Below the pieces are notes generated by a model, which saw only the letters and a list, made by a program, of their open reading frames with translations, had not been told where the DNA came from and did not search any database. From Eledone cirrhosa (taxonomy: Eukaryota), in NCBI GenBank assembly GCA_964016885.1, contig OZ024741.1, positions 292,578,001 through 292,642,000 on the forward strand: 64,000 nt of DNA, written 5' to 3'. Of the stretch, positions 1 to 64,000 are shown one piece after another; the first letter of the stretch is position 1; each line of letters begins with the position of its first letter. Position numbers and translations under genes: made by a program.

Positions 1-384
1 CTTGATAAAAACTTAATTTACGAATGTAAAGTTATAACTGACACCAATTCCTTCACCTATTTTGGCTCCACTTCCACCTCTTTTAAAGCTCGTCTTTATA
101 ACCATCATTCGTCTTTTAAATACAAACTTAAAAGAACAGACACGGCTCTCTCAGAACTCATATGGTCCTTCAAAGAGAAAAATATTAAATATAGCATCTT
201 TTGGAAGAAGGTTTCTTCTGCGTCTTTATACTTGAACAGTTCTCTATCCAAAATTTGCAATCTCTGTCTAAATGAAAAAATTAGCATTATTTCTAATTTA
301 GATTCTATAATAAATAGACGCACTGACTTGTTTTCTATCTGCTTGCATAAATTCCATAAAACATTTCACAAAGTATATAGCTAA
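1..384 (+). CDS. C-terminal GIY-YIG endonuclease of a Penelope-like retroelement (ORF enters from upstream of the window)
   Basis: Frame +1 is open from base 1 to TAA at 382-384: LDKNLIYECKV..TYFGSTSTSFKARLYNHHSSF..TALSELIWSFK..CNLCLNEKISII..INRRTDLFSICLH. It has the IY/YxG motifs and catalytic R, E and N. No start codon inside the window, so it is absent from the ORF track. Confidence 0.9.
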   Translation, partial: LDKNLIYECKVITDTNSFTYFGSTSTSFKARLYNHHSSFKYKLKRTDTALSELIWSFKEKNIKYSIFWKKVSSASLYLNSSLSKICNLCLNEKISIISNLDSIINRRTDLFSICLHKFHKTFHKVYS

Positions 385-1476
385 TATTCAATTCTTTATC
401 AATTTAGAATCTTTTTCTCAAAGGCACATATATATATATATATATACACTTCTTTTAAAAATATACCCATCTTTCTACCTTATTTCAAAGGTTATTATAC
501 ATTCTATAATACTTGTTACTCATTCTACATCGCTCCTATTTATCACTTCCCTTTCTTCTCTTCTTCTTTTAATGTCTAACCCCTAATCTGTACCTTTTCT
601 CACTCTTGCCTAACATAGAATCAATTATTACATAATAAAATACATTCTTACTCTATATCACCTTGTACAAATCCTTCGTAAACATATACATTTTTTTGAC
701 GTTAGATTATTCATCCTCAATTCATTATTCTTTTCTCCCTTTCATCTAACTCATTCATGGTCATCTCACAATATTTCCTTACTTAAATAACCTGTTGTTC
801 CTTTTAATAATACATATCAACATTTTCTTAAGATCGCACATATTATTAAACCCCTAAATATTATTCTCAATACATATTAACATTTTCTTTTTCATCGCAC
901 ATATTATCAAACCCCTCAATATACAAACCTTAACTTTACATTATTTTTTCTCTTCGTTAATTTTCAAATTCTTTTAATTTATACATTATCTTCCAACGGT
1001 TTTCAACCTCTCTATGTAAAACAATATATCTTTCTCAGTTATAAAAGCTATCTCTCTCTCTCTATCACCCATCTCTCCTCCTATCTCATCCTTCCTCATT
1101 ATACTCCTCCTTCTCCACTTTTTACTCTCATCTCCTCCTCTTTTTCATCCTTTCCACCCCCCCCCCTCTAAATGAAATATTTTTCCCAATATCACACATC
1201 AATCTAAAACTACTTCTCATATGTTGATTTAAAACTGAACTATCCACAAGTGTTTTTTAACCTTCATATCATGTCTTCCTGTTTTATCTGATGAAAACAC
1301 AAATATTATTGCGTGATGATATTCGTTTTTGAAATGCGCATAATAAAATACATGGAACTCTTTTAACCATCTTTTGTTCTTATATATTATGTATACTCCA
1401 GTCCTACACATTGTAGAGTGCTTCTTATCCGATATCTGCATTGCTTTATTGTACTACAATAAAACTCACCTCCTAC
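385..1476 (+). mobile_element. 3' non-coding region / pseudo-LTR of the Penelope-like element
   Basis: Pyrimidine-rich tract after the GIY-YIG stop. Contains a hammerhead motif and AATAAA at ~1458, and ends directly in (TA)n. Confidence 0.7.
1276..1357 (+). ncRNA. Type I hammerhead ribozyme in the Penelope 3' repeat
   Basis: ttcc-tgttttat CTGATGA [aaac..aatattat/atgatatt..gttt] GAAA TGCGCA TA ataaaata..ggaa. Core intact, stems I and II pair, stem III is palindromic. Confidence 0.85.
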
Positions 1477-1507
<31 letters not shown>

Positions 1508-1763
1508 AATGTGTATATGTATATATGTATATATATATGTATATATGTATATATATATGTATATATGTAAATATATATATATATGTATATATGTATATAT
1601 ATATATGTATATATATATATATGTATATATAAATATATATGTATATATGTTTATATATATATGTATATATGTATATATATATGTATATATGTATATATAT
1701 ATGTATATATATGTATATATGTATATATATGTATATATAAATATGTATATATATATATATGTA

Positions 1764-1849
<86 letters not shown>

Positions 1850-2051
1850 AATATATATATATATTTATATTTGTATATATGTATGTATATATATGTATAT
1901 ATGTATATATATGTACATATGTATATATAAATATATATATATATGTATATTTGTATATGTGTATGTATATATAAGCATATATGTATATATATATGTATAT
2001 ATGTATATATATATGTATATATGTATATATATATGTATATATGTACATATA

Positions 2052-2090
<39 letters not shown>

Positions 2091-2173
2091 ATATATATAT
2101 ATATGTATATATATATATGTGTGTATATATATATATGTATATATATATATGTATATATATGTATATATATATG

Positions 2174-2222
<49 letters not shown>

Positions 2223-2236
2223 ATATATATATATAT
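1477..2236. repeat. Compound (TA)n/(TATG)n microsatellite
   Basis: Directly visible; source of the YIYI ORFs. Confidence 0.98.
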
Positions 2237-2239
2237 GTG

Positions 2240-2451
2240 AAGGCGTGTGGCTGAGTGGTTAAGGAATTGGATCGCAATCGTAAGGTTATGAGTTCGATTC
2301 CTGGACCAGGTGATGCGTTATGTCCTTGAGCAAGACACTTTATTTCACGTTGCACCTTCTACCTGGAGTTGCGATAGATAGTATTAGCAAGTGGAAAGAC
2401 CAACGGAAACATTGTTCCCTCGGTCCGATTTGACGAAAGTCGATCGTTAAG
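2240..2451 (+). mobile_element. tRNA-derived SINE (family S1)
   Basis: A-box TGGCTGAGTGG, B-box GTTCGATTCC, then the CORE-like gtccttgagcaagacacttta; flanked by (TA)n. Confidence 0.8.
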
Positions 2452-2703
2452 AATATATATATATATGTATCTGTGTGTATGTATATGTATGTATATATAT
2501 ATGTATGTATATATATACGTATATATATGTATGTATATGTATATATATGTATGTATATGTACATATATATGTATGTATATATAAATGTATGTATGTATAT
2601 GTATGTATGTATGTATATGTATGTATATATATATATGTATGTATATGTATGTATATATATGTATGTATATGTATGTATGTATGTATGTTTTTGTATGCGT
2701 ATG

Positions 2704-2734
<31 letters not shown>

Positions 2735-2753
2735 GTATGTATATATATGTATA

Positions 2754-3323
2754 TAACTGTATCCCAGTACAACCTGTCTCATGGTCGGGTCGTTGGCGAC
2801 TAAACTGGCAACCCCACCAAGGTTTCTTGGGTGACTTTGGACATCCTGCAGTACTAAAAACAAAACCTGTCAAAGGGCAAAGGAGCTCTTCGAGTCAATG
2901 GCCATCCAAAATCACTGGGAGAGATGACCCCTTAGCCTTTGTCAAGGCAGAATTCTAGGAGAAGGAAAACTCTGATATAACACCTGCAACCCTGATGGTA
3001 TCCAATGATGTTGACTTGTTCTTTTTGATAAGTATATTCTTGGTTAAGAGAGTGGGACTGGCTTTGTGCAGTGCCTTTGCTCACTATAAAAGCTTCACGG
3101 CACAGGCATTGCTTTATATCTGGAGATCTCTCTGCACTTGTCATCACATGGTACCATGGGCCCAGCACTATGTGTCAGTAATTGTCACAAGTGTAGTGTT
3201 TGTACCAGAGTTTTCAAGTCGCTGGCTGGACTAAAAAGTCACACTCGTTTAGCGCATCGGTAGGAGTTCTCCTACATGGATATAAGGTAGTTTCCGTACT
3301 CGAAAACGAGTTGGCAGCCACCA
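2754..3323 (+). mobile_element. Non-autonomous RTE-5'UTR-like element, family A copy 1
   Basis: Near-identical inverted copy at 22401..22983. Carries the RTE-type 5'UTR motif ctaggagaaggaaaactctga and a 3' hairpin ACTCG-AAAA-CGAGT. Both ends abut (TA)n. Confidence 0.8.
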
Positions 3324-3569
3324 TATATATGTATATATATATGTATGTATATGTATTTATATATACACATACACAATTGCACTTTTATTATGTTGCTGTG
3401 ATTTAGGCAGTGGAGTGTAAGAGCTTAGATGTTCTAAAGTTTTAAAGTCAATTAACTCTCTCTAGTAGCCATTGCAAGGTTTCCCAAGTATAGAACAATG
3501 CCACTGTTGAAGATGTCACAATTTATTTCACTCACTAGGTAGTCAGTCTAGTAAAGACAGACTTAACAC

Positions 3570-4122
<553 letters not shown>

Positions 4123-4417
4123 TGACACAAGTAGAAAAAATAAACTAGTAGAATGAAGAAGAAAAATCGTGGTAAGAATACAAGCTAAATAATTCTTGTT
4201 GTTTAGCCGTAAGTCAGCTGTGATTAAAAGCCATTCAAGCCATGACCATCCCATCCATTTTTTCAAATGCAGTGTATCTAGGGTCACGTTATCCAATATG
4301 ATGAAGCCATGAATATAGAGGCTGGGCCATAATTAGTTCACTACAAAGAAACATAATGGTATGCTTGCAAACGTGCAGTATTTTGAACATTTAATGTAGC
4401 TGACTAAACTTACATGA

Positions 4418-5041
4418 TTTCTTCTTCTTCTTCTTCTTCTTCTTCTTCTTCTTCTTCTTCTTCTTCTTCTTCTTTGTCTTCATCTTCTCCTTCTTTGTCT
4501 TCTTCATCTTCTTCTTCTTTGTCTTCTTCATCTTCTTCTTCTTCGTCTGCTTCTTCTTTTTCTTTTCTTCTTCTTTTCTTCTTCTTTTTCTTTCTTCTTT
4601 TTCTTCTTTTTCTTCTTTTTCTTCTTTTTCCTCTTCCTTTTCTCCTTTTTCGTTTCTTCTTCGTCTTCTTCTTCTTGTCTTATTATTCTGTTCTTCTTTT
4701 CTTCTTTTTCTTCTTCTTTTCTTCTTTTTCTTTCCTTCTTTTTATTTTATTTTTTTATTTCATTTTTATTTTTATTTTCTGCTTCTTTTTCTTTCCTGCT
4801 TCTTCTTTCGCTTCTTCTTCTTCTTCTTCTTCTTCTTCTTCTTCTTCTTCTTCTTCTTCTTCTTCTTCTTCTTCTTCTTCTTCTTCTTCTTCTTTTTCTT
4901 CTTCTTCTTCTTCTTCTTCTTCTTCTTCTTCTTCTTCTTCTTCTTCTTCTTCTTCTTCTTCTGCTTCTTCTTCTTCTTTTGCTTCTTTTGATTCTTCTTC
5001 TTTTTCTTTTGCTTCTTTTGCTTCTTCTTCTGCTTCTTCTT
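4418..5041. repeat. (TTC)n microsatellite / polypyrimidine tract
   Basis: Directly visible; explains the poly-S/F and poly-R ORFs. Confidence 0.97.
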
Positions 5042-5059
5042 TGAGAGATCATAGCTCTG

Positions 5060-5312
5060 ATATTATGGGTATATGGTTAGAATGTCTCAAGAAATAATCA
5101 CCAGACAGATTTTATGGGCAAAACTTGCTGGCAGGAGACCAAGGGGTAGACCCCAAGCAAGATAGTTGGATAACATCCATAGATTGGCTGGTTTTGCTTG
5201 GGGCTCCAGCCAGATAAGTTGGAAATGGTTGCTTCTGACAAGATCTACTGGAAGGAGTGTCTGAAGACTCTTCCCCCATGATCCTTTCAGGAATAAGTGG
5301 GTGAGAAGAAAA
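5060..5312 (+). pseudogene. Degenerate RTE LINE 3' end
   Basis: Decayed G.RPRGRP...W.D motif (ggcaggagaccaaggggtagaccc..ttggataacatcc); related to 8650-8750. Confidence 0.6.
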
Positions 5313-7016
5313 GTAGCATCAGTGAAGACTTTGTTTCAATATAGAGAATTATGTGAAGAAACCTATCAAAATCTAAGTTACAAAAATGCTATAAAACTTT
5401 GGATTGCCAAACTGCACAGTATTAAAAAAAAGAAAGGAAAATGTGAAGTGTTAATATACATATTGTATCTCTAAAATGTGACAGAATCCCACATTGTATC
5501 TCCCCAATTTAAGAAGATATAGATAAGAAAACAAACATCCAATGATAGATTTTTAAATCCTAAACCACTCATAATTTATACTTAACAAGGCTGAACATCT
5601 ACAGTAATTTTTTAATTAATGCAATTTAATTTAAGCTGATTTCATCTAGTAATCTTACTTTAACGGTGTCTATCTATCTGCCAGTCTGTCTGTGTGTTTA
5701 AGTCTCTATAGTTAAGCATTAAAGCTTAAATAAGCAACAAAAATATTGTTTTAAACTGTCTTAATATTATTTTGATACCTTGTCATTCTGTTATATTATT
5801 ACATCATATTGTTATAAATCACATATAACTGCAATGAAAACAACATCCATGATATAAACATGTTGCTTACACACATATTAACACACATACACATATTCAC
5901 AAATTTTACAATGATGTACTGGCATCTAGTAGGTTTAAGAAGTCATTAAATATCACAACTTACAGAGTAAGAAGAAATGCAGTGAAAAGGTCACGTGTTT
6001 TAATCCACCATATTCAATCAATACTGCAATTGAAAATTATTCAGCAATCTTTAAAATTTCTTCACAGACATAATTATACATTTTCAACCCAAATTCACTT
6101 AGAATAAGCATTTGAACTCTAACAAACTTTTTCCTGACACTGCCATCCATTAATAACCATTAATGTTGAAATAAATATATAATTCAAATTACCAGAACAC
6201 AAACAATATTATCATTCCAGAATACAATTACTATTCAAAAACTTATGTCCAGTCAATGGTAATTTTCTATGAAACACTGTTATCTATATAGTCTGTTTCA
6301 CATTTCACATTAATCAGAATGAAATAGATTATATTGGAATGACAGCAAATCAATTTAAGATTAGATATAATCAGCATAATTATACATTTAAAACATTACA
6401 AAACAGATTTGACATAAGCATAATGACATATTTCTTTTTACGAGTAATTTATTTAACCTATATGAGTCGGTTGCTTTTAGACAAAGTGTTGCATTATATA
6501 TAGCCTATTCTTGAGAAAATCATGTTTAAAACACTGAATAAGCACACCAACTCAATTTCTTCTTGCCCACATAAGAGAAAATACCTTCTTAGATAACATC
6601 TTGGTATCCAACCAACTATGTTTTGAACAATCCTGAAATATAAGTAAAATGTATTTTTCTTATTAAATATTTCAACATCTCAGATATTACAAGAGTGACC
6701 TCCTTCTTATAAATAACTCTTCTATCTTTTTCATAATAATGGCACATAAGAGATTCATACGAAACAGGTTTAATTTACTTTATATAAGAAATCATTTATA
6801 CAAAACTACTTTAAAATATTAAAAAAGATATTACACGTTAATTAGTATTATACAAATTAAACAATATTTTTTTTTAAATATTACAGATTAATTAATGTTA
6901 TACCAGTTAAGCAATACACATCCAATTCATAACCTTAATCATTGAATAATAATTGATTTTGAATAATAAGCAATAATAAATTACACCAGCATATATATAA
7001 CAACATAACCCTGCAT

Positions 7017-7049
7017 TGCCTGATGAGCCGTATGATAGAGAAACGTTGT

Positions 7050-7053
<4 letters not shown>
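7017..7053 (+). ncRNA. Degenerate minimal hammerhead motif
   Basis: tgc CTGATGA gccgtatgataga GAAA cgttg TT gta, abutting (TA)n; stem II is damaged. Confidence 0.45.
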
Positions 7054-7096
<43 letters not shown>

Positions 7097-7834
7097 AGCT
7101 CTTAATCAAAATATATAGTATTCTGCGAGCGTTCTTTTTTGCTTTATGATTGCTTTCAATTTGTATATGTAAATATACACACCCACACTCGTATGTCTGT
7201 GTATATATGAATATAAACACATATATCCACATATATAACGCCTACGACAAAAAATAAATTTCTTTCTTTTTTATAAGATCTAACGTGTAATTAAAACATT
7301 CTCATAGCTCAATTATATGGTCAGTTAATTAGTGTTTTGTATACCAACACAATTTATAATTAATGACACCACCAACAACAACAAATGCTAAATGTTTCAT
7401 TATTAACTGGATTCTTTAATGAGTTTGTTGTCTACTTTTTAAAAATGTTTTTGTTATGTTGTTGTTTTTACCTGTCCCCCTTCTGAAGACTTCTACATTT
7501 TTACCTTCTTTTTTCCTAATGCAGCTTCATTTTTCTTTCAATTTAATAATTCATTGTTTTTATAGTTTTCATATTGTTCATTGTGTTTTAGTTTGTTACA
7601 TTTCCTTTCTGTTTATTCTTAAATATTATTTCTGTTTATCTGTTTTTCCTTTTCTGTTTTTCTTTCTTTCACTCTTATTTTTCTATTCTTTTACTGGTTT
7701 CAGTCATTAGACTGTGATCATGTTGGGGCATTGTTTATCTTATTTTCATTTACGTTATTTTCATTTTGATGTTTTCTCTGTGTGTTCTTTTCTGTTTTTC
7801 TTATCTTAAATATTCATTTCCTAATTTAATTTTT

Positions 7835-8760
7835 ACCAAAGTAGCACTGCCAAGAGCTATATTCTTGCTTTATAGACCTTGAAAAGGCATATGACAATCT
7901 TCCACAGGGCGTATTGGGAAAATTCTGCTGGAGTATGGGATCGATGGACAGCTTGTTGCTCTGATGTCTTTATATGAATGCCCTAGTATTTGTGTGTGGA
8001 TAAATGGTTAAAACCATTCATTGTGAGCGTTGGTCTTTGCCAAAGAAACATACTGTCAACTTTCTCATTTATAATCATCATCAACAGGATTGACATGTGC
8101 AGCCAGATTGGAAGTGGTATCAAGACTGGCAAATGTAGGATCACATAGTAGTGGATGACATAGTACTATTTAATTTGACAGAAGGGGCTCTGCAACATGC
8201 ACTTGTTAGGTTTGATGTCGAGTGCAGTACAGCTGAAATGAAAATCAGTGCTGTGAAGATTGAGACACTTGTCCTCTCAAGGAAGCCTGCACTATACACT
8301 CTACACGTGAGTAGAATTCCACTGAAGCAAGACGAGAAGTTCAAGTATTTTGGGGCTGTGTTTGTGAGTGATGGAAGGCAGGAGGTCAAATTAAGTACAA
8401 GTATTGCAGCAGGTGTGCAGTAATGCACCGGATTCAGTATGTGGTAATCAGACAAAGAAAGGTAGTTGTGAAAACGAAATTTGCTATCTTCGATTTGGTA
8501 TTCATGCTAACCCATACCTATGGTCATGAATCTTGAGTAATGACCAAAAGAATACAATTGTGAATACAAGTGGCCAAAATGGGGTTCCCCCAAAGGGCCT
8601 TTGGAGCAGTGTTGCTCAATGGATTGTGTAGCTCAGAGATCAGAGATTCGCTCCGGCAGGAAAACCAGGGATCCCCAGTAAGATGGTTAGATAACATACA
8701 TGAACTCTGCTGGTCTCACTTTGGCATCCAGCTGAATCAATATTGTCTAAGTGAAATGCA
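7835..8760 (+). pseudogene. Decayed RTE-clade LINE reverse transcriptase fragment
   Basis: CFIDLEKAYD, VDDIVL (YADD-equivalent), FKYFG and YGHES motifs with stops and frameshifts. Confidence 0.85.
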
Positions 8761-11489
8761 AAAGCTGATAAAGCTTGTCACCTGTGACATAGCAACTCAT
8801 TTTTTCCAGCTGATTGAATTGGAGCAACATGAAATAAAGTTTCATGCTGAAGGACACAATGACTACTCAGTGCAGGAATCAAACTCACAATATCATGTCT
8901 GCAAACCCAATGCACTAAACACTAAGCCACATGCATTCACACACATACACATATACATTAACTAAAGCACAGAATTAAACTCCCACATATTACAGTCAGA
9001 AATACAAAAGAAAAAAGTAAAAGGAAAAAAATACACGAAACATTTCTCTTGTGCACGTTTTCTCCAATGTTTTCATATTTTTTGTTTGTTTACGTAATTA
9101 ACAAAATCTATTTTACGTTATTTCGTTAAGTGTCTGTAACAAAATTGGATTCTCTCCCGAAGCAATTGCCACAAAGTAGTTCTTTCCAAAGATGTAATAT
9201 TAGGTTTTTATGTTCAACCAAACTTAGACAATAATTTTCCATGCAGCTAAACACTAAAAATTAATAATCAGTAAATATTACATTAACATCGTTTATTGTG
9301 CATTTTTACTGTGTTCTTTTGTTTATTCTGTTGTATGTTTTTACCCTAACAAACATAGAAACTAAAACATTTTTAGTTCTTCATAAACGTGACCATTAAT
9401 TAGTTAAGATTCAATATTATTTATTTATTTCTGTGTTTTGTGTGCGTTTTTTTTACCTCATCTGAAACTTGTACAAGTTTTTTTGTAGTTAGCAAAAAAA
9501 GAGAAAAAAAAGAAATAACTGATATTGTTGCAGTGAAGTAAAATCAAGAAGTTGGTAGCTGCTTTTTGTTTTTATTATTAGTGACTAACTTAGAACTTTC
9601 CTATAATATCTATAATTCCGTTAGGTCTTTCAGTAGCTAAAAACCCCAGGGCTTGCAAATTTTTAAACCTTTGAATCCTGAAAAATTGGAGTGTATGAGT
9701 GAGGCGTAGTTTGCCAACATGTCTAGGAGAAGAGTAACTCTGAATAAGAACTAATCTGAAGTGTGAGGACCCATCTAACCCAAACAAACATAGAAAGCAG
9801 ACATAGATTAATAATAATAATGGTGATTGGGGTGATAATGATAATGACTTATATTTCTTTCACTTAATTAAGGAACTGGAGAGCAGGAATACACATTAAA
9901 TGTAGAAGCATTTGTGCTATTTTTCTTTCTGCATGTTTATTGAATGGTGCAGACTTCTGTATTCTAATTAATAATTATATGTTGATCGGAATTAAATAAT
10001 TATTAGTTCTAAAAATTGTTCATATTCTACCATGATTCTGCTGAAGAACCAACATTTTGATATTCCATAATTAAATTATATCTAAGATGTGTGTATGTTT
10101 TTGTATGTGTGTGTTTGTAAATGATATATGTGTCAAAATGTCAGCTGTTCAATCAACTGAACTGCCTATTTATTTAATTATAGTTCATGTAGTTGAGTAT
10201 TCCACAGACATGTGTAGTATCAGGGTAACATTGTGTGTGTGACAAAACTGACCCTTTCGTTTACAAATGCAATGCATTCAACAGGTCCACACATTTCCAC
10301 TTACCTAATAAGGTGTGATAGTTTGCTTGAAGCAATATGAAAATGAAATGTGGGTAAATTTAGAAGGCTGTACAGTGCAAGTGGGTTAGAATTACCAAGG
10401 AATTGAGAGAGATGAGGTAGAAAGCAAATTGTGGGAGAAGGAAAATAAAATAAAAAAAGAATAACTGAAAGTTTCTTTAGCATTTTATTAGTCACAAAAT
10501 ATTTCAGATTTCCACCCATTATCAATTTTAAACCTAAGTTCTCTCCCAAGGCATTGGTCAACCTAAGAGTATGGTAAAATATACTTCCAAAAGATAACAG
10601 ACAGTAAAACTGAACCACACACTTCCATGGTAACAATAGCAAACTTCTAACACTTGGTGATATATCCACCAATACACACACACACACTTGCACATACACA
10701 CACACACAATGTGTGTGTGTGTGTATATATATATACAAATATACATGCATGTAAATATGTGTGTATGTGTGTATGTGTCAAATATTTCATTTCCATTTTA
10801 ATAAACAATTTTGTTAATAAATTTTACTAAGATAAAATATCACTAAAATGAAACAAAAGACCACCTGAATTATTTATTTCATATATAAAATTCCATTCAA
10901 AATAATTGAATTGTCTTTAGTATTTAATAAATGATATCACAATAAATTCTTTAGCATTATTGATGCCAGTAAATGATTAAGTTTTGTGAGTCAATGGAAG
11001 AGTCTCTAAATGCTGGTTTCACTTGCTAGACATAACAGGCAGTTCTTTTTCATATCATAATTATCTGAAAGAATAATAATGATCTCTACTATAGGCACAA
11101 CGCCAGTAATCTTTGGGGAGGGGAAAGTCGATGAAATTGACCCCAGTACTATGAGAAATATTACTTTAGATCATAACTGTGGTCTGCTTGATCAGAACTG
11201 ATCTGGGGAAGAGGACAAACCCCCCAAAAAGGAGTATGTTATTGTTTAAAGACCGTCTGGATGTAAGTTGGTTGTCACATTTTGTGGATTGGTTCATCAT
11301 AGTTGATAGAAGCAGTTTAAATAATGGTGATGCTGGGTGATTGGTGATGCTGGAAAGGATGAGCATGTAGATGATGGGGAATAATTGTGCCAATTTTTGT
11401 TATATAGATGTTAATTTTGATGGTGGTATGAAGATGAGGTTGATGATAATAATGGCAGTATTGCTGCTTAATGGAAAACACAATGTTAA

Positions 11490-11689
11490 CCCTTTCATTA
11501 TCACCCTGCCTGAACATGCCCATGGTTCTATGATACAAAACTGTTTTAATGTGTTCCTACTTATATTAAAACTTTCCATCATAATTTTATGTAAACATTC
11601 TTTGATCAGTTATGTTCCAAACACCAGTTTAATAATAAGAGTTATATTACTAAATAGTGTTTTACATTAAAAATATGGTAACGAAAGGG
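11490..11689. mobile_element. piggyBac-type MITE
   Basis: TTAA|CCCTTTCATTATCA ... TGGTAACGAAAGGG|TTAA: terminal inverted repeats (TIRs) plus TTAA target-site duplication (TSD). Confidence 0.8.
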
Positions 11690-11699
11690 TTAAGATAGA

Positions 11700-12185
11700 G
11701 TGTGATGATAATAAAGAAAATGATGATTGTGTTGGTGATAATAGTGTTAGCATTATAGTTGATGACCAGCTTGTGATGATGACGATAATATAGACTTGTA
11801 TGATGGTTATTATGATGGGTGTGGTGAAGTTGATGATGATGATAATAATGGTAAGAGTGGTGTTGGAGGAAATAACATTATGGTAGATTGTGATGATGAA
11901 TATGATGATGATTGTGCTGATGGTAATGGTGGTGTTGTCAGTAGTAGTGGTGGTGGAGTTGTGTTTAATATGATAAGGTAGATTGAGATGATAATGAAAG
12001 TGATGGTGGTGGTGATTTTGACAATGATGGAGGTTGTGACGATGATGCTTGTGTTAATGAAATGATGATGGAAATGATGTATGCAACGTAGTTTGGGTGG
12101 TGATAATAAAGCAGATCATGATGACAATGAGGATGATTCTGTTGGTGATGATGATAATGATGATGGTGAAGATAATGACAACAAA
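11700..12185. repeat. Degenerate (GAT/GGT)n low-complexity tract
   Basis: Directly visible; similar tracts at 34400-35160 and 57950-58160. Confidence 0.85.
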
Positions 12186-12769
12186 TACTGAATGTGTTAT
12201 ACTGAGATATCATTATGAATCTGTCCAAATATTTTGTGCTGAATCTGGTTTACTTTCTTGAAGAGGGAAAAGGATTAATAAATACTCACAATGGACCTTG
12301 AACAACTCTTCCTACCATCCCCATCCCACCCATATTGATGTTTGTAATTTCTCTTTGCCATATCTTCCTCATCCGTCATCTTTGTGGCAAATGAATTATT
12401 ATTATTATTATTATTATTATGAATATCTATTATTGGGTTGGCCGAATTGGTACAACATGCTTAGCGGCAAAGTTATGGCGTTTTATGTTCTGAGTTCAAA
12501 TGCCATTGAAGTTAGCTTTGCCTTTCATCCTTATGGAGCCAATAGAATAAAGCACCAGTAATGCACTGGGTTTGATTGAATCGACTTTCCCCTCCCACTA
12601 AAATTACCTTGTGTCTAAATGAGAAACCATCATTGAGGGTATTTATTCATCATCATCATCACCATTTTTACATGCTTTTTCCTTGTTTGCATGGGTTGGG
12701 AGGTTTTTTTTTCAGCAAACCATCCCTCCACATGTTGTGGTTCTTTGTCTATTTCTCAAACATAAAGTA

Positions 12770-13005
12770 GAGAGTCAGCATATATTCGGTTCGAGTATCT
12801 ACAGTAATAGACCAAGTCATGAATGTGATGGAAAGAGTTCTATCATAGTTAGCTAGGAAAAGAGTTAAAGTAGATGAGATGCAGTTCAATTTTGTGCCAG
12901 GGAGAAGTACTGCAGATGCCCTCACCCTAGTGAGACAACTACAAAAGTAATTCCTAGTCAAGAATAACTCACTATGTTTAGCTTTAGTTGATCTAGAAAA
13001 GGATA
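12770..13005 (+). pseudogene. RTE RT fragment
   Basis: IDQVMNVMERV..VDEMQFNFVPGRSTADA..LALVDLEK with in-frame stops. Confidence 0.85.
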
Positions 13006-13417
13006 TTTACATATTTCTCAGACATAAAATAAAGGGTCGGTTTATATTCGAGTATATACAGTAAATTCACTAATTTAATGTCATGGCTAAAGTACAGGGT
13101 GAAACATTTAAGATAATGTGTGGCCATGAAAAGTTATGTGAAATTTTTAGGGTTTGGAAATTAATTGTTTTTTGTTAGTTAATACCAATAAACAAGGGAA
13201 ACAAAAATGATAAGCTATCATTAAAAGCATTTTATATAAAGAACTATTAAATTAAATGGTGTAATTCACATGATACAATGATGAACTAACACATATATGC
13301 CAGTATAATTAGTTATTATTACTTATGTAAACAAATTATTCAATGAAGAAATATCATCATAATCATCATTAATGTTCTCCTCATTACCATCATCATTGAT
13401 ATTATTATTACTATTAC

Positions 13418-13453
<36 letters not shown>

Positions 13454-14377
13454 GATGAAAGCAATATATTAACTTTTTTGTTTCGCATTGTAGTCATAAA
13501 ATGTAATTAATCATTTACTGTTTTTTTCTTAAATTTGTATTTTTTTTATTTTCACATTTGGAATTTTATTTCCCTCAATATATTATCTCACATGACATTG
13601 AATGTCGTAAAATAAATGGCAAGAAAAAATACATCCAGCAGCATGGGATCCACCTCTCCCTTCATAAATAAAAATGAATGCAATGTTTTATAAGGAATAG
13701 ATCACCATTTCAGCAAATGGTTGATCAGAAGGGGAAAGAAAGAAAAAAAAATCATTTCTGCATTGCACCACCACCCCACACAACCCTACCCCAACCCTTC
13801 TTTTTATTGTACTTTATATATTTATTTCACTTTTTCTTTAAATTCTGTCACAGTTTCTGATGAGTAAATATATTACATAAGGAATGGATCATTTCACCGA
13901 AGGGTTGATTATAAGGAGTACTTCCTTCCCCAACACATTTCACTGAAAAGTCCTCCCACTCCCCCATAATATCTGAACATTATTTGAAACAATAGCTTTC
14001 CCTTATTGATTACTGTAATGTTTATTTCAAGTTTTGCTGTTATTTTTTGTTATTTTTCTAAGGCTAATTCCAATTCAATTCCTTTCATGAAACAATGATG
14101 TAATATTATGTCGTTGATGTTTGTAGTCAGATTATTGTTAATGTTGAAATCCAAACCGATATATTCATGTACATGCATGTATGTATGTGTGTACATATAT
14201 GTATATAAGTATGTATGTATATATGTATATGTATTTATGTATATGTATGTATATATGTATGTATGTGTATATGTATGTATGTGTATATATGTATGTATGT
14301 GTATATATGTAAATGTATGTATGTGTATATGTATGTCTGTATGTATGTGTAGATGTATGTCTGTATATATGTATGTA

Positions 14378-14424
<47 letters not shown>

Positions 14425-15319
14425 GGGGTGAGTGTTACCATTTTGACTTGTTTCATTATTATTATTATCATTATTATTATCATTATTATTATTATTTTTG
14501 AGGGGAGTATTTAATGATTTCTAACTGAAATTGAAAAACAAAACAAAATCAAATCATTATAATGAAATACAGTCAATGGAGCAGTCTAAAGAATAAAACA
14601 AAAAAAAAAGAGGAAATTTTAAGAGGAAAATGGTTGGCGGCAGAACAAAGGACTTTTTTTTCAGAACTTCTAAAACAGGGATCTATAAGTGTATAACATC
14701 AACGATGTTTGTATTTTAAATACACTGGTTATGTTATATAAAGGAATGTCAAATGTAAAAGAAGGCAGTGAAGTGAAATAATGAAAATATGACAAAAACA
14801 ACAAAAGTAATGACAAAAGCAACAAACGTAATGACAAAAACAACAAAAATGTTGACAAAAACAACAATAATGATAGCAGCTATAGCAGCAACAACAGCAG
14901 CAACAAAGATTGATAACCACATAAAGGATTTTAAATATGCTGCAATATTTCATTTATGCTCCTCCTTACATTGTGTTATGAAAACAATATGCCATTTTCC
15001 TTTGTTTCTATACATTTCACATTATTGATCTCTATTGATATATAGGTGCAAGCATAGTTATGTGGTTAAATAGTTCGCTCCACACATATATTTCTGGGTT
15101 CAGTCCCACTGCATGGCATCTTGGGCAAGTGTCTTCGCCTATAGTCACAAAGTCACTAATCTCTTTCGAGTGAAATTGGGAGAAACTGTGCCAAAACCCA
15201 TTGAATATATATGTGTGTGTGTATGCATACAAATGTGTATGTGTGCATACAATATCCATTGAATATATGTGTGTGCGTATGCATACAAATGGGTATGTAT
15301 GTATGAATATATTACATAC

Positions 15320-15350
<31 letters not shown>

Positions 15351-16069
15351 AGAAAAGAATTAATATGGGTGAAAGAACAAAACGTTTGATACTAAGTTGT
15401 AAAATATATTTGTTTGTAAATTTAATATGAAAGTGACTAAGCATTCCACACATATATCCTTAATGTAATTTTCAGGGAGATTCAGTATGACAGTGTAGAC
15501 AAGGCTAGTCTTTTGAATCAAGAATACAGTTCATTTTTCCCTGCTGAGTGGACTAGTGATGTAAAATAACATGTTTGATCAAGGAAACAATGCAGCACTG
15601 GGAATTACTCACAGACTTAAGATCTTCAGCCAAAGATATTAAACTCAAAGGCTCAAAGCTATGTACCTTCAGTATCAGAAATGATAAATCAATGGTTTGC
15701 TCATTGGAAACCTGTCAGCAAGGACAATAATAAATAAAAAAAATTAATATGAATTAAAATTAAATAAACAAGTCATTATTAAAATTCTAGTTATGATATT
15801 TTCATATCAGTATGTATGGTCCCATAACATACGGGTTTTCTAAAGCAGTTTTTAAAACCTGGCAGAGTCCATCGCCTCTCCAGTTTGAATACAGCAGATT
15901 TCTTCCAGAGAAAGATAGAAAGTGAGAGAATGGAAGTGAGAAAGAGGTATACAGGAAGAATTTTCCCCAGTACTGGGCTGGTACATTTTTATTGACCTCG
16001 AATGGATGAAAGGCAAAGTTGACCTCTACTACCAGTATACAGATGGTTATATATATATATATATATTTA

Positions 16070-16165
<96 letters not shown>

Positions 16166-16884
16166 TATAATTTATACACACACTAATATTCCGTAGATGT
16201 TCATTGTTTCTTAATTGCAGATATTAACATGATTTTATTGGTTGCTCTCCCTCAGTTAAGACAGCAGAAATCCTTCAGACCCTTTACACAACACTGATAT
16301 ATCTGATGAAATGTTCAATAATGACCTTTCACTGAAATCAATATTGTCAACACCATCACCACCTTGTTGGGATTTAAACTCAGAGAACAGAGAGTTGGAA
16401 CAAATTCCACAAAGTATTCTATCCAAAGTTCTTACAACTCTGCCAATTTGCTGCCATATCATCAGTATTGATCCAGTAAAGATATTTTCAGTATTTTATA
16501 GAAATTATTTGGCTAAATGGCACCTAAAATCAGAAAAATGATTAGCCTTAAGATAACTGTCTTGATACAGACAACACAGATATAAGTATACTATAGTCAT
16601 GATCGTCGTCCTTCCTAACTGTGTCACTTGATTCAATAGACATGAATTGAATGGAGAAAATGAAGATGGCATTAAGTGAACATATATCAATGGTGTTATA
16701 TCTTCAGAGGGAATGTATAGTGTATTCATTAAGAAACATCATTGCCAATGTGATGAAAATAGTTTGTGGCAATATGAACATATTCTATAATTTTGAATAT
16801 GTATGTCTGTGTTTGGTGTGTATGTGTGTGTCTGTATGCATTTGAGAGTGAGTTTGTGTATTTGTATGTGTCTATATATATATA

Positions 16885-17072
16885 TAATTGTTTCTACTTT
16901 TGGCATAAGGCCAGCAATTACCCCAGTGCATTACTGGTGCTTTATTTTATCAACCCCTCAAGGATGAAAGGCAGAGTTAACCATGACGGGATTTTATCTC
17001 AGAAAGTAAAGGGACATAACTCTATGCTGCTAAGCATAATGTCTGATGCTCTACCGATACTGCCAATCCACT
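16885..17072 (-). mobile_element. tRNA-derived SINE (family S2)
   Basis: Reverse-complement match to the S2 copy at 48604..48797. Confidence 0.8.
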
Positions 17073-17090
17073 ACTTATATGTATATATTT

Positions 17091-17690
17091 CATCATCATC
17101 ATCATCATCATTTAACGTCTATCTTCCATCCTAGCATGGGTTAGACGGGAGTTGTCCCAATTTAAGGCAAGGTTGGTCGGGTGACCGTGTCTCGCTTGTA
17201 TAGGACTATCTTGCAGGTTTTCTACGACTGGATGCCCTTCCTAACACCAACCATATTTACAGTGTAGACTAGTTAGTTTTTACTGTTACCTACACAACCA
17301 CATTACAGCGAGGACTGTGTTTTTTTGTCGTGACACCTACACGATCTCGATCTCAAACTCATTATTTCATTAATTTGGACTGGATGTTGTGGTACCAACT
17401 TTACAGAGAAAGGGTGGTGTTGGTGGGAGTGGGAAGATGGAGTAGGGGTAGTGGGTTGGGGCGTATATTTGGTTAAGAGGTGTATACTGACTGTAGGTTT
17501 TACTTTGTACATAGGCAAGGCATGTCTTCTGTATTACTGCGTGGCGCCAAAGATCTTGGTCCAGTGACATTGTCTTAGAGAGGGGCAAGTGTGTAAGGTC
17601 GGAAGTTATCAAATCGTCCCAGGTTTTTCTGTGTCTACTTACTTCCATCAATTTTGGTTGCCCTGCACTTTTTTGTGCAGCTGTCGTCTT
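17091..17690 (-). mobile_element. RTE LINE 3' end with 3'UTR and (GAT)n tail
   Basis: RKTWDDLITSDLTHLPLSKTMSLDQDLWR; homologous to 21350..21885. Confidence 0.85.
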
Positions 17691-17763
17691 TATATATATA
17701 TAATTGTTTCTCGTTTTGGCACAAGGCCATAAATTATCCCAGTGCATTACTTGTGCTTTATTT

Positions 17764-18157
17764 TCATCATCATCACTGTTTTATGCCCGTTCTTCCCCGC
17801 TAGCATAGGTTAGACGGGTTGTCCTGTTGTGGGCAATGTCTGGTTGGCTGACCTTGTCTTTCTCATACAGGAACTGATTCTGGCTTGAGTTCTACAGCTG
17901 GATGCCCTTCCTAACACTAACCTCATTTACAGTGAGTGCTGGGTGCTTTTTTGCTGTGGCACCTCCACGACCACTTTGCAGTGGAATCATAGGAACGCCA
18001 GTCCTATCATCCCATTTCTACAGCTGAGTAAACTGGAGCAATGTGAAATAAAGTGACTTGCTCAAGGAAACAACACATCACCTGGTCCGAGAATTGAACT
18101 CACAACCTTTTGATTGCAAGCCCAATGCTCTAACCACTAAGCCATGTGCCTTCACCT
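17764..18157 (-). mobile_element. tRNA-derived SINE S1 with RTE-type tail
   Basis: tRNA head at the 18157 end; body closely matches 56986..57317; (GAT)n tail. Confidence 0.85.
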
Positions 18158-18217
18158 ATCATATATAATAATTGTTTCTACTTTTGGCACAAGGCCAGCA
18201 ATTATCCCAGTGCATTT

Positions 18218-18610
18218 AAATGAACACAAATACACACAGACACCCGGATGTGGCGCATGCGCAAACTAAGAACACAACACACACACAGAAACAAAATGGC
18301 GTAGGATAGAAGAAAGGAAAGGCACAGAAACAAAGCAAGGAATCCCCAGTCACTGAAGAGGTCACAGAGTGTGTGACGAAAGGACTATGACTATATATAA
18401 ACAACTATCTGGTTGTGGAACCAACCAACCAGAAATTTATAGGTTTGTAAAGTTGTAAATTTATAAATTTATAAATATATAATAAATTGAAGTGAAAGCA
18501 ACTGGTGCGTGTGTTTCTTATTGGCAACATGACCCTCCCAAAGTATAATAATATCGGTTTCAACACACGATTTCAGATAAAGAATCTTGTTAAACAAATT
18601 CAGAAACGAA
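18218..18610 (+). mobile_element. Hammerhead-bearing non-coding element, family B copy 1
   Basis: Colinear with the reverse complement of 52642..53082 (GCATGCGCA, AAAATGGCGTAG, hammerhead, 3' block atgaccctccc.aagtata..cacacgatttca); ends in (TA)n. Confidence 0.75.
18348..18392 (+). ncRNA. Type I hammerhead ribozyme (family B)
   Basis: AGTCA CTGAAGA g GTCACA gagtg TGTGAC GAAA ggac TA TGACT: perfect 5-bp stem I, 6-bp stem II, intact core. Confidence 0.85.
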
Positions 18611-19459
18611 ATATATATATATATATACACACACACATAATATATATATATATATACATAATATATAGCTAGCAGAATGAAGAGTGTATTTTGATATTAA
18701 GGCAATAGAAGGCTTCAATATTTCAACTTGAAGTATTCACTATTTCGTGTGCACACTTACAGGAGTTTTTGATCAGAAGAGCTCTGCTGCTAAAAGGTAT
18801 TATCTCATTGATGTTGGAGAGGCTTTCTTTTGTCACTTGATGTTGAATATAATTGATTGAAACACACAACAAAGATGGCATCTAAAATGTAATTTATAAA
18901 ATGAAACAAAAAAATAAAATAAACCATAAAAATCAGTAAAATGTACGAATATCATGTGACAGGACAGGCAATCAATCGTATATTTATTCATACACATATA
19001 TTACTTATATATAACACATATAATGTATTCATTTATATATATATATATGTATATATATATATTCATACATACATATACATATATATATGTGCACACACAC
19101 ACGCACGCATGCACACACACGCATTCTCCATGCTGGTAAATGTATGGCAGGTCAGAGAACCACATTTGAATCATGCATTTCATATTTGGCATGGTTTCTA
19201 TGACTGGATGCCATCCCTAACAAGTCATTCACAGAATGTACTATGTTATTTTTATCATAGCACCAACACTCACACACAGTTTGTATTGAGTGCATTTTAT
19301 TTTGGCATCAGCATTAGTAAGGTTTCCATGGGATTCACAAGACTAACATATATTTGGCCTATGTTGTTTTTGCTAAATCAAGTATCCTCACCCAACAGGG
19401 GTGGGAGAACAGTGATTTGGAGTGAAGGGATCTTTATATATTTATATATATATAATATA

Positions 19460-19742
19460 AAACGATGTCATTCCCAGTGACTGGAATAGCAGCAGCATTG
19501 TCAACTGCTACAGTGATAAAGGAAATTCCCAAGAGAGAAGAAACTACAGAGGCATAAAGCTGATTGACCAAGTCATGAAAGTTACAGAAAGAGTCATTGC
19601 ACAGCTGATTTGAGATTGTATATGCCTAGACGAGATGCCATTTTGATTTGTGCCAAGAAAAACACTACTGATGTCCTCTTTCTTGTGAAGCAAATGCAAG
19701 AGAAGTACTTGGCTAAAAGGAAGCTGCTCTACTTAGCATTCA
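19460..19742 (+). pseudogene. RTE RT fragment
   Basis: NYRGIKLIDQVMKVTERVI..LDEM..LVKQMQEKYLAK..LYLAF with disablements. Confidence 0.85.
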
Positions 19743-20424
19743 TGCAGACAAGCGCTCCATGGATATGAAGAAGATACCAGAGATATAAACATAAGTTAAA
19801 ATGGTCATACACGCTGAGACGATGGTTAAGAAGCCATTAACCACCATAGCCAAAAAAGCGAACAAGCTAAATGGGTCAAACAAAATGAGATATGATTGAA
19901 ATATTTACCATCGGGGAAGATGGAATACTCCGAAATTGGGTTTCTGCAACACCTAAATCAATAATACTGTCTGCTTATAAAAAATAAGCTTTTGGTATAA
20001 TGATCGAACAAGGCATCGCTTTCTCAACAGGTTTTTGTTCTTCTTGCGCCAGAATCTCGCAGGTTATGAAAGCACATGTGAGATTCTAAGGGGAGAAAAC
20101 CCCTATTTTGGCCAGTGAATTCAGCATATGTAGTTATTGCAAAAATTTTCAAAAACCACACAAAATTAATTTAGCTCTCTACCGAGTTGTTTTTAAAATA
20201 AACTTAAGTGATTAATCAGTCAATAGAATTAACTAAAAAGCCAAAAAAATTAACTGGTTAATCGCTTGACTTGGGAGATTAATACAAATATAAATTTAGC
20301 GAGAATCGCATTTCGCAGGTAGAAATTAGCGAAACGCAATTTCCATATTGTGCAGACAAGCGCTCCATGGATGTGAAGAAGATACCAGAGCTATAAACAT
20401 AAGTTAAAATGGTCATACACGCTG
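19743..20424. repeat. 608-bp unit with 74-bp terminal direct repeats
   Basis: 19743..19816 vs 20351..20424 are identical at 72/74 positions. Confidence 0.85.
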
Positions 20425-20908
20425 GGGTGTGAGAGGTGTATTATGGGAGTATAGTGGTTAAGAGGTGTCATAACACCCACCCACTTCTATCCCTTTACAC
20501 TGTAGAGTTATGTTGGTATCACAACAAAAAAAACATCCAGCCCACATTGTTAAGTGGTTGTGTGTCATGATAAAAAAGCATCCAGCCCACATTGTAAATG
20601 TGGTTGGTATTGGGAAGGGCACCCAGCCATAGAAACCTAGCCAGAAACAGTTCTGTATGAGCAAGACATGGTCACTGGACCCGACTTGCCTCTCATGGAA
20701 CAACCCATCTAACCCATGCCAGCATAGAAAATGGATGTTAAATGATGACATATATATACATATATATATATACATATATGTATATATATATATACATATA
20801 TGTATATATATATATACATATATCTATATATATATATATACACATATATACACATATATATACATATATGTATATATATATATATACGCATATATATATA
20901 TATATATA

Positions 20909-21885
20909 ATAGTGGACAGCTTCCGTTACCTGGGTGACAAAATCAGCAGTGGGGGAGGGTGCTCTGAAAGTACAGTAGCTAGAGTCAGAACTGGGCGGAA
21001 AAAGTTCAGAGAGCTTATACCACTATTAGCCGCTAAAGGGTTCTCCCTAAAAAATGAAAGGCAGGTTGTACGATGCCTGCATACGAACAGCAATGTTGCA
21101 TGGCAGTGAGACCTGGGCATTGTGTGCAGAGGATATACGCAGACTAGAGAGAAACGAAGCTTGCATGCTCCGCTGGATGTGTAATAGCAATATACATGAA
21201 CGACAAAGCATAAACGAACTAAGGAAAAAATTAGAAATAAGAGGGATCAGATGTTGTTTACTAGAGAGAGGGCTACGTTGGTATGGTCACGTGATGCGCA
21301 TGAAGGACGATAGCTGTATAACAAAGTGCAGGGCAATAAAGATAGATGGTAGTCACGGAATAGGCAGACCCAGAAAAACCTGGGACGAGCTGATAAACTC
21401 CGACCTCACACACTTACACCTCACCAAGACAATGTCACTGGACCGAGACCTTCGGCGGTACTCAGTAATAGAGAAGACCCGCCTTACCTAAATACAAAGT
21501 AAAACCTACTACAGTCAGTAGGCATCTCTAACAAAATACACCCCCGTCCCACCACGCCCACCCCATCCACACCGCCCCCTTCTATGTAAAGTTATGTTGG
21601 TGCCACACCATCCTGGCCGAAACAAATGAGGTCGTGTAGGTGTCACGACAAAAAAACACACAGTCCACGCTGTAATGTGGCCGTGTAGGCAACACGGTAA
21701 AAACCTCCCAGACACACACTGTAAATGTGGTTGGTGTTAGGAAGGGCATCCAACTGTAGAAAACCTGCCAGACAGTCCTATGCGAGCAAGACAATCACTC
21801 TTGCCTCAAGTGGGAAAACCCCCGTCCAAACCCATGCAAGCGTGGAACACGGACGTTAAACATTGATGATGATGATGATGATGAT
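20909..21885 (+). mobile_element. 5'-truncated RTE LINE (ORF2 C-terminus, 3'UTR, (GAT)n)
   Basis: [15 protein letters not shown], frameshift near 21050, then LHGSETW..RWYGHVMR..GRPRKTW; stop at 21491; begins in (TA)n. Confidence 0.92.
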
Positions 21886-22356
21886 ATTTCGTTTCATTCT
21901 ATTCCATTTATCGTTTTCGGTGCGCCCAGCCGACTAAACTCACTCGATATGCAGATTAGGCTGCTCAGCCGTTAATATGCATAAGGAAAGTATATACTTT
22001 CAGACGTTCAACCATCTGGCAGGAAGGTATACGGTGCTGACGATACCTAATAAGCTTGAAGCTAGTACATCTTTCCTGTGTCAGTGTTGAACAAAAAGGT
22101 GACGTGGTTGCCTAAACACTGTACGGCGTAATTCGGGCTGTTTGTTTGTTTACAAACAAACAAACCGAGCATTATAATAAATGTTCGGTAAACCGATACG
22201 TGCATATATATGTGTGTGCATGTATGTATATATATACATACTACTGTACGTCTGTATATATATATGTATGTACGTATACATACATACATACTTACATTTA
22301 AGTAACTGCCGTACTAAGAGTGAGAAATGAAATTTCGTTTCATTCTATTTCATTTA
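21886..22356 (+). mobile_element. Hammerhead-bearing element, family C copy 1 (446-nt period, terminal redundancy)
   Basis: atttcgtttcattctatt.cattta occurs at both 21886 and 22332. Second copy at 28386..28822. Hammerhead at 22031..22071 has GAAA changed to GAAG. Confidence 0.85.
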
Positions 22357-22400
22357 TATATATACATATGTATATATACATATATGTATATGTATATATA

Positions 22401-22983
22401 TGGTGGCTGCCAACTCGTTTTCGAGTACGGCCACTACTTTATATCCATGTAGAACCCCTACCGATGCGCTGAACGAGTGTGACTTTTTAGTCCAGCCAGC
22501 GACTTGAAAACTCTGGTACAAACAATACACTTGTGACAATTATTGACACATAGTGCTGGGCCCATGGTACCATGTGATGACAAGTGCAGGGAGATCTCCA
22601 GATATAAAGCAATGCCTGTGCCGTGAAGCTTTTATAGTGAGCAAAGGCACTGCACAAAGCCAGTCCCACTCTCTTAACCAAGATGATATTTACCAAAAAG
22701 AAGAACAAGTCAACATCATTGGATACCATCAGGGTTGCAGGTGTTATATCAGAGTTTTCCTTCTCCTAGAATTCTGCCTTGACAAAGGCTAAGGGGTCAT
22801 CTCTCCCAGTGATTTTGGATGGCTATTGACTCTTAAGAGCTCCTTTGCCCTTTGACAGGTTTTGTTTTTAGTCCTGCAGGATGTCCAAAATCACCCTCCT
22901 CACCAAGAAACCTTGGTGGGGTTGCCAGTTTAGTCGCCAACAACCCGACCATGAGACAGGTTGTACTGGGATACATGTTACCA
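22401..22983 (-). mobile_element. Family A copy 2 (inverted)
   Basis: Reverse complement nearly identical to 2754..3323; (TA)n on both sides. Confidence 0.85.
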
Positions 22984-23500
<517 letters not shown>

Positions 23501-24499
23501 ATGCAAAGACACCCACAAGCAAGTATATGTGTGTGTACACACATCTCACACACATCTATTCCATCTTTCAACCTATTCAATCATGTATACAATATTATCT
23601 TTATGCAATATCATTTCATTTAATATGAAAGCAATGTTATTCAGTTTATCTTCTCTTTAGCTTTATTTTCATCCCCTTTGACTATCTTCTTCTCCTTATT
23701 TCCCTTCTCCTTCTTTTCCTACTTTTCTTTTTCTTTCTCTTTGCCTTCGTCTTCTTTGTTTTTCTTTTACTTTTTTGTTTTTCTTTCTACTTTATCTTCT
23801 TTTTCTCCTCCACCTTCTCCTCTGTCATTTAGCACTTCATGAAACTAGGATAAGCTATGGCCTGATGAGCCTCTGGGCTCAAAACATACTTTAATATACA
23901 TAGATTCTTCTTTTAACATTTGTGACTAAACATTTCTGAAAAACTATAGGGTGATTCTTCGGAAAAATTTGGTTTTTGTATTGAACAGATAGAATAACAA
24001 TATAGAACCTCCCATATTATCTGTTGTAGACCTCAATCAAATATATTTGGGTTGGCTGCAGTAGAGGAAGACCAAGGAAAACCTGGGTAGAAGTGGTGAG
24101 GGTGGATCTCACAACATTGAATCTAACAGAAGAAATAATAAAGGAGTGAAATAAATGGAGAGAGGCCATTTTGAAAAAAAACCCATCCATCCCATGCAGG
24201 CATTGAAAAACTGACATAAAAGAATGTTGCTGATAGAATTTCTTTGTTACAAGACAATTGTTGCAAAAGTTCCTCTTTGCAGAAATGTGTAAACATTGAG
24301 TAAAGAACTCGTAAGCAAATAATAGATTGCAACTGACATCATCATCATGTGCCTGCTTTCCAAAGTTTGGGTTGATGATTGGCTAAACCAATCTCCTCAG
24401 TTTAGTGCAAATACCTTCAAAGGTCATATGTATTGACCTTCATCCTCTGAACAACACAACAGATTGAGTATTTACATCAATGTAGGACATGACAAAAAA

Positions 24500-24898
24500 C
24501 ATACCGTAAAATGGTCGTTTTGGTGCTACATTAAAAAGCTCCCAGTCTAACCTGTAAAGTGGTCGTGTTGGTGACAAGACAAAAAGCAGCCAGTTCAACC
24601 TGGTGACACAACAAGAAGCACCCTGTCCACAATGTAAAGTGGTGGTTTTGGTGACACAACAAAAAGCAGCCTGTTTACACTGTAAAGTGTTTGTGCTAGT
24701 GTCACAACAAAAGCACCCAGTTCATACTGTAAAGTGGTTGGCATTAGGAAGAGCATCCAGCCATAGAAACCAAGCCAGAAACAGTTCTGTATGAGTAACA
24801 CACTGTCATTTGATCTGACTTGTCTCACAAGAGGACAACTCATTTAAACCATGTTAGCATGGAAAAATCGACATTGAATGGTGATTATGATGATGATA
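24500..24898 (+). mobile_element. RTE-3'UTR/SINE tail with internally multiplied ~45-bp module
   Basis: About five copies of (g)gtgacacaacaaaaagca.cc.gt.cacactgtaaagtg precede the common tail and (GAT)n. Confidence 0.7.
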
Positions 24899-25340
24899 GT
24901 GAAGGCACACATGACCTAGTAGTTTAAGTGCGGCATCTTACAACAATGTCATGGGTCAGATACCTGGACTAAATAGTATGTTATGTTCTTGAAAATATTG
25001 CAATTACAGCCCATACTGTAAATGTGGTTGGTTTTAGGAAGGGCTTCCATCTGTTAAAAACCATGGCCAAATTTCCAGTCTCGTCAGACCAAGGTATGGC
25101 GTGGCCCTCCTGGCCAGACTTGTTTCTCAACACGGACAATCTGTCTGACCCATGCAAGCATGGAAAAATGGGTGTAAAACGGTGATCATGATAGCAGCGA
25201 AGAAGTGAAGTGAATTAGTTGCAGTATCTTCTATATATCATTTGTATTGATTAGCTGCAATTATGATTAAGATGTACTCTTTCGAGAAACAGTTCAAATT
25301 AAAGAGATATTTCAATTTAAAATATTTGGAGCCTGTAGGT

Positions 25341-25818
25341 CAGTGTTTCCCAGTCTATGGTCCATGGACCTTTAAAAGTGTCCACAAAAGTAGTACTGCG
25401 GGTCAGTGATCTAAGTTGAAAATTTCAAGTACTTCGTTAAAAAACGCAATATGCACGCACTATCCATTTTTTTTCTAAGTGGAAACTGTTTTTCGTTTTC
25501 CATTGCTTTTCTTAGAATATGGTAATCTGGGATTTGTAGTGGGGGTCCATGGAAGAATTAACCCTTTAGCATTTACATAACACTATATTTACTATTGTAT
25601 TTTCACGTTGAAGGCTTTATCTCATATAAATTCAAAGCTATGAGTGTTTGATGATATTTATTTTGAGAAAAATACCTTAGTATTGGTATGAGCAGCTGAT
25701 TATGGCTGGTTTGAACTGAGAGTTGAGAGAATTCTGACTGGATATGGTCAGTTTAAAGGCTCAAGGGTTAATTTAAATATGACAGGTCCTCCATAGTGTA
25801 AAAGTTAGGTACAACTAC
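25341..25818. mobile_element. Old hAT/Charlie-like MITE containing a nested MITE
   Basis: Starts CAGTGTTTCCCA..GGTCCATGGACC; right end is degenerate. Confidence 0.5.
25562..25767. mobile_element. piggyBac-type MITE
   Basis: TTAA|CCCTTTAGCATTTA ... TAAAGGCTCAAGGG|TTAA (TIR 12/14). Confidence 0.75.
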
Positions 25819-26531
25819 TCTAAGCCTTATTTCTTAGTAAATTGGGGTAACAAGCTTGTATTTCCTTGAAACTATTTGTAGTGTATTGTGTGATATTGAG
25901 TAGTAAAGGAAAGGCTGGTCATAAGTTTCATTGAGGTATTGATTTCAGCAATGATTTATCAATTTATTACAGAGTGTAAGAGAGAGAGAGGTGGGGTAGA
26001 AAAATAGAGAATGAAGAAATAGGGAGGGAGAGAGAGAGAAGGGATAGCAGGAGAAAGCTTAATAAGTAAGAGATAGGAAGTAAATTAGAGTTTGTTAATG
26101 AAGATAAGAAAATCATTTGAAGTTAGTTCTATATGAAGATGAATGGCAGTTTCTCAATTTGTATATTACACTATCAGTTTCCTGGCAGTAATTATGTATA
26201 TATGTTCTATACACACGCACATATATGCATAAATATTTTATAATTAATGAACACACACACACACACACACACACAGATTTATCTATCATCATTTGCCAGT
26301 TTTTCCATGCTGGTATGGTTTTGAGTGATCCTTATAGATCAAGCAAGTACTTAATCAGAGTTACTGTGCATTCACCAATGAGTGGGGGCTCACAACTTGC
26401 TTACATACATTCTGGTTTTGGTATGATTCTGGGGCTGGATGCCCCCTCCACCTATCTTTCTCTCTCTCTATATATATATATATCATCATCATCACTATAT
26501 TAGTTTAATACTTGTAATGTTAGGAAAAGCA

Positions 26532-26566
26532 TTTTAATGTTTCAGACACTTGTCCTTCATAAGAAG
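26532..26566 (-). ncRNA. Decayed minimal Penelope-type hammerhead (family E)
   Basis: Minus strand: ctt CTTATGA aggacaagtgtct GAAA cat TA aaa..cttttccta. Relatives at 28058..28085 and 55226..55260. Confidence 0.5.
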
Positions 26567-26829
26567 TGAAGACTGACCCTAAGAATCTAAACTTCATGAC
26601 AGATGGTAAAGGACTAGAATGATTGGTGACATGTGATCTGTCAATGAGTCAGTTACTGCTAAAAGCAAAACATTTAAAATACCTTTAATAACTGCATATC
26701 TACTACACAATCTGCTACACACTTATATCCCTCATCTTTCTATTGTATTTTCTGTACACTGCTACCTTTTAGAAAGGTATGATATTTGGCTTATCCACAT
26801 ACCAACATCACTTTGTTATTAATCTTATC

Positions 26830-27130
26830 TCTCATCAGAGTCCAGAAAGAGCTGTCGAAACGGCTTGAGCTCTACCATCGGGGTCATACTTTTTCCTATA
26901 TATATATATATATATACATATATATATAACAAAGAGGGTGTGGTAATATACCAGGTGGATCACACGCACCAGAGAACTCAATACTTAAGATAGTAGAGTG
27001 GGTAATAGAAAAAGAGTCAGGACCCCGACGATTGAGCTCTGGCCATATTGACAGCTCGATCCAAACTCAGTGCAGATCTAGCTGTCAAAATGGCCGGAGC
27101 TCACCTGACGTATTGAGTACTTTAATTTGT
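26830..27130. mobile_element. Fold-back element (family F)
   Basis: Homologous to 62990..63131; internal inverted repeat with 28-bp arms at ~27034-27102. Confidence 0.6.
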
Positions 27131-27221
27131 ATCTGTAAGCCTTTCCTACATGAACAAAGTACTGGAACGATAGATATACATCTGTGTGTATTCACCAATA
27201 TATAGGTATGTGTGTATATAT

Positions 27222-28008
27222 AAGAAGGGGAGAGAGAGAAATTACCCCCAGTAGACTTGACAAAGGGACCAGCTATTGAGATTGACGAATATAGGGTACA
27301 AGAGGAAATTAAGGAAATGAAGAATGGTAAGGCTGCTGGACCATCGGATATAGTTGCTGAAATGCTGAAGGCATCAGGAGAAGTAAGCACTAAACTGGTT
27401 ACACGCATCATCAATCAAGCTATATATGGGGGGTGTCATACCCAAATGCTGATGCAGCAGTATTCTAATAAATTGCTACAAAGGTAGAGGGGATGCTCTA
27501 GAGAGGAGCAATTATAAGGGCTTAAGCTGATGGATCAGGTTATGAAAGTGGCAGAGAGAATATTAGTGCAACTGATTAGAGAAAGCGTCAAATTAGATGA
27601 GATGCAGTTTGATTTTGTGCCTGGGAAAAGTACAACAGATGTATGCTCCATTGGATGTGCAATGTCAATGTGCATGAACAACCAAGCATGGACGAGTTGA
27701 GAAAGAAACTGGGTATAAGAGGGATAAGTTGTGGTGTGCAGCAGAGAAGGCTGAGATGGTATGGACATGTAATGCGCATGGAGGATGACCGCTGGGTAAA
27801 GAAGGGCCAAGAAATCCCAGTAGAAGGAAGACGCAATAGAGGTAGACCACGAAAAACATGGGCAAAGGTGGTGAGAGCAGACCTCAGATCGCTGAAACTC
27901 ACTGACGAGATGACAAAGGACCGTGACAAGTGGAGAGATGCTGTGCTGAATAGGATCTGTCCAACCCTTGCAAGCAGGGAAAAGCGGACGTAAAATGATG
28001 ATGATGAT
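27222..28008 (+). mobile_element. RTE LINE with large internal deletion
   Basis: MKNGKAAGPSDIVAEML..NYKGLKLMDQ..GKSTTD is fused at ~27642 directly to MLHWMC..RWYGH..PTLASREKRT*, followed by (GAT)n. Confidence 0.9.
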
Positions 28009-28239
28009 ATGCGTGTGTATATATATAATGTTTATATGTATATATATATATATATATATTTAAAATTAGTCCTTCATCAGTGATCTTCCAACTTTCATTG
28101 GTATTTCATCGCTTTAAAAATCATATACCTCTGGTTGGTGCGAGCAATATCAAGCAATATCAAATAAAGTTATTGGGACAAGTAAAATAGGGTGAAACGA
28201 GCGAGGTAACCCATGTGCAACCATGCAGCGCTCCATTTT

Positions 28240-28275
<36 letters not shown>

Positions 28276-28385
28276 AAAACCAAATCAAAAGATTAAAAGA
28301 TTAAGGAATTCTGTACACATTATATATGGAAAATAATTCTGAAGATTTGAAGATGCAACAAATGATTGTTTTTATATATTTATAT

Positions 28386-28822
28386 ATTTATCGTTTTCGG
28401 TGCGCCCGGCCGACTAACTCACTCGATATGCAAATTAGACTGCTCAGCCATTAATATGCATAAGGAAAGTATATACTTTCAAACGTTCACTCATCTGACA
28501 GAAAGGTATACGGTGCTGACGATTGCTAATAAGCTTGAAACTAGTACATCGTTCCTTTGTCAGTGTTGAACAAAAGGGCGACGATGGTTGCCGAGCACTG
28601 TACGGCATAATTCGGGATGTTTGTTTACAAAAAAAAACGAGCATTATAATAAATGTTCGGTAAACCAATACGTACATATATATATATGTGTGCATGTATG
28701 TATATATATACATACTACTGTGCGTCTGTACACATATATGTATGTAGGTATACATACTTATATTTAGGTATCAGCCGTACTAAGAGTAAGAAATGAAATT
28801 TCGTTTCATCCTTTTCCATTTA
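28386..28822 (+). mobile_element. Family C copy 2
   Basis: Colinear with 21906..22356; TA-rich or (TA)n sequence on both sides; attta at both ends. Confidence 0.85.
28510..28552 (+). ncRNA. Type I hammerhead ribozyme (family C)
   Basis: ACGGTG CTGACGA tt GCT aata AGC tt GAAA CTAG TA CATCGT. Palindromic ACTAGT stem III; stem I extends (ctgacagaaagg/cctttgtcag). Confidence 0.85.
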
Positions 28823-29103
28823 TATATATATATATATATGTTCATATGTTTATATGTGAATATATGCTCATATATATATATATATATATAATCGAAGAAA
28901 TTGAAGAAATAGAAGCAGACCATTAAAATATATATGAGGCTTGTTTACATAATTGCATTTATATACATATATATATATGTATATAAATGTAATCTGAGTT
29001 TTTCGAATATTCATAATAACATTCGATTTGTTTGCAATTATGAAAACAAGTCTCAGTTTTATAGCCATGTCAGTAGAATGAACACTTCATTCTTGCTCTT
29101 GTG

Positions 29104-29183
29104 TTGGCATGTGAACAGAACTGCAGACACTAATGTTTCTGGGTATCACCCTTCATCAGTACAGCTCACTGTTCACCTGCCAA
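29104..29183 (-). ncRNA. Type I hammerhead ribozyme with long stem I (family D)
   Basis: Minus strand: ttggca-g-gtgaaca-gt-gagctgta CTGATGA a GGGT gat ACCC a GAAA cattagtg TC tgcagttc-tgttcac-a-tgccaa. Predicted GUC cleavage between 29126 and 29125. Confidence 0.9.
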
Positions 29184-29232
29184 ACTCTCAGAGCTAGTGA
29201 AAATATATGCTATTTTCAAAAATACACAGTGA

Positions 29233-29331
29233 CTGATCGACCTGATTTGTATATTAGCAGACTGGCTGATCAGTCAGATCTGCATATTAGCAGATCCACT
29301 GATCAGCCAGATTCGCATATCAGCAGACTGG
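29233..29331. repeat. Three 33-bp tandem repeats inside the family D monomer
   Basis: Units start at 29233, 29266 and 29299; the middle unit has the hairpin GATCTGC-atatta-GCAGATC. Confidence 0.85.
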
Positions 29332-29777
29332 CCAGTCAATTTCCTGTGTACGAGCGATAAATGGCTGGCTTAGCCAAATTCAAATAAAAAAGAAAATTTC
29401 ACTCTACATGGCTGAATACAATAAATGTAATCTGAGTTTTTTGAATATTAATAACAACATTCGATTTGTTTGCAATTTTGCAAACAAGCCTCAATTTTAT
29501 AGCCATGTCAGTAGAATGAACCCTTCATTCTTGCTCTTGTGTTGGCATGCGAACAGAACTGCAGACACTGTTTCTTTTTTATATGTATATATATATGTAT
29601 GTTTATATGTGTATATATATGTATGTTTATATGTGTATATATAAGTATGTTTATGTGTGTATATATATGTATGTTTATGTGTGCATACATTTATGTGTGT
29701 ATACATATATGTATGTTTATGTGTGTATATATATATATTTATATATATATATGTATGTTTGTGTGTGTGTGTATATA

Positions 29778-29848
<71 letters not shown>

Positions 29849-29882
29849 TGTATATGTACACACCACACACACACACACATCA

Positions 29883-30145
29883 CACTGGTTCACTACATTT
29901 CTGATTGAGTGAGTGACAAGGCTTTTTCTGTGCAATTGGGCAGAACTAACACAGTGCATTTGTATTCCACCAGAATGGTCTTTCATTTTTTTTCTATCGA
30001 TGTTCACATATTCTGCTGATGGTTATCGGTGGAAAATACACACTTGTGTAAATACCCCCTACCCCCGTCCCGTGTATACACACACACACACACACACATA
30101 TATGCAAGTATATATCTATACACATATACACAGACAGCTAAGCAA

Positions 30146-30181
<36 letters not shown>

Positions 30182-30300
30182 TTTTATATGAATACATGTG
30201 TGTATCTTTTTAATATATATACATTGTGTGTTATTTGTTCTGCCCAGTTGCCCAGAAAATGCCTGGCCACCAATTCTATCACAAATGCAGTGAACCAGTG
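29883..30300. mobile_element. MITE-like element with ~70-bp inverted repeats
   Basis: cactggttcact.cattt..ttgggcagaac at the left matches the reverse complement of 30235..30300; no clear TSD. Confidence 0.6.
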
Positions 30301-30632
30301 ATTGATTTGTTGGAAAACTGTAACTAAAAGCACTACTACTGTTAACCAATTGCAATATAAAATATATGTATATATGCCAGCATGGAAAGGGTATGTAAAT
30401 AATAAGTAGCCCACATTAATTGATTTGAATGTAACTATAAAAGCGGGGTTGGCAAAACTGGACAGCATAAGAGGGATGTAGGCTAGGAATGTGAAATCTC
30501 GCTTCTAGTTGCCCCCTAGCTCCTATAACTTGGTTGTCAACATTGATTTAGGTAATTACAGGGATATACAGCCATCTTAGAGCAAATAATTTCAATAAAG
30601 CTTCTCTCTTTCTCCTTCTGTCTCGCTCTCCA

Positions 30633-30693
<61 letters not shown>

Positions 30694-30702
30694 CATACAT
30701 AC

Positions 30703-30764
<62 letters not shown>

Positions 30765-30783
30765 CATATACATACACACATAC

Positions 30784-30814
<31 letters not shown>

Positions 30815-32138
30815 CACACATACATTTTCTTCCATATACTGTACCATTTGTGTTATTATTTCTGTTTGAAATGATGAGCAGGATTTGAAATTCATGGAAA
30901 AAGTTAGATGCTTCATCAAATATGATTTTGAGTATAGAAAAATAATAGAGTATATAATGTGTCTCCACTTAAAATAAATGGACATTAGCACTTGCTAATG
31001 AGAAAAAACAATTTAACGTAGAGTTGTTTCTGATAAATATATATATACATATTTAACATCTATTTTTCCATGCTTGCATGGGTTAGACGGTTGTCATAGG
31101 AGACAAGTCAGGTTCAGTGGCCACGCGTTGTTCATATGGATCTGTATTTTGGTTTAGTTTCTACAGATGGATGCATACACACATAGATACACACACATAT
31201 ATATATACTATAGGTGGAATGTTACTGGTTAAGACTGGAAAGCCATTATGCAACTTAGTACTCTATACTTATGAAAAATGCAATATAAAATTTTGAGGAT
31301 TTTTTGCCCTATGGTTAAAAAAAAAGAATACCTCTCATCAACTAACATTAGGTGATATTTATAAATACCACACTACTACTGCACCTACACTGCTGAAACC
31401 CTCTATGCAGAATCAGGCATACACTATGATACAAGTTCTGACACCTTCAACAATATAACATTTCACAGCTGCCAACCTAATTACCTCAACGACAGAGATG
31501 GAAGATTATATATACAGATACACACATACAACTGAACATATACCAAGTTCCATCCAATTATGAAACAGCATTTTATGTAGATTTCAAAAAACATTTTCTG
31601 TAGAATAAGGCTTACACACAGTAGTTATAACCACAATGCCAACAGGCTACTTCACAACCTCATATTACACACACCAAACACACAACACATATCTAAAAAA
31701 GCACAAAAGTACAAAATTTGTCATAGCAACAAGATTATTTATTGAATTTTGACCCATAGCGTCTGACAATCTAACAGACATGATGTCTGATCTCTTCTAA
31801 CCAGAAACTAAAATACATTATCAAATGCCTCCCCACAATTAAACCCTCTCCCTTAATTAGACACAAGATATAAACAATGAATAACACCAATACCTCCATA
31901 TCTTTCTATACCCTCTATATATTTTTTTCCATTTTCTCCTTTCCTCTTTCTTTTCACTCCAATTATCTTTACCCCACTCATGACAGAGCTCCCTTCTTGA
32001 CAGGTCCCTCACTGATACCTGTCAATCATACTATAACCATGCCCTCATACAGATAATTTTGAAAATAGATGAATCAAATTAGATTATGTTCTTCATCTGT
32101 TATCAAAATGGTAAAAACTGGAGGGCAGCAAATACTTA

Positions 32139-32780
32139 TCTATCTCTATATATAACACTGAGGATCTCTGTGTGTGTGTGTATGTGTGTGTGTTTGTGAG
32201 TTTGAATTCCTAAAACTCAAGAAGTACCTAATCGATGCTTTTCAAACTTTACATGTGTATTACTTATGTTTCAGGGAGTGTTAGGAACATAAAATTCAAC
32301 TTTTTGATCCCCTAGGGCCCACATTAGATGAAAAAGTGTGTTTATTCAGCTTTTTAGAGTTTTTTTTAGGCTCTACGTCAGACCGATTTCCCTAACTATG
32401 TATTAGTCAGTTTCTTTTTCATACCGTGAGCAAAGACAATCCAACTTTTTTATGGCCTAAGCATTAGGTGAAAAACTTCATTTTTTCAGCTTTTTAGGGC
32501 TTTTTTGAGGTGTTACGTCTAGCTGATTTTCCCGAAATTTCAAGGCATATTATGCACATGAAAAAAATTCATTTTCTTGATCCCCTAGGGCCCGCATTAG
32601 GTGAAACCCTGAATTTTTCCTGCTTCATCGAAAAAAATCTTAAGGATTATCCAGCCATCAGAGTATTCGGCTTATTTTCTTTACATATTGTCCAGGCATG
32701 CAGTTTTTAAACAATTAGGTCTGTTGGCAGATAGCGTTCCAAAATAACTTATACTGTACAACGCTGGGTACCACTGCTAG
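32139..32780 (+). mobile_element. Non-autonomous Helitron
   Basis: 5' A|TC..tatataa followed by (TG)n; 3' subterminal gtacaacgctgggtac then CTAG|T; internal duplications (gatcccctagggccc). Confidence 0.75.
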
Positions 32781-35700
32781 TAGATATATATTTGTTTGAT
32801 TTTTGCATGCATGCACGGACATAGATATATATATATATACTTACATGGACCCTCAAATTCATAAAATTCCTATGTTGGATTTTCACCCTGGAAATGGATT
32901 TTTACCTGAACTCTAGTTGAACTTCTAGTTGGATATCTTTTCGGATCTCTAGATTTTCTTGTATATATATATATACATATATAAGCATGCACACATATAT
33001 AATAAGGGGCCTTAACTCCTAATGGATTTGTAGGGATGCCATATTGACATATGCCATGTCTAGGGCAGTTACAACCTGTCAGAACACATCATTCTGCGGG
33101 TCAGAACATAGCAGATATTTTTTTCCAGAGAGAGAGAATTGACTCTGATTTTGAACCAGTTTTTAATATATCGAACTTTAAAACATGAAAGGCAAATTTG
33201 AACTCTACATGTTTTAAATGAAGTGAGTCAGAAAAAATTACTGTGGCATTTTTCATCTGGCACCCTTATGACTATTCTAATTTGTCATTTTACACACACT
33301 CACACACATTTTGTGTGTCTAGATTTCACATCTCACCTGAGTCTATTACCAGCTTTTGAAGCCTACATTTTATCTCTGGTCTGGACCTATTTCCAACTTT
33401 GGTGGAGAACCTATATTTTACATTTGGCCTGAACCTGTTAGCAACTTTAGACGAGCCTGTATATAGGGTAAAATCTAGAATCCAAGGAAATTAATAATGG
33501 TCTATGCCAGTAAACATTTGTCCTTAATAGATTTCTTGGAAAAGTTTGGTAAGTAGGGACGTAAATGATTCACTATAGTTGTTTCTTCTTTCCATGAGTC
33601 CCTCAGCTTCCAGTGGAGTCGTAGGGTGTTGTTGTGACAAATGGCGTGACTTGGGCATTTTAAACATTGCTGTGTCTTTCTCCTGATTTAGCCATAGCTG
33701 CTTTCATTGAGAAAGGAGAGGGAGAGCAAGGAGGAGGGGAAAGAAAGAAGAAAAGAATTGATCCTCAGTATGATTGAAAAGCAGAATTGATCTTAGTAGG
33801 ATTGGATCTCAATGTTGGTACACTTCAGATCATAGATTTGCTGGTGTAAGTCAGGTCAGTGGGTAAACAACAACGTTGATGATCGTCACCAACATAAACA
33901 AGGACAACAATAGTAACAACAACAACTACAACAACAATCAATATGACATTACCAATATGAACAATAGTTGCAACAACCACAACTGCAGTAGAAATCTCAC
34001 ACTTTTTTGTTTCTTTCCTGCCAGAATTAAATAAATATTTACAAAAAAAAAAAAAAATTTCCCCAAATTCATATAAATTGCAAATGAGATGTGCTAACCA
34101 CCCCATCCACACCATACAATAAAAATGTGTCAGATAACAATCTTTTTAAAATATCTCAACAATCAAAACCCATTATTTTTTTAGCAATTCCATTAATCAA
34201 ATAAATGAATGTAGTTGTTAAAAACTTTTAATAATACCATCAACTCTAACTTAACTCCTAATTTGACTGCAGTGATGGCAAGGATGTGATGAGTGTTCAG
34301 AGTGGTGAGAGAAGACGTAGAGGTGGGATTGAGGGGTGGAAATCAAGGGCAGGGCAGATGGGAAAGATGTAGAGGTGGGCTGGCAGAAGAGGTGTAGCAT
34401 CTTTTGATAACCATCATGGTGATATGACAACCATTATTACTCATTATTGTCTGTGGTTATTTTTCTCAGTCTGTGGTTACCTTCTCCTCTTCGTCCACCT
34501 TTCTGTCCTCCACCTTCTTCATCTCTTGACTATCATTATCCTCATCATCACCATCGTCAATGCCTCCTCCTTTAAAATTATGATCTGTCTGTTGTCCCAC
34601 TCACTGCCACTGTTAACATCATGGCAATCATCACATCATCATCTCCATCATCAGCATCATCATTATTGGCATTATTATCATCAGCATGGTTATCTGTTAC
34701 CACCATCATAATTATCACCTGTCACCACCAGCAGCAGTACCACCACCACCTTCATCACCTACAGTAATCACTTTTATCACCACCACTACTATTGTAATAA
34801 TGATGAGGATAATGATAATTATGATTATTCTCCTATCATTCATCCATTATAGCCATCATAATTATCATCCATCATCATCATCTTGGTCCTGAACATCATT
34901 AATGCCGCCATCAACACCAGCATCACCTTCCTCACCATCATCGTCTCACCATCATCTCCAATATTATTGTTACCATTCTCACCATTAACCATTATACCCA
35001 TCATAATTATTATCCTCTTTCATTCTCATCATCATGACCATCGCCACTGTCATGATCGCTATCACCAATGTTACAATCATCAACATCATCATCATTCTCA
35101 GTATCATTGTGAACATCACCATCATCACCAACTATTGCAGTACCATTTTGGTCAATATTAGTCCTGTTATTCGCTGTTGTAATTATTCAGGTCAGGTGAG
35201 GTTGCTGGTTTGAAGATACCTACCTTCATTTCCACTAGTCTACAAACCCTTGAAAATGGTCATGGGCATGGCCCTTCTTTCCCTGACATAAGCATGAAAT
35301 AAAAACATAATTAGCATAGTTAATAGAAAGCATTGTGAGATGTAATAAATTACCCAGTATAATGTTTTACCCAGTATATTTCAACATAATATTTCAGGTT
35401 ATGACCCCCTTTTCAAATGTAAAACGGAAATGGTTCAAAATAAAAGTGAATGATTGATGTGTTCTTTCCTAACTGGTCTATGTGTCTGAAATATGCATGC
35501 ATGGAGTTCTTATTGTAGCCAATCTGTTTCGTGCATTTCCAATCTATTATTTCTCTGTGGTTTTTTCTTGTTGATGTACAAGTCTAAAGACCAGATATTC
35601 AAATTCAGGCAGTGTCTATGCCAATCATATTGATCTCATCCATCCAGGAAGAAACGACAAGATCCCAGACTTCATTTGCATACCTTGGGGGGGGGGGGGG

Positions 35701-37419
35701 GGGAACTTGTTAAATCATACCAAGCAAACAATGTTTCCATTGGTCTTTCCAGTTGCTGATACTATCTACCAGTTGCAACTGCTGGCAGAAGGAGTAATGT
35801 GAAATGAAATCTCTTGTTTAAGGACATATCACATCGTCAAACCCAGGAAACAAACTAACACCCTAATAATTGTGAATCCAATTCTATAACTACAAAGCCA
35901 TATACCTTCACGCTGGCTCTGCTTCATATAAAAAGGTAGCAACACACATCAAAACCACTTAATCATAGAAATGAGACTATGATGGTTTAGTAATGTTGAT
36001 GATGGTTTTAAGAACTTTACTGTATCAAACAAACTCCAAGTAACTCATGGAAAAGAAAAAAACAATAAAATAAACTAAAATATAGACATTTTAATACAAC
36101 CTGTCTAACAAAAGTACTTCCCATATATATATTATACCATGCACTCAGACACACACATATGTGTATATATAATAATAATAATAATACTACACAAACACTC
36201 ATATATGAATGAATACATCCTAATATGAAGCTTATGAAGTCTAGTTAATCAGACATGTGAGTTAAGCTTTCTGACTGCTTGTGTTTATTACTATCAAGAG
36301 ATATATCATGATAGATCTAGCACTGAAGGATAAAAGTAACACACACTCACACACATACAGACACACACATACAAACACACAGCCCACACACATGCACACA
36401 CACATACACTGCACACATACACTTCACACACACACATCATACCACACACACACACATACATGCAAACACACTGCTCATTACAAACATACATGCACATGCT
36501 CGGTGAGTGAGTATTAAGTACATTTGGATTTTTAAAATGGGAGAAAAGTATGCTAAATACGTTATGTAGAATATACATATTTCAATATTTTACATTTGAA
36601 GTTGTAATTACTCTGTAATTAGTCTGGGTCCTTGAGTCATGTGCAAACCGTTTCAACACTTTTGTTACCATTTTTCCAATGAAAAACGATGGCTATGATT
36701 TTCAAATAATTTTTTTAATAACCAGGAATTTAGAGAGATTTAGTATTATAATTAACTTTCTCAGTAATAACTGGTGTTTTCAACATAATTCATACATAAA
36801 ATTATAATGGAATGTTTTAAATACATATAAATATGAAGTAGTTATGTTGGTATCATGACAGAAAGTGGCCAGTCTACACTATAAATTGGTCGTGTTGGTG
36901 CCACAATGAAAAGCATCCAGTTCACACTGTAAAAGTTGTTTGGGGTTAGGAAAAGTATCCAGCTGTAGAAATTGTTGTGAACACTTTTTCACAACAGGAC
37001 AACTCATCTAACCCATGCTGGTGTGGAAAAATGGATGTTAAATGGTGATGATGATAAGCATTTTAAAGTACACAGTATTGTATCATAGAACATAGGGTTG
37101 TTTCAGTTAGTTTGGCATCAGATTTGTTTGAGTGTGACAAATGTTACTTATAACTTGAGGCTTCAGAGTAACATGTGTTTTCAGCTTCAGTACCACTGCA
37201 TGGTGCCTAGGAAATATGTCTTCTACTGTTACAGGTTGATCAGTGCCTTGTGTGTTAACTTTGGTCTACAAAGACAATAGAGATTCTATTATGTGTGTGT
37301 GTGTGTGTATATATATACAGCAACTTACAAGAAAAATTCTATTCCTAATCATCAATTTTTGGTACAAAAGATAGTAGACTTTCAGAGAGGAGATTTTCAG
37401 GTCTACTCCAATTTCGGCA

Positions 37420-38210
37420 CTGATAACCTCAAGCTTGTGTCTCATATAGCCTCTGACAACCAAAGCCCAACTCCTGGCCTTATCTGTTGCAGAGATGTTT
37501 GTAACTGGCTAAGAGAAAGGACAAATGCAATTTACTGTTGCCTTAAAACTAGTTACTGCAGGTAGGCAGAAATTGTCAGCCTTGGATAACAGTTTGTTTA
37601 TGAGAAAGGCCCTCTACTTTCAAAACCAGATTAGATGGGGTTTTTTAGTCATATTTATGACAACTCATATGTGCACTGAGAATTTAGAAATACCCCAGAT
37701 TGATGTCAATGTGTGCAGTAAGTTTACTGGCAGTGAAGGATCCCAAGCTGTTGTGACAACATTCTTCTAAGAGAGAAAAACTCTGAAGTGAAACCGGCAG
37801 TTTACGGGATTACTAATCATCTTGCTTATGGTTATCACCAGAAAATAATCACTGAGTGGCTCTCATGTTGTACAAGTATTTGTCACTATAATCCTTAATG
37901 ATGTACAGATGCCTCTTTTGTGATCTTATGACATTCCATATCTCCAACTATAGGCCAGGATTCTGAATTCTTGGCACCCTATAGATATTGGATCTATTGT
38001 TGCAGCTATTGGGTATCAAACAAATCTGCACCAATGAAATACTGCCACTTCCATAGTTTTATCCCCTTGGAAGATGTAGTATAAGTGGGAGCAGTCACGG
38101 TTCCCTGATCACCTGTGCTGATGTATCTTGTGCTGGGGTGTTATTAGTTTCTGGGGATACGGTTTGATCTTGCCTTTTTTTGCAGTATTGAAAAAGTCAC
38201 CTACTCACAT
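37420..38210 (+). mobile_element. Old RTE 5'UTR-like remnant
   Basis: gcctctgacaaccaaagcccaactcctggcc..gccttaaaactagtt..gtcagccttgg resembles RTE 5' leaders (recognised from memory, not aligned). Confidence 0.45.
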
Positions 38211-38479
38211 AGAAGAGGGTGTAAATTTGAACGCTTGAGACAGCTATCATCTGACAAAATGAAGCAATCATTGGAGAAATATAAAAGGAATAGAAAAGAA
38301 ATTGAAAACTCACATATGAGGATCAGCTGTCAAAACACTCAAATGCCATCAATGACATCAGCACAGAAGTCCAACAAAAATCCCCTCAGGATAGGAAACA
38401 GTGGCCTGGTATACATGGGACAGAAAGTAAGAGAGACTTGTCTCAAGATGAACTTTTCAGGTGCAATATATATGTATAT

Positions 38480-39260
38480 ATGGTTATATATGTATATGCC
38501 AGTTGCTGCCTCTGTCATAAGTTTGCAGAGTCACCCTTAGACAAAACATCATGCAGTATTACAGTTTGATAAAACATTAGCAGCATATATCATACATCAT
38601 CTTTGTGACTACAGTTGAACATTTCTGACAAAGTCTCTCCACAATTCACAATTCTCGATTACTTCCGACATCTGCACTCTACTGAGGCTTATATCATCTG
38701 AGAGTTGATCGATAAAGGTTCAAGCAGTTCTACTACAACTCCCATGAGTTGGTTCTTACAATAGCAGCTTATGTATAATTTGCAGCTTTCTTCTCCAGCA
38801 ATGTCTAGCAAATCGTAACTGTCTTTGAGCAATTGTAGTTGTCTTGGACAAATTTCCCCATAAACATTTGTTTCTACTATGTTGACACCAGTTTATGTTT
38901 TGTACAACTCTAAACATTTTAGTGTATGCACCATATGGTTTCTTTTGAAGTGCTTGTGTCACTGTCCATGTACCTAATCCACACAACAACACTGGTACAA
39001 CAGATGTTCTGAAAAATATTTTGATTTTTCTGGGTAGATCTAACTTCCATAGACCTTTTCATTTTGTTCATTGCAGCCCAGACTTTATAAATTCTAATGT
39101 TAATGTCCTTTATTTATGAACTCATCCAGCTGCCCAAATATAAAGAAAAATCCTCAACTCAATTTAGTATTCTGCCATCCAGTGTGACAAGATTTCCATC
39201 TTCTTTGTTTAGTGACATCTATTCTGTCTTGCTTAGATTTATGCATAGACCATACTTAGA
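38480..39260 (-). pseudogene. Decayed RTE-clade LINE 3' part
   Basis: YLGSW, LLCGLGTWT, YTKMFRVVQNINW, QLRFARHCWR; putative 3'UTR shared with 53092..53225. Confidence 0.8.
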
Positions 39261-39760
39261 GTAATATATTGCTTGTTATCAGGAAAAACATTTGGCTGTA
39301 GAAAAGTTTATTAGAAAAGAGGTTGCAACCAACCTAAGCAAGCATGGAAAACCATATAAAAATAATGATCATAATGAAATTAAATTTTACCTTGTATTGA
39401 AAAATTGTATTAAATATTCAGAAAGTTTGATTCAAGTTGATAATTTCCTTATGTTTTAAATTGAATATCAATTTAAAATTTACTTTGATGTTATTTCTGA
39501 TTTTGGTTCATAAAATTCTGTTTTACTAACTTGCATTTTTTTAAATTGGAATAAATGAAGAAAACTTAAACAAAAATAATTAATTAAATTTATTTTTTAA
39601 ACAAATTAAAATGTGAGAAACGAATATATTTTCCAACAAGAGAAATTAAAAAGAGTAGTATTTCAACTTTTTCATCTATTAAAGTTCTTAAAGAAGATTG
39701 TTGATTTTTTTGCATAACGAAGAAATCTCAATACAGTTAGAAATGGCAGTCAAATTTTCT

Positions 39761-39868
39761 AGATGTGAAATGTAGGCCCCATTTCTACTGGTAAGACCCT
39801 GGCCAGATGTGTAATGCAGGCCCCATTTCTACTGGTAAGACCCAGGCCAGATGTGAAATGTAGTCCCC
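39761..39868. repeat. 44-bp tandem repeat, ~2.5 copies
   Basis: agatgtgaaatgtaggccccatttctactggtaagaccctggcc repeated. Confidence 0.9.
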
Positions 39869-41511
39869 AAACTGCTCATTAAGTATTTTAGTAACCTGAG
39901 CTATATATATACGTGATTAATATATGAGTTGCATATATACACAAGTACATGTAGTGTAGATGTATTTACAAGTATCAGAATAAAATAAAATAATTAGAAC
40001 AATTTATATTTTTAAAAAGGTTACACTTTTCCGGTGCTCACCACGATAAAAACAATGCCAGTCTACTACTGGGGTCAATTATTTCCCTATATCTTTTTTT
40101 TACCACTATTCTCTCTATTCTCTGAAAGAAATTTGCTGTATTCGGGCCTAGAGAAAAGGTGGTCTCTGCCAGATTTTAAAAATTGCCCTAATAAATACAC
40201 GTCAATATGTCACCCTTATGATGCCCTCTGGAGTTACGGGTCCATACAGTACCAATAGGAAGAATAGGTTCTCTTTAAAACCATAGACCTGTGCCAACAG
40301 AATCATTCAACCTCCCTACATCTATTCTGGTTACCTCATGCTATACTATTATCTCTTTTTAAAGAATATATTATTGAACTGATTTTTACCACTCACTTAT
40401 AGGCCAGTCTTTGGAAAATCCTTGAATTCTTAGCTTTTGTAATGACTTTCCACTTAGAATAAGTTTTAGTTTTGAAAATGTTAATAAAATGGCTATAAAA
40501 TTGTTTCATTCCTGAGTTGAATTGGTAAATCCAATTTTCAAATAACTGCTGAAAATTTCAATTAGTTGTGAAAGTGAATTAGAAATTTGACATAGAGAAA
40601 TAAAAACAAACAATGAATTCATACAATGAAAATAAAGAAATGATTTTGCTTGAATTTCTAATCATTTCAATTGAAATTACAATATAATCTATATGATATT
40701 CAACTGGTTGCTTGAACAGTTCTTCTTGTGTTATCTTCATATACTACTGGCAAAATATAATAAATTGTGTGTTTATTTTGGTTGATTTTAATAATTTTGT
40801 TTATAATTAACTAATACAGATCAATGAAAGTATTAACAAAAGTAGAACAAAACACTTAATTTCATTAGCTCCTTCTAGAATCTTGCAACTGAGTATGATG
40901 GAGCACCCTTTCAGGGGCCAGCATGTAAGTGAATAAAATATTTGTTTGGTCATGTTGATTTTCATACCAACAGAGAATGCATTTTTTTTGTTCCCTTTAA
41001 CAGTGTGTTTTGGTTTTGTATAAACAGTTTTTTAAATAAAATGACCTCAGCCTGTCAGCTGGACATGTAATAGCATAATAGAGTAACCATTTAAAGTACA
41101 AGGTCATTTTAGAGGAGAACAGAATAGATCATTTCTCTATTATATGTCTGGTACTGAAAGAGAGGAAAGCAGGATTTAATTCAGATCAGAAAGAGATATA
41201 ACTAAATACTGTAAGACATTGTGTCCACTGCTCTATTGATTCTGCCAATAGTTGCTAACTTTAGCACAATAACAACTTTTTACACAGGCATAAGGCCTCA
41301 CATTTGGCAGATGGGTATACAGTTTTATCAACATGTCTTGTTCCCTAGTACTTAACTAGTACTATATTTCATTGACTCTAGGAGGATGGAAGACAAGGCA
41401 AAACTGACCTTTGTGGCATTTGATCCCAGAATGTAAACACACAATTATATACTACAAAGCATTGTATCCAGTGCTCTATTAATTCTGCCAATAATGCTAG
41501 TTTTGGCATGA

Positions 41512-41700
41512 TAATTGTTTCTACTTTTGGCACAAGGCCAGCAATTACCCAGTGCATTACTGGTACTTTATTTTATCGACCCCGTAAGGATGAAAGGCAA
41601 AGTTAACCTCGGCGGGATTTGAACTCAGATCGTAAAGGGGACGTAACTATGCTGGAAAGCATGGCGTCCGACCCTCTACCGATACTGCCAATCCACCGCA
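41512..41700 (-). mobile_element. SINE S2 (young copy)
   Basis: Reverse complement of the S2 sequence; CpGs retained. Confidence 0.88.
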
Positions 41701-43166
41701 CGGTGGCATGATAATGATCATTAATTTGGCACAAAATCTTAATTTTATAGTGGAGGGCAGTATAGTTAGCAGAATTGCTCTTATTACATGTTTGATGGTT
41801 AATATAATGACCCCTGGGGGGAGGAGGGACAAAGATGACTGGTGGGATATGAACTTTGATCTTTTCTTCAATAGCTTTGAATCATTTATTAACATTCTTG
41901 TATAGTCCAACACATTACCTACATAACCACTCCAACTCACAAAAGAAATATATAATTTATTGCCAGTCTGACAGCTTATGTAGGGAATTAAAGAAACTAT
42001 TTGATCTTCCTTAAAAGATAATTATTGTTGTTATTGTTTAGCCTCAGGTCAGCTTTAATCAAGCTAACCTTAAATCAAAGGCATTTCAACCATGACCATT
42101 AGCATCTTTTATTTAGACTTAGTGTATGAAGGTCTACATTATCTTATATCTCTTTCCTTATTGTTTATCTGATTAGCTATGCTTTGATGTGCTTAATTAT
42201 TCACCAACATATTCACTGTTACTGTGAAGAAAGGTGTCTTTTATCAAGAAATACTTTCAGAGAACTTATCACTGCTTCATTGCATACAATACCCATTACT
42301 TCTTGTTCTGCATCGCATCTACTTCGTACACTGATTATTTTATATAAAATTATCATCTAAGTTAATTAGAATAGTTGATTAACATATTTCAAACAATTCA
42401 AACGAAATAGGTATGACAAAATTCACAATTATAAGGTTACTGGCTCAATCCCATTGCAGAGCACTTTGAGGGCGTGTAATTTAGATCCAAATTTTGCAAG
42501 TGAAATTGGATAGAGGGAAATTGATTAAAAGCCTGTTGAGTGGATTGTACCTGTAATTCAATGGGCCCGTCTTGTTAGATATTGTGGCATGCTGAATCTT
42601 GCAGAGACTTGCATTTAGAATAAATTTGTTTGTGGAATACTCAGCCACATACACATTAATTTAATGAGTAGGTTGCACCATTGATGAAACAGCTGGAACA
42701 CTTATCCTCAAAACCAATGGAGGTCAATTTATTTTACACAATTCAAAATATGTTGTATATAAATTATATTAGACGTTATAAGCAGCAATTAAATATGGAA
42801 TTGAGTAACAGTTACTTATAGAACTCAAGTTGTGTTAAGAGGAATAACAATGCCCATTATCATTTTCATTTTTCTATTTTAAAACAAAGTGGACTCTATT
42901 TCAAAATACTCTAATCTGTATTTCATATCATCCTGGTGTACATTTTAAAACTCTCGTTTATATTTTAAAGCAGTTTGCTCTATATTTTGAAACAATCTGG
43001 TTTCTATTTAAAATTTTGTATTATATGATACCATATCATATGAAAACTCAGTCTTTTTGGCAGAGCCCTGGGGTTCCATAGAACCCAGTTTGGGTAATGC
43101 CAATATAAGGTTTTGATCAATCAGCTAAAAGACTGGTTGTTTGTCTCTATGTATCATCATCATCAT

Positions 43167-43500
43167 TGGTGGCAAATTGGCCAAGTCATTAGAACATCAG
43201 ATAGAATGCTTTGCAGTATCCATTTCAGCTTTCTGCTTTCTGAGTTCAAATCCTGCTGAGGTCAACTTTGCCTTTCACCCATTCAAAGTCAATAAAAAAT
43301 GTAGCTGTCTAGTACTGGAGTCGATTCTTCTTCTATATATCTTTTTCCCTTCCATTCACTCAATCTCTATCCTTCTCTGGAAGAAATCAGCTTTATTCAG
43401 ACCTGGAGAGGTGATAGGCTTCACCAGGTTTTAAATAATGCCCTAGAAATGCCATATGTCAATACAGCGACCCTATAACTCCCTTGGAGTTACAAGGCCA
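43167..43500 (+). mobile_element. SINE S2-headed variant with a distinct tail
   Basis: S2-like head plus tail ..gccctagaaatgccatatgtcaata..ccctataactcccttggagttac. Relatives near 15820-16030(-), 33000-33240(-), 40040-40250, 46628-46862 and 49020-49290(-). Confidence 0.7.
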
Positions 43501-43592
43501 TCATCATATGTCCATTTCCCCATGTCAGTGTGAGTTGGACAGGGCATTACAAAGTCAGTAATTAGTTGGAACTATGTATTGTCCTCCTAGAG

Positions 43593-44326
43593 CAGTGGTT
43601 CTCAACCTTTTTTTGCCAATGGCACACCTTGGAACACATGAAAAAATAGCGGCACACCTAGCTAAATATATATGAAAAATATTTGAATTTTACAAAATAA
43701 AAACATGGCAAGTCATAGACAGCATACAACCGTAGACACAGACTAGTCATAGACGGCATACAACCGTAGACACAGACTAGTCATAGACAGCATACAACCG
43801 TAGACACAGACTAGTCATAGACAGCATACAACCGTAGACACAGACTAGTCATAGACGGCATACAACCGTAGACACAGACTAGTCATAGACGGCATACAAC
43901 CGTAGACACAGACTAGTCATAGACGGCATACAACCGTAGACACAGACTAGTCATAGACGGCATACAACCGTAGACACAGACTAGTCATAGACGGCATACA
44001 ACCGTAGACACAGACTAGTCATAGACGGCATACAACCGTAGACACAGACTAGTCATAGACGGCATACAACCGTAGACACAGACTAGTCATAGACGGCATA
44101 CAACCGTAGACACAGACTAGTCATAGACAGCATACAACCGTAGACACAGACTAGTCATAGACAGCATACAACCGTAGACACAGACTATTCATAGACACAT
44201 AGAATGATTCAAACTAAATAAAGAAAAACACAGCTATGAACTTACTTTCACATTTTCTTAGTGTGCTGTTCAAAATTTCGTAGCACACTTAGGAAGATCT
44301 CGCGTCACACTGGTTGAGAATCACTA
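43593..44326. mobile_element. hAT (Charlie-type) MITE
   Basis: TIR CAGTGGTTCTCAACC / GGTTGAGAATCACTA; 8-bp TSD TCCTAGAG / TCCAAGAG. Confidence 0.88.
43711..44197. repeat. 34-bp minisatellite, 14 full copies plus a partial
   Basis: Unit agtcatagac[a/g]gcatacaaccgtagacacagact; no spacers. Confidence 0.98.
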
Positions 44327-45419
44327 TCCAAGAGGTTGGGGGATAGCAGTTTGTTTACATATGATCCAGTTTTGGTATGGTTTCTACAACTGGGTGTCTT
44401 GAGGCCCTTCCTAATGGCAGCCACTTTACAGAATGTACTGGATGTGTTTTATCATGGCACCAACACTAGTGTATCTTGTCAGTAATGTTACATCTGTGTA
44501 TCTTCTCACTGAAGTTTTCTTTAATTGTATTTAGGACATGTAAGTAAAAATAGAAATGTTATTATTGTTATTGCTACTCTCATCATCACATTTGTATAGA
44601 AAGAAGACATTGAAAGTGACAAAAGTCAATTGGTGTTCTAGCTAATCAACTAGCCAATCAATCCAACTCAGGAAGAATGGTAATTACACATTTGTCAACA
44701 TAGAAAAAAAAATGTTTTTTTTATTAGCCACTCAGAAATGGCATTAAGAATACAATAATGATGGCACAGGAGAGTACAGTGTTTTTTTTTTATTTGCTCA
44801 CGTCAAAAATGTCTACAACAAAAACTAAAAAAGGACAAAATAAAAAATTAAACATAATAACTTCCCCAGAAGGTAGGAGACCTCCGACACTCAACATGGA
44901 GAAAGCCCACAAAAAAATGCAAAACATGGTCACATTGACCACTGGGGCAAATGCCCTTTCTTGCTTTTCCAGTTGCCCTCCAATTTACAAGCAGATACAC
45001 AGAGCAGGCTCATTCACTCAGACCATGCTCACCACTCTCACCTACCTTTCGACAAATTATTTGAAAGGCAGCACTTCCCTCACCACCCTGATTTTTTCTC
45101 TTTAGGTGAAACCTAAAAAAAGTTAATCAGGTCATCGCGAAAGAGGAAAGTCTTTGTCTTCAACCCTGTCAAATACATCCACCGCACGACCTCTTTTGAC
45201 ATTGCAACAAGAGAGATAAAATTGTCTCTCATTTACCTCTAAAGGAAGTTGGCAAGGTGATCTTCACAATGGACTCAGTTGATAGTTGGATCCATCTTAC
45301 ACTTGACAGCTGGTGTTCAACATAAACCCACAAGTCAGTATTAATTGGTGTGTGCAGGATGGTTTCATTGTCTTGCACACATCTTGGACAGAATTGGTAA
45401 ACTGACCAGCAAAGAAAAA

Positions 45420-45790
45420 AAATCTTCTATTTGATGTATCTTATAGATGACTATATACCTACCAAGGAAATGGAAAAATCATCCAAATATAAAGACCTAG
45501 AGATAGAATTACCTTGAATGTGGATGATGAAAATAGAAATAATACCTATAATAATAGGTGCTCTGGAAATGATAAAAAGACACAGATAGATACATAGCCA
45601 AACTCCTAGGGCTTACAAATATATACAGTGTATTAAAAAATAGCCAAACTAGGCACTGCACACATATTATGAAGAGTACTCTCAAGAAAATGGAGACAGC
45701 TCAACCAAAAACCATATACCACATATCTAAGGTGCACAGTACTGCACTCGGTAATGCAAGTATGACACAATAAAAATAAGTCTACTACTA
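45420..45790 (+). pseudogene. R4/Dong-clade LINE restriction-like endonuclease C-terminus
   Basis: KEMEKSSKYKDLEIELP*MW..IIPIIIGAL..KIAKLGTAHIL*RVLS, ending in (CTA)n(TAA)n. Confidence 0.8.
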
Positions 45791-45794
45791 CTAA

Positions 45795-45985
45795 TAATTG
45801 TTTCTACTTTTGGCACAAGGCCAGCAATTACACAGTACATTACTGGTACTTTATTTTATCGACCCCATAAGGATGAAAGGCAAAGTTAACCTCGACGGGA
45901 TTTGAACTTAGACCGTAAAGGGACGTAACTCTATGCTAGAAAGCATGGCGTCCGACCCTCTACCGATACTGCCAATTCGCTGCCC
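45795..45985 (-). mobile_element. SINE S2
   Basis: Reverse complement of the S2 sequence, in a taataat/ctacta context. Confidence 0.88.
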
Positions 45986-47043
45986 AATACTACTACTAAT
46001 AATAAAAAATAAATAGCAATAATAATGATGATGATAATGATGATGATAATAAGCAAAATCAATTTGCAGAGGGTTTCCAAATAATTACACTTAGTGTAAA
46101 GTGGTAAACAAGAATTAAGAAGGAGGGGGAGATTAGAAGGGAGATAAAGAGGGGGTTGGAGAAAGAGAGAAAGAAATGCAGATAAAAATTGATGTTCTTT
46201 AACAATTAGAGCCTGTAAGTGTGTGTTGGCTTTACTGGAATTTATTATTTCCATAGTAGTTTTTACACTTGTATGATTTGTAAGGTGTAAGAAGATATGT
46301 TTGAACTAAATCTACTTATTTCTGCATTACTTTTACAATGGCTGTCATTGTGTTGTAACAAAGACAAGATATTGATCTTTATTGTTAGTTATAGACTTTT
46401 ATTATTTGCTTGTGTGTTCTTCAATCAGTATTTACACATTTCTCCAAAGATTATTACTAATTGAAATTTTCAGCCAGTCAACACTAGCGATACTTAGAGA
46501 AGATTCTGGGACAAAGTCCTTGACTTTTTCACAGTCACCATGAAAATTTCTCTTTCAATGCATTCTTATCTAATATTAAACATGAGGATGACAACAGTTA
46601 ATGTGAAAGTTTCTATATAGTCCTTCTAGGCAGCAAATTGGCACAGTTGTTCAAATGTCACAGATGGAAATGCTTTCTGTTATTTGTTCCTCCTGTTATT
46701 TGGCCTCCTGTTCTCTGAGTTCAAATCACACCAAGGTCAACTTTGCCTGTCATACTTTGGAAAGAAATCTGTTGTATTAAGACCTGGTGAGGAGATGGAC
46801 TCCAGCAGAATTGTTGTATGTCAATATTGCACCCCTACGACTCATCTAGGAGTTACAGGTTTAACAGAAGAGATATAGTCCTTCAGGCTGTTTATTCAAT
46901 GGGAAGAAAATCTCCCACTGTTCTTTGTTCCATATATTTCACTCTATTGCCCCAAATATCATGGGACCCTATGGCCAATAAAAATAATTACTGCTGCTGC
47001 TGCTGCTGCTACTACTACTACTACTACTAATAATAATAATAAT

Positions 47044-47518
47044 AATGTTTCTACTTTTGGCACAAGGCCAGCAATTACCCCAGTGCATTACTGGTGCTTT
47101 ATTTCATCGACCCCGTAAGGATGAAAGGCAAAGTTAACCTTGGCGGATTTAAACTCAGAACGTAAAGAGCCATAACTCTGTGCTACAAAGCATGGTGTCT
47201 GACGCTCTACCGATACTGCCAAACCACCACCCTTAATAATTGTTTCTACTTTAGGCTCAAGGCCAGCATTTTTTTTTAAGGGGAGGGGAAAGTTGATTAA
47301 ATTGACCCTAGTGCATTACTGGTACTTTATTTTATCGACCCCATAAGGATGAAAGGCAAAGTTAACGTTGACGGGACTTTAACTCAGACCGTAAAGGGAC
47401 GTAACTCTATGCTGCAAAGCATGGCGTCCAACACTCTACCAATACTGCCAATTCACCGCCGTTTAATAATAATTGTTTCTACTTTAGGCACAAGGCCAGC
47501 AATTACCCAGTGCATTAA
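47044..47518 (-). mobile_element. Stack of three S2 SINEs (two full copies and one tail fragment)
   Basis: Copies at ~47044-47233, 47235-47462 and 47465-47518, each beginning at an aataat motif. Confidence 0.85.
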
Positions 47519-47938
47519 TGATAATACTGTTACTTCCACAGCTACTATTACTACTGTTATTTCTGATGCTACTACTACAACTGCTGCTGCTACTATTCCC
47601 ACTGATGTTATTTTAGCAGCCTAGAGGAACAGACAGACAATTGTAGACAGATAAAAATATGAATGTGCCAAATCCAAAATCTTTAGATTTACACAAATTC
47701 TAGCTGCCATATTCTTCAGGAAACATTTAGAGAGATGCTATCTAGTCTTATAGGATTCACTGGAGATATTTCATTGCTGTCTGTTGTATGGAAATATGGT
47801 TGGTAGATTAGAAATGGCAACAGACAAATAACGTGGTTGATTGAATGATTAGTTTAGAAACATATACATACAGGCATTCCCATGTACACTCACAAACACA
47901 TTTTAATTCATATGCATTCACATGTACATACATACATT

Positions 47939-47983
<45 letters not shown>

Positions 47984-48603
47984 ACAGTGGAGTGAGAGAG
48001 AGAACAAAATGCACACATTCACATATACCTACACACATACATATATATATATATGAATAGACAGTGAAGGTAAGAGAGATAAAGAGACACACACAGAAGG
48101 AATCAGATGCATGCTCATGCACATGTTCATACATAGTCAAACCTATAGAAAAAGATTCAGAAAAAAAATGAGGGTCATAGAGAGACACATACATAGACGG
48201 ACACTTGCTTATGCATAAAGAGAAACATATACACATATTTGTATAAACTTACACACACATGCCTAGACTTACACACATGCATCAACACAAGCAGAAACTC
48301 ACAAATTTATAAACTCACACACACACATATGTACACACGTTCATACACACTGCCTTTTCTATCACAACTACACTGGTCTCTGTACTTCAAATCTGCCTAG
48401 TTCCATATGTTTCTTCTTTTCATGCAGACCTTGCTTACTCATCTCTCCTTTCCTCATTAAGTCCTAGCCCCCACCACCACATCCTGGTCCCACACTAACC
48501 TATGTATGTATGTATGTGTGTGTGTGTATGTATTTCTGATTTTATTATTTTATATATATATGCTGCCCCTTGTGGCCAATAAATGAAACCATTATTTTAT
48601 ATA

Positions 48604-48797
48604 TGGCGGTGGATTGGCAGTATCGGTAGAGGGTTGGACGCCATGCTTTGATGCATAGAGTTACGGCCCTTGCCATTCTGAGTTCAAATCCCGCCGAGGT
48701 TAACTTTGCCTTTCATCCTTACGGGGTCAATAAAATAAAGTACCAGTAATGCACTGGGTATTTGCTGGCCTTGTGCCAAAAGTAGAAACAATTATTT
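48604..48797 (+). mobile_element. SINE S2 reference copy
   Basis: A-box TGGCAGTATCGG, B-box GTTCAAATCC, central gcctttcatccttacggggtcaataaaataaagtaccag, tail gtagaaacaattatt. More copies at 12435-12630, 51035-51235(-), 51690-51905(-) and 63470-63690. Confidence 0.9.
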
Positions 48798-49816
48798 TAT
48801 ATATTTTCACCAATAGAGAGAGAGGGAGCCAGTTCCTAACATAGACACAATATTCTTTCATTGGAATTTAGAAAACATCAATTGGGTAAATGTGTGTGTG
48901 TGTGTGTGTGTGTGCATATATGCATCCATGCAGCTATGGATGTTTTGTGGATCTGCATGTTTCGAATTATATATGTATATATGCATATGTTTCTGTGTAT
49001 AAGTATGGATGTATATATAGACCCATAACTACTGATGGAGTTGTAGGGGTGCCATAGTATCATAGTGTGTGTCTTGAGCATTTCAAACCGGGCAGAGGTT
49101 CTGAAAAGGAGAGTGAGAAAGAGACAGAGAGGAAGTATTGACCCCAGTAATGGACTGTTAATTTTTTTATCAGCCTCAAAAGAATGAAATATAGAATGGA
49201 CATTGATGAGTTTTGAACTCAGAGCACCAGGATGATTAATTTAAAGCCATCTACCCAACATTCTGTTGACTCTGCCAATTTGCTGCCTACCCTAACCTAT
49301 ACACCCAGGCATTCTAATATAGAATTTTAGCCCACACGAATTGCTTTCCAGTACATAATATTTCCTGCTGTTGTCAACTTGCAACAGCTCGAATGTAACC
49401 AACAACATTTTCACTGACCTCATAAAACTTAAAGACATGAATACAGTGTCCCTTATTCCTGCCAAAAATAGAAGACTGCTAAAGAATATGAGTATAACCC
49501 CTTTCCTACTAGCCAGACATTAATAATAAACCCTCACACGTACAAGAATACAGTAAGCCTCACATACATAGATACAAGTAGACAAACACACAAGGAGAAA
49601 AACAATTATGTACGTGACATAATCAAATATTTGATTAAAAAAATCATTATATATATATATATAATCATCATCAACATTGTTTAACATCTATTTTGTCACG
49701 TTATGAGACAAGTCAGGTCAGGTGACCACATCTCATATGGATATATATGTATATACACAAACATACACACTTTTCAAGATACAAGCGTCTGCGTATGTTT
49801 GTGTATGTATATATAT

Positions 49817-49888
<72 letters not shown>

Positions 49889-50012
49889 TATATACCTATT
49901 TAATAATGGTTAAATGTATCTAAAGAGAAATCTTAAAAAACATAAGCAACAAAAGTCTTTTGAGAGCAAAACATAATATAAATGTAAAACTCCTCTCTAT
50001 CTATCTATCTAG

Positions 50013-50110
<98 letters not shown>

Positions 50111-50739
50111 CTGATAGACATTGAGGAAAAGAGAAATTGACTGACCATTTGAAAGAGAGGGAGGGAATGGGGTGGATGTAGGGATGGACTAATAAACAGA
50201 AAAACATGATGTAAATAGTGAAATTTCAATAAAGCTATCTTTATAGTGATTGTTTTCATTTAGAGAGCGTGATGAGTAAAATAACAAAAATAATTGGAAT
50301 AAGCAATAGGGTAATGACTTATTAAATAGCTAATAATATATTTATTTCAATAGTTTTGTTCCTGAATAACACATACATATGTGTATATACAGCTTTGTAT
50401 GTATTTATATAAAGACAAGACAGACAGCATAATATATATGATGTGCTCTCTTATACTGTTAAGAAGACATACAATGTGAACATGCTCTCTCACACACAAT
50501 GTAAATATCATATACAAACTTGCATGCTTATAAAGAAACAAGAGTGTATATGAAGCCTCTAGCCTAAAGTGTGTCTCAAGCTTGGAGGCTCATCAGGCCA
50601 CTACTTATCCCTGTTTCTATGGCATAAACCGACTGAGAGTACAAGACTCCCCCATTGACAGGATGCCAATCCATCACAGTGTCAAACCATCAGCTATTGC
50701 TGATACCCATTTTCAGCTGAGTATACTGGCGCAATGTAA

Positions 50740-50920
50740 AGTTGAAATGGATGGCTGTTGACTCTGAGGAGTTCATCTGCCTTTTTTACAGCTATTCTGT
50801 TGTGTTACTGGGGCTCCACTTACCCTTCTCACCAAACCAGGGTCAGGTGGGTGGGGAGCTGGTTTAGTCAACAACCACTAGACCATAGATCAGGTTGTAC
50901 TGGGTAACATGGTACCAGTA
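50740..50920 (-). mobile_element. Diverged 5' fragment related to family A
   Basis: Minus strand taccatgttacccagtacaacctg..tggtc..gactaaacc..ccccacc..gagtcaacagccatcc aligns by eye with the family A 5' end. Confidence 0.65.
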
Positions 50921-52544
50921 GCAGGCAGAAGTGTGACCTGACAGCAATACATTTATATAAAATATCAAATCAGATGTCTTGAATGTACATTCCAATATAA
51001 CAATTTCATCATCTGCACCATCATCTGGTTTCTTATACAGGCACAAGGCCAGCAATTTTGGGTGAGGGGGAAAGTCGATTAAATCGACCCCAGTGCGTGA
51101 CTGGTACTTCATTTTATCGACCCCATAAGGATGAAAGGCAAGATTAACCTCTGCAGGATTTGAACTCAGATCATAAAGGGCCATGCTGTAAAGCGTTGCA
51201 TCTGACCCTCTACCAATACAGCCAATCTATCACCTTAATTGCCATAATAATAATAATATTAATCATTCTCATGTTCCATATTCCATGTTGGCATGAGTCG
51301 GATGAGATATTTTAAAGTAGTGTTTTATGGATGGATTTCTTCTTGACACAAACATTTTGTCACCTTTTATGACAAACATTTAGGGGTACTGTGTGCCTAT
51401 TCTATACAACAGAACACCTATAATAAACTGGGGTATGCAACAATAATTATGTTCTGTGTTTGTAAAGGTTTGCCAACGACCCTGTTTCATATGGCACACA
51501 ATTGCTGAAAATACAGTCCAAGTTAACCCCAGCTGCTAATGGTACTTATTTTCAGCTGAGAAGACAGGAGCAATGTGAAATGAAATGCTTTATTCTAGGA
51601 CACAATGCATTGCCTGGTCTGGGGAATGAACTCACAAGCTTATTATGATTATAAGAACATCACCCTAACCATTAGGCTGCATTCCTTCCTAATAATTGTT
51701 TTTACTTTAGGCACAAGGCCAGCAATTTGAAGAGGATTCCTTTAAATCAATCCCTGTACTTACTAGTGCTTTATGTTATCGACCCTGTAAGGATGAAAGG
51801 CAAAGTTAATCTCGGCGGGTTTTGAACTCAGAACATAAAGCACCATAACTCCATGCTGTAAAGCATGGTGTCTGACGCTCTACCAATACTGCCAATACAC
51901 GACCCTATGCCTTCCAAATAATAATATTGATACAATTACATCAACAATTATCTAATTTTCTATTTGATCATTCGTTAAACTCTGTAAAGAACATTTGCAA
52001 ATAATTTTACTCTCTTTTGCGTAATTTTGTTACGAGGCAAATAGCCAAAACAATCAATCTGCGCTGGCACAATGAAAGCACCACTTAGTCTTCACCATAG
52101 ATTCTTGAATAGAAGTTGGTGAAGGTTTGAGACATAAATCACAGCAATTTAATTTCCAATTTATAACTAAACAGGCAAAATGCCTATTGATTGTACTGAG
52201 GGAATAGAACTACGCTGTTTTTATTTTGTTTTGATTTGGATATTTATTCTCAACTTGATTTTTATTAATTCGGTTTTTTTTTTGTTTTTAGGAGGGGGGG
52301 TACTGGTTTAAGTCATGCTGGGTGCATTACCTTCAAGAAATTTAATTGATCGTATGAACCCCAGTACTTATTTTTTAAATCTGCTATTTATTCATTATGG
52401 TTCTGAGTTTAAACCCCACTGAGATCAACTTTGTCTTTCAGGTCCAAAACTCATGGTAATTCATGACCAAAGGGGGTTTTTATGCATATATAAATGTGCA
52501 TATCTGTATATATCTGTATGTATATATCTGTATATATATATCTG

Positions 52545-52633
<89 letters not shown>

Positions 52634-52641
52634 ATATATAT

Positions 52642-53082
52642 TTATTAGTTTTGCGAGGTTTTTTATATGAAATCGTGTGTCGAAACAAATATTGTTATAC
52701 TTGGGGAGGGTCATATTTGTGTAATATTGCCAGAATTAATAACAGAACACACTCACTGTTTGGTGGGTTTTCGCTTCTGTGTCTTTTATATGGGTAATCG
52801 AATTTATTTGGTGCTCACTGTTGCCATTGACTGACCGACGGTCAAAAATAATACAGATACAATATAGACACAAACACATATATATAGTTTATCAAAGTTC
52901 TTTCGTTGCACATCTGCAACACGGTCAGTGGTGCTATTGTTTCCTCCCGTTACATTGTATGTCTACGCCATTTTTATTTAGTCTGTCTATATATTTATTT
53001 ATTTATTTGTTTGTTTGTTTATTTTATTTTGTCTTCTTTGCGCATGCGTTTGCGTGTGTGTATAGTGTTTTGTTTGATATAT
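52642..53082 (-). mobile_element. Family B copy 2 with hammerhead-like motif at 52891..52932
   Basis: Minus strand: acca CTGACCG t GTTGCA gatg TGCAAC GAAA gaac TT tgat; (TA)n on both sides. Confidence 0.75.
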
Positions 53083-54161
53083 TTATATATATATATATGC
53101 CAGTTGCTGCATCTATCATATGGACACCATTATAAACATTATGTTATCCCAAGACAAAATGTCCTGCAGTATTAAAGTGTAATAAAACATTCATACAGTA
53201 TATACCATACATCATCATCATCATCATCCTCATTGCAACGCACGCATTCCTGATAAAGTTTAGTCCAGTGGGTTGATAAGATGGTTATTGCATCAGATGG
53301 AATGTTTTTGCGTTTGTCCCAGCTTATTACATTCTGATTTTGAAATCCTGCTGGTGAAAGACATAATTTGCTGCCCAGTTTAACACCACCACCTGGCCCT
53401 TGGGTGCCTATAATGGAGTCTTCTCTGAGCAAGCACCCTCTATTCGATGGTTTCTGTATGTATCTTGAGTCTATAGATCTGAAATGTCACTCTTCAAGGG
53501 ACAGTTCTTAGCAAGGTGTTTTTTCTGGAAGACCAGCAGTTTCTAATGTATGCAAGTCTTTTCTCTCCGCACCACTGACCTTATTCAAGAGCTTATACAG
53601 TTTGGCATCAGTTACACCATAAGTGAGCTCTGAAACATACACTGCAAGCCATTTCATCCAGCTCTCTAACAATTCTATCAATCTACAGCCCTGAAATAAT
53701 ACTTCATTTATCTACACCAAAAGCGATAAAACTGAAAAAGCGGTTAGGATTGTTTTGAGACACCCAGTACAAGGCAGGTTAGAAATAAAAGTGAAAATGC
53801 AAGTAAAGTAAGACAATGATAGTTAAATGATTTATATTATATATCGTGATATTTTGGGGAGAGGAACCTTTTTTCAAAACATTGGAAATACAGTGTGATT
53901 GTGATGTCAGGCCAAGCTTTTTATGCAGATATTGGGACAGGATGGTGGTGACGTTTACACATGTATAGTCATAATAGCCAATCAGTTGACATTTACTCTT
54001 AATTTTAATGAAATTGTTGGAAAGAAAGAAAAATAGAAAACATTATTAGAAACCAGTGAAAGAAAAAATACAAAATATTCCCAAACCAAAAATATTTTTA
54101 ATCACATATGAATTGGGAAATGCTTTTTTTCTGTGATCCAACTATAAAGGATCTTGTATGA

Positions 54162-54286
54162 TTATTTATTTCTGTTTTTCTTCGATACTGTGTAGCGAAG
54201 TAATTCTTTGAAGGAGCCATATCGATTGCCTTTGTCAATGCTCTTTGATAAGTCAACCATTATTTCCAATATGGTTGGAAACTCAT
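54162..54286 (-). CDS. Candidate terminal coding exon of an unknown host gene
   Basis: Acceptor atttcag|AT, then EFPTILEIMVDLSKSIDKGNRYGSFKELLRYTVSKKNRNK*; unique sequence; no homology recognised. Confidence 0.3.
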
Positions 54287-54982
54287 CTGAAATCTATTAT
54301 GGTTATTAAACTAAAGTATAACCACTTAAGAATGATTAGTAGATGATATTAACATGATTAAATATTTCTTGTAAACTTTCAATAACAACATAGATTTTTT
54401 TGTTATGATATATAGATTATATATGTGCATATGCCTGTATGTAATCATTATTTAACATCAACATTTCCTTGTATGTGTATACATTATATATATACAATCA
54501 AACATATGTGAGTGTATGTAGATGTATGTATATATACTTGTTTATATATACATATGCATACATATATATATATATGGTGTGTGTATGAATATATATATAT
54601 ATATAAATATATAATGTGTGTGTATAGATGGATGGATATGTGTGTGTGCATATATTTGATACATTTACTAAACAAATATGCTGCACATTATGTGCATTAA
54701 AATATGTCATGATAATACACACATACATACCATACACACTCACACATATATATATATGAATAAATATATACAATCATATATATATATTTATATATATAAA
54801 CATATTAGTTAAAGAGATCTGTATAAAGATGTACTTGCATTATTATATAACAACATTATATCTATTACAACTTAACGTTAATGCACTCAGGACAGCATCA
54901 AGTAAAATACGTCAAGGAATATGTTATTTACAATGTCATTATTATTTCTACTTCTTGAAATACATAAAATATACATTTAAAC

Positions 54983-55019
<37 letters not shown>

Positions 55020-55710
55020 ACGCGTTTTGTGTGTGTATGCATATATATATTTAAACTAATATATTTCTTCCATGTACTGTGCCGTTTGTTTTGTTATTTT
55101 TGTTTATCTTTTGCACACACACACACACCACACACACACACACGTGAAAAGTAAATGGAAAAATACAAGACAATGTAGTACAATGAAGATATATACTAGC
55201 TTCATGCTCAATATAGTAGGAAAAGTCTTAACATTTTAGATGCTAGTCCTTCATCAGAATATAGAATGAGAAATTAAAGAAGAAATTGAAAGGTAAAGGA
55301 GAGTGAGCAAGGGTAGAATCAACCAAATTTCTTCAAAGAAAAGCAATTTGTGTGTGTGTGTGAAAACACATGGCTTAGTGGTTAGGGTTTTTATTCAAGA
55401 CTTCTCAGCTGACAATTGTGTGTTGTACGTGCTATTAAAAGGTCAGCCTTATCATAAATGTGTTATAAGAATCTCCCTGAGAATGATGGTGGGGGTGCAT
55501 TTATCTGTAAAATGCTCAGCAACTGGCTTGCTAATTTTACATACAGACTGTTCCATTGTATAAACAATTGGAACACCTGTCACTTAAAACAACAGCAATT
55601 TAATACAGATAAATATATAAAATGAATATTTATGCACAACATGCTGATTATTACAAATTCAAATCTAAAACAAATTTAATATAGATATATTTACAGTGTA
55701 TAAACCTCAC

Positions 55711-55847
55711 TGTGAAAATGTAATCCTTTCTTTTCCATATTTCTAAAGTATGACCCTATCGATGTTAATTGAATAATTTTGAAATCAAGAATTTGAAGGG
55801 ATTTATTAATATCTCTTATTCTTTTCACAAAGGAAGATATAGTCAGA
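55711..55847 (-). CDS. Candidate internal coding exon upstream of 54162..54286
   Basis: Open frame LTISSFVKRIRDINKSLQILDFKIIQLTSIGSYFRNMEKKGLHFH; donor CACA|GTGAGG is phase 1, matching the downstream acceptor. Confidence 0.25.
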
Positions 55848-56493
55848 CTATTTATATTAAACATATACTAGGAGTTAACTGACATGGCCAGTCTAATTTG
55901 CAAAATGTGCATTCATCAGTGTTATTAATTGAATTCATCATCATCATAATCACTGTTTAATGTTCATTTTTCCATACTAGCATGGGTTAGATGAGTATTA
56001 TTTGGTAGTATGCACTATGTAATTAAGAGTTGGAAGTAGCCATGCAATCACGAGTAGTCAGAGACACCTTCTCAAGCTTGCCTCTCTTAATCTAGTGGGA
56101 CATCCAAGGTGTGACAACTAGAATGAGAGAGAGCTGCAACAGTAATCATGAAAGGTGAAGTGAACCTCAACTCAGAGTGTATAGTGCTAGAACAACTGCC
56201 TTATTATATATAATGGGAAAAGAATGGGTTGTCACGTTATGGGGTTCCATCAATTGGTGTGTGTCTATATATATATATATAGAAAAAGTGTCAATTAAGA
56301 GTCAGGATCCGATTGCATGATCAAGCCGAAGCTGATCGATATAGAAACAATTTTAATATGAAATAAAGTTTACAAAAAGCTGCAATTCTTATTGTCACTT
56401 TATATACACTCTGCAAACTACAGCAGTAACAACATCGAGTGCTTCGACCAGTGTCACTGCTAGTAACCACAAGTTACTCACATATCTATCTAT

Positions 56494-56976
56494 CTAGGGT
56501 GGGTAAAATTCCCGAGATCCATGGACGAGTTCTCTCCAGCAGTCTCTGTCTCTCATTATGGCTACCATGTCCTGCGTCTCCAACAGACCAGTGTTTGTCC
56601 TTAGGGCATCAACATACGTTAACCTCGGTCTTCCTCTTCCAGTGTGTCCATGTAGGGGCTCCCACAAGAACACTGAGAGTAGTGTCAACTCTGGATGTTG
56701 GTGGGCATGTCCAGCTAATCTCAGTCTCCTCTGTGTCACTTTTGAGCTGACTTTTGGTAGGCTCCCATACAGTTCTGAGTTTTTCATCCTCAGTGTATAC
56801 TGATTAATGTTTAGATCCACCCTCAGCATTCTTGTGAAGCACCCAGCCACCATCTGAGTGAGTTTCTTAGTCAGTGTCCAAGTCTCAGACCCGTACAGCA
56901 GTACAGACTCCATTACAGCAATAAAGAGGTGGATCTTCAGGTCTCCACGAAGGTCCGACTTCCACACCGATCTCAA
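56494..56976 (-). pseudogene. RTE-clade LINE ORF2 C-terminal fragment (second lineage)
   Basis: ESVLLYGSETWTLTKK..RRLRLAGH..LWEPLHG..GRGRPRLTYVDAL; (TAGA)n after the stop. Confidence 0.88.
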
Positions 56977-56985
56977 TAATATATA

Positions 56986-57317
56986 TATCATCATCATCAT
57001 CATCATACGTCCGCTTTTCCCTGCTTGCAAGGGTGGGACGGGAACTGATTCCGGCTTGATTTCTACAGCTGGATGCCCTTCCTAACACCAACCTCATTTA
57101 CAGTGAGTGCTGGGTGCTTTTTTGCTGAGGCACCTCCACGACCACTTTGCAGTGGAATGATAGGGACCCCAGTCCCTATCATCTCATTTCTACAGCTGAG
57201 TAAACTGGAGCAATGTGAAATAAAGTGTCTTGCTCAAGGAAACAACACATCACCTGGTCTGAGAATTGAACTCACAACCTTTCGATTGCAAGGCCAATGC
57301 TCTAACCACTAAGCCAT
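56986..57317 (-). mobile_element. SINE S1 with the tail of a young RTE family
   Basis: Body matches 17870..18150; tail ccgtcccacccttgcaagcagggaaaagcggacgta(tga)n. Confidence 0.88.
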
Positions 57318-57384
57318 GTATATATATTATTGGTAAATTTATTTCAAATACCAAATGAACCAGGATACATATGTAATTCATTGG

Positions 57385-57523
57385 CAAGGCCAGATATATT
57401 TGAAGTCGGGGAGGCAGAGGTGGTTGACTGCCCTGAGCGTCAAACAAGGCTTCCTCTAAGAACATCCCTGGGACCCCCAAACCTGAACTGCTGCAGACCT
57501 CTCAAGTTCTAAATATGGCCTTA
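57385..57523. mobile_element. Small hAT-type MITE
   Basis: TIR CAAGGCCAGATATA / TAAATATGGCCTTA; TSD TTCATTGG / TTCATTGT. Confidence 0.65.
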
Positions 57524-58667
57524 TTCATTGTGTAGTGATTAATTAGGTGCAATAACAAATTGACCAGTAGAATGTTTTCTTTATTTAAGCAGTTCCATAC
57601 CATCAATTCAATGTTATATACAATATGACTAGTGTACTTATATCAACATTACATTGGTGGAACTTTCATCTGTAATATGTTCTTCTAAACACATATGTAC
57701 ACACCATATGTGTACCTGGTGTCAAGCCGATTGTGCATGTGTGTGTGTGCATGTATGTGGTGTGTGTATATAAGTGTGTATATAAGTGATGTGTGTATAT
57801 AAGTGTGTGTGGTGTCTAGATAAGAACAGGCTGACGCCTACCATTTATGATAGCTGATGCATGTTGTAATTATTTATATGGGTGGATGATAGAAATTATT
57901 ACAAATACTTGGTGATTGTTAACAATGGAGCTGGGAAGAGGGTCATAGCATTTGTGGTGGTGGTGTTAGTAGTAGGGGTAGTGTTTATAGTAATGATGCG
58001 GATATTGTTGAAAATACAATGATGTATACAATAATTGTAATAAGGATAATGATAAAAATGACAATGAAAATGATGCTGACAATGATGCTAATGATGTCGA
58101 TAATATTGATGGTGATGATGATGGTGAAAACAGTACTAAAAATATTGATGATCATAATGAAAGTGCAAACTGACCTTAAAATATATTTATTTATTCAACG
58201 TAAGTGTACTTAGATGAACGAGTTTATTTAGACATGGAGAAAGTTTTGTAAGGTGGCTACTCAAATAGATTTACCACAGCAAATTACTGGTACTGTATCA
58301 TATATGTGGGTGTATGCATACCCATGACAGCATAGAGAAACAGACGATAAATGATAAGGATAATGATATACAAACTCACACACATATAGGCGTACACACA
58401 CACACACACACATATATATATATGTATGTATATATATATATGTGTGTGTGAGTATGTATATATATATGTGTGTGTGTGTATGTATATATATGTATGTGTG
58501 TGTGTGTGTGTGTATCGATTGTCTCAATAATGCTCCATGCTGATCAAAGGTGATTAACCTGTTATTCTAACTGAACAGCTTCTAATGAACTTCGTTTAGA
58601 GTAAACCTAACGAGCTTCAGCATTTCTACATAAAATTATGCAAATAAACCAAAACAAAACTAAACAA

Positions 58668-58727
<60 letters not shown>

Positions 58728-59329
58728 CATACATACATATATATCTAGGGAAAAGCGGATGTAAAATGATGATGATGATGATATATTATCATTTATATAA
58801 TATTGAAAAAGAACAAGTAATATTAACACTTAAGTAGCTTTGGTTGATGAAAATAAATTCAAGTGGAATGATTAGTTTACATAGTGTGAATGAATTCATT
58901 AGCTGAGGTGATATCTTTAGGGTTAAAAGAGTAATTTATTTTCAAATGAAATGGAAATTAAACTGGATATTTGAAAATTGGATTTGTTGAGAAATCAGGA
59001 ATGAAATAGTATTATATAGCCAATTAAATATTTTGACCAACAGAACAGGTTTTAGGTTAAATTTATTCTTTCTGAGAATCAATGGTCATGTGTGATGTTT
59101 TTATTTAAAAATAAAAAATGCTGTCTAGTCAGAGAGAAGGAGGGACAGTACTGATGGCCTTTGATAGGGCCTCTGAGACTGTGTGTGTGTGGGTGGGGGG
59201 TGGGGGTGTGTGTGTGGGGGGGGGGGGGGTGAATATATGAGTGAGTGAACAGGCATAAAAAGTATGTTGATGATACATGTACACACATATGTATTTGTTT
59301 GTGTGTGTGTGTGTATATATACATATATA

Positions 59330-59430
59330 CAGGGTGTTACCCAACAATGTACACACACTTCAACAGCATTCTAATAAATATTGCCTGTACTGTTAATCAA
59401 AATGTATATACATTTTTGGGGAACATGCTG
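59330..59430. mobile_element. Tc1/mariner-type MITE
   Basis: TA|CAGGGTGTTACCCAACAATGTACACACA ... TGTATATACATTTTTGGGGAACATGCTG|TA. Confidence 0.7.
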
Positions 59431-59630
59431 TATATATATGATAAAGTTATAAAGTTATCTCTATATGCTAGCGTGGAAGATAGACGTTAAATGATGATGA
59501 TGATATATATATAAAAAGAGTGGGTAACTGAGACGACACCAATGTGTATACTTATATATACATTTGTAATATATAGACCTGTAAACATGCCAGAAATTAT
59601 AATTTCCCTTCAAATGGAAAAAATGATAAT

Positions 59631-59679
59631 CACATTTAATTGATTTTCATACCTAGTTGTGTCTTCATCAGAAGATGTG
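59631..59679 (-). ncRNA. Near-canonical hammerhead motif
   Basis: Minus strand: cacatctt CTGATGA agac acaactag gtat GAAA atcaat TA aatgtg. Stem III is probably a CpG-decayed ATCGAT. Confidence 0.6.
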
Positions 59680-60606
59680 TATATCATCTAAACAACCACA
59701 AGGAGACATGTATTTGATGGGCCTATATGTCAATTCACTTATTGTAGTAAGGGTACCTCACTGTAGAAACCGTGCCTAAAAGGGTTGGGAGGACTCTCCA
59801 GTTGCCAATGGCAACAACTTCTCTAGTGTCGATGATCAACATGCTAAATACATCAAGTGCATGCTGTAAGGAGGTGGATGATAGGAATGAGTCAACCCTG
59901 GTTTTGATAAATCCTCTGACTCCTAACTCTACAGAGAAACATGATTCCTTTCATCTGCAGGTTTCACAGAGTTCAACTTTGCCCCTGTACTTCCTTGCCT
60001 TCCTGTTTAATATATCCTTGATGTTCGCCTCCCAAGAGATAATAAGCTCTACCATCTTCACCACCTTCCTTTCTTTGCACCACATGCGCACGCACTCACA
60101 CACACCACCATCATCATTTTTACATCTACCTTTCTGCACTTGCATGGGTTAGACAGGTCCTTCTCAGTACAGCATCTCTCCAATCACTGCATTCCTCTGT
60201 TATCTCCTCTGTGAGTCTCAGAGATTTGAGGGTCAGCTCTCATCCTCTCTGCAGAGGTGATTTTTCAAGATATTTTGTGGGTTTTTGTTAACTAATTTTT
60301 TGTACAAAAGGACTGCAAAATTACTAACTTTAAATTAATATAAAATTCAATAGACACAATACTTTTAGCTATGGTTTTTGCTTCTCCCTAAAGGTTTTAT
60401 TCAAGAAAATTTACAATAGACAATAAAAAGAAAATTTTTTTTAAATAATATTTTCCAACTCTGAGTGCACTGTGCTCTGCCTAAGTCTTCCATGGTCTAC
60501 CTTTAGTATAGCTTCCTTCCACTGGGATTTCTTGGAATTTCTTGACCCAACAATCATCATGCACACACACACACGCGCACGCACACATACACACACACAC
60601 ACACAC

Positions 60607-60638
<32 letters not shown>

Positions 60639-61654
60639 CCATGGGAACTTCTCTACGCTGACGATCTGGTTCTTATAGCAGAATCAGTAGAGGAGCTAGA
60701 GAATAAATTCTGGCTATGGAAACAGCAGTTGGAAGCAATAGGACTGAGAGTGAATCTAGCTAAGACAAAAGTGTTGTTGAGTAGAAAAGAGGACAAAACC
60801 CTGATTCTGTCAGCGAAATGGCCATGTTCGATATGCAGAAAAGGAACTGGCATAGATTCTATAAAATGCACACAATGCAGATCCTGGGTACACAAGAGAT
60901 GTAGCGGGATAGCAGGCAAACTAACAGGTAGGGAGAAATATGTATGCAGTAGATGTACAGGGAAATTAGACAGTAGAAGTCGCACTGATAGACACATTTT
61001 TCAAATGCAAGAGGGCGCTATAGAAGTGGTGGATAGCTTCTGGTACCTAGGAGATCAGATTAGCATGGGAGGAGGGTGTTCCGAGGCCATAGTATCTAGA
61101 ATAAGGACGGGTTGGAAGAAGTTTAGGAAGCTGCTTCCTCTGTTGATGAAGAAGGGTTTCTCCCTGCGTACGAAAGGCCGGTTGTATGATGCCTGTGTGA
61201 GGAGCGCGATGCTGCATGGTAGTGAGACATGGGCAGCAACTGCAGAGGATATGCGACGGCTGGAGAGAAATGAGGCAAGCATGCTCCGTTGGATGTGCAG
61301 TGTAAATGTACGTGAACGACCCAGCATAAATGTGTTGAGAGACAAACTGTGTCTGAGAGGGATAGAATGTAGTGTACGGGAGAGGAGACTGAGGTGGTAT
61401 GGACATGTGATGCGCATGGAGGATGACCGATGGGTGAAGAAGTTCCAGGAATTGCCAGTTGAAGGAAGACATGGTAGAGGTAGACCATGAAAAACATGGG
61501 CGGAGGTGGTGAGAACAGACCTCAGATCATTGAAGCTCACGGTGGAGATGACGAGGGACCGTGACGAGTGGAGAGATGCTGTGCTGAATAAGACCCGTCC
61601 CACCCTTGCAAGCAGGGAAAGCGGACGTAAAATGATGATGATGATGATGATGAT
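60639..61654 (+). mobile_element. 5'-truncated RTE LINE ORF2 with a PHD-like finger in the RT domain
   Basis: PWELLYADDLVL..CSIC..CTQC..H..C..CSRC..FWYLGD..LHGSETW..RWYGH; premature TGA at 61488; (GAT)n tail; (TA)n on both sides. Confidence 0.95.
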
Positions 61655-61672
61655 ATATATATATATATATAT

Positions 61673-62078
61673 CATTATCATCATCATCATAACCGTTTAA
61701 CGTCCATCTTCCACGCTAGCATGGGTTTGGACGGGAATTTTCCCACTTGAGGCAAGATTGGTTGTCTTGCTCGTATAGGACTGTCTGACAGGTTTTCTAC
61801 GGCTGGATGCCCTTCCTAACATCAACCACGTTTACAGTGTGGACTGGGAGGTTTTTACCGTGTTGCCTACATGGCCACATTACAGTGTGGACTGTGTTTT
61901 TTTTGTCGTGACACCTACACAACCTCATTTATTTAAGACTGGATGTTGTGGCACCAACATAACTTTACATCAAGATGGGTGGTGTGGATGGGGTGGGGGT
62001 AGTGGGACGAGGGTATATTTAGGTAAGAGGTGCCTACTGACTGTAGGTCTCGCTTTGCACTTAGGCAAGGTGGGTCTT
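61673..62078 (-). mobile_element. RTE 3'UTR fragment, tail-to-tail with the previous element
   Basis: Reverse complement matches 21478..21885. Confidence 0.85.
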
Positions 62079-62989
62079 ATATATATACACATACATCATA
62101 ATACATACATCATAATACATACCCATGAATTAAGAGATATAATATAACACGGTTTATTGAACATTTGCAATGTAATGAAAATTGTAAGAGGAGGAAGAAT
62201 AGAGATGTCATCGCTATCTCTCCATTTGTTTATCTTTGTATTTATCTATAGAGCTCTCTTTCTCTATTTTTATATTATTTTTCATGTTTGCTTTTCTTCA
62301 TCTCCCACTCTTTCTACTTCTCTTTCTCTGTATGGTGAGGAGTATCTTCATTATTTGATTCCTTTCTACCTCAATGTCCCAAAATAATTCCAACTCCATA
62401 AATATTCTATGAAAAATTACATTAAAATAAAGTAGTTTTTCTTGATTTTTCTGATTTCAATGGGATTTCTTTGGTTTTTCCTTTTCTTTTTCCTATATAT
62501 TTTTCTCTTAAGATTTTCCTTTTTCTTGACTGTAGCAACTGATTTTCAGCAATTTCTTTAAATATAGATAGACGTATTTGCTTTAGCATTTATAGAGTTT
62601 GTAATACAGATTATTGGTATTTTGAACTTGGAATGTAAAGGTCCATAACTAAAAATAGCAGGCATTTTGCCTGATACTCTAACAATTCTAATATTGATAA
62701 AATAGGCACATATGGAATACTGGTGTCTCTAATAATCAACTCTACCTGAATCTTATATTTATGGTGCAGCATCCATCTTAAAAATAAATACTACTATTTT
62801 TATTCTTCTATTGGTTTTATTCATTAGATTGTGGTCATACTTGAGTACAGGCTTAAAGGGATTTAGTTGATTGTATTGATCCCAGTACCTATTTTTTCAA
62901 ACCACTAATTGAGATGTAAACATAGACATGGCCACACATACAGGTACATGCATACACACATGTATGTGACTATATATATATATATATAT

Positions 62990-63128
62990 AATGAAGGAGA
63001 TGTGGTAAGGAACCAGATGGACCATAACGTACCAGAGTACTCAATACTTAGGTTAGTAGAGTGGGTAATAGGAAAAAGTGTGACCTCGACGGCAGAACTC
63101 AAGCCGTTTCGACGGGGTCATACTTTTT

Positions 63129-63131
<3 letters not shown>
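62990..63131. mobile_element. Fold-back element (family F)
   Basis: ataggaaaaagtgtgacctcg ... cggggtcatactttttcctat inverted repeat (19/21); (TA)n on both sides. Confidence 0.65.
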
Positions 63132-63177
<46 letters not shown>

Positions 63178-64000
63178 GATGTTTCTGTCAACCAAATATC
63201 CTTCACTAAGCATTGATGAACCCAAGGGTATAGTATAAGACACTTTCCCAAAGAGTAACATGGTGAGACTGAACTGTAAATCTTCATTATCCACATAGAC
63301 ATGTCTGCTCCTATTTGTTCATTATTCTACAAAGTATGCCAAACATGTTTTTGCCTTGTTTGGTCTCAGTGTAAGTTACTGAAATGACAGTTAATAAATC
63401 TTAAAAGTATCTAAAATGTTTGTGTGTTGGAGTAGAAATAATTCTGAGATGACATATATTCATCATTAAGGGGATGGATTGGCAGTATTGGTAGAGCATC
63501 ATGCAACATTTTGCAGCATAAAATTACATCCCTTTACGTTCTGAGTTCAAATCATGTTGAGGTTAGCTTTGTTTTGCATCATTATGAGATCGATAAAATA
63601 AAGTACCAGTAATGCACTGGGAGGCTATTTAATCAACATTCTCCTTCCTACAAAATTGTTAGCCTTTTGTCTAAATCAGAAACCATTATAATCATTTTTT
63701 GTCAAATTTCCATGTTGGCACTGATTGGAGATATTATCTTGGTCTGAGTCAGTTCTTACCCTTCTAAGATGGGTTCTAGGATTACATTTCCCTCATATAT
63801 TTCATTTTGTTTTCGGAGTGTAGTTTCTACAACTGGATACCCCTTCTAGCTCCAGCCACTTTACATTCTGTTATATATTTCTTAATCTGTTGTTCTGCAT
63901 TCTCAATAAACTGCCATAAATCTCAAGGTATCATTTGTGCAAATACTATTGTGTATGCTGAGTACATAGTATGGACATTCTTTCTGATCCTTATTTAGTG

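Follow-up and report, generated by a model that had tools for sequence, protein, structure and literature searches.

A decayed 1.35-unit copy of a high-copy hammerhead repeat with ends that point to Penelope-type priming

Introduction

The insertion at 28983-29575 on the minus strand of the window, the 64-kb stretch of DNA analysed here, most plausibly represents a single decayed copy, 1.35 units long, of a non-autonomous hammerhead repeat that is present in high copy number, a non-LTR retrozyme of a kind already published. Judged from the sequence and from public reads, mobilisation of this hammerhead unit by Penelope-like elements (PLEs) is highly probable. That the Penelope-mobilised unit was also copied from a predicted circular RNA is a narrower claim, towards which we lean slightly. 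Animal non-LTR retrozymes were described by Cervera and de la Peña in 2020 (PMC7229834), and are treated as non-autonomous PLE derivatives by Li, Clavereau and Pollet in 2026 (bioRxiv 10.64898/2026.07.22.740005). The mobiliser of animal retrozymes has so far been argued from co-occurrence and sequence trees. PLEs have been reported in cephalopod genomes (PMC8967140). A search of the literature for a hammerhead, retrozyme or non-autonomous Penelope family in octopuses and other cephalopods found no such family; most subscription papers and Repbase lay outside its scope, and it does not establish absence from print. Further invertebrate retrozymes in the supplement of PMC7229834 may include this lineage or its core. 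In this study, we followed up an earlier note, made from the sequence alone, that had described a retrozyme-like monomer at this locus.

Materials and methods

The insertion and its redundant segments were delimited by self-alignment, flanks and sub-repeats by repeat scans, and the ribozyme by motif search and folding. Nearest-neighbour models handle hammerhead junctions poorly; hence, fold energies are used as leads only. Four of fourteen public sequencing runs (X1, X4, X5 and X12) were aligned to the insertion at 82% likeness; no RNA run was listed among the fourteen. X12 is a reduced-representation library, and X5 carries a second organism label. Organism labels C-H accounted for small shares only, outside the four aligned runs. 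Variants were mapped on the fold for 21 of the 40 variants displayed; those left out were outside the unit frame, together with six that were rare in X1. Copy number was not derived from summed contig depth because overlapping contigs inflate depth. Matches in X4, whose library kind is unspecified, were not taken as expression. A bacterial promoter scan was set aside as irrelevant to an animal host.

Results

Structure of the insertion

The insertion (28983-29575, minus strand) comprises about 1.35 units and has a G+C content of 37%. The unit of 438 nt lies between two GUC sites (29126-29563, minus strand) and is the predicted monomer or circle, with 38% G+C and 69% of its bases paired by folding. 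Self-alignment of the redundant segments, 29575-29421 against 29140-28983, gave 155 bp at 92.4% identity (158 columns, E 2e-62), in agreement with the terminal redundancy of ~150 bp across the predicted cut site that had been proposed. The same alignment bears out the proposed spacing of the GUC sites: the last base of the second GUC is at 29564, a distance of exactly 438 nt from C17 at 29126. The claim of a second partial hammerhead copy needs qualification. Its GUC is present at 29564, but it forms no hammerhead alone, with CUGAUGA and stem II missing. The upstream segment (29421-29575, minus strand) is 5'-truncated and pseudo-LTR-like and has only 6-12 nt before its GUC, with GAAAC lying 3 nt closer to the GUC; the probability of AGAAAC standing before this GUC by chance is about 0.4%. 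In fold models, the upstream GUC and its stem III remnant (29564-29575, minus strand) would be cleavable only with the downstream core. The downstream segment (28983-29140, minus strand) ends 143 nt past the cut, without the tail described below. Since the upstream copy has neither CUGAUGA nor stem II, this insertion of 1.35 units holds a single complete ribozyme. Within the 64-kb window, self-alignment found the 438-nt repeat as a single copy.

Three mutually folding 33-nt sub-repeats occupy 29233-29332 (minus strand), and reads that skip 33 nt indicate that their copy number is variable in the family. A long branched hairpin after the cut site (29386-29532, minus strand; -44.5 kcal/mol with the tail and -25.0 kcal/mol without it) is a candidate RT-recognition domain. 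The insertion is flanked at its 3' end by a (TA)n-type sequence (28960-28982) and at its 5' end by a (TA)n-type microsatellite (29580-29847), and no exact target-site duplication was found at these flanks. The longest purine run is 6 nt. A tRNA gene and pol III A and B boxes were looked for, and none was found.

The two redundant segments differ by nine substitutions over the 143 nt after the cut. Most of the nine are minority letters of one segment, and one is at a CpG. The minority letter at 29029/29467 is common to both segments, and about 88% of X1 depth differs there. A shared minority letter is to be expected if both segments derive from a single template, and it fits copying in one pass, with neutral decay thereafter.

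The hammerhead ribozyme

The motif is a type I hammerhead on the minus strand with a predicted cut at 29126/29125, and it occurred in 0 of 200 block-shuffled windows. Motif search and folding place the core CUGAUGA (C3-A9) at 29153-29159. Folding adds a stem II of 4 bp with a 3-nt loop (29140-29152), then GAAA (29139-29136), a stem III of 3 bp with a 4-nt loop, and C17 at 29126 (together 29126-29139). Stem I is formed by a 5' strand at 29160-29194 and a 3' strand at 29095-29125, all on the minus strand; the twin of the latter, 29563-29533, would close stem I in a monomer or circle. The claim of a complete hammerhead therefore holds for the conserved core letters, which are all present, for the stems and for the cut site, but the motif is not fully canonical because an extra A flanks stem II on both sides (A29152 and A29140), equivalent to an A·A mismatch at its base. 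Stem I is long and interrupted as claimed, but its count of ~21 bp becomes 22 bp for the proximal interrupted part and 27 bp when the distal 5-bp helix is included. Rfam gave no match at gathering score in the window; the 26 weak matches below that score were mostly miRNA models on TA repeats and included no hammerhead family.

Among 40 of the 96 variants, those displayed, the core was altered at 29136 and 29141 only, in 1.3% and 1.7% of X12 reads. The extra As at 29152 and 29140 were not among these 40; the A·A mismatch is thus likely to be shared by the family, with some doubt left by the variants outside the display. PLE hammerheads usually carry an additional base after position 9 and before 10.1, and their stem III is usually a palindrome (PMC4209133). 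Mismatches at 10.1-11.1 or beside the core lower hammerhead activity, with U·U tolerated best (PMC3088659), and a retrozyme of the axolotl retains cleavage and forms circles despite a U·U at the base of its stem II (PMC7229834). A literature search on C11.1/G12 insertions yielded a single paper, which was unrelated.

All 10 nt of the stem III segment are self-complementary, counting two G-U pairs, and its self-duplex has an energy of -8.8 kcal/mol. In the models, the core is paired with this segment (p ~0.99); relative to the minimum free energy (MFE), the active single fold is less favourable by 6.2 kcal/mol. In a modelled tandem, the double hammerhead gains 8 kcal/mol over two single ones but is still 8 kcal/mol above the inactive MFE. 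When the modelled transcript ends short of its own site, the upstream copy becomes the pairing partner of the catalytic strand, and no more than 2.8 kcal/mol is needed for the active fold at the upstream GUC, so that both GUCs could be cut by one shared core. The A·A at the foot of stem II and the predicted self-blocking of the monomer core argue for cleavage that would be weak or dimer-dependent. PLE hammerheads are described as cleaving poorly and as dimers (PMC4209133).

Coding capacity and fold of the unit

The sense strand of the looped unit has no ORF longer than 41 codons, in keeping with the earlier statement that no coding capacity is evident; the antisense maximum is 110 stop-free codons, and the frame from the core AUG stops after 8 codons. 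No PLE domain was found by Pfam in the 149 ORFs of the window.

The unit has a linear MFE of -159.2 kcal/mol, compared with -106.7 kcal/mol for shuffled sequences (z -10.2), and a circular MFE of -154.0 kcal/mol. For the 121-nt hammerhead region, the folding z was -3.99. One of 64 background 438-nt windows was as stable in raw energy, so raw MFE alone is not unique to the unit. The most stable of the 64 sampled, 20563-21000 on the minus strand, reached -159.6 kcal/mol at 34% G+C. Thirteen of the 21 mapped variants are majority letters in X1. Nine of these lie at paired positions, where seven keep or improve the pair and two break it. With all 13 majority letters introduced together, the MFE fell from -159.2 to -172.2 kcal/mol, whereas 200 random controls with 13 changes had a mean of -148.1 and a best value of -166.7 kcal/mol. 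As the majority letters outdo the best random control, the parent element was likely under selection for the fold of the unit, as far as folding models can tell.

The repeat family in public reads

Matches to the insertion were found in 8,712 contigs of X1, 46,848 reads of X12, 126 contigs of X4 and 38 contigs of X5, and most were 90-99% alike. The z-score of the fold and the 8,712 X1 contigs support a highly self-paired, non-coding 438-nt unit that belongs to a repeat family, in line with the earlier description of a retrozyme-like monomer. In X12, 13,217 molecules start at a restriction site that is absent from the window at that place, and single joints are covered by ~100-160 reads each; set against each other, these counts imply on the order of a hundred loci in the reduced library alone. 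The longest aligned contig piece was 305 nt, and none of the listed pieces spans the whole stretch. The tail-to-start junction is crossed by divergent contigs (X1 records 6 and 7 and X5 record 21, among 24 of 9,019 pieces), which have 33, 20 and 10 differences from the window copy, respectively. The cyclic junction is therefore not peculiar to this locus, and the head-to-tail unit junction is common to divergent copies, including those under the second organism label. No shared foreign sequence was found past the loose ends displayed (22 of 984), and the share of X1 running on into unlike sequence was 0. No long RT-coding body common to the copies appeared among those displayed. Pattern scans of viral contigs, metagenome contigs and prokaryote genomes found no copy.

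One X4 contig of 321 nt (record 10, matching 29057-29173) had a depth of 644, compared with 2-54 for the other listed X4 pieces. It carries a family piece with two core changes inside unrelated sequence and could be a defunct piece embedded in some other abundant sequence.

Ends, tail and targets

AT/TA-rich loose ends occurred at 29384 (33 X1 contigs), 29387, 29393, 29396, 29402 and 29421 among the 22 of 984 loose ends displayed. One X4 contig ended at 29421 and one at 29384-29387. The 3' end of the window copy is the equivalent of 29421. The stretch between the two 3'-end positions (29384-29420, minus strand) is likely a Penelope-type optional tail of 34-37 nt and forms the 3' strand of the long hairpin. 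An anole PLE has an optional tail of 30-40 bp between two RT start sites (PMC11167929); the gap of 34-37 nt matches it and fits two RT start sites here.

Summed X1 depth on the folded unit was 583k at +121 to +140, 72k at +161 to +180 and 32k at +181 to +200, and rose again to 297k at +421 to +438 and 337k at +1 to +20, with no step at the cut. Summed contig depth is crude and not a copy number, and its minimum overlaps a length-variable AT-rich stretch. In the RNA direction, the profile is that of a fixed 3' end with 5' truncation. Freely permuted ends, as earlier suggested, are not borne out, with 3' ends clustered and 5' ends variable; clustered 3' ends together with variable 5' ends point to Penelope-type priming at fixed internal sites. 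Both flanks of the window copy are of the (TA)n type, and other copies also have TA-rich loose ends. Seven of the 15 joints displayed (172 in all) are strand-switch joints, all from X12 reads, in which chimeras are possible, and three of the 15 pass over exactly 33 nt, which equals one period of the internal sub-repeats. Inverted truncated copies and microsatellite targets are described traits of PLEs (PMC8557442). The X12 read starts and ends at 29108, 29111, 29546, 29549, 29380, 29395, 29036 and 29477 were rejected as element ends; they are library artefacts because SphI-type and MluCI-type sites lie there.

Other elements of the window

The window is AT-rich DNA with many TA and CA microsatellites and dispersed repeats, and its short repeats may resemble octopus SINEs. 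Two pairs of dispersed repeats, 87-88% identical, are 28386-28866 with 21906-22402 (~500 bp) and 2453-3365 with 22357-23288 (~900 bp); the repeat at 28386-28866 lies ~120 bp from the 3' end of the hammerhead insertion. A young minisatellite at 43711-44204 has a 68-bp period and ~98% identity between units. A Pfam match above the cut-off was obtained in 1 of 149 stop-free frames, a PHD finger at 60546-61487 (plus strand). This is a fragment of a non-LTR retrotransposon ORF in which the end of an RT domain is followed by the PHD finger; the domain order is not that of PLEs, and there is no link to the hammerhead unit. Its nearest Atlas cluster is eukaryotic, and Mollusca is the commonest phylum among the 3 of 262 members with known phylum. 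The host was taken to be an animal and probably a mollusc.

Unrelated to the first, another hammerhead, of the minimal PLE type, lies at 18348-18392 (plus strand), with a predicted cut after 18387. It has CUGAAGA at 18353, an extra G, and stems II, III and I of 6, 2 and 5 bp, respectively, and is followed by a (TA)n tract near 18610. Decayed hammerhead-like cores (CUGAUGA...GAAA) at 7020 (plus), 16303 (plus) and 59671 (minus) are possibly remnants of other PLE families; the core at 7020 continues straight into a (TA)n tract.

Discussion

If the hammerhead unit is Penelope-mobilised and copied from a circle, the cycle would run as follows. Transcripts that are head-to-tail or longer than a unit would be cut at the GUCs by paired hammerheads, which are proposed in view of the self-complementary stem III and of the predicted blocking of the single fold. 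The monomer would be closed into a circle by a host ligase. A Penelope protein would nick AT-rich DNA, with TA microsatellites as targets, and reverse transcription would start at either fixed internal site, approximately +143 and +177 to +180 relative to the cut. The majority of copies would stop early; the window copy would have run 1.35 turns and then decayed neutrally. Counter-evidence to an active retrozyme is the single complete hammerhead at the locus. Li, Clavereau and Pollet require for an active retrozyme no fewer than two successive units that have complete hammerheads at the locus (bioRxiv 2026.07.22.740005), by which the window holds a monomer-class copy and not an active tandem retrozyme.

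A Penelope-mobilised unit would not need a stable circle if it were copied from uncut linear transcripts, partial-tandem or head-to-tail, or by template jumps, with a hammerhead that is weak, protein-assisted or vestigial. We consider this possible, if somewhat unlikely. For the anole PLE, the one such element rebuilt in vitro, cleavage by the hammerhead could be dispensed with, the template was mainly uncut RNA and the hammerhead needed protein (PMC11167929), and one of nine Xenopus retrozyme dimers was cleaved in vitro (bioRxiv 2026.07.22.740005). The A·A at stem II and the predicted self-blocking of the core with the stem III segment favour uncut templates too. The lack of a depth step at the cut site is compatible with an uncut template and with a circle alike. 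However, the core is nearly invariant across ~17,000 reads, apart from the two low-frequency X12 positions among the variants displayed, and such low variation suggests selection on the ribozyme. Moreover, the coral, mussel and axolotl retrozymes tested all accumulate as circles (PMC7229834). Circular and uncut templates are not separated by the present data.

The end signature is that of PLEs, as judged from the 22 of 984 loose ends displayed, and it would also suit a pseudo-LTR remnant of a long autonomous PLE, in which the period of 438 nt would come from two 5'-truncated ends in partial tandem. This reading is improbable. Copies with 10-33 differences from the window copy share the tail-to-start junction, no displayed loose end enters a shared foreign body and the run-on share in X1 is nil, the window ORFs hold no PLE domain, and the whole unit is predicted to fold as one closed structure. 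Scarcely credible is a local event in which 155 bp of an ordinary repeat with a hammerhead were duplicated at the DNA level: an unstable microsatellite setting and internal 33-nt repeats would favour such an event, but the same junction is found at other loci and in the second organism label, and the segment end at 29421 is the 3' end of another copy, in X4. An autonomous PLE was ruled out by the lack of an RT or GIY-YIG ORF, and a plant-type LTR retrozyme by the type I topology, the purine run of 6 nt and the lack of an exact duplication.

The preferred reading, a Penelope-mobilised non-LTR retrozyme, can be extended to a more specific model, which we regard as unlikely. It describes a dispersed, probably molluscan retrozyme with an extra A to either side of stem II throughout the family; in the monomer circle, pairing of the palindromic stem III with the catalytic CUGAUG would keep the ribozyme silent. 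A dimer, or the truncated GUC upstream, would be needed to open the ribozyme, release of a circle would then be within reach of even a 1.35-unit copy, and the insertions would carry the Penelope two-start-site signature. If this were true, that signature would be direct mechanistic evidence of a Penelope RT copying retrozyme circles. Thousands of variant copies with mappable ends allow a direct test of Penelope priming and of circular versus uncut templates, and with the family comes a naturally occurring hammerhead that has an A·A beneath stem II and is predicted to block itself by folding. Without either cleavage or a circle, it would be merely another non-autonomous Penelope repeat.

The unit resembles the described animal non-LTR retrozymes in size (150-450 bp), the absence of coding capacity, a G+C content below 50% and a type I hammerhead. 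Further likenesses are a strongly self-paired unit, a high copy number and many solo or partial copies. In size it is near the mussel family (350-390 bp), and its atypical stem II base recalls axolotl HHR_Amex2, which has U·U. It differs from them in its single complete hammerhead at the locus, where theirs form a tandem of at least two, in its long stem I (22-27 bp) and in the A·A stem II base. Its core is also predicted to be blocked, whereas most animal circles described, some mussel ones excepted, are predicted to be free. Plant LTR retrozymes similarly have two hammerhead sites that bound the monomer, redundant ends and a ribozyme predicted to be blocked in the circle (PMC5680766; see also PMC4918200); unlike the unit described here, they have type III hammerheads, 300-400-bp LTRs, a PBS, a PPT and 4-bp target-site duplications. 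With PLEs that have an endonuclease and their non-autonomous derivatives, such as MRC1 of Chlamydomonas, the insertion shares a partial tandem pseudo-LTR and a hammerhead near the 3' end (PMC8557442; PMC11167929; PMC4209133). Clustered 3' ends, apparently ~35 nt apart among the loose ends displayed, 5' truncation and, unless they are chimeras, strand-switch joints (PMC8557442; PMC11167929) are likewise common to both. Both also have AT/(TA)n targets, lack a target-site duplication that can be discerned and have a stem III that is a palindrome (PMC8557442; PMC11167929; PMC4209133). Compared with the minimal PLE hammerheads described, stem I is much longer here and stem II shorter. Distinct from autonomous PLEs, the 438-nt unit has no ORF for RT or GIY-YIG.
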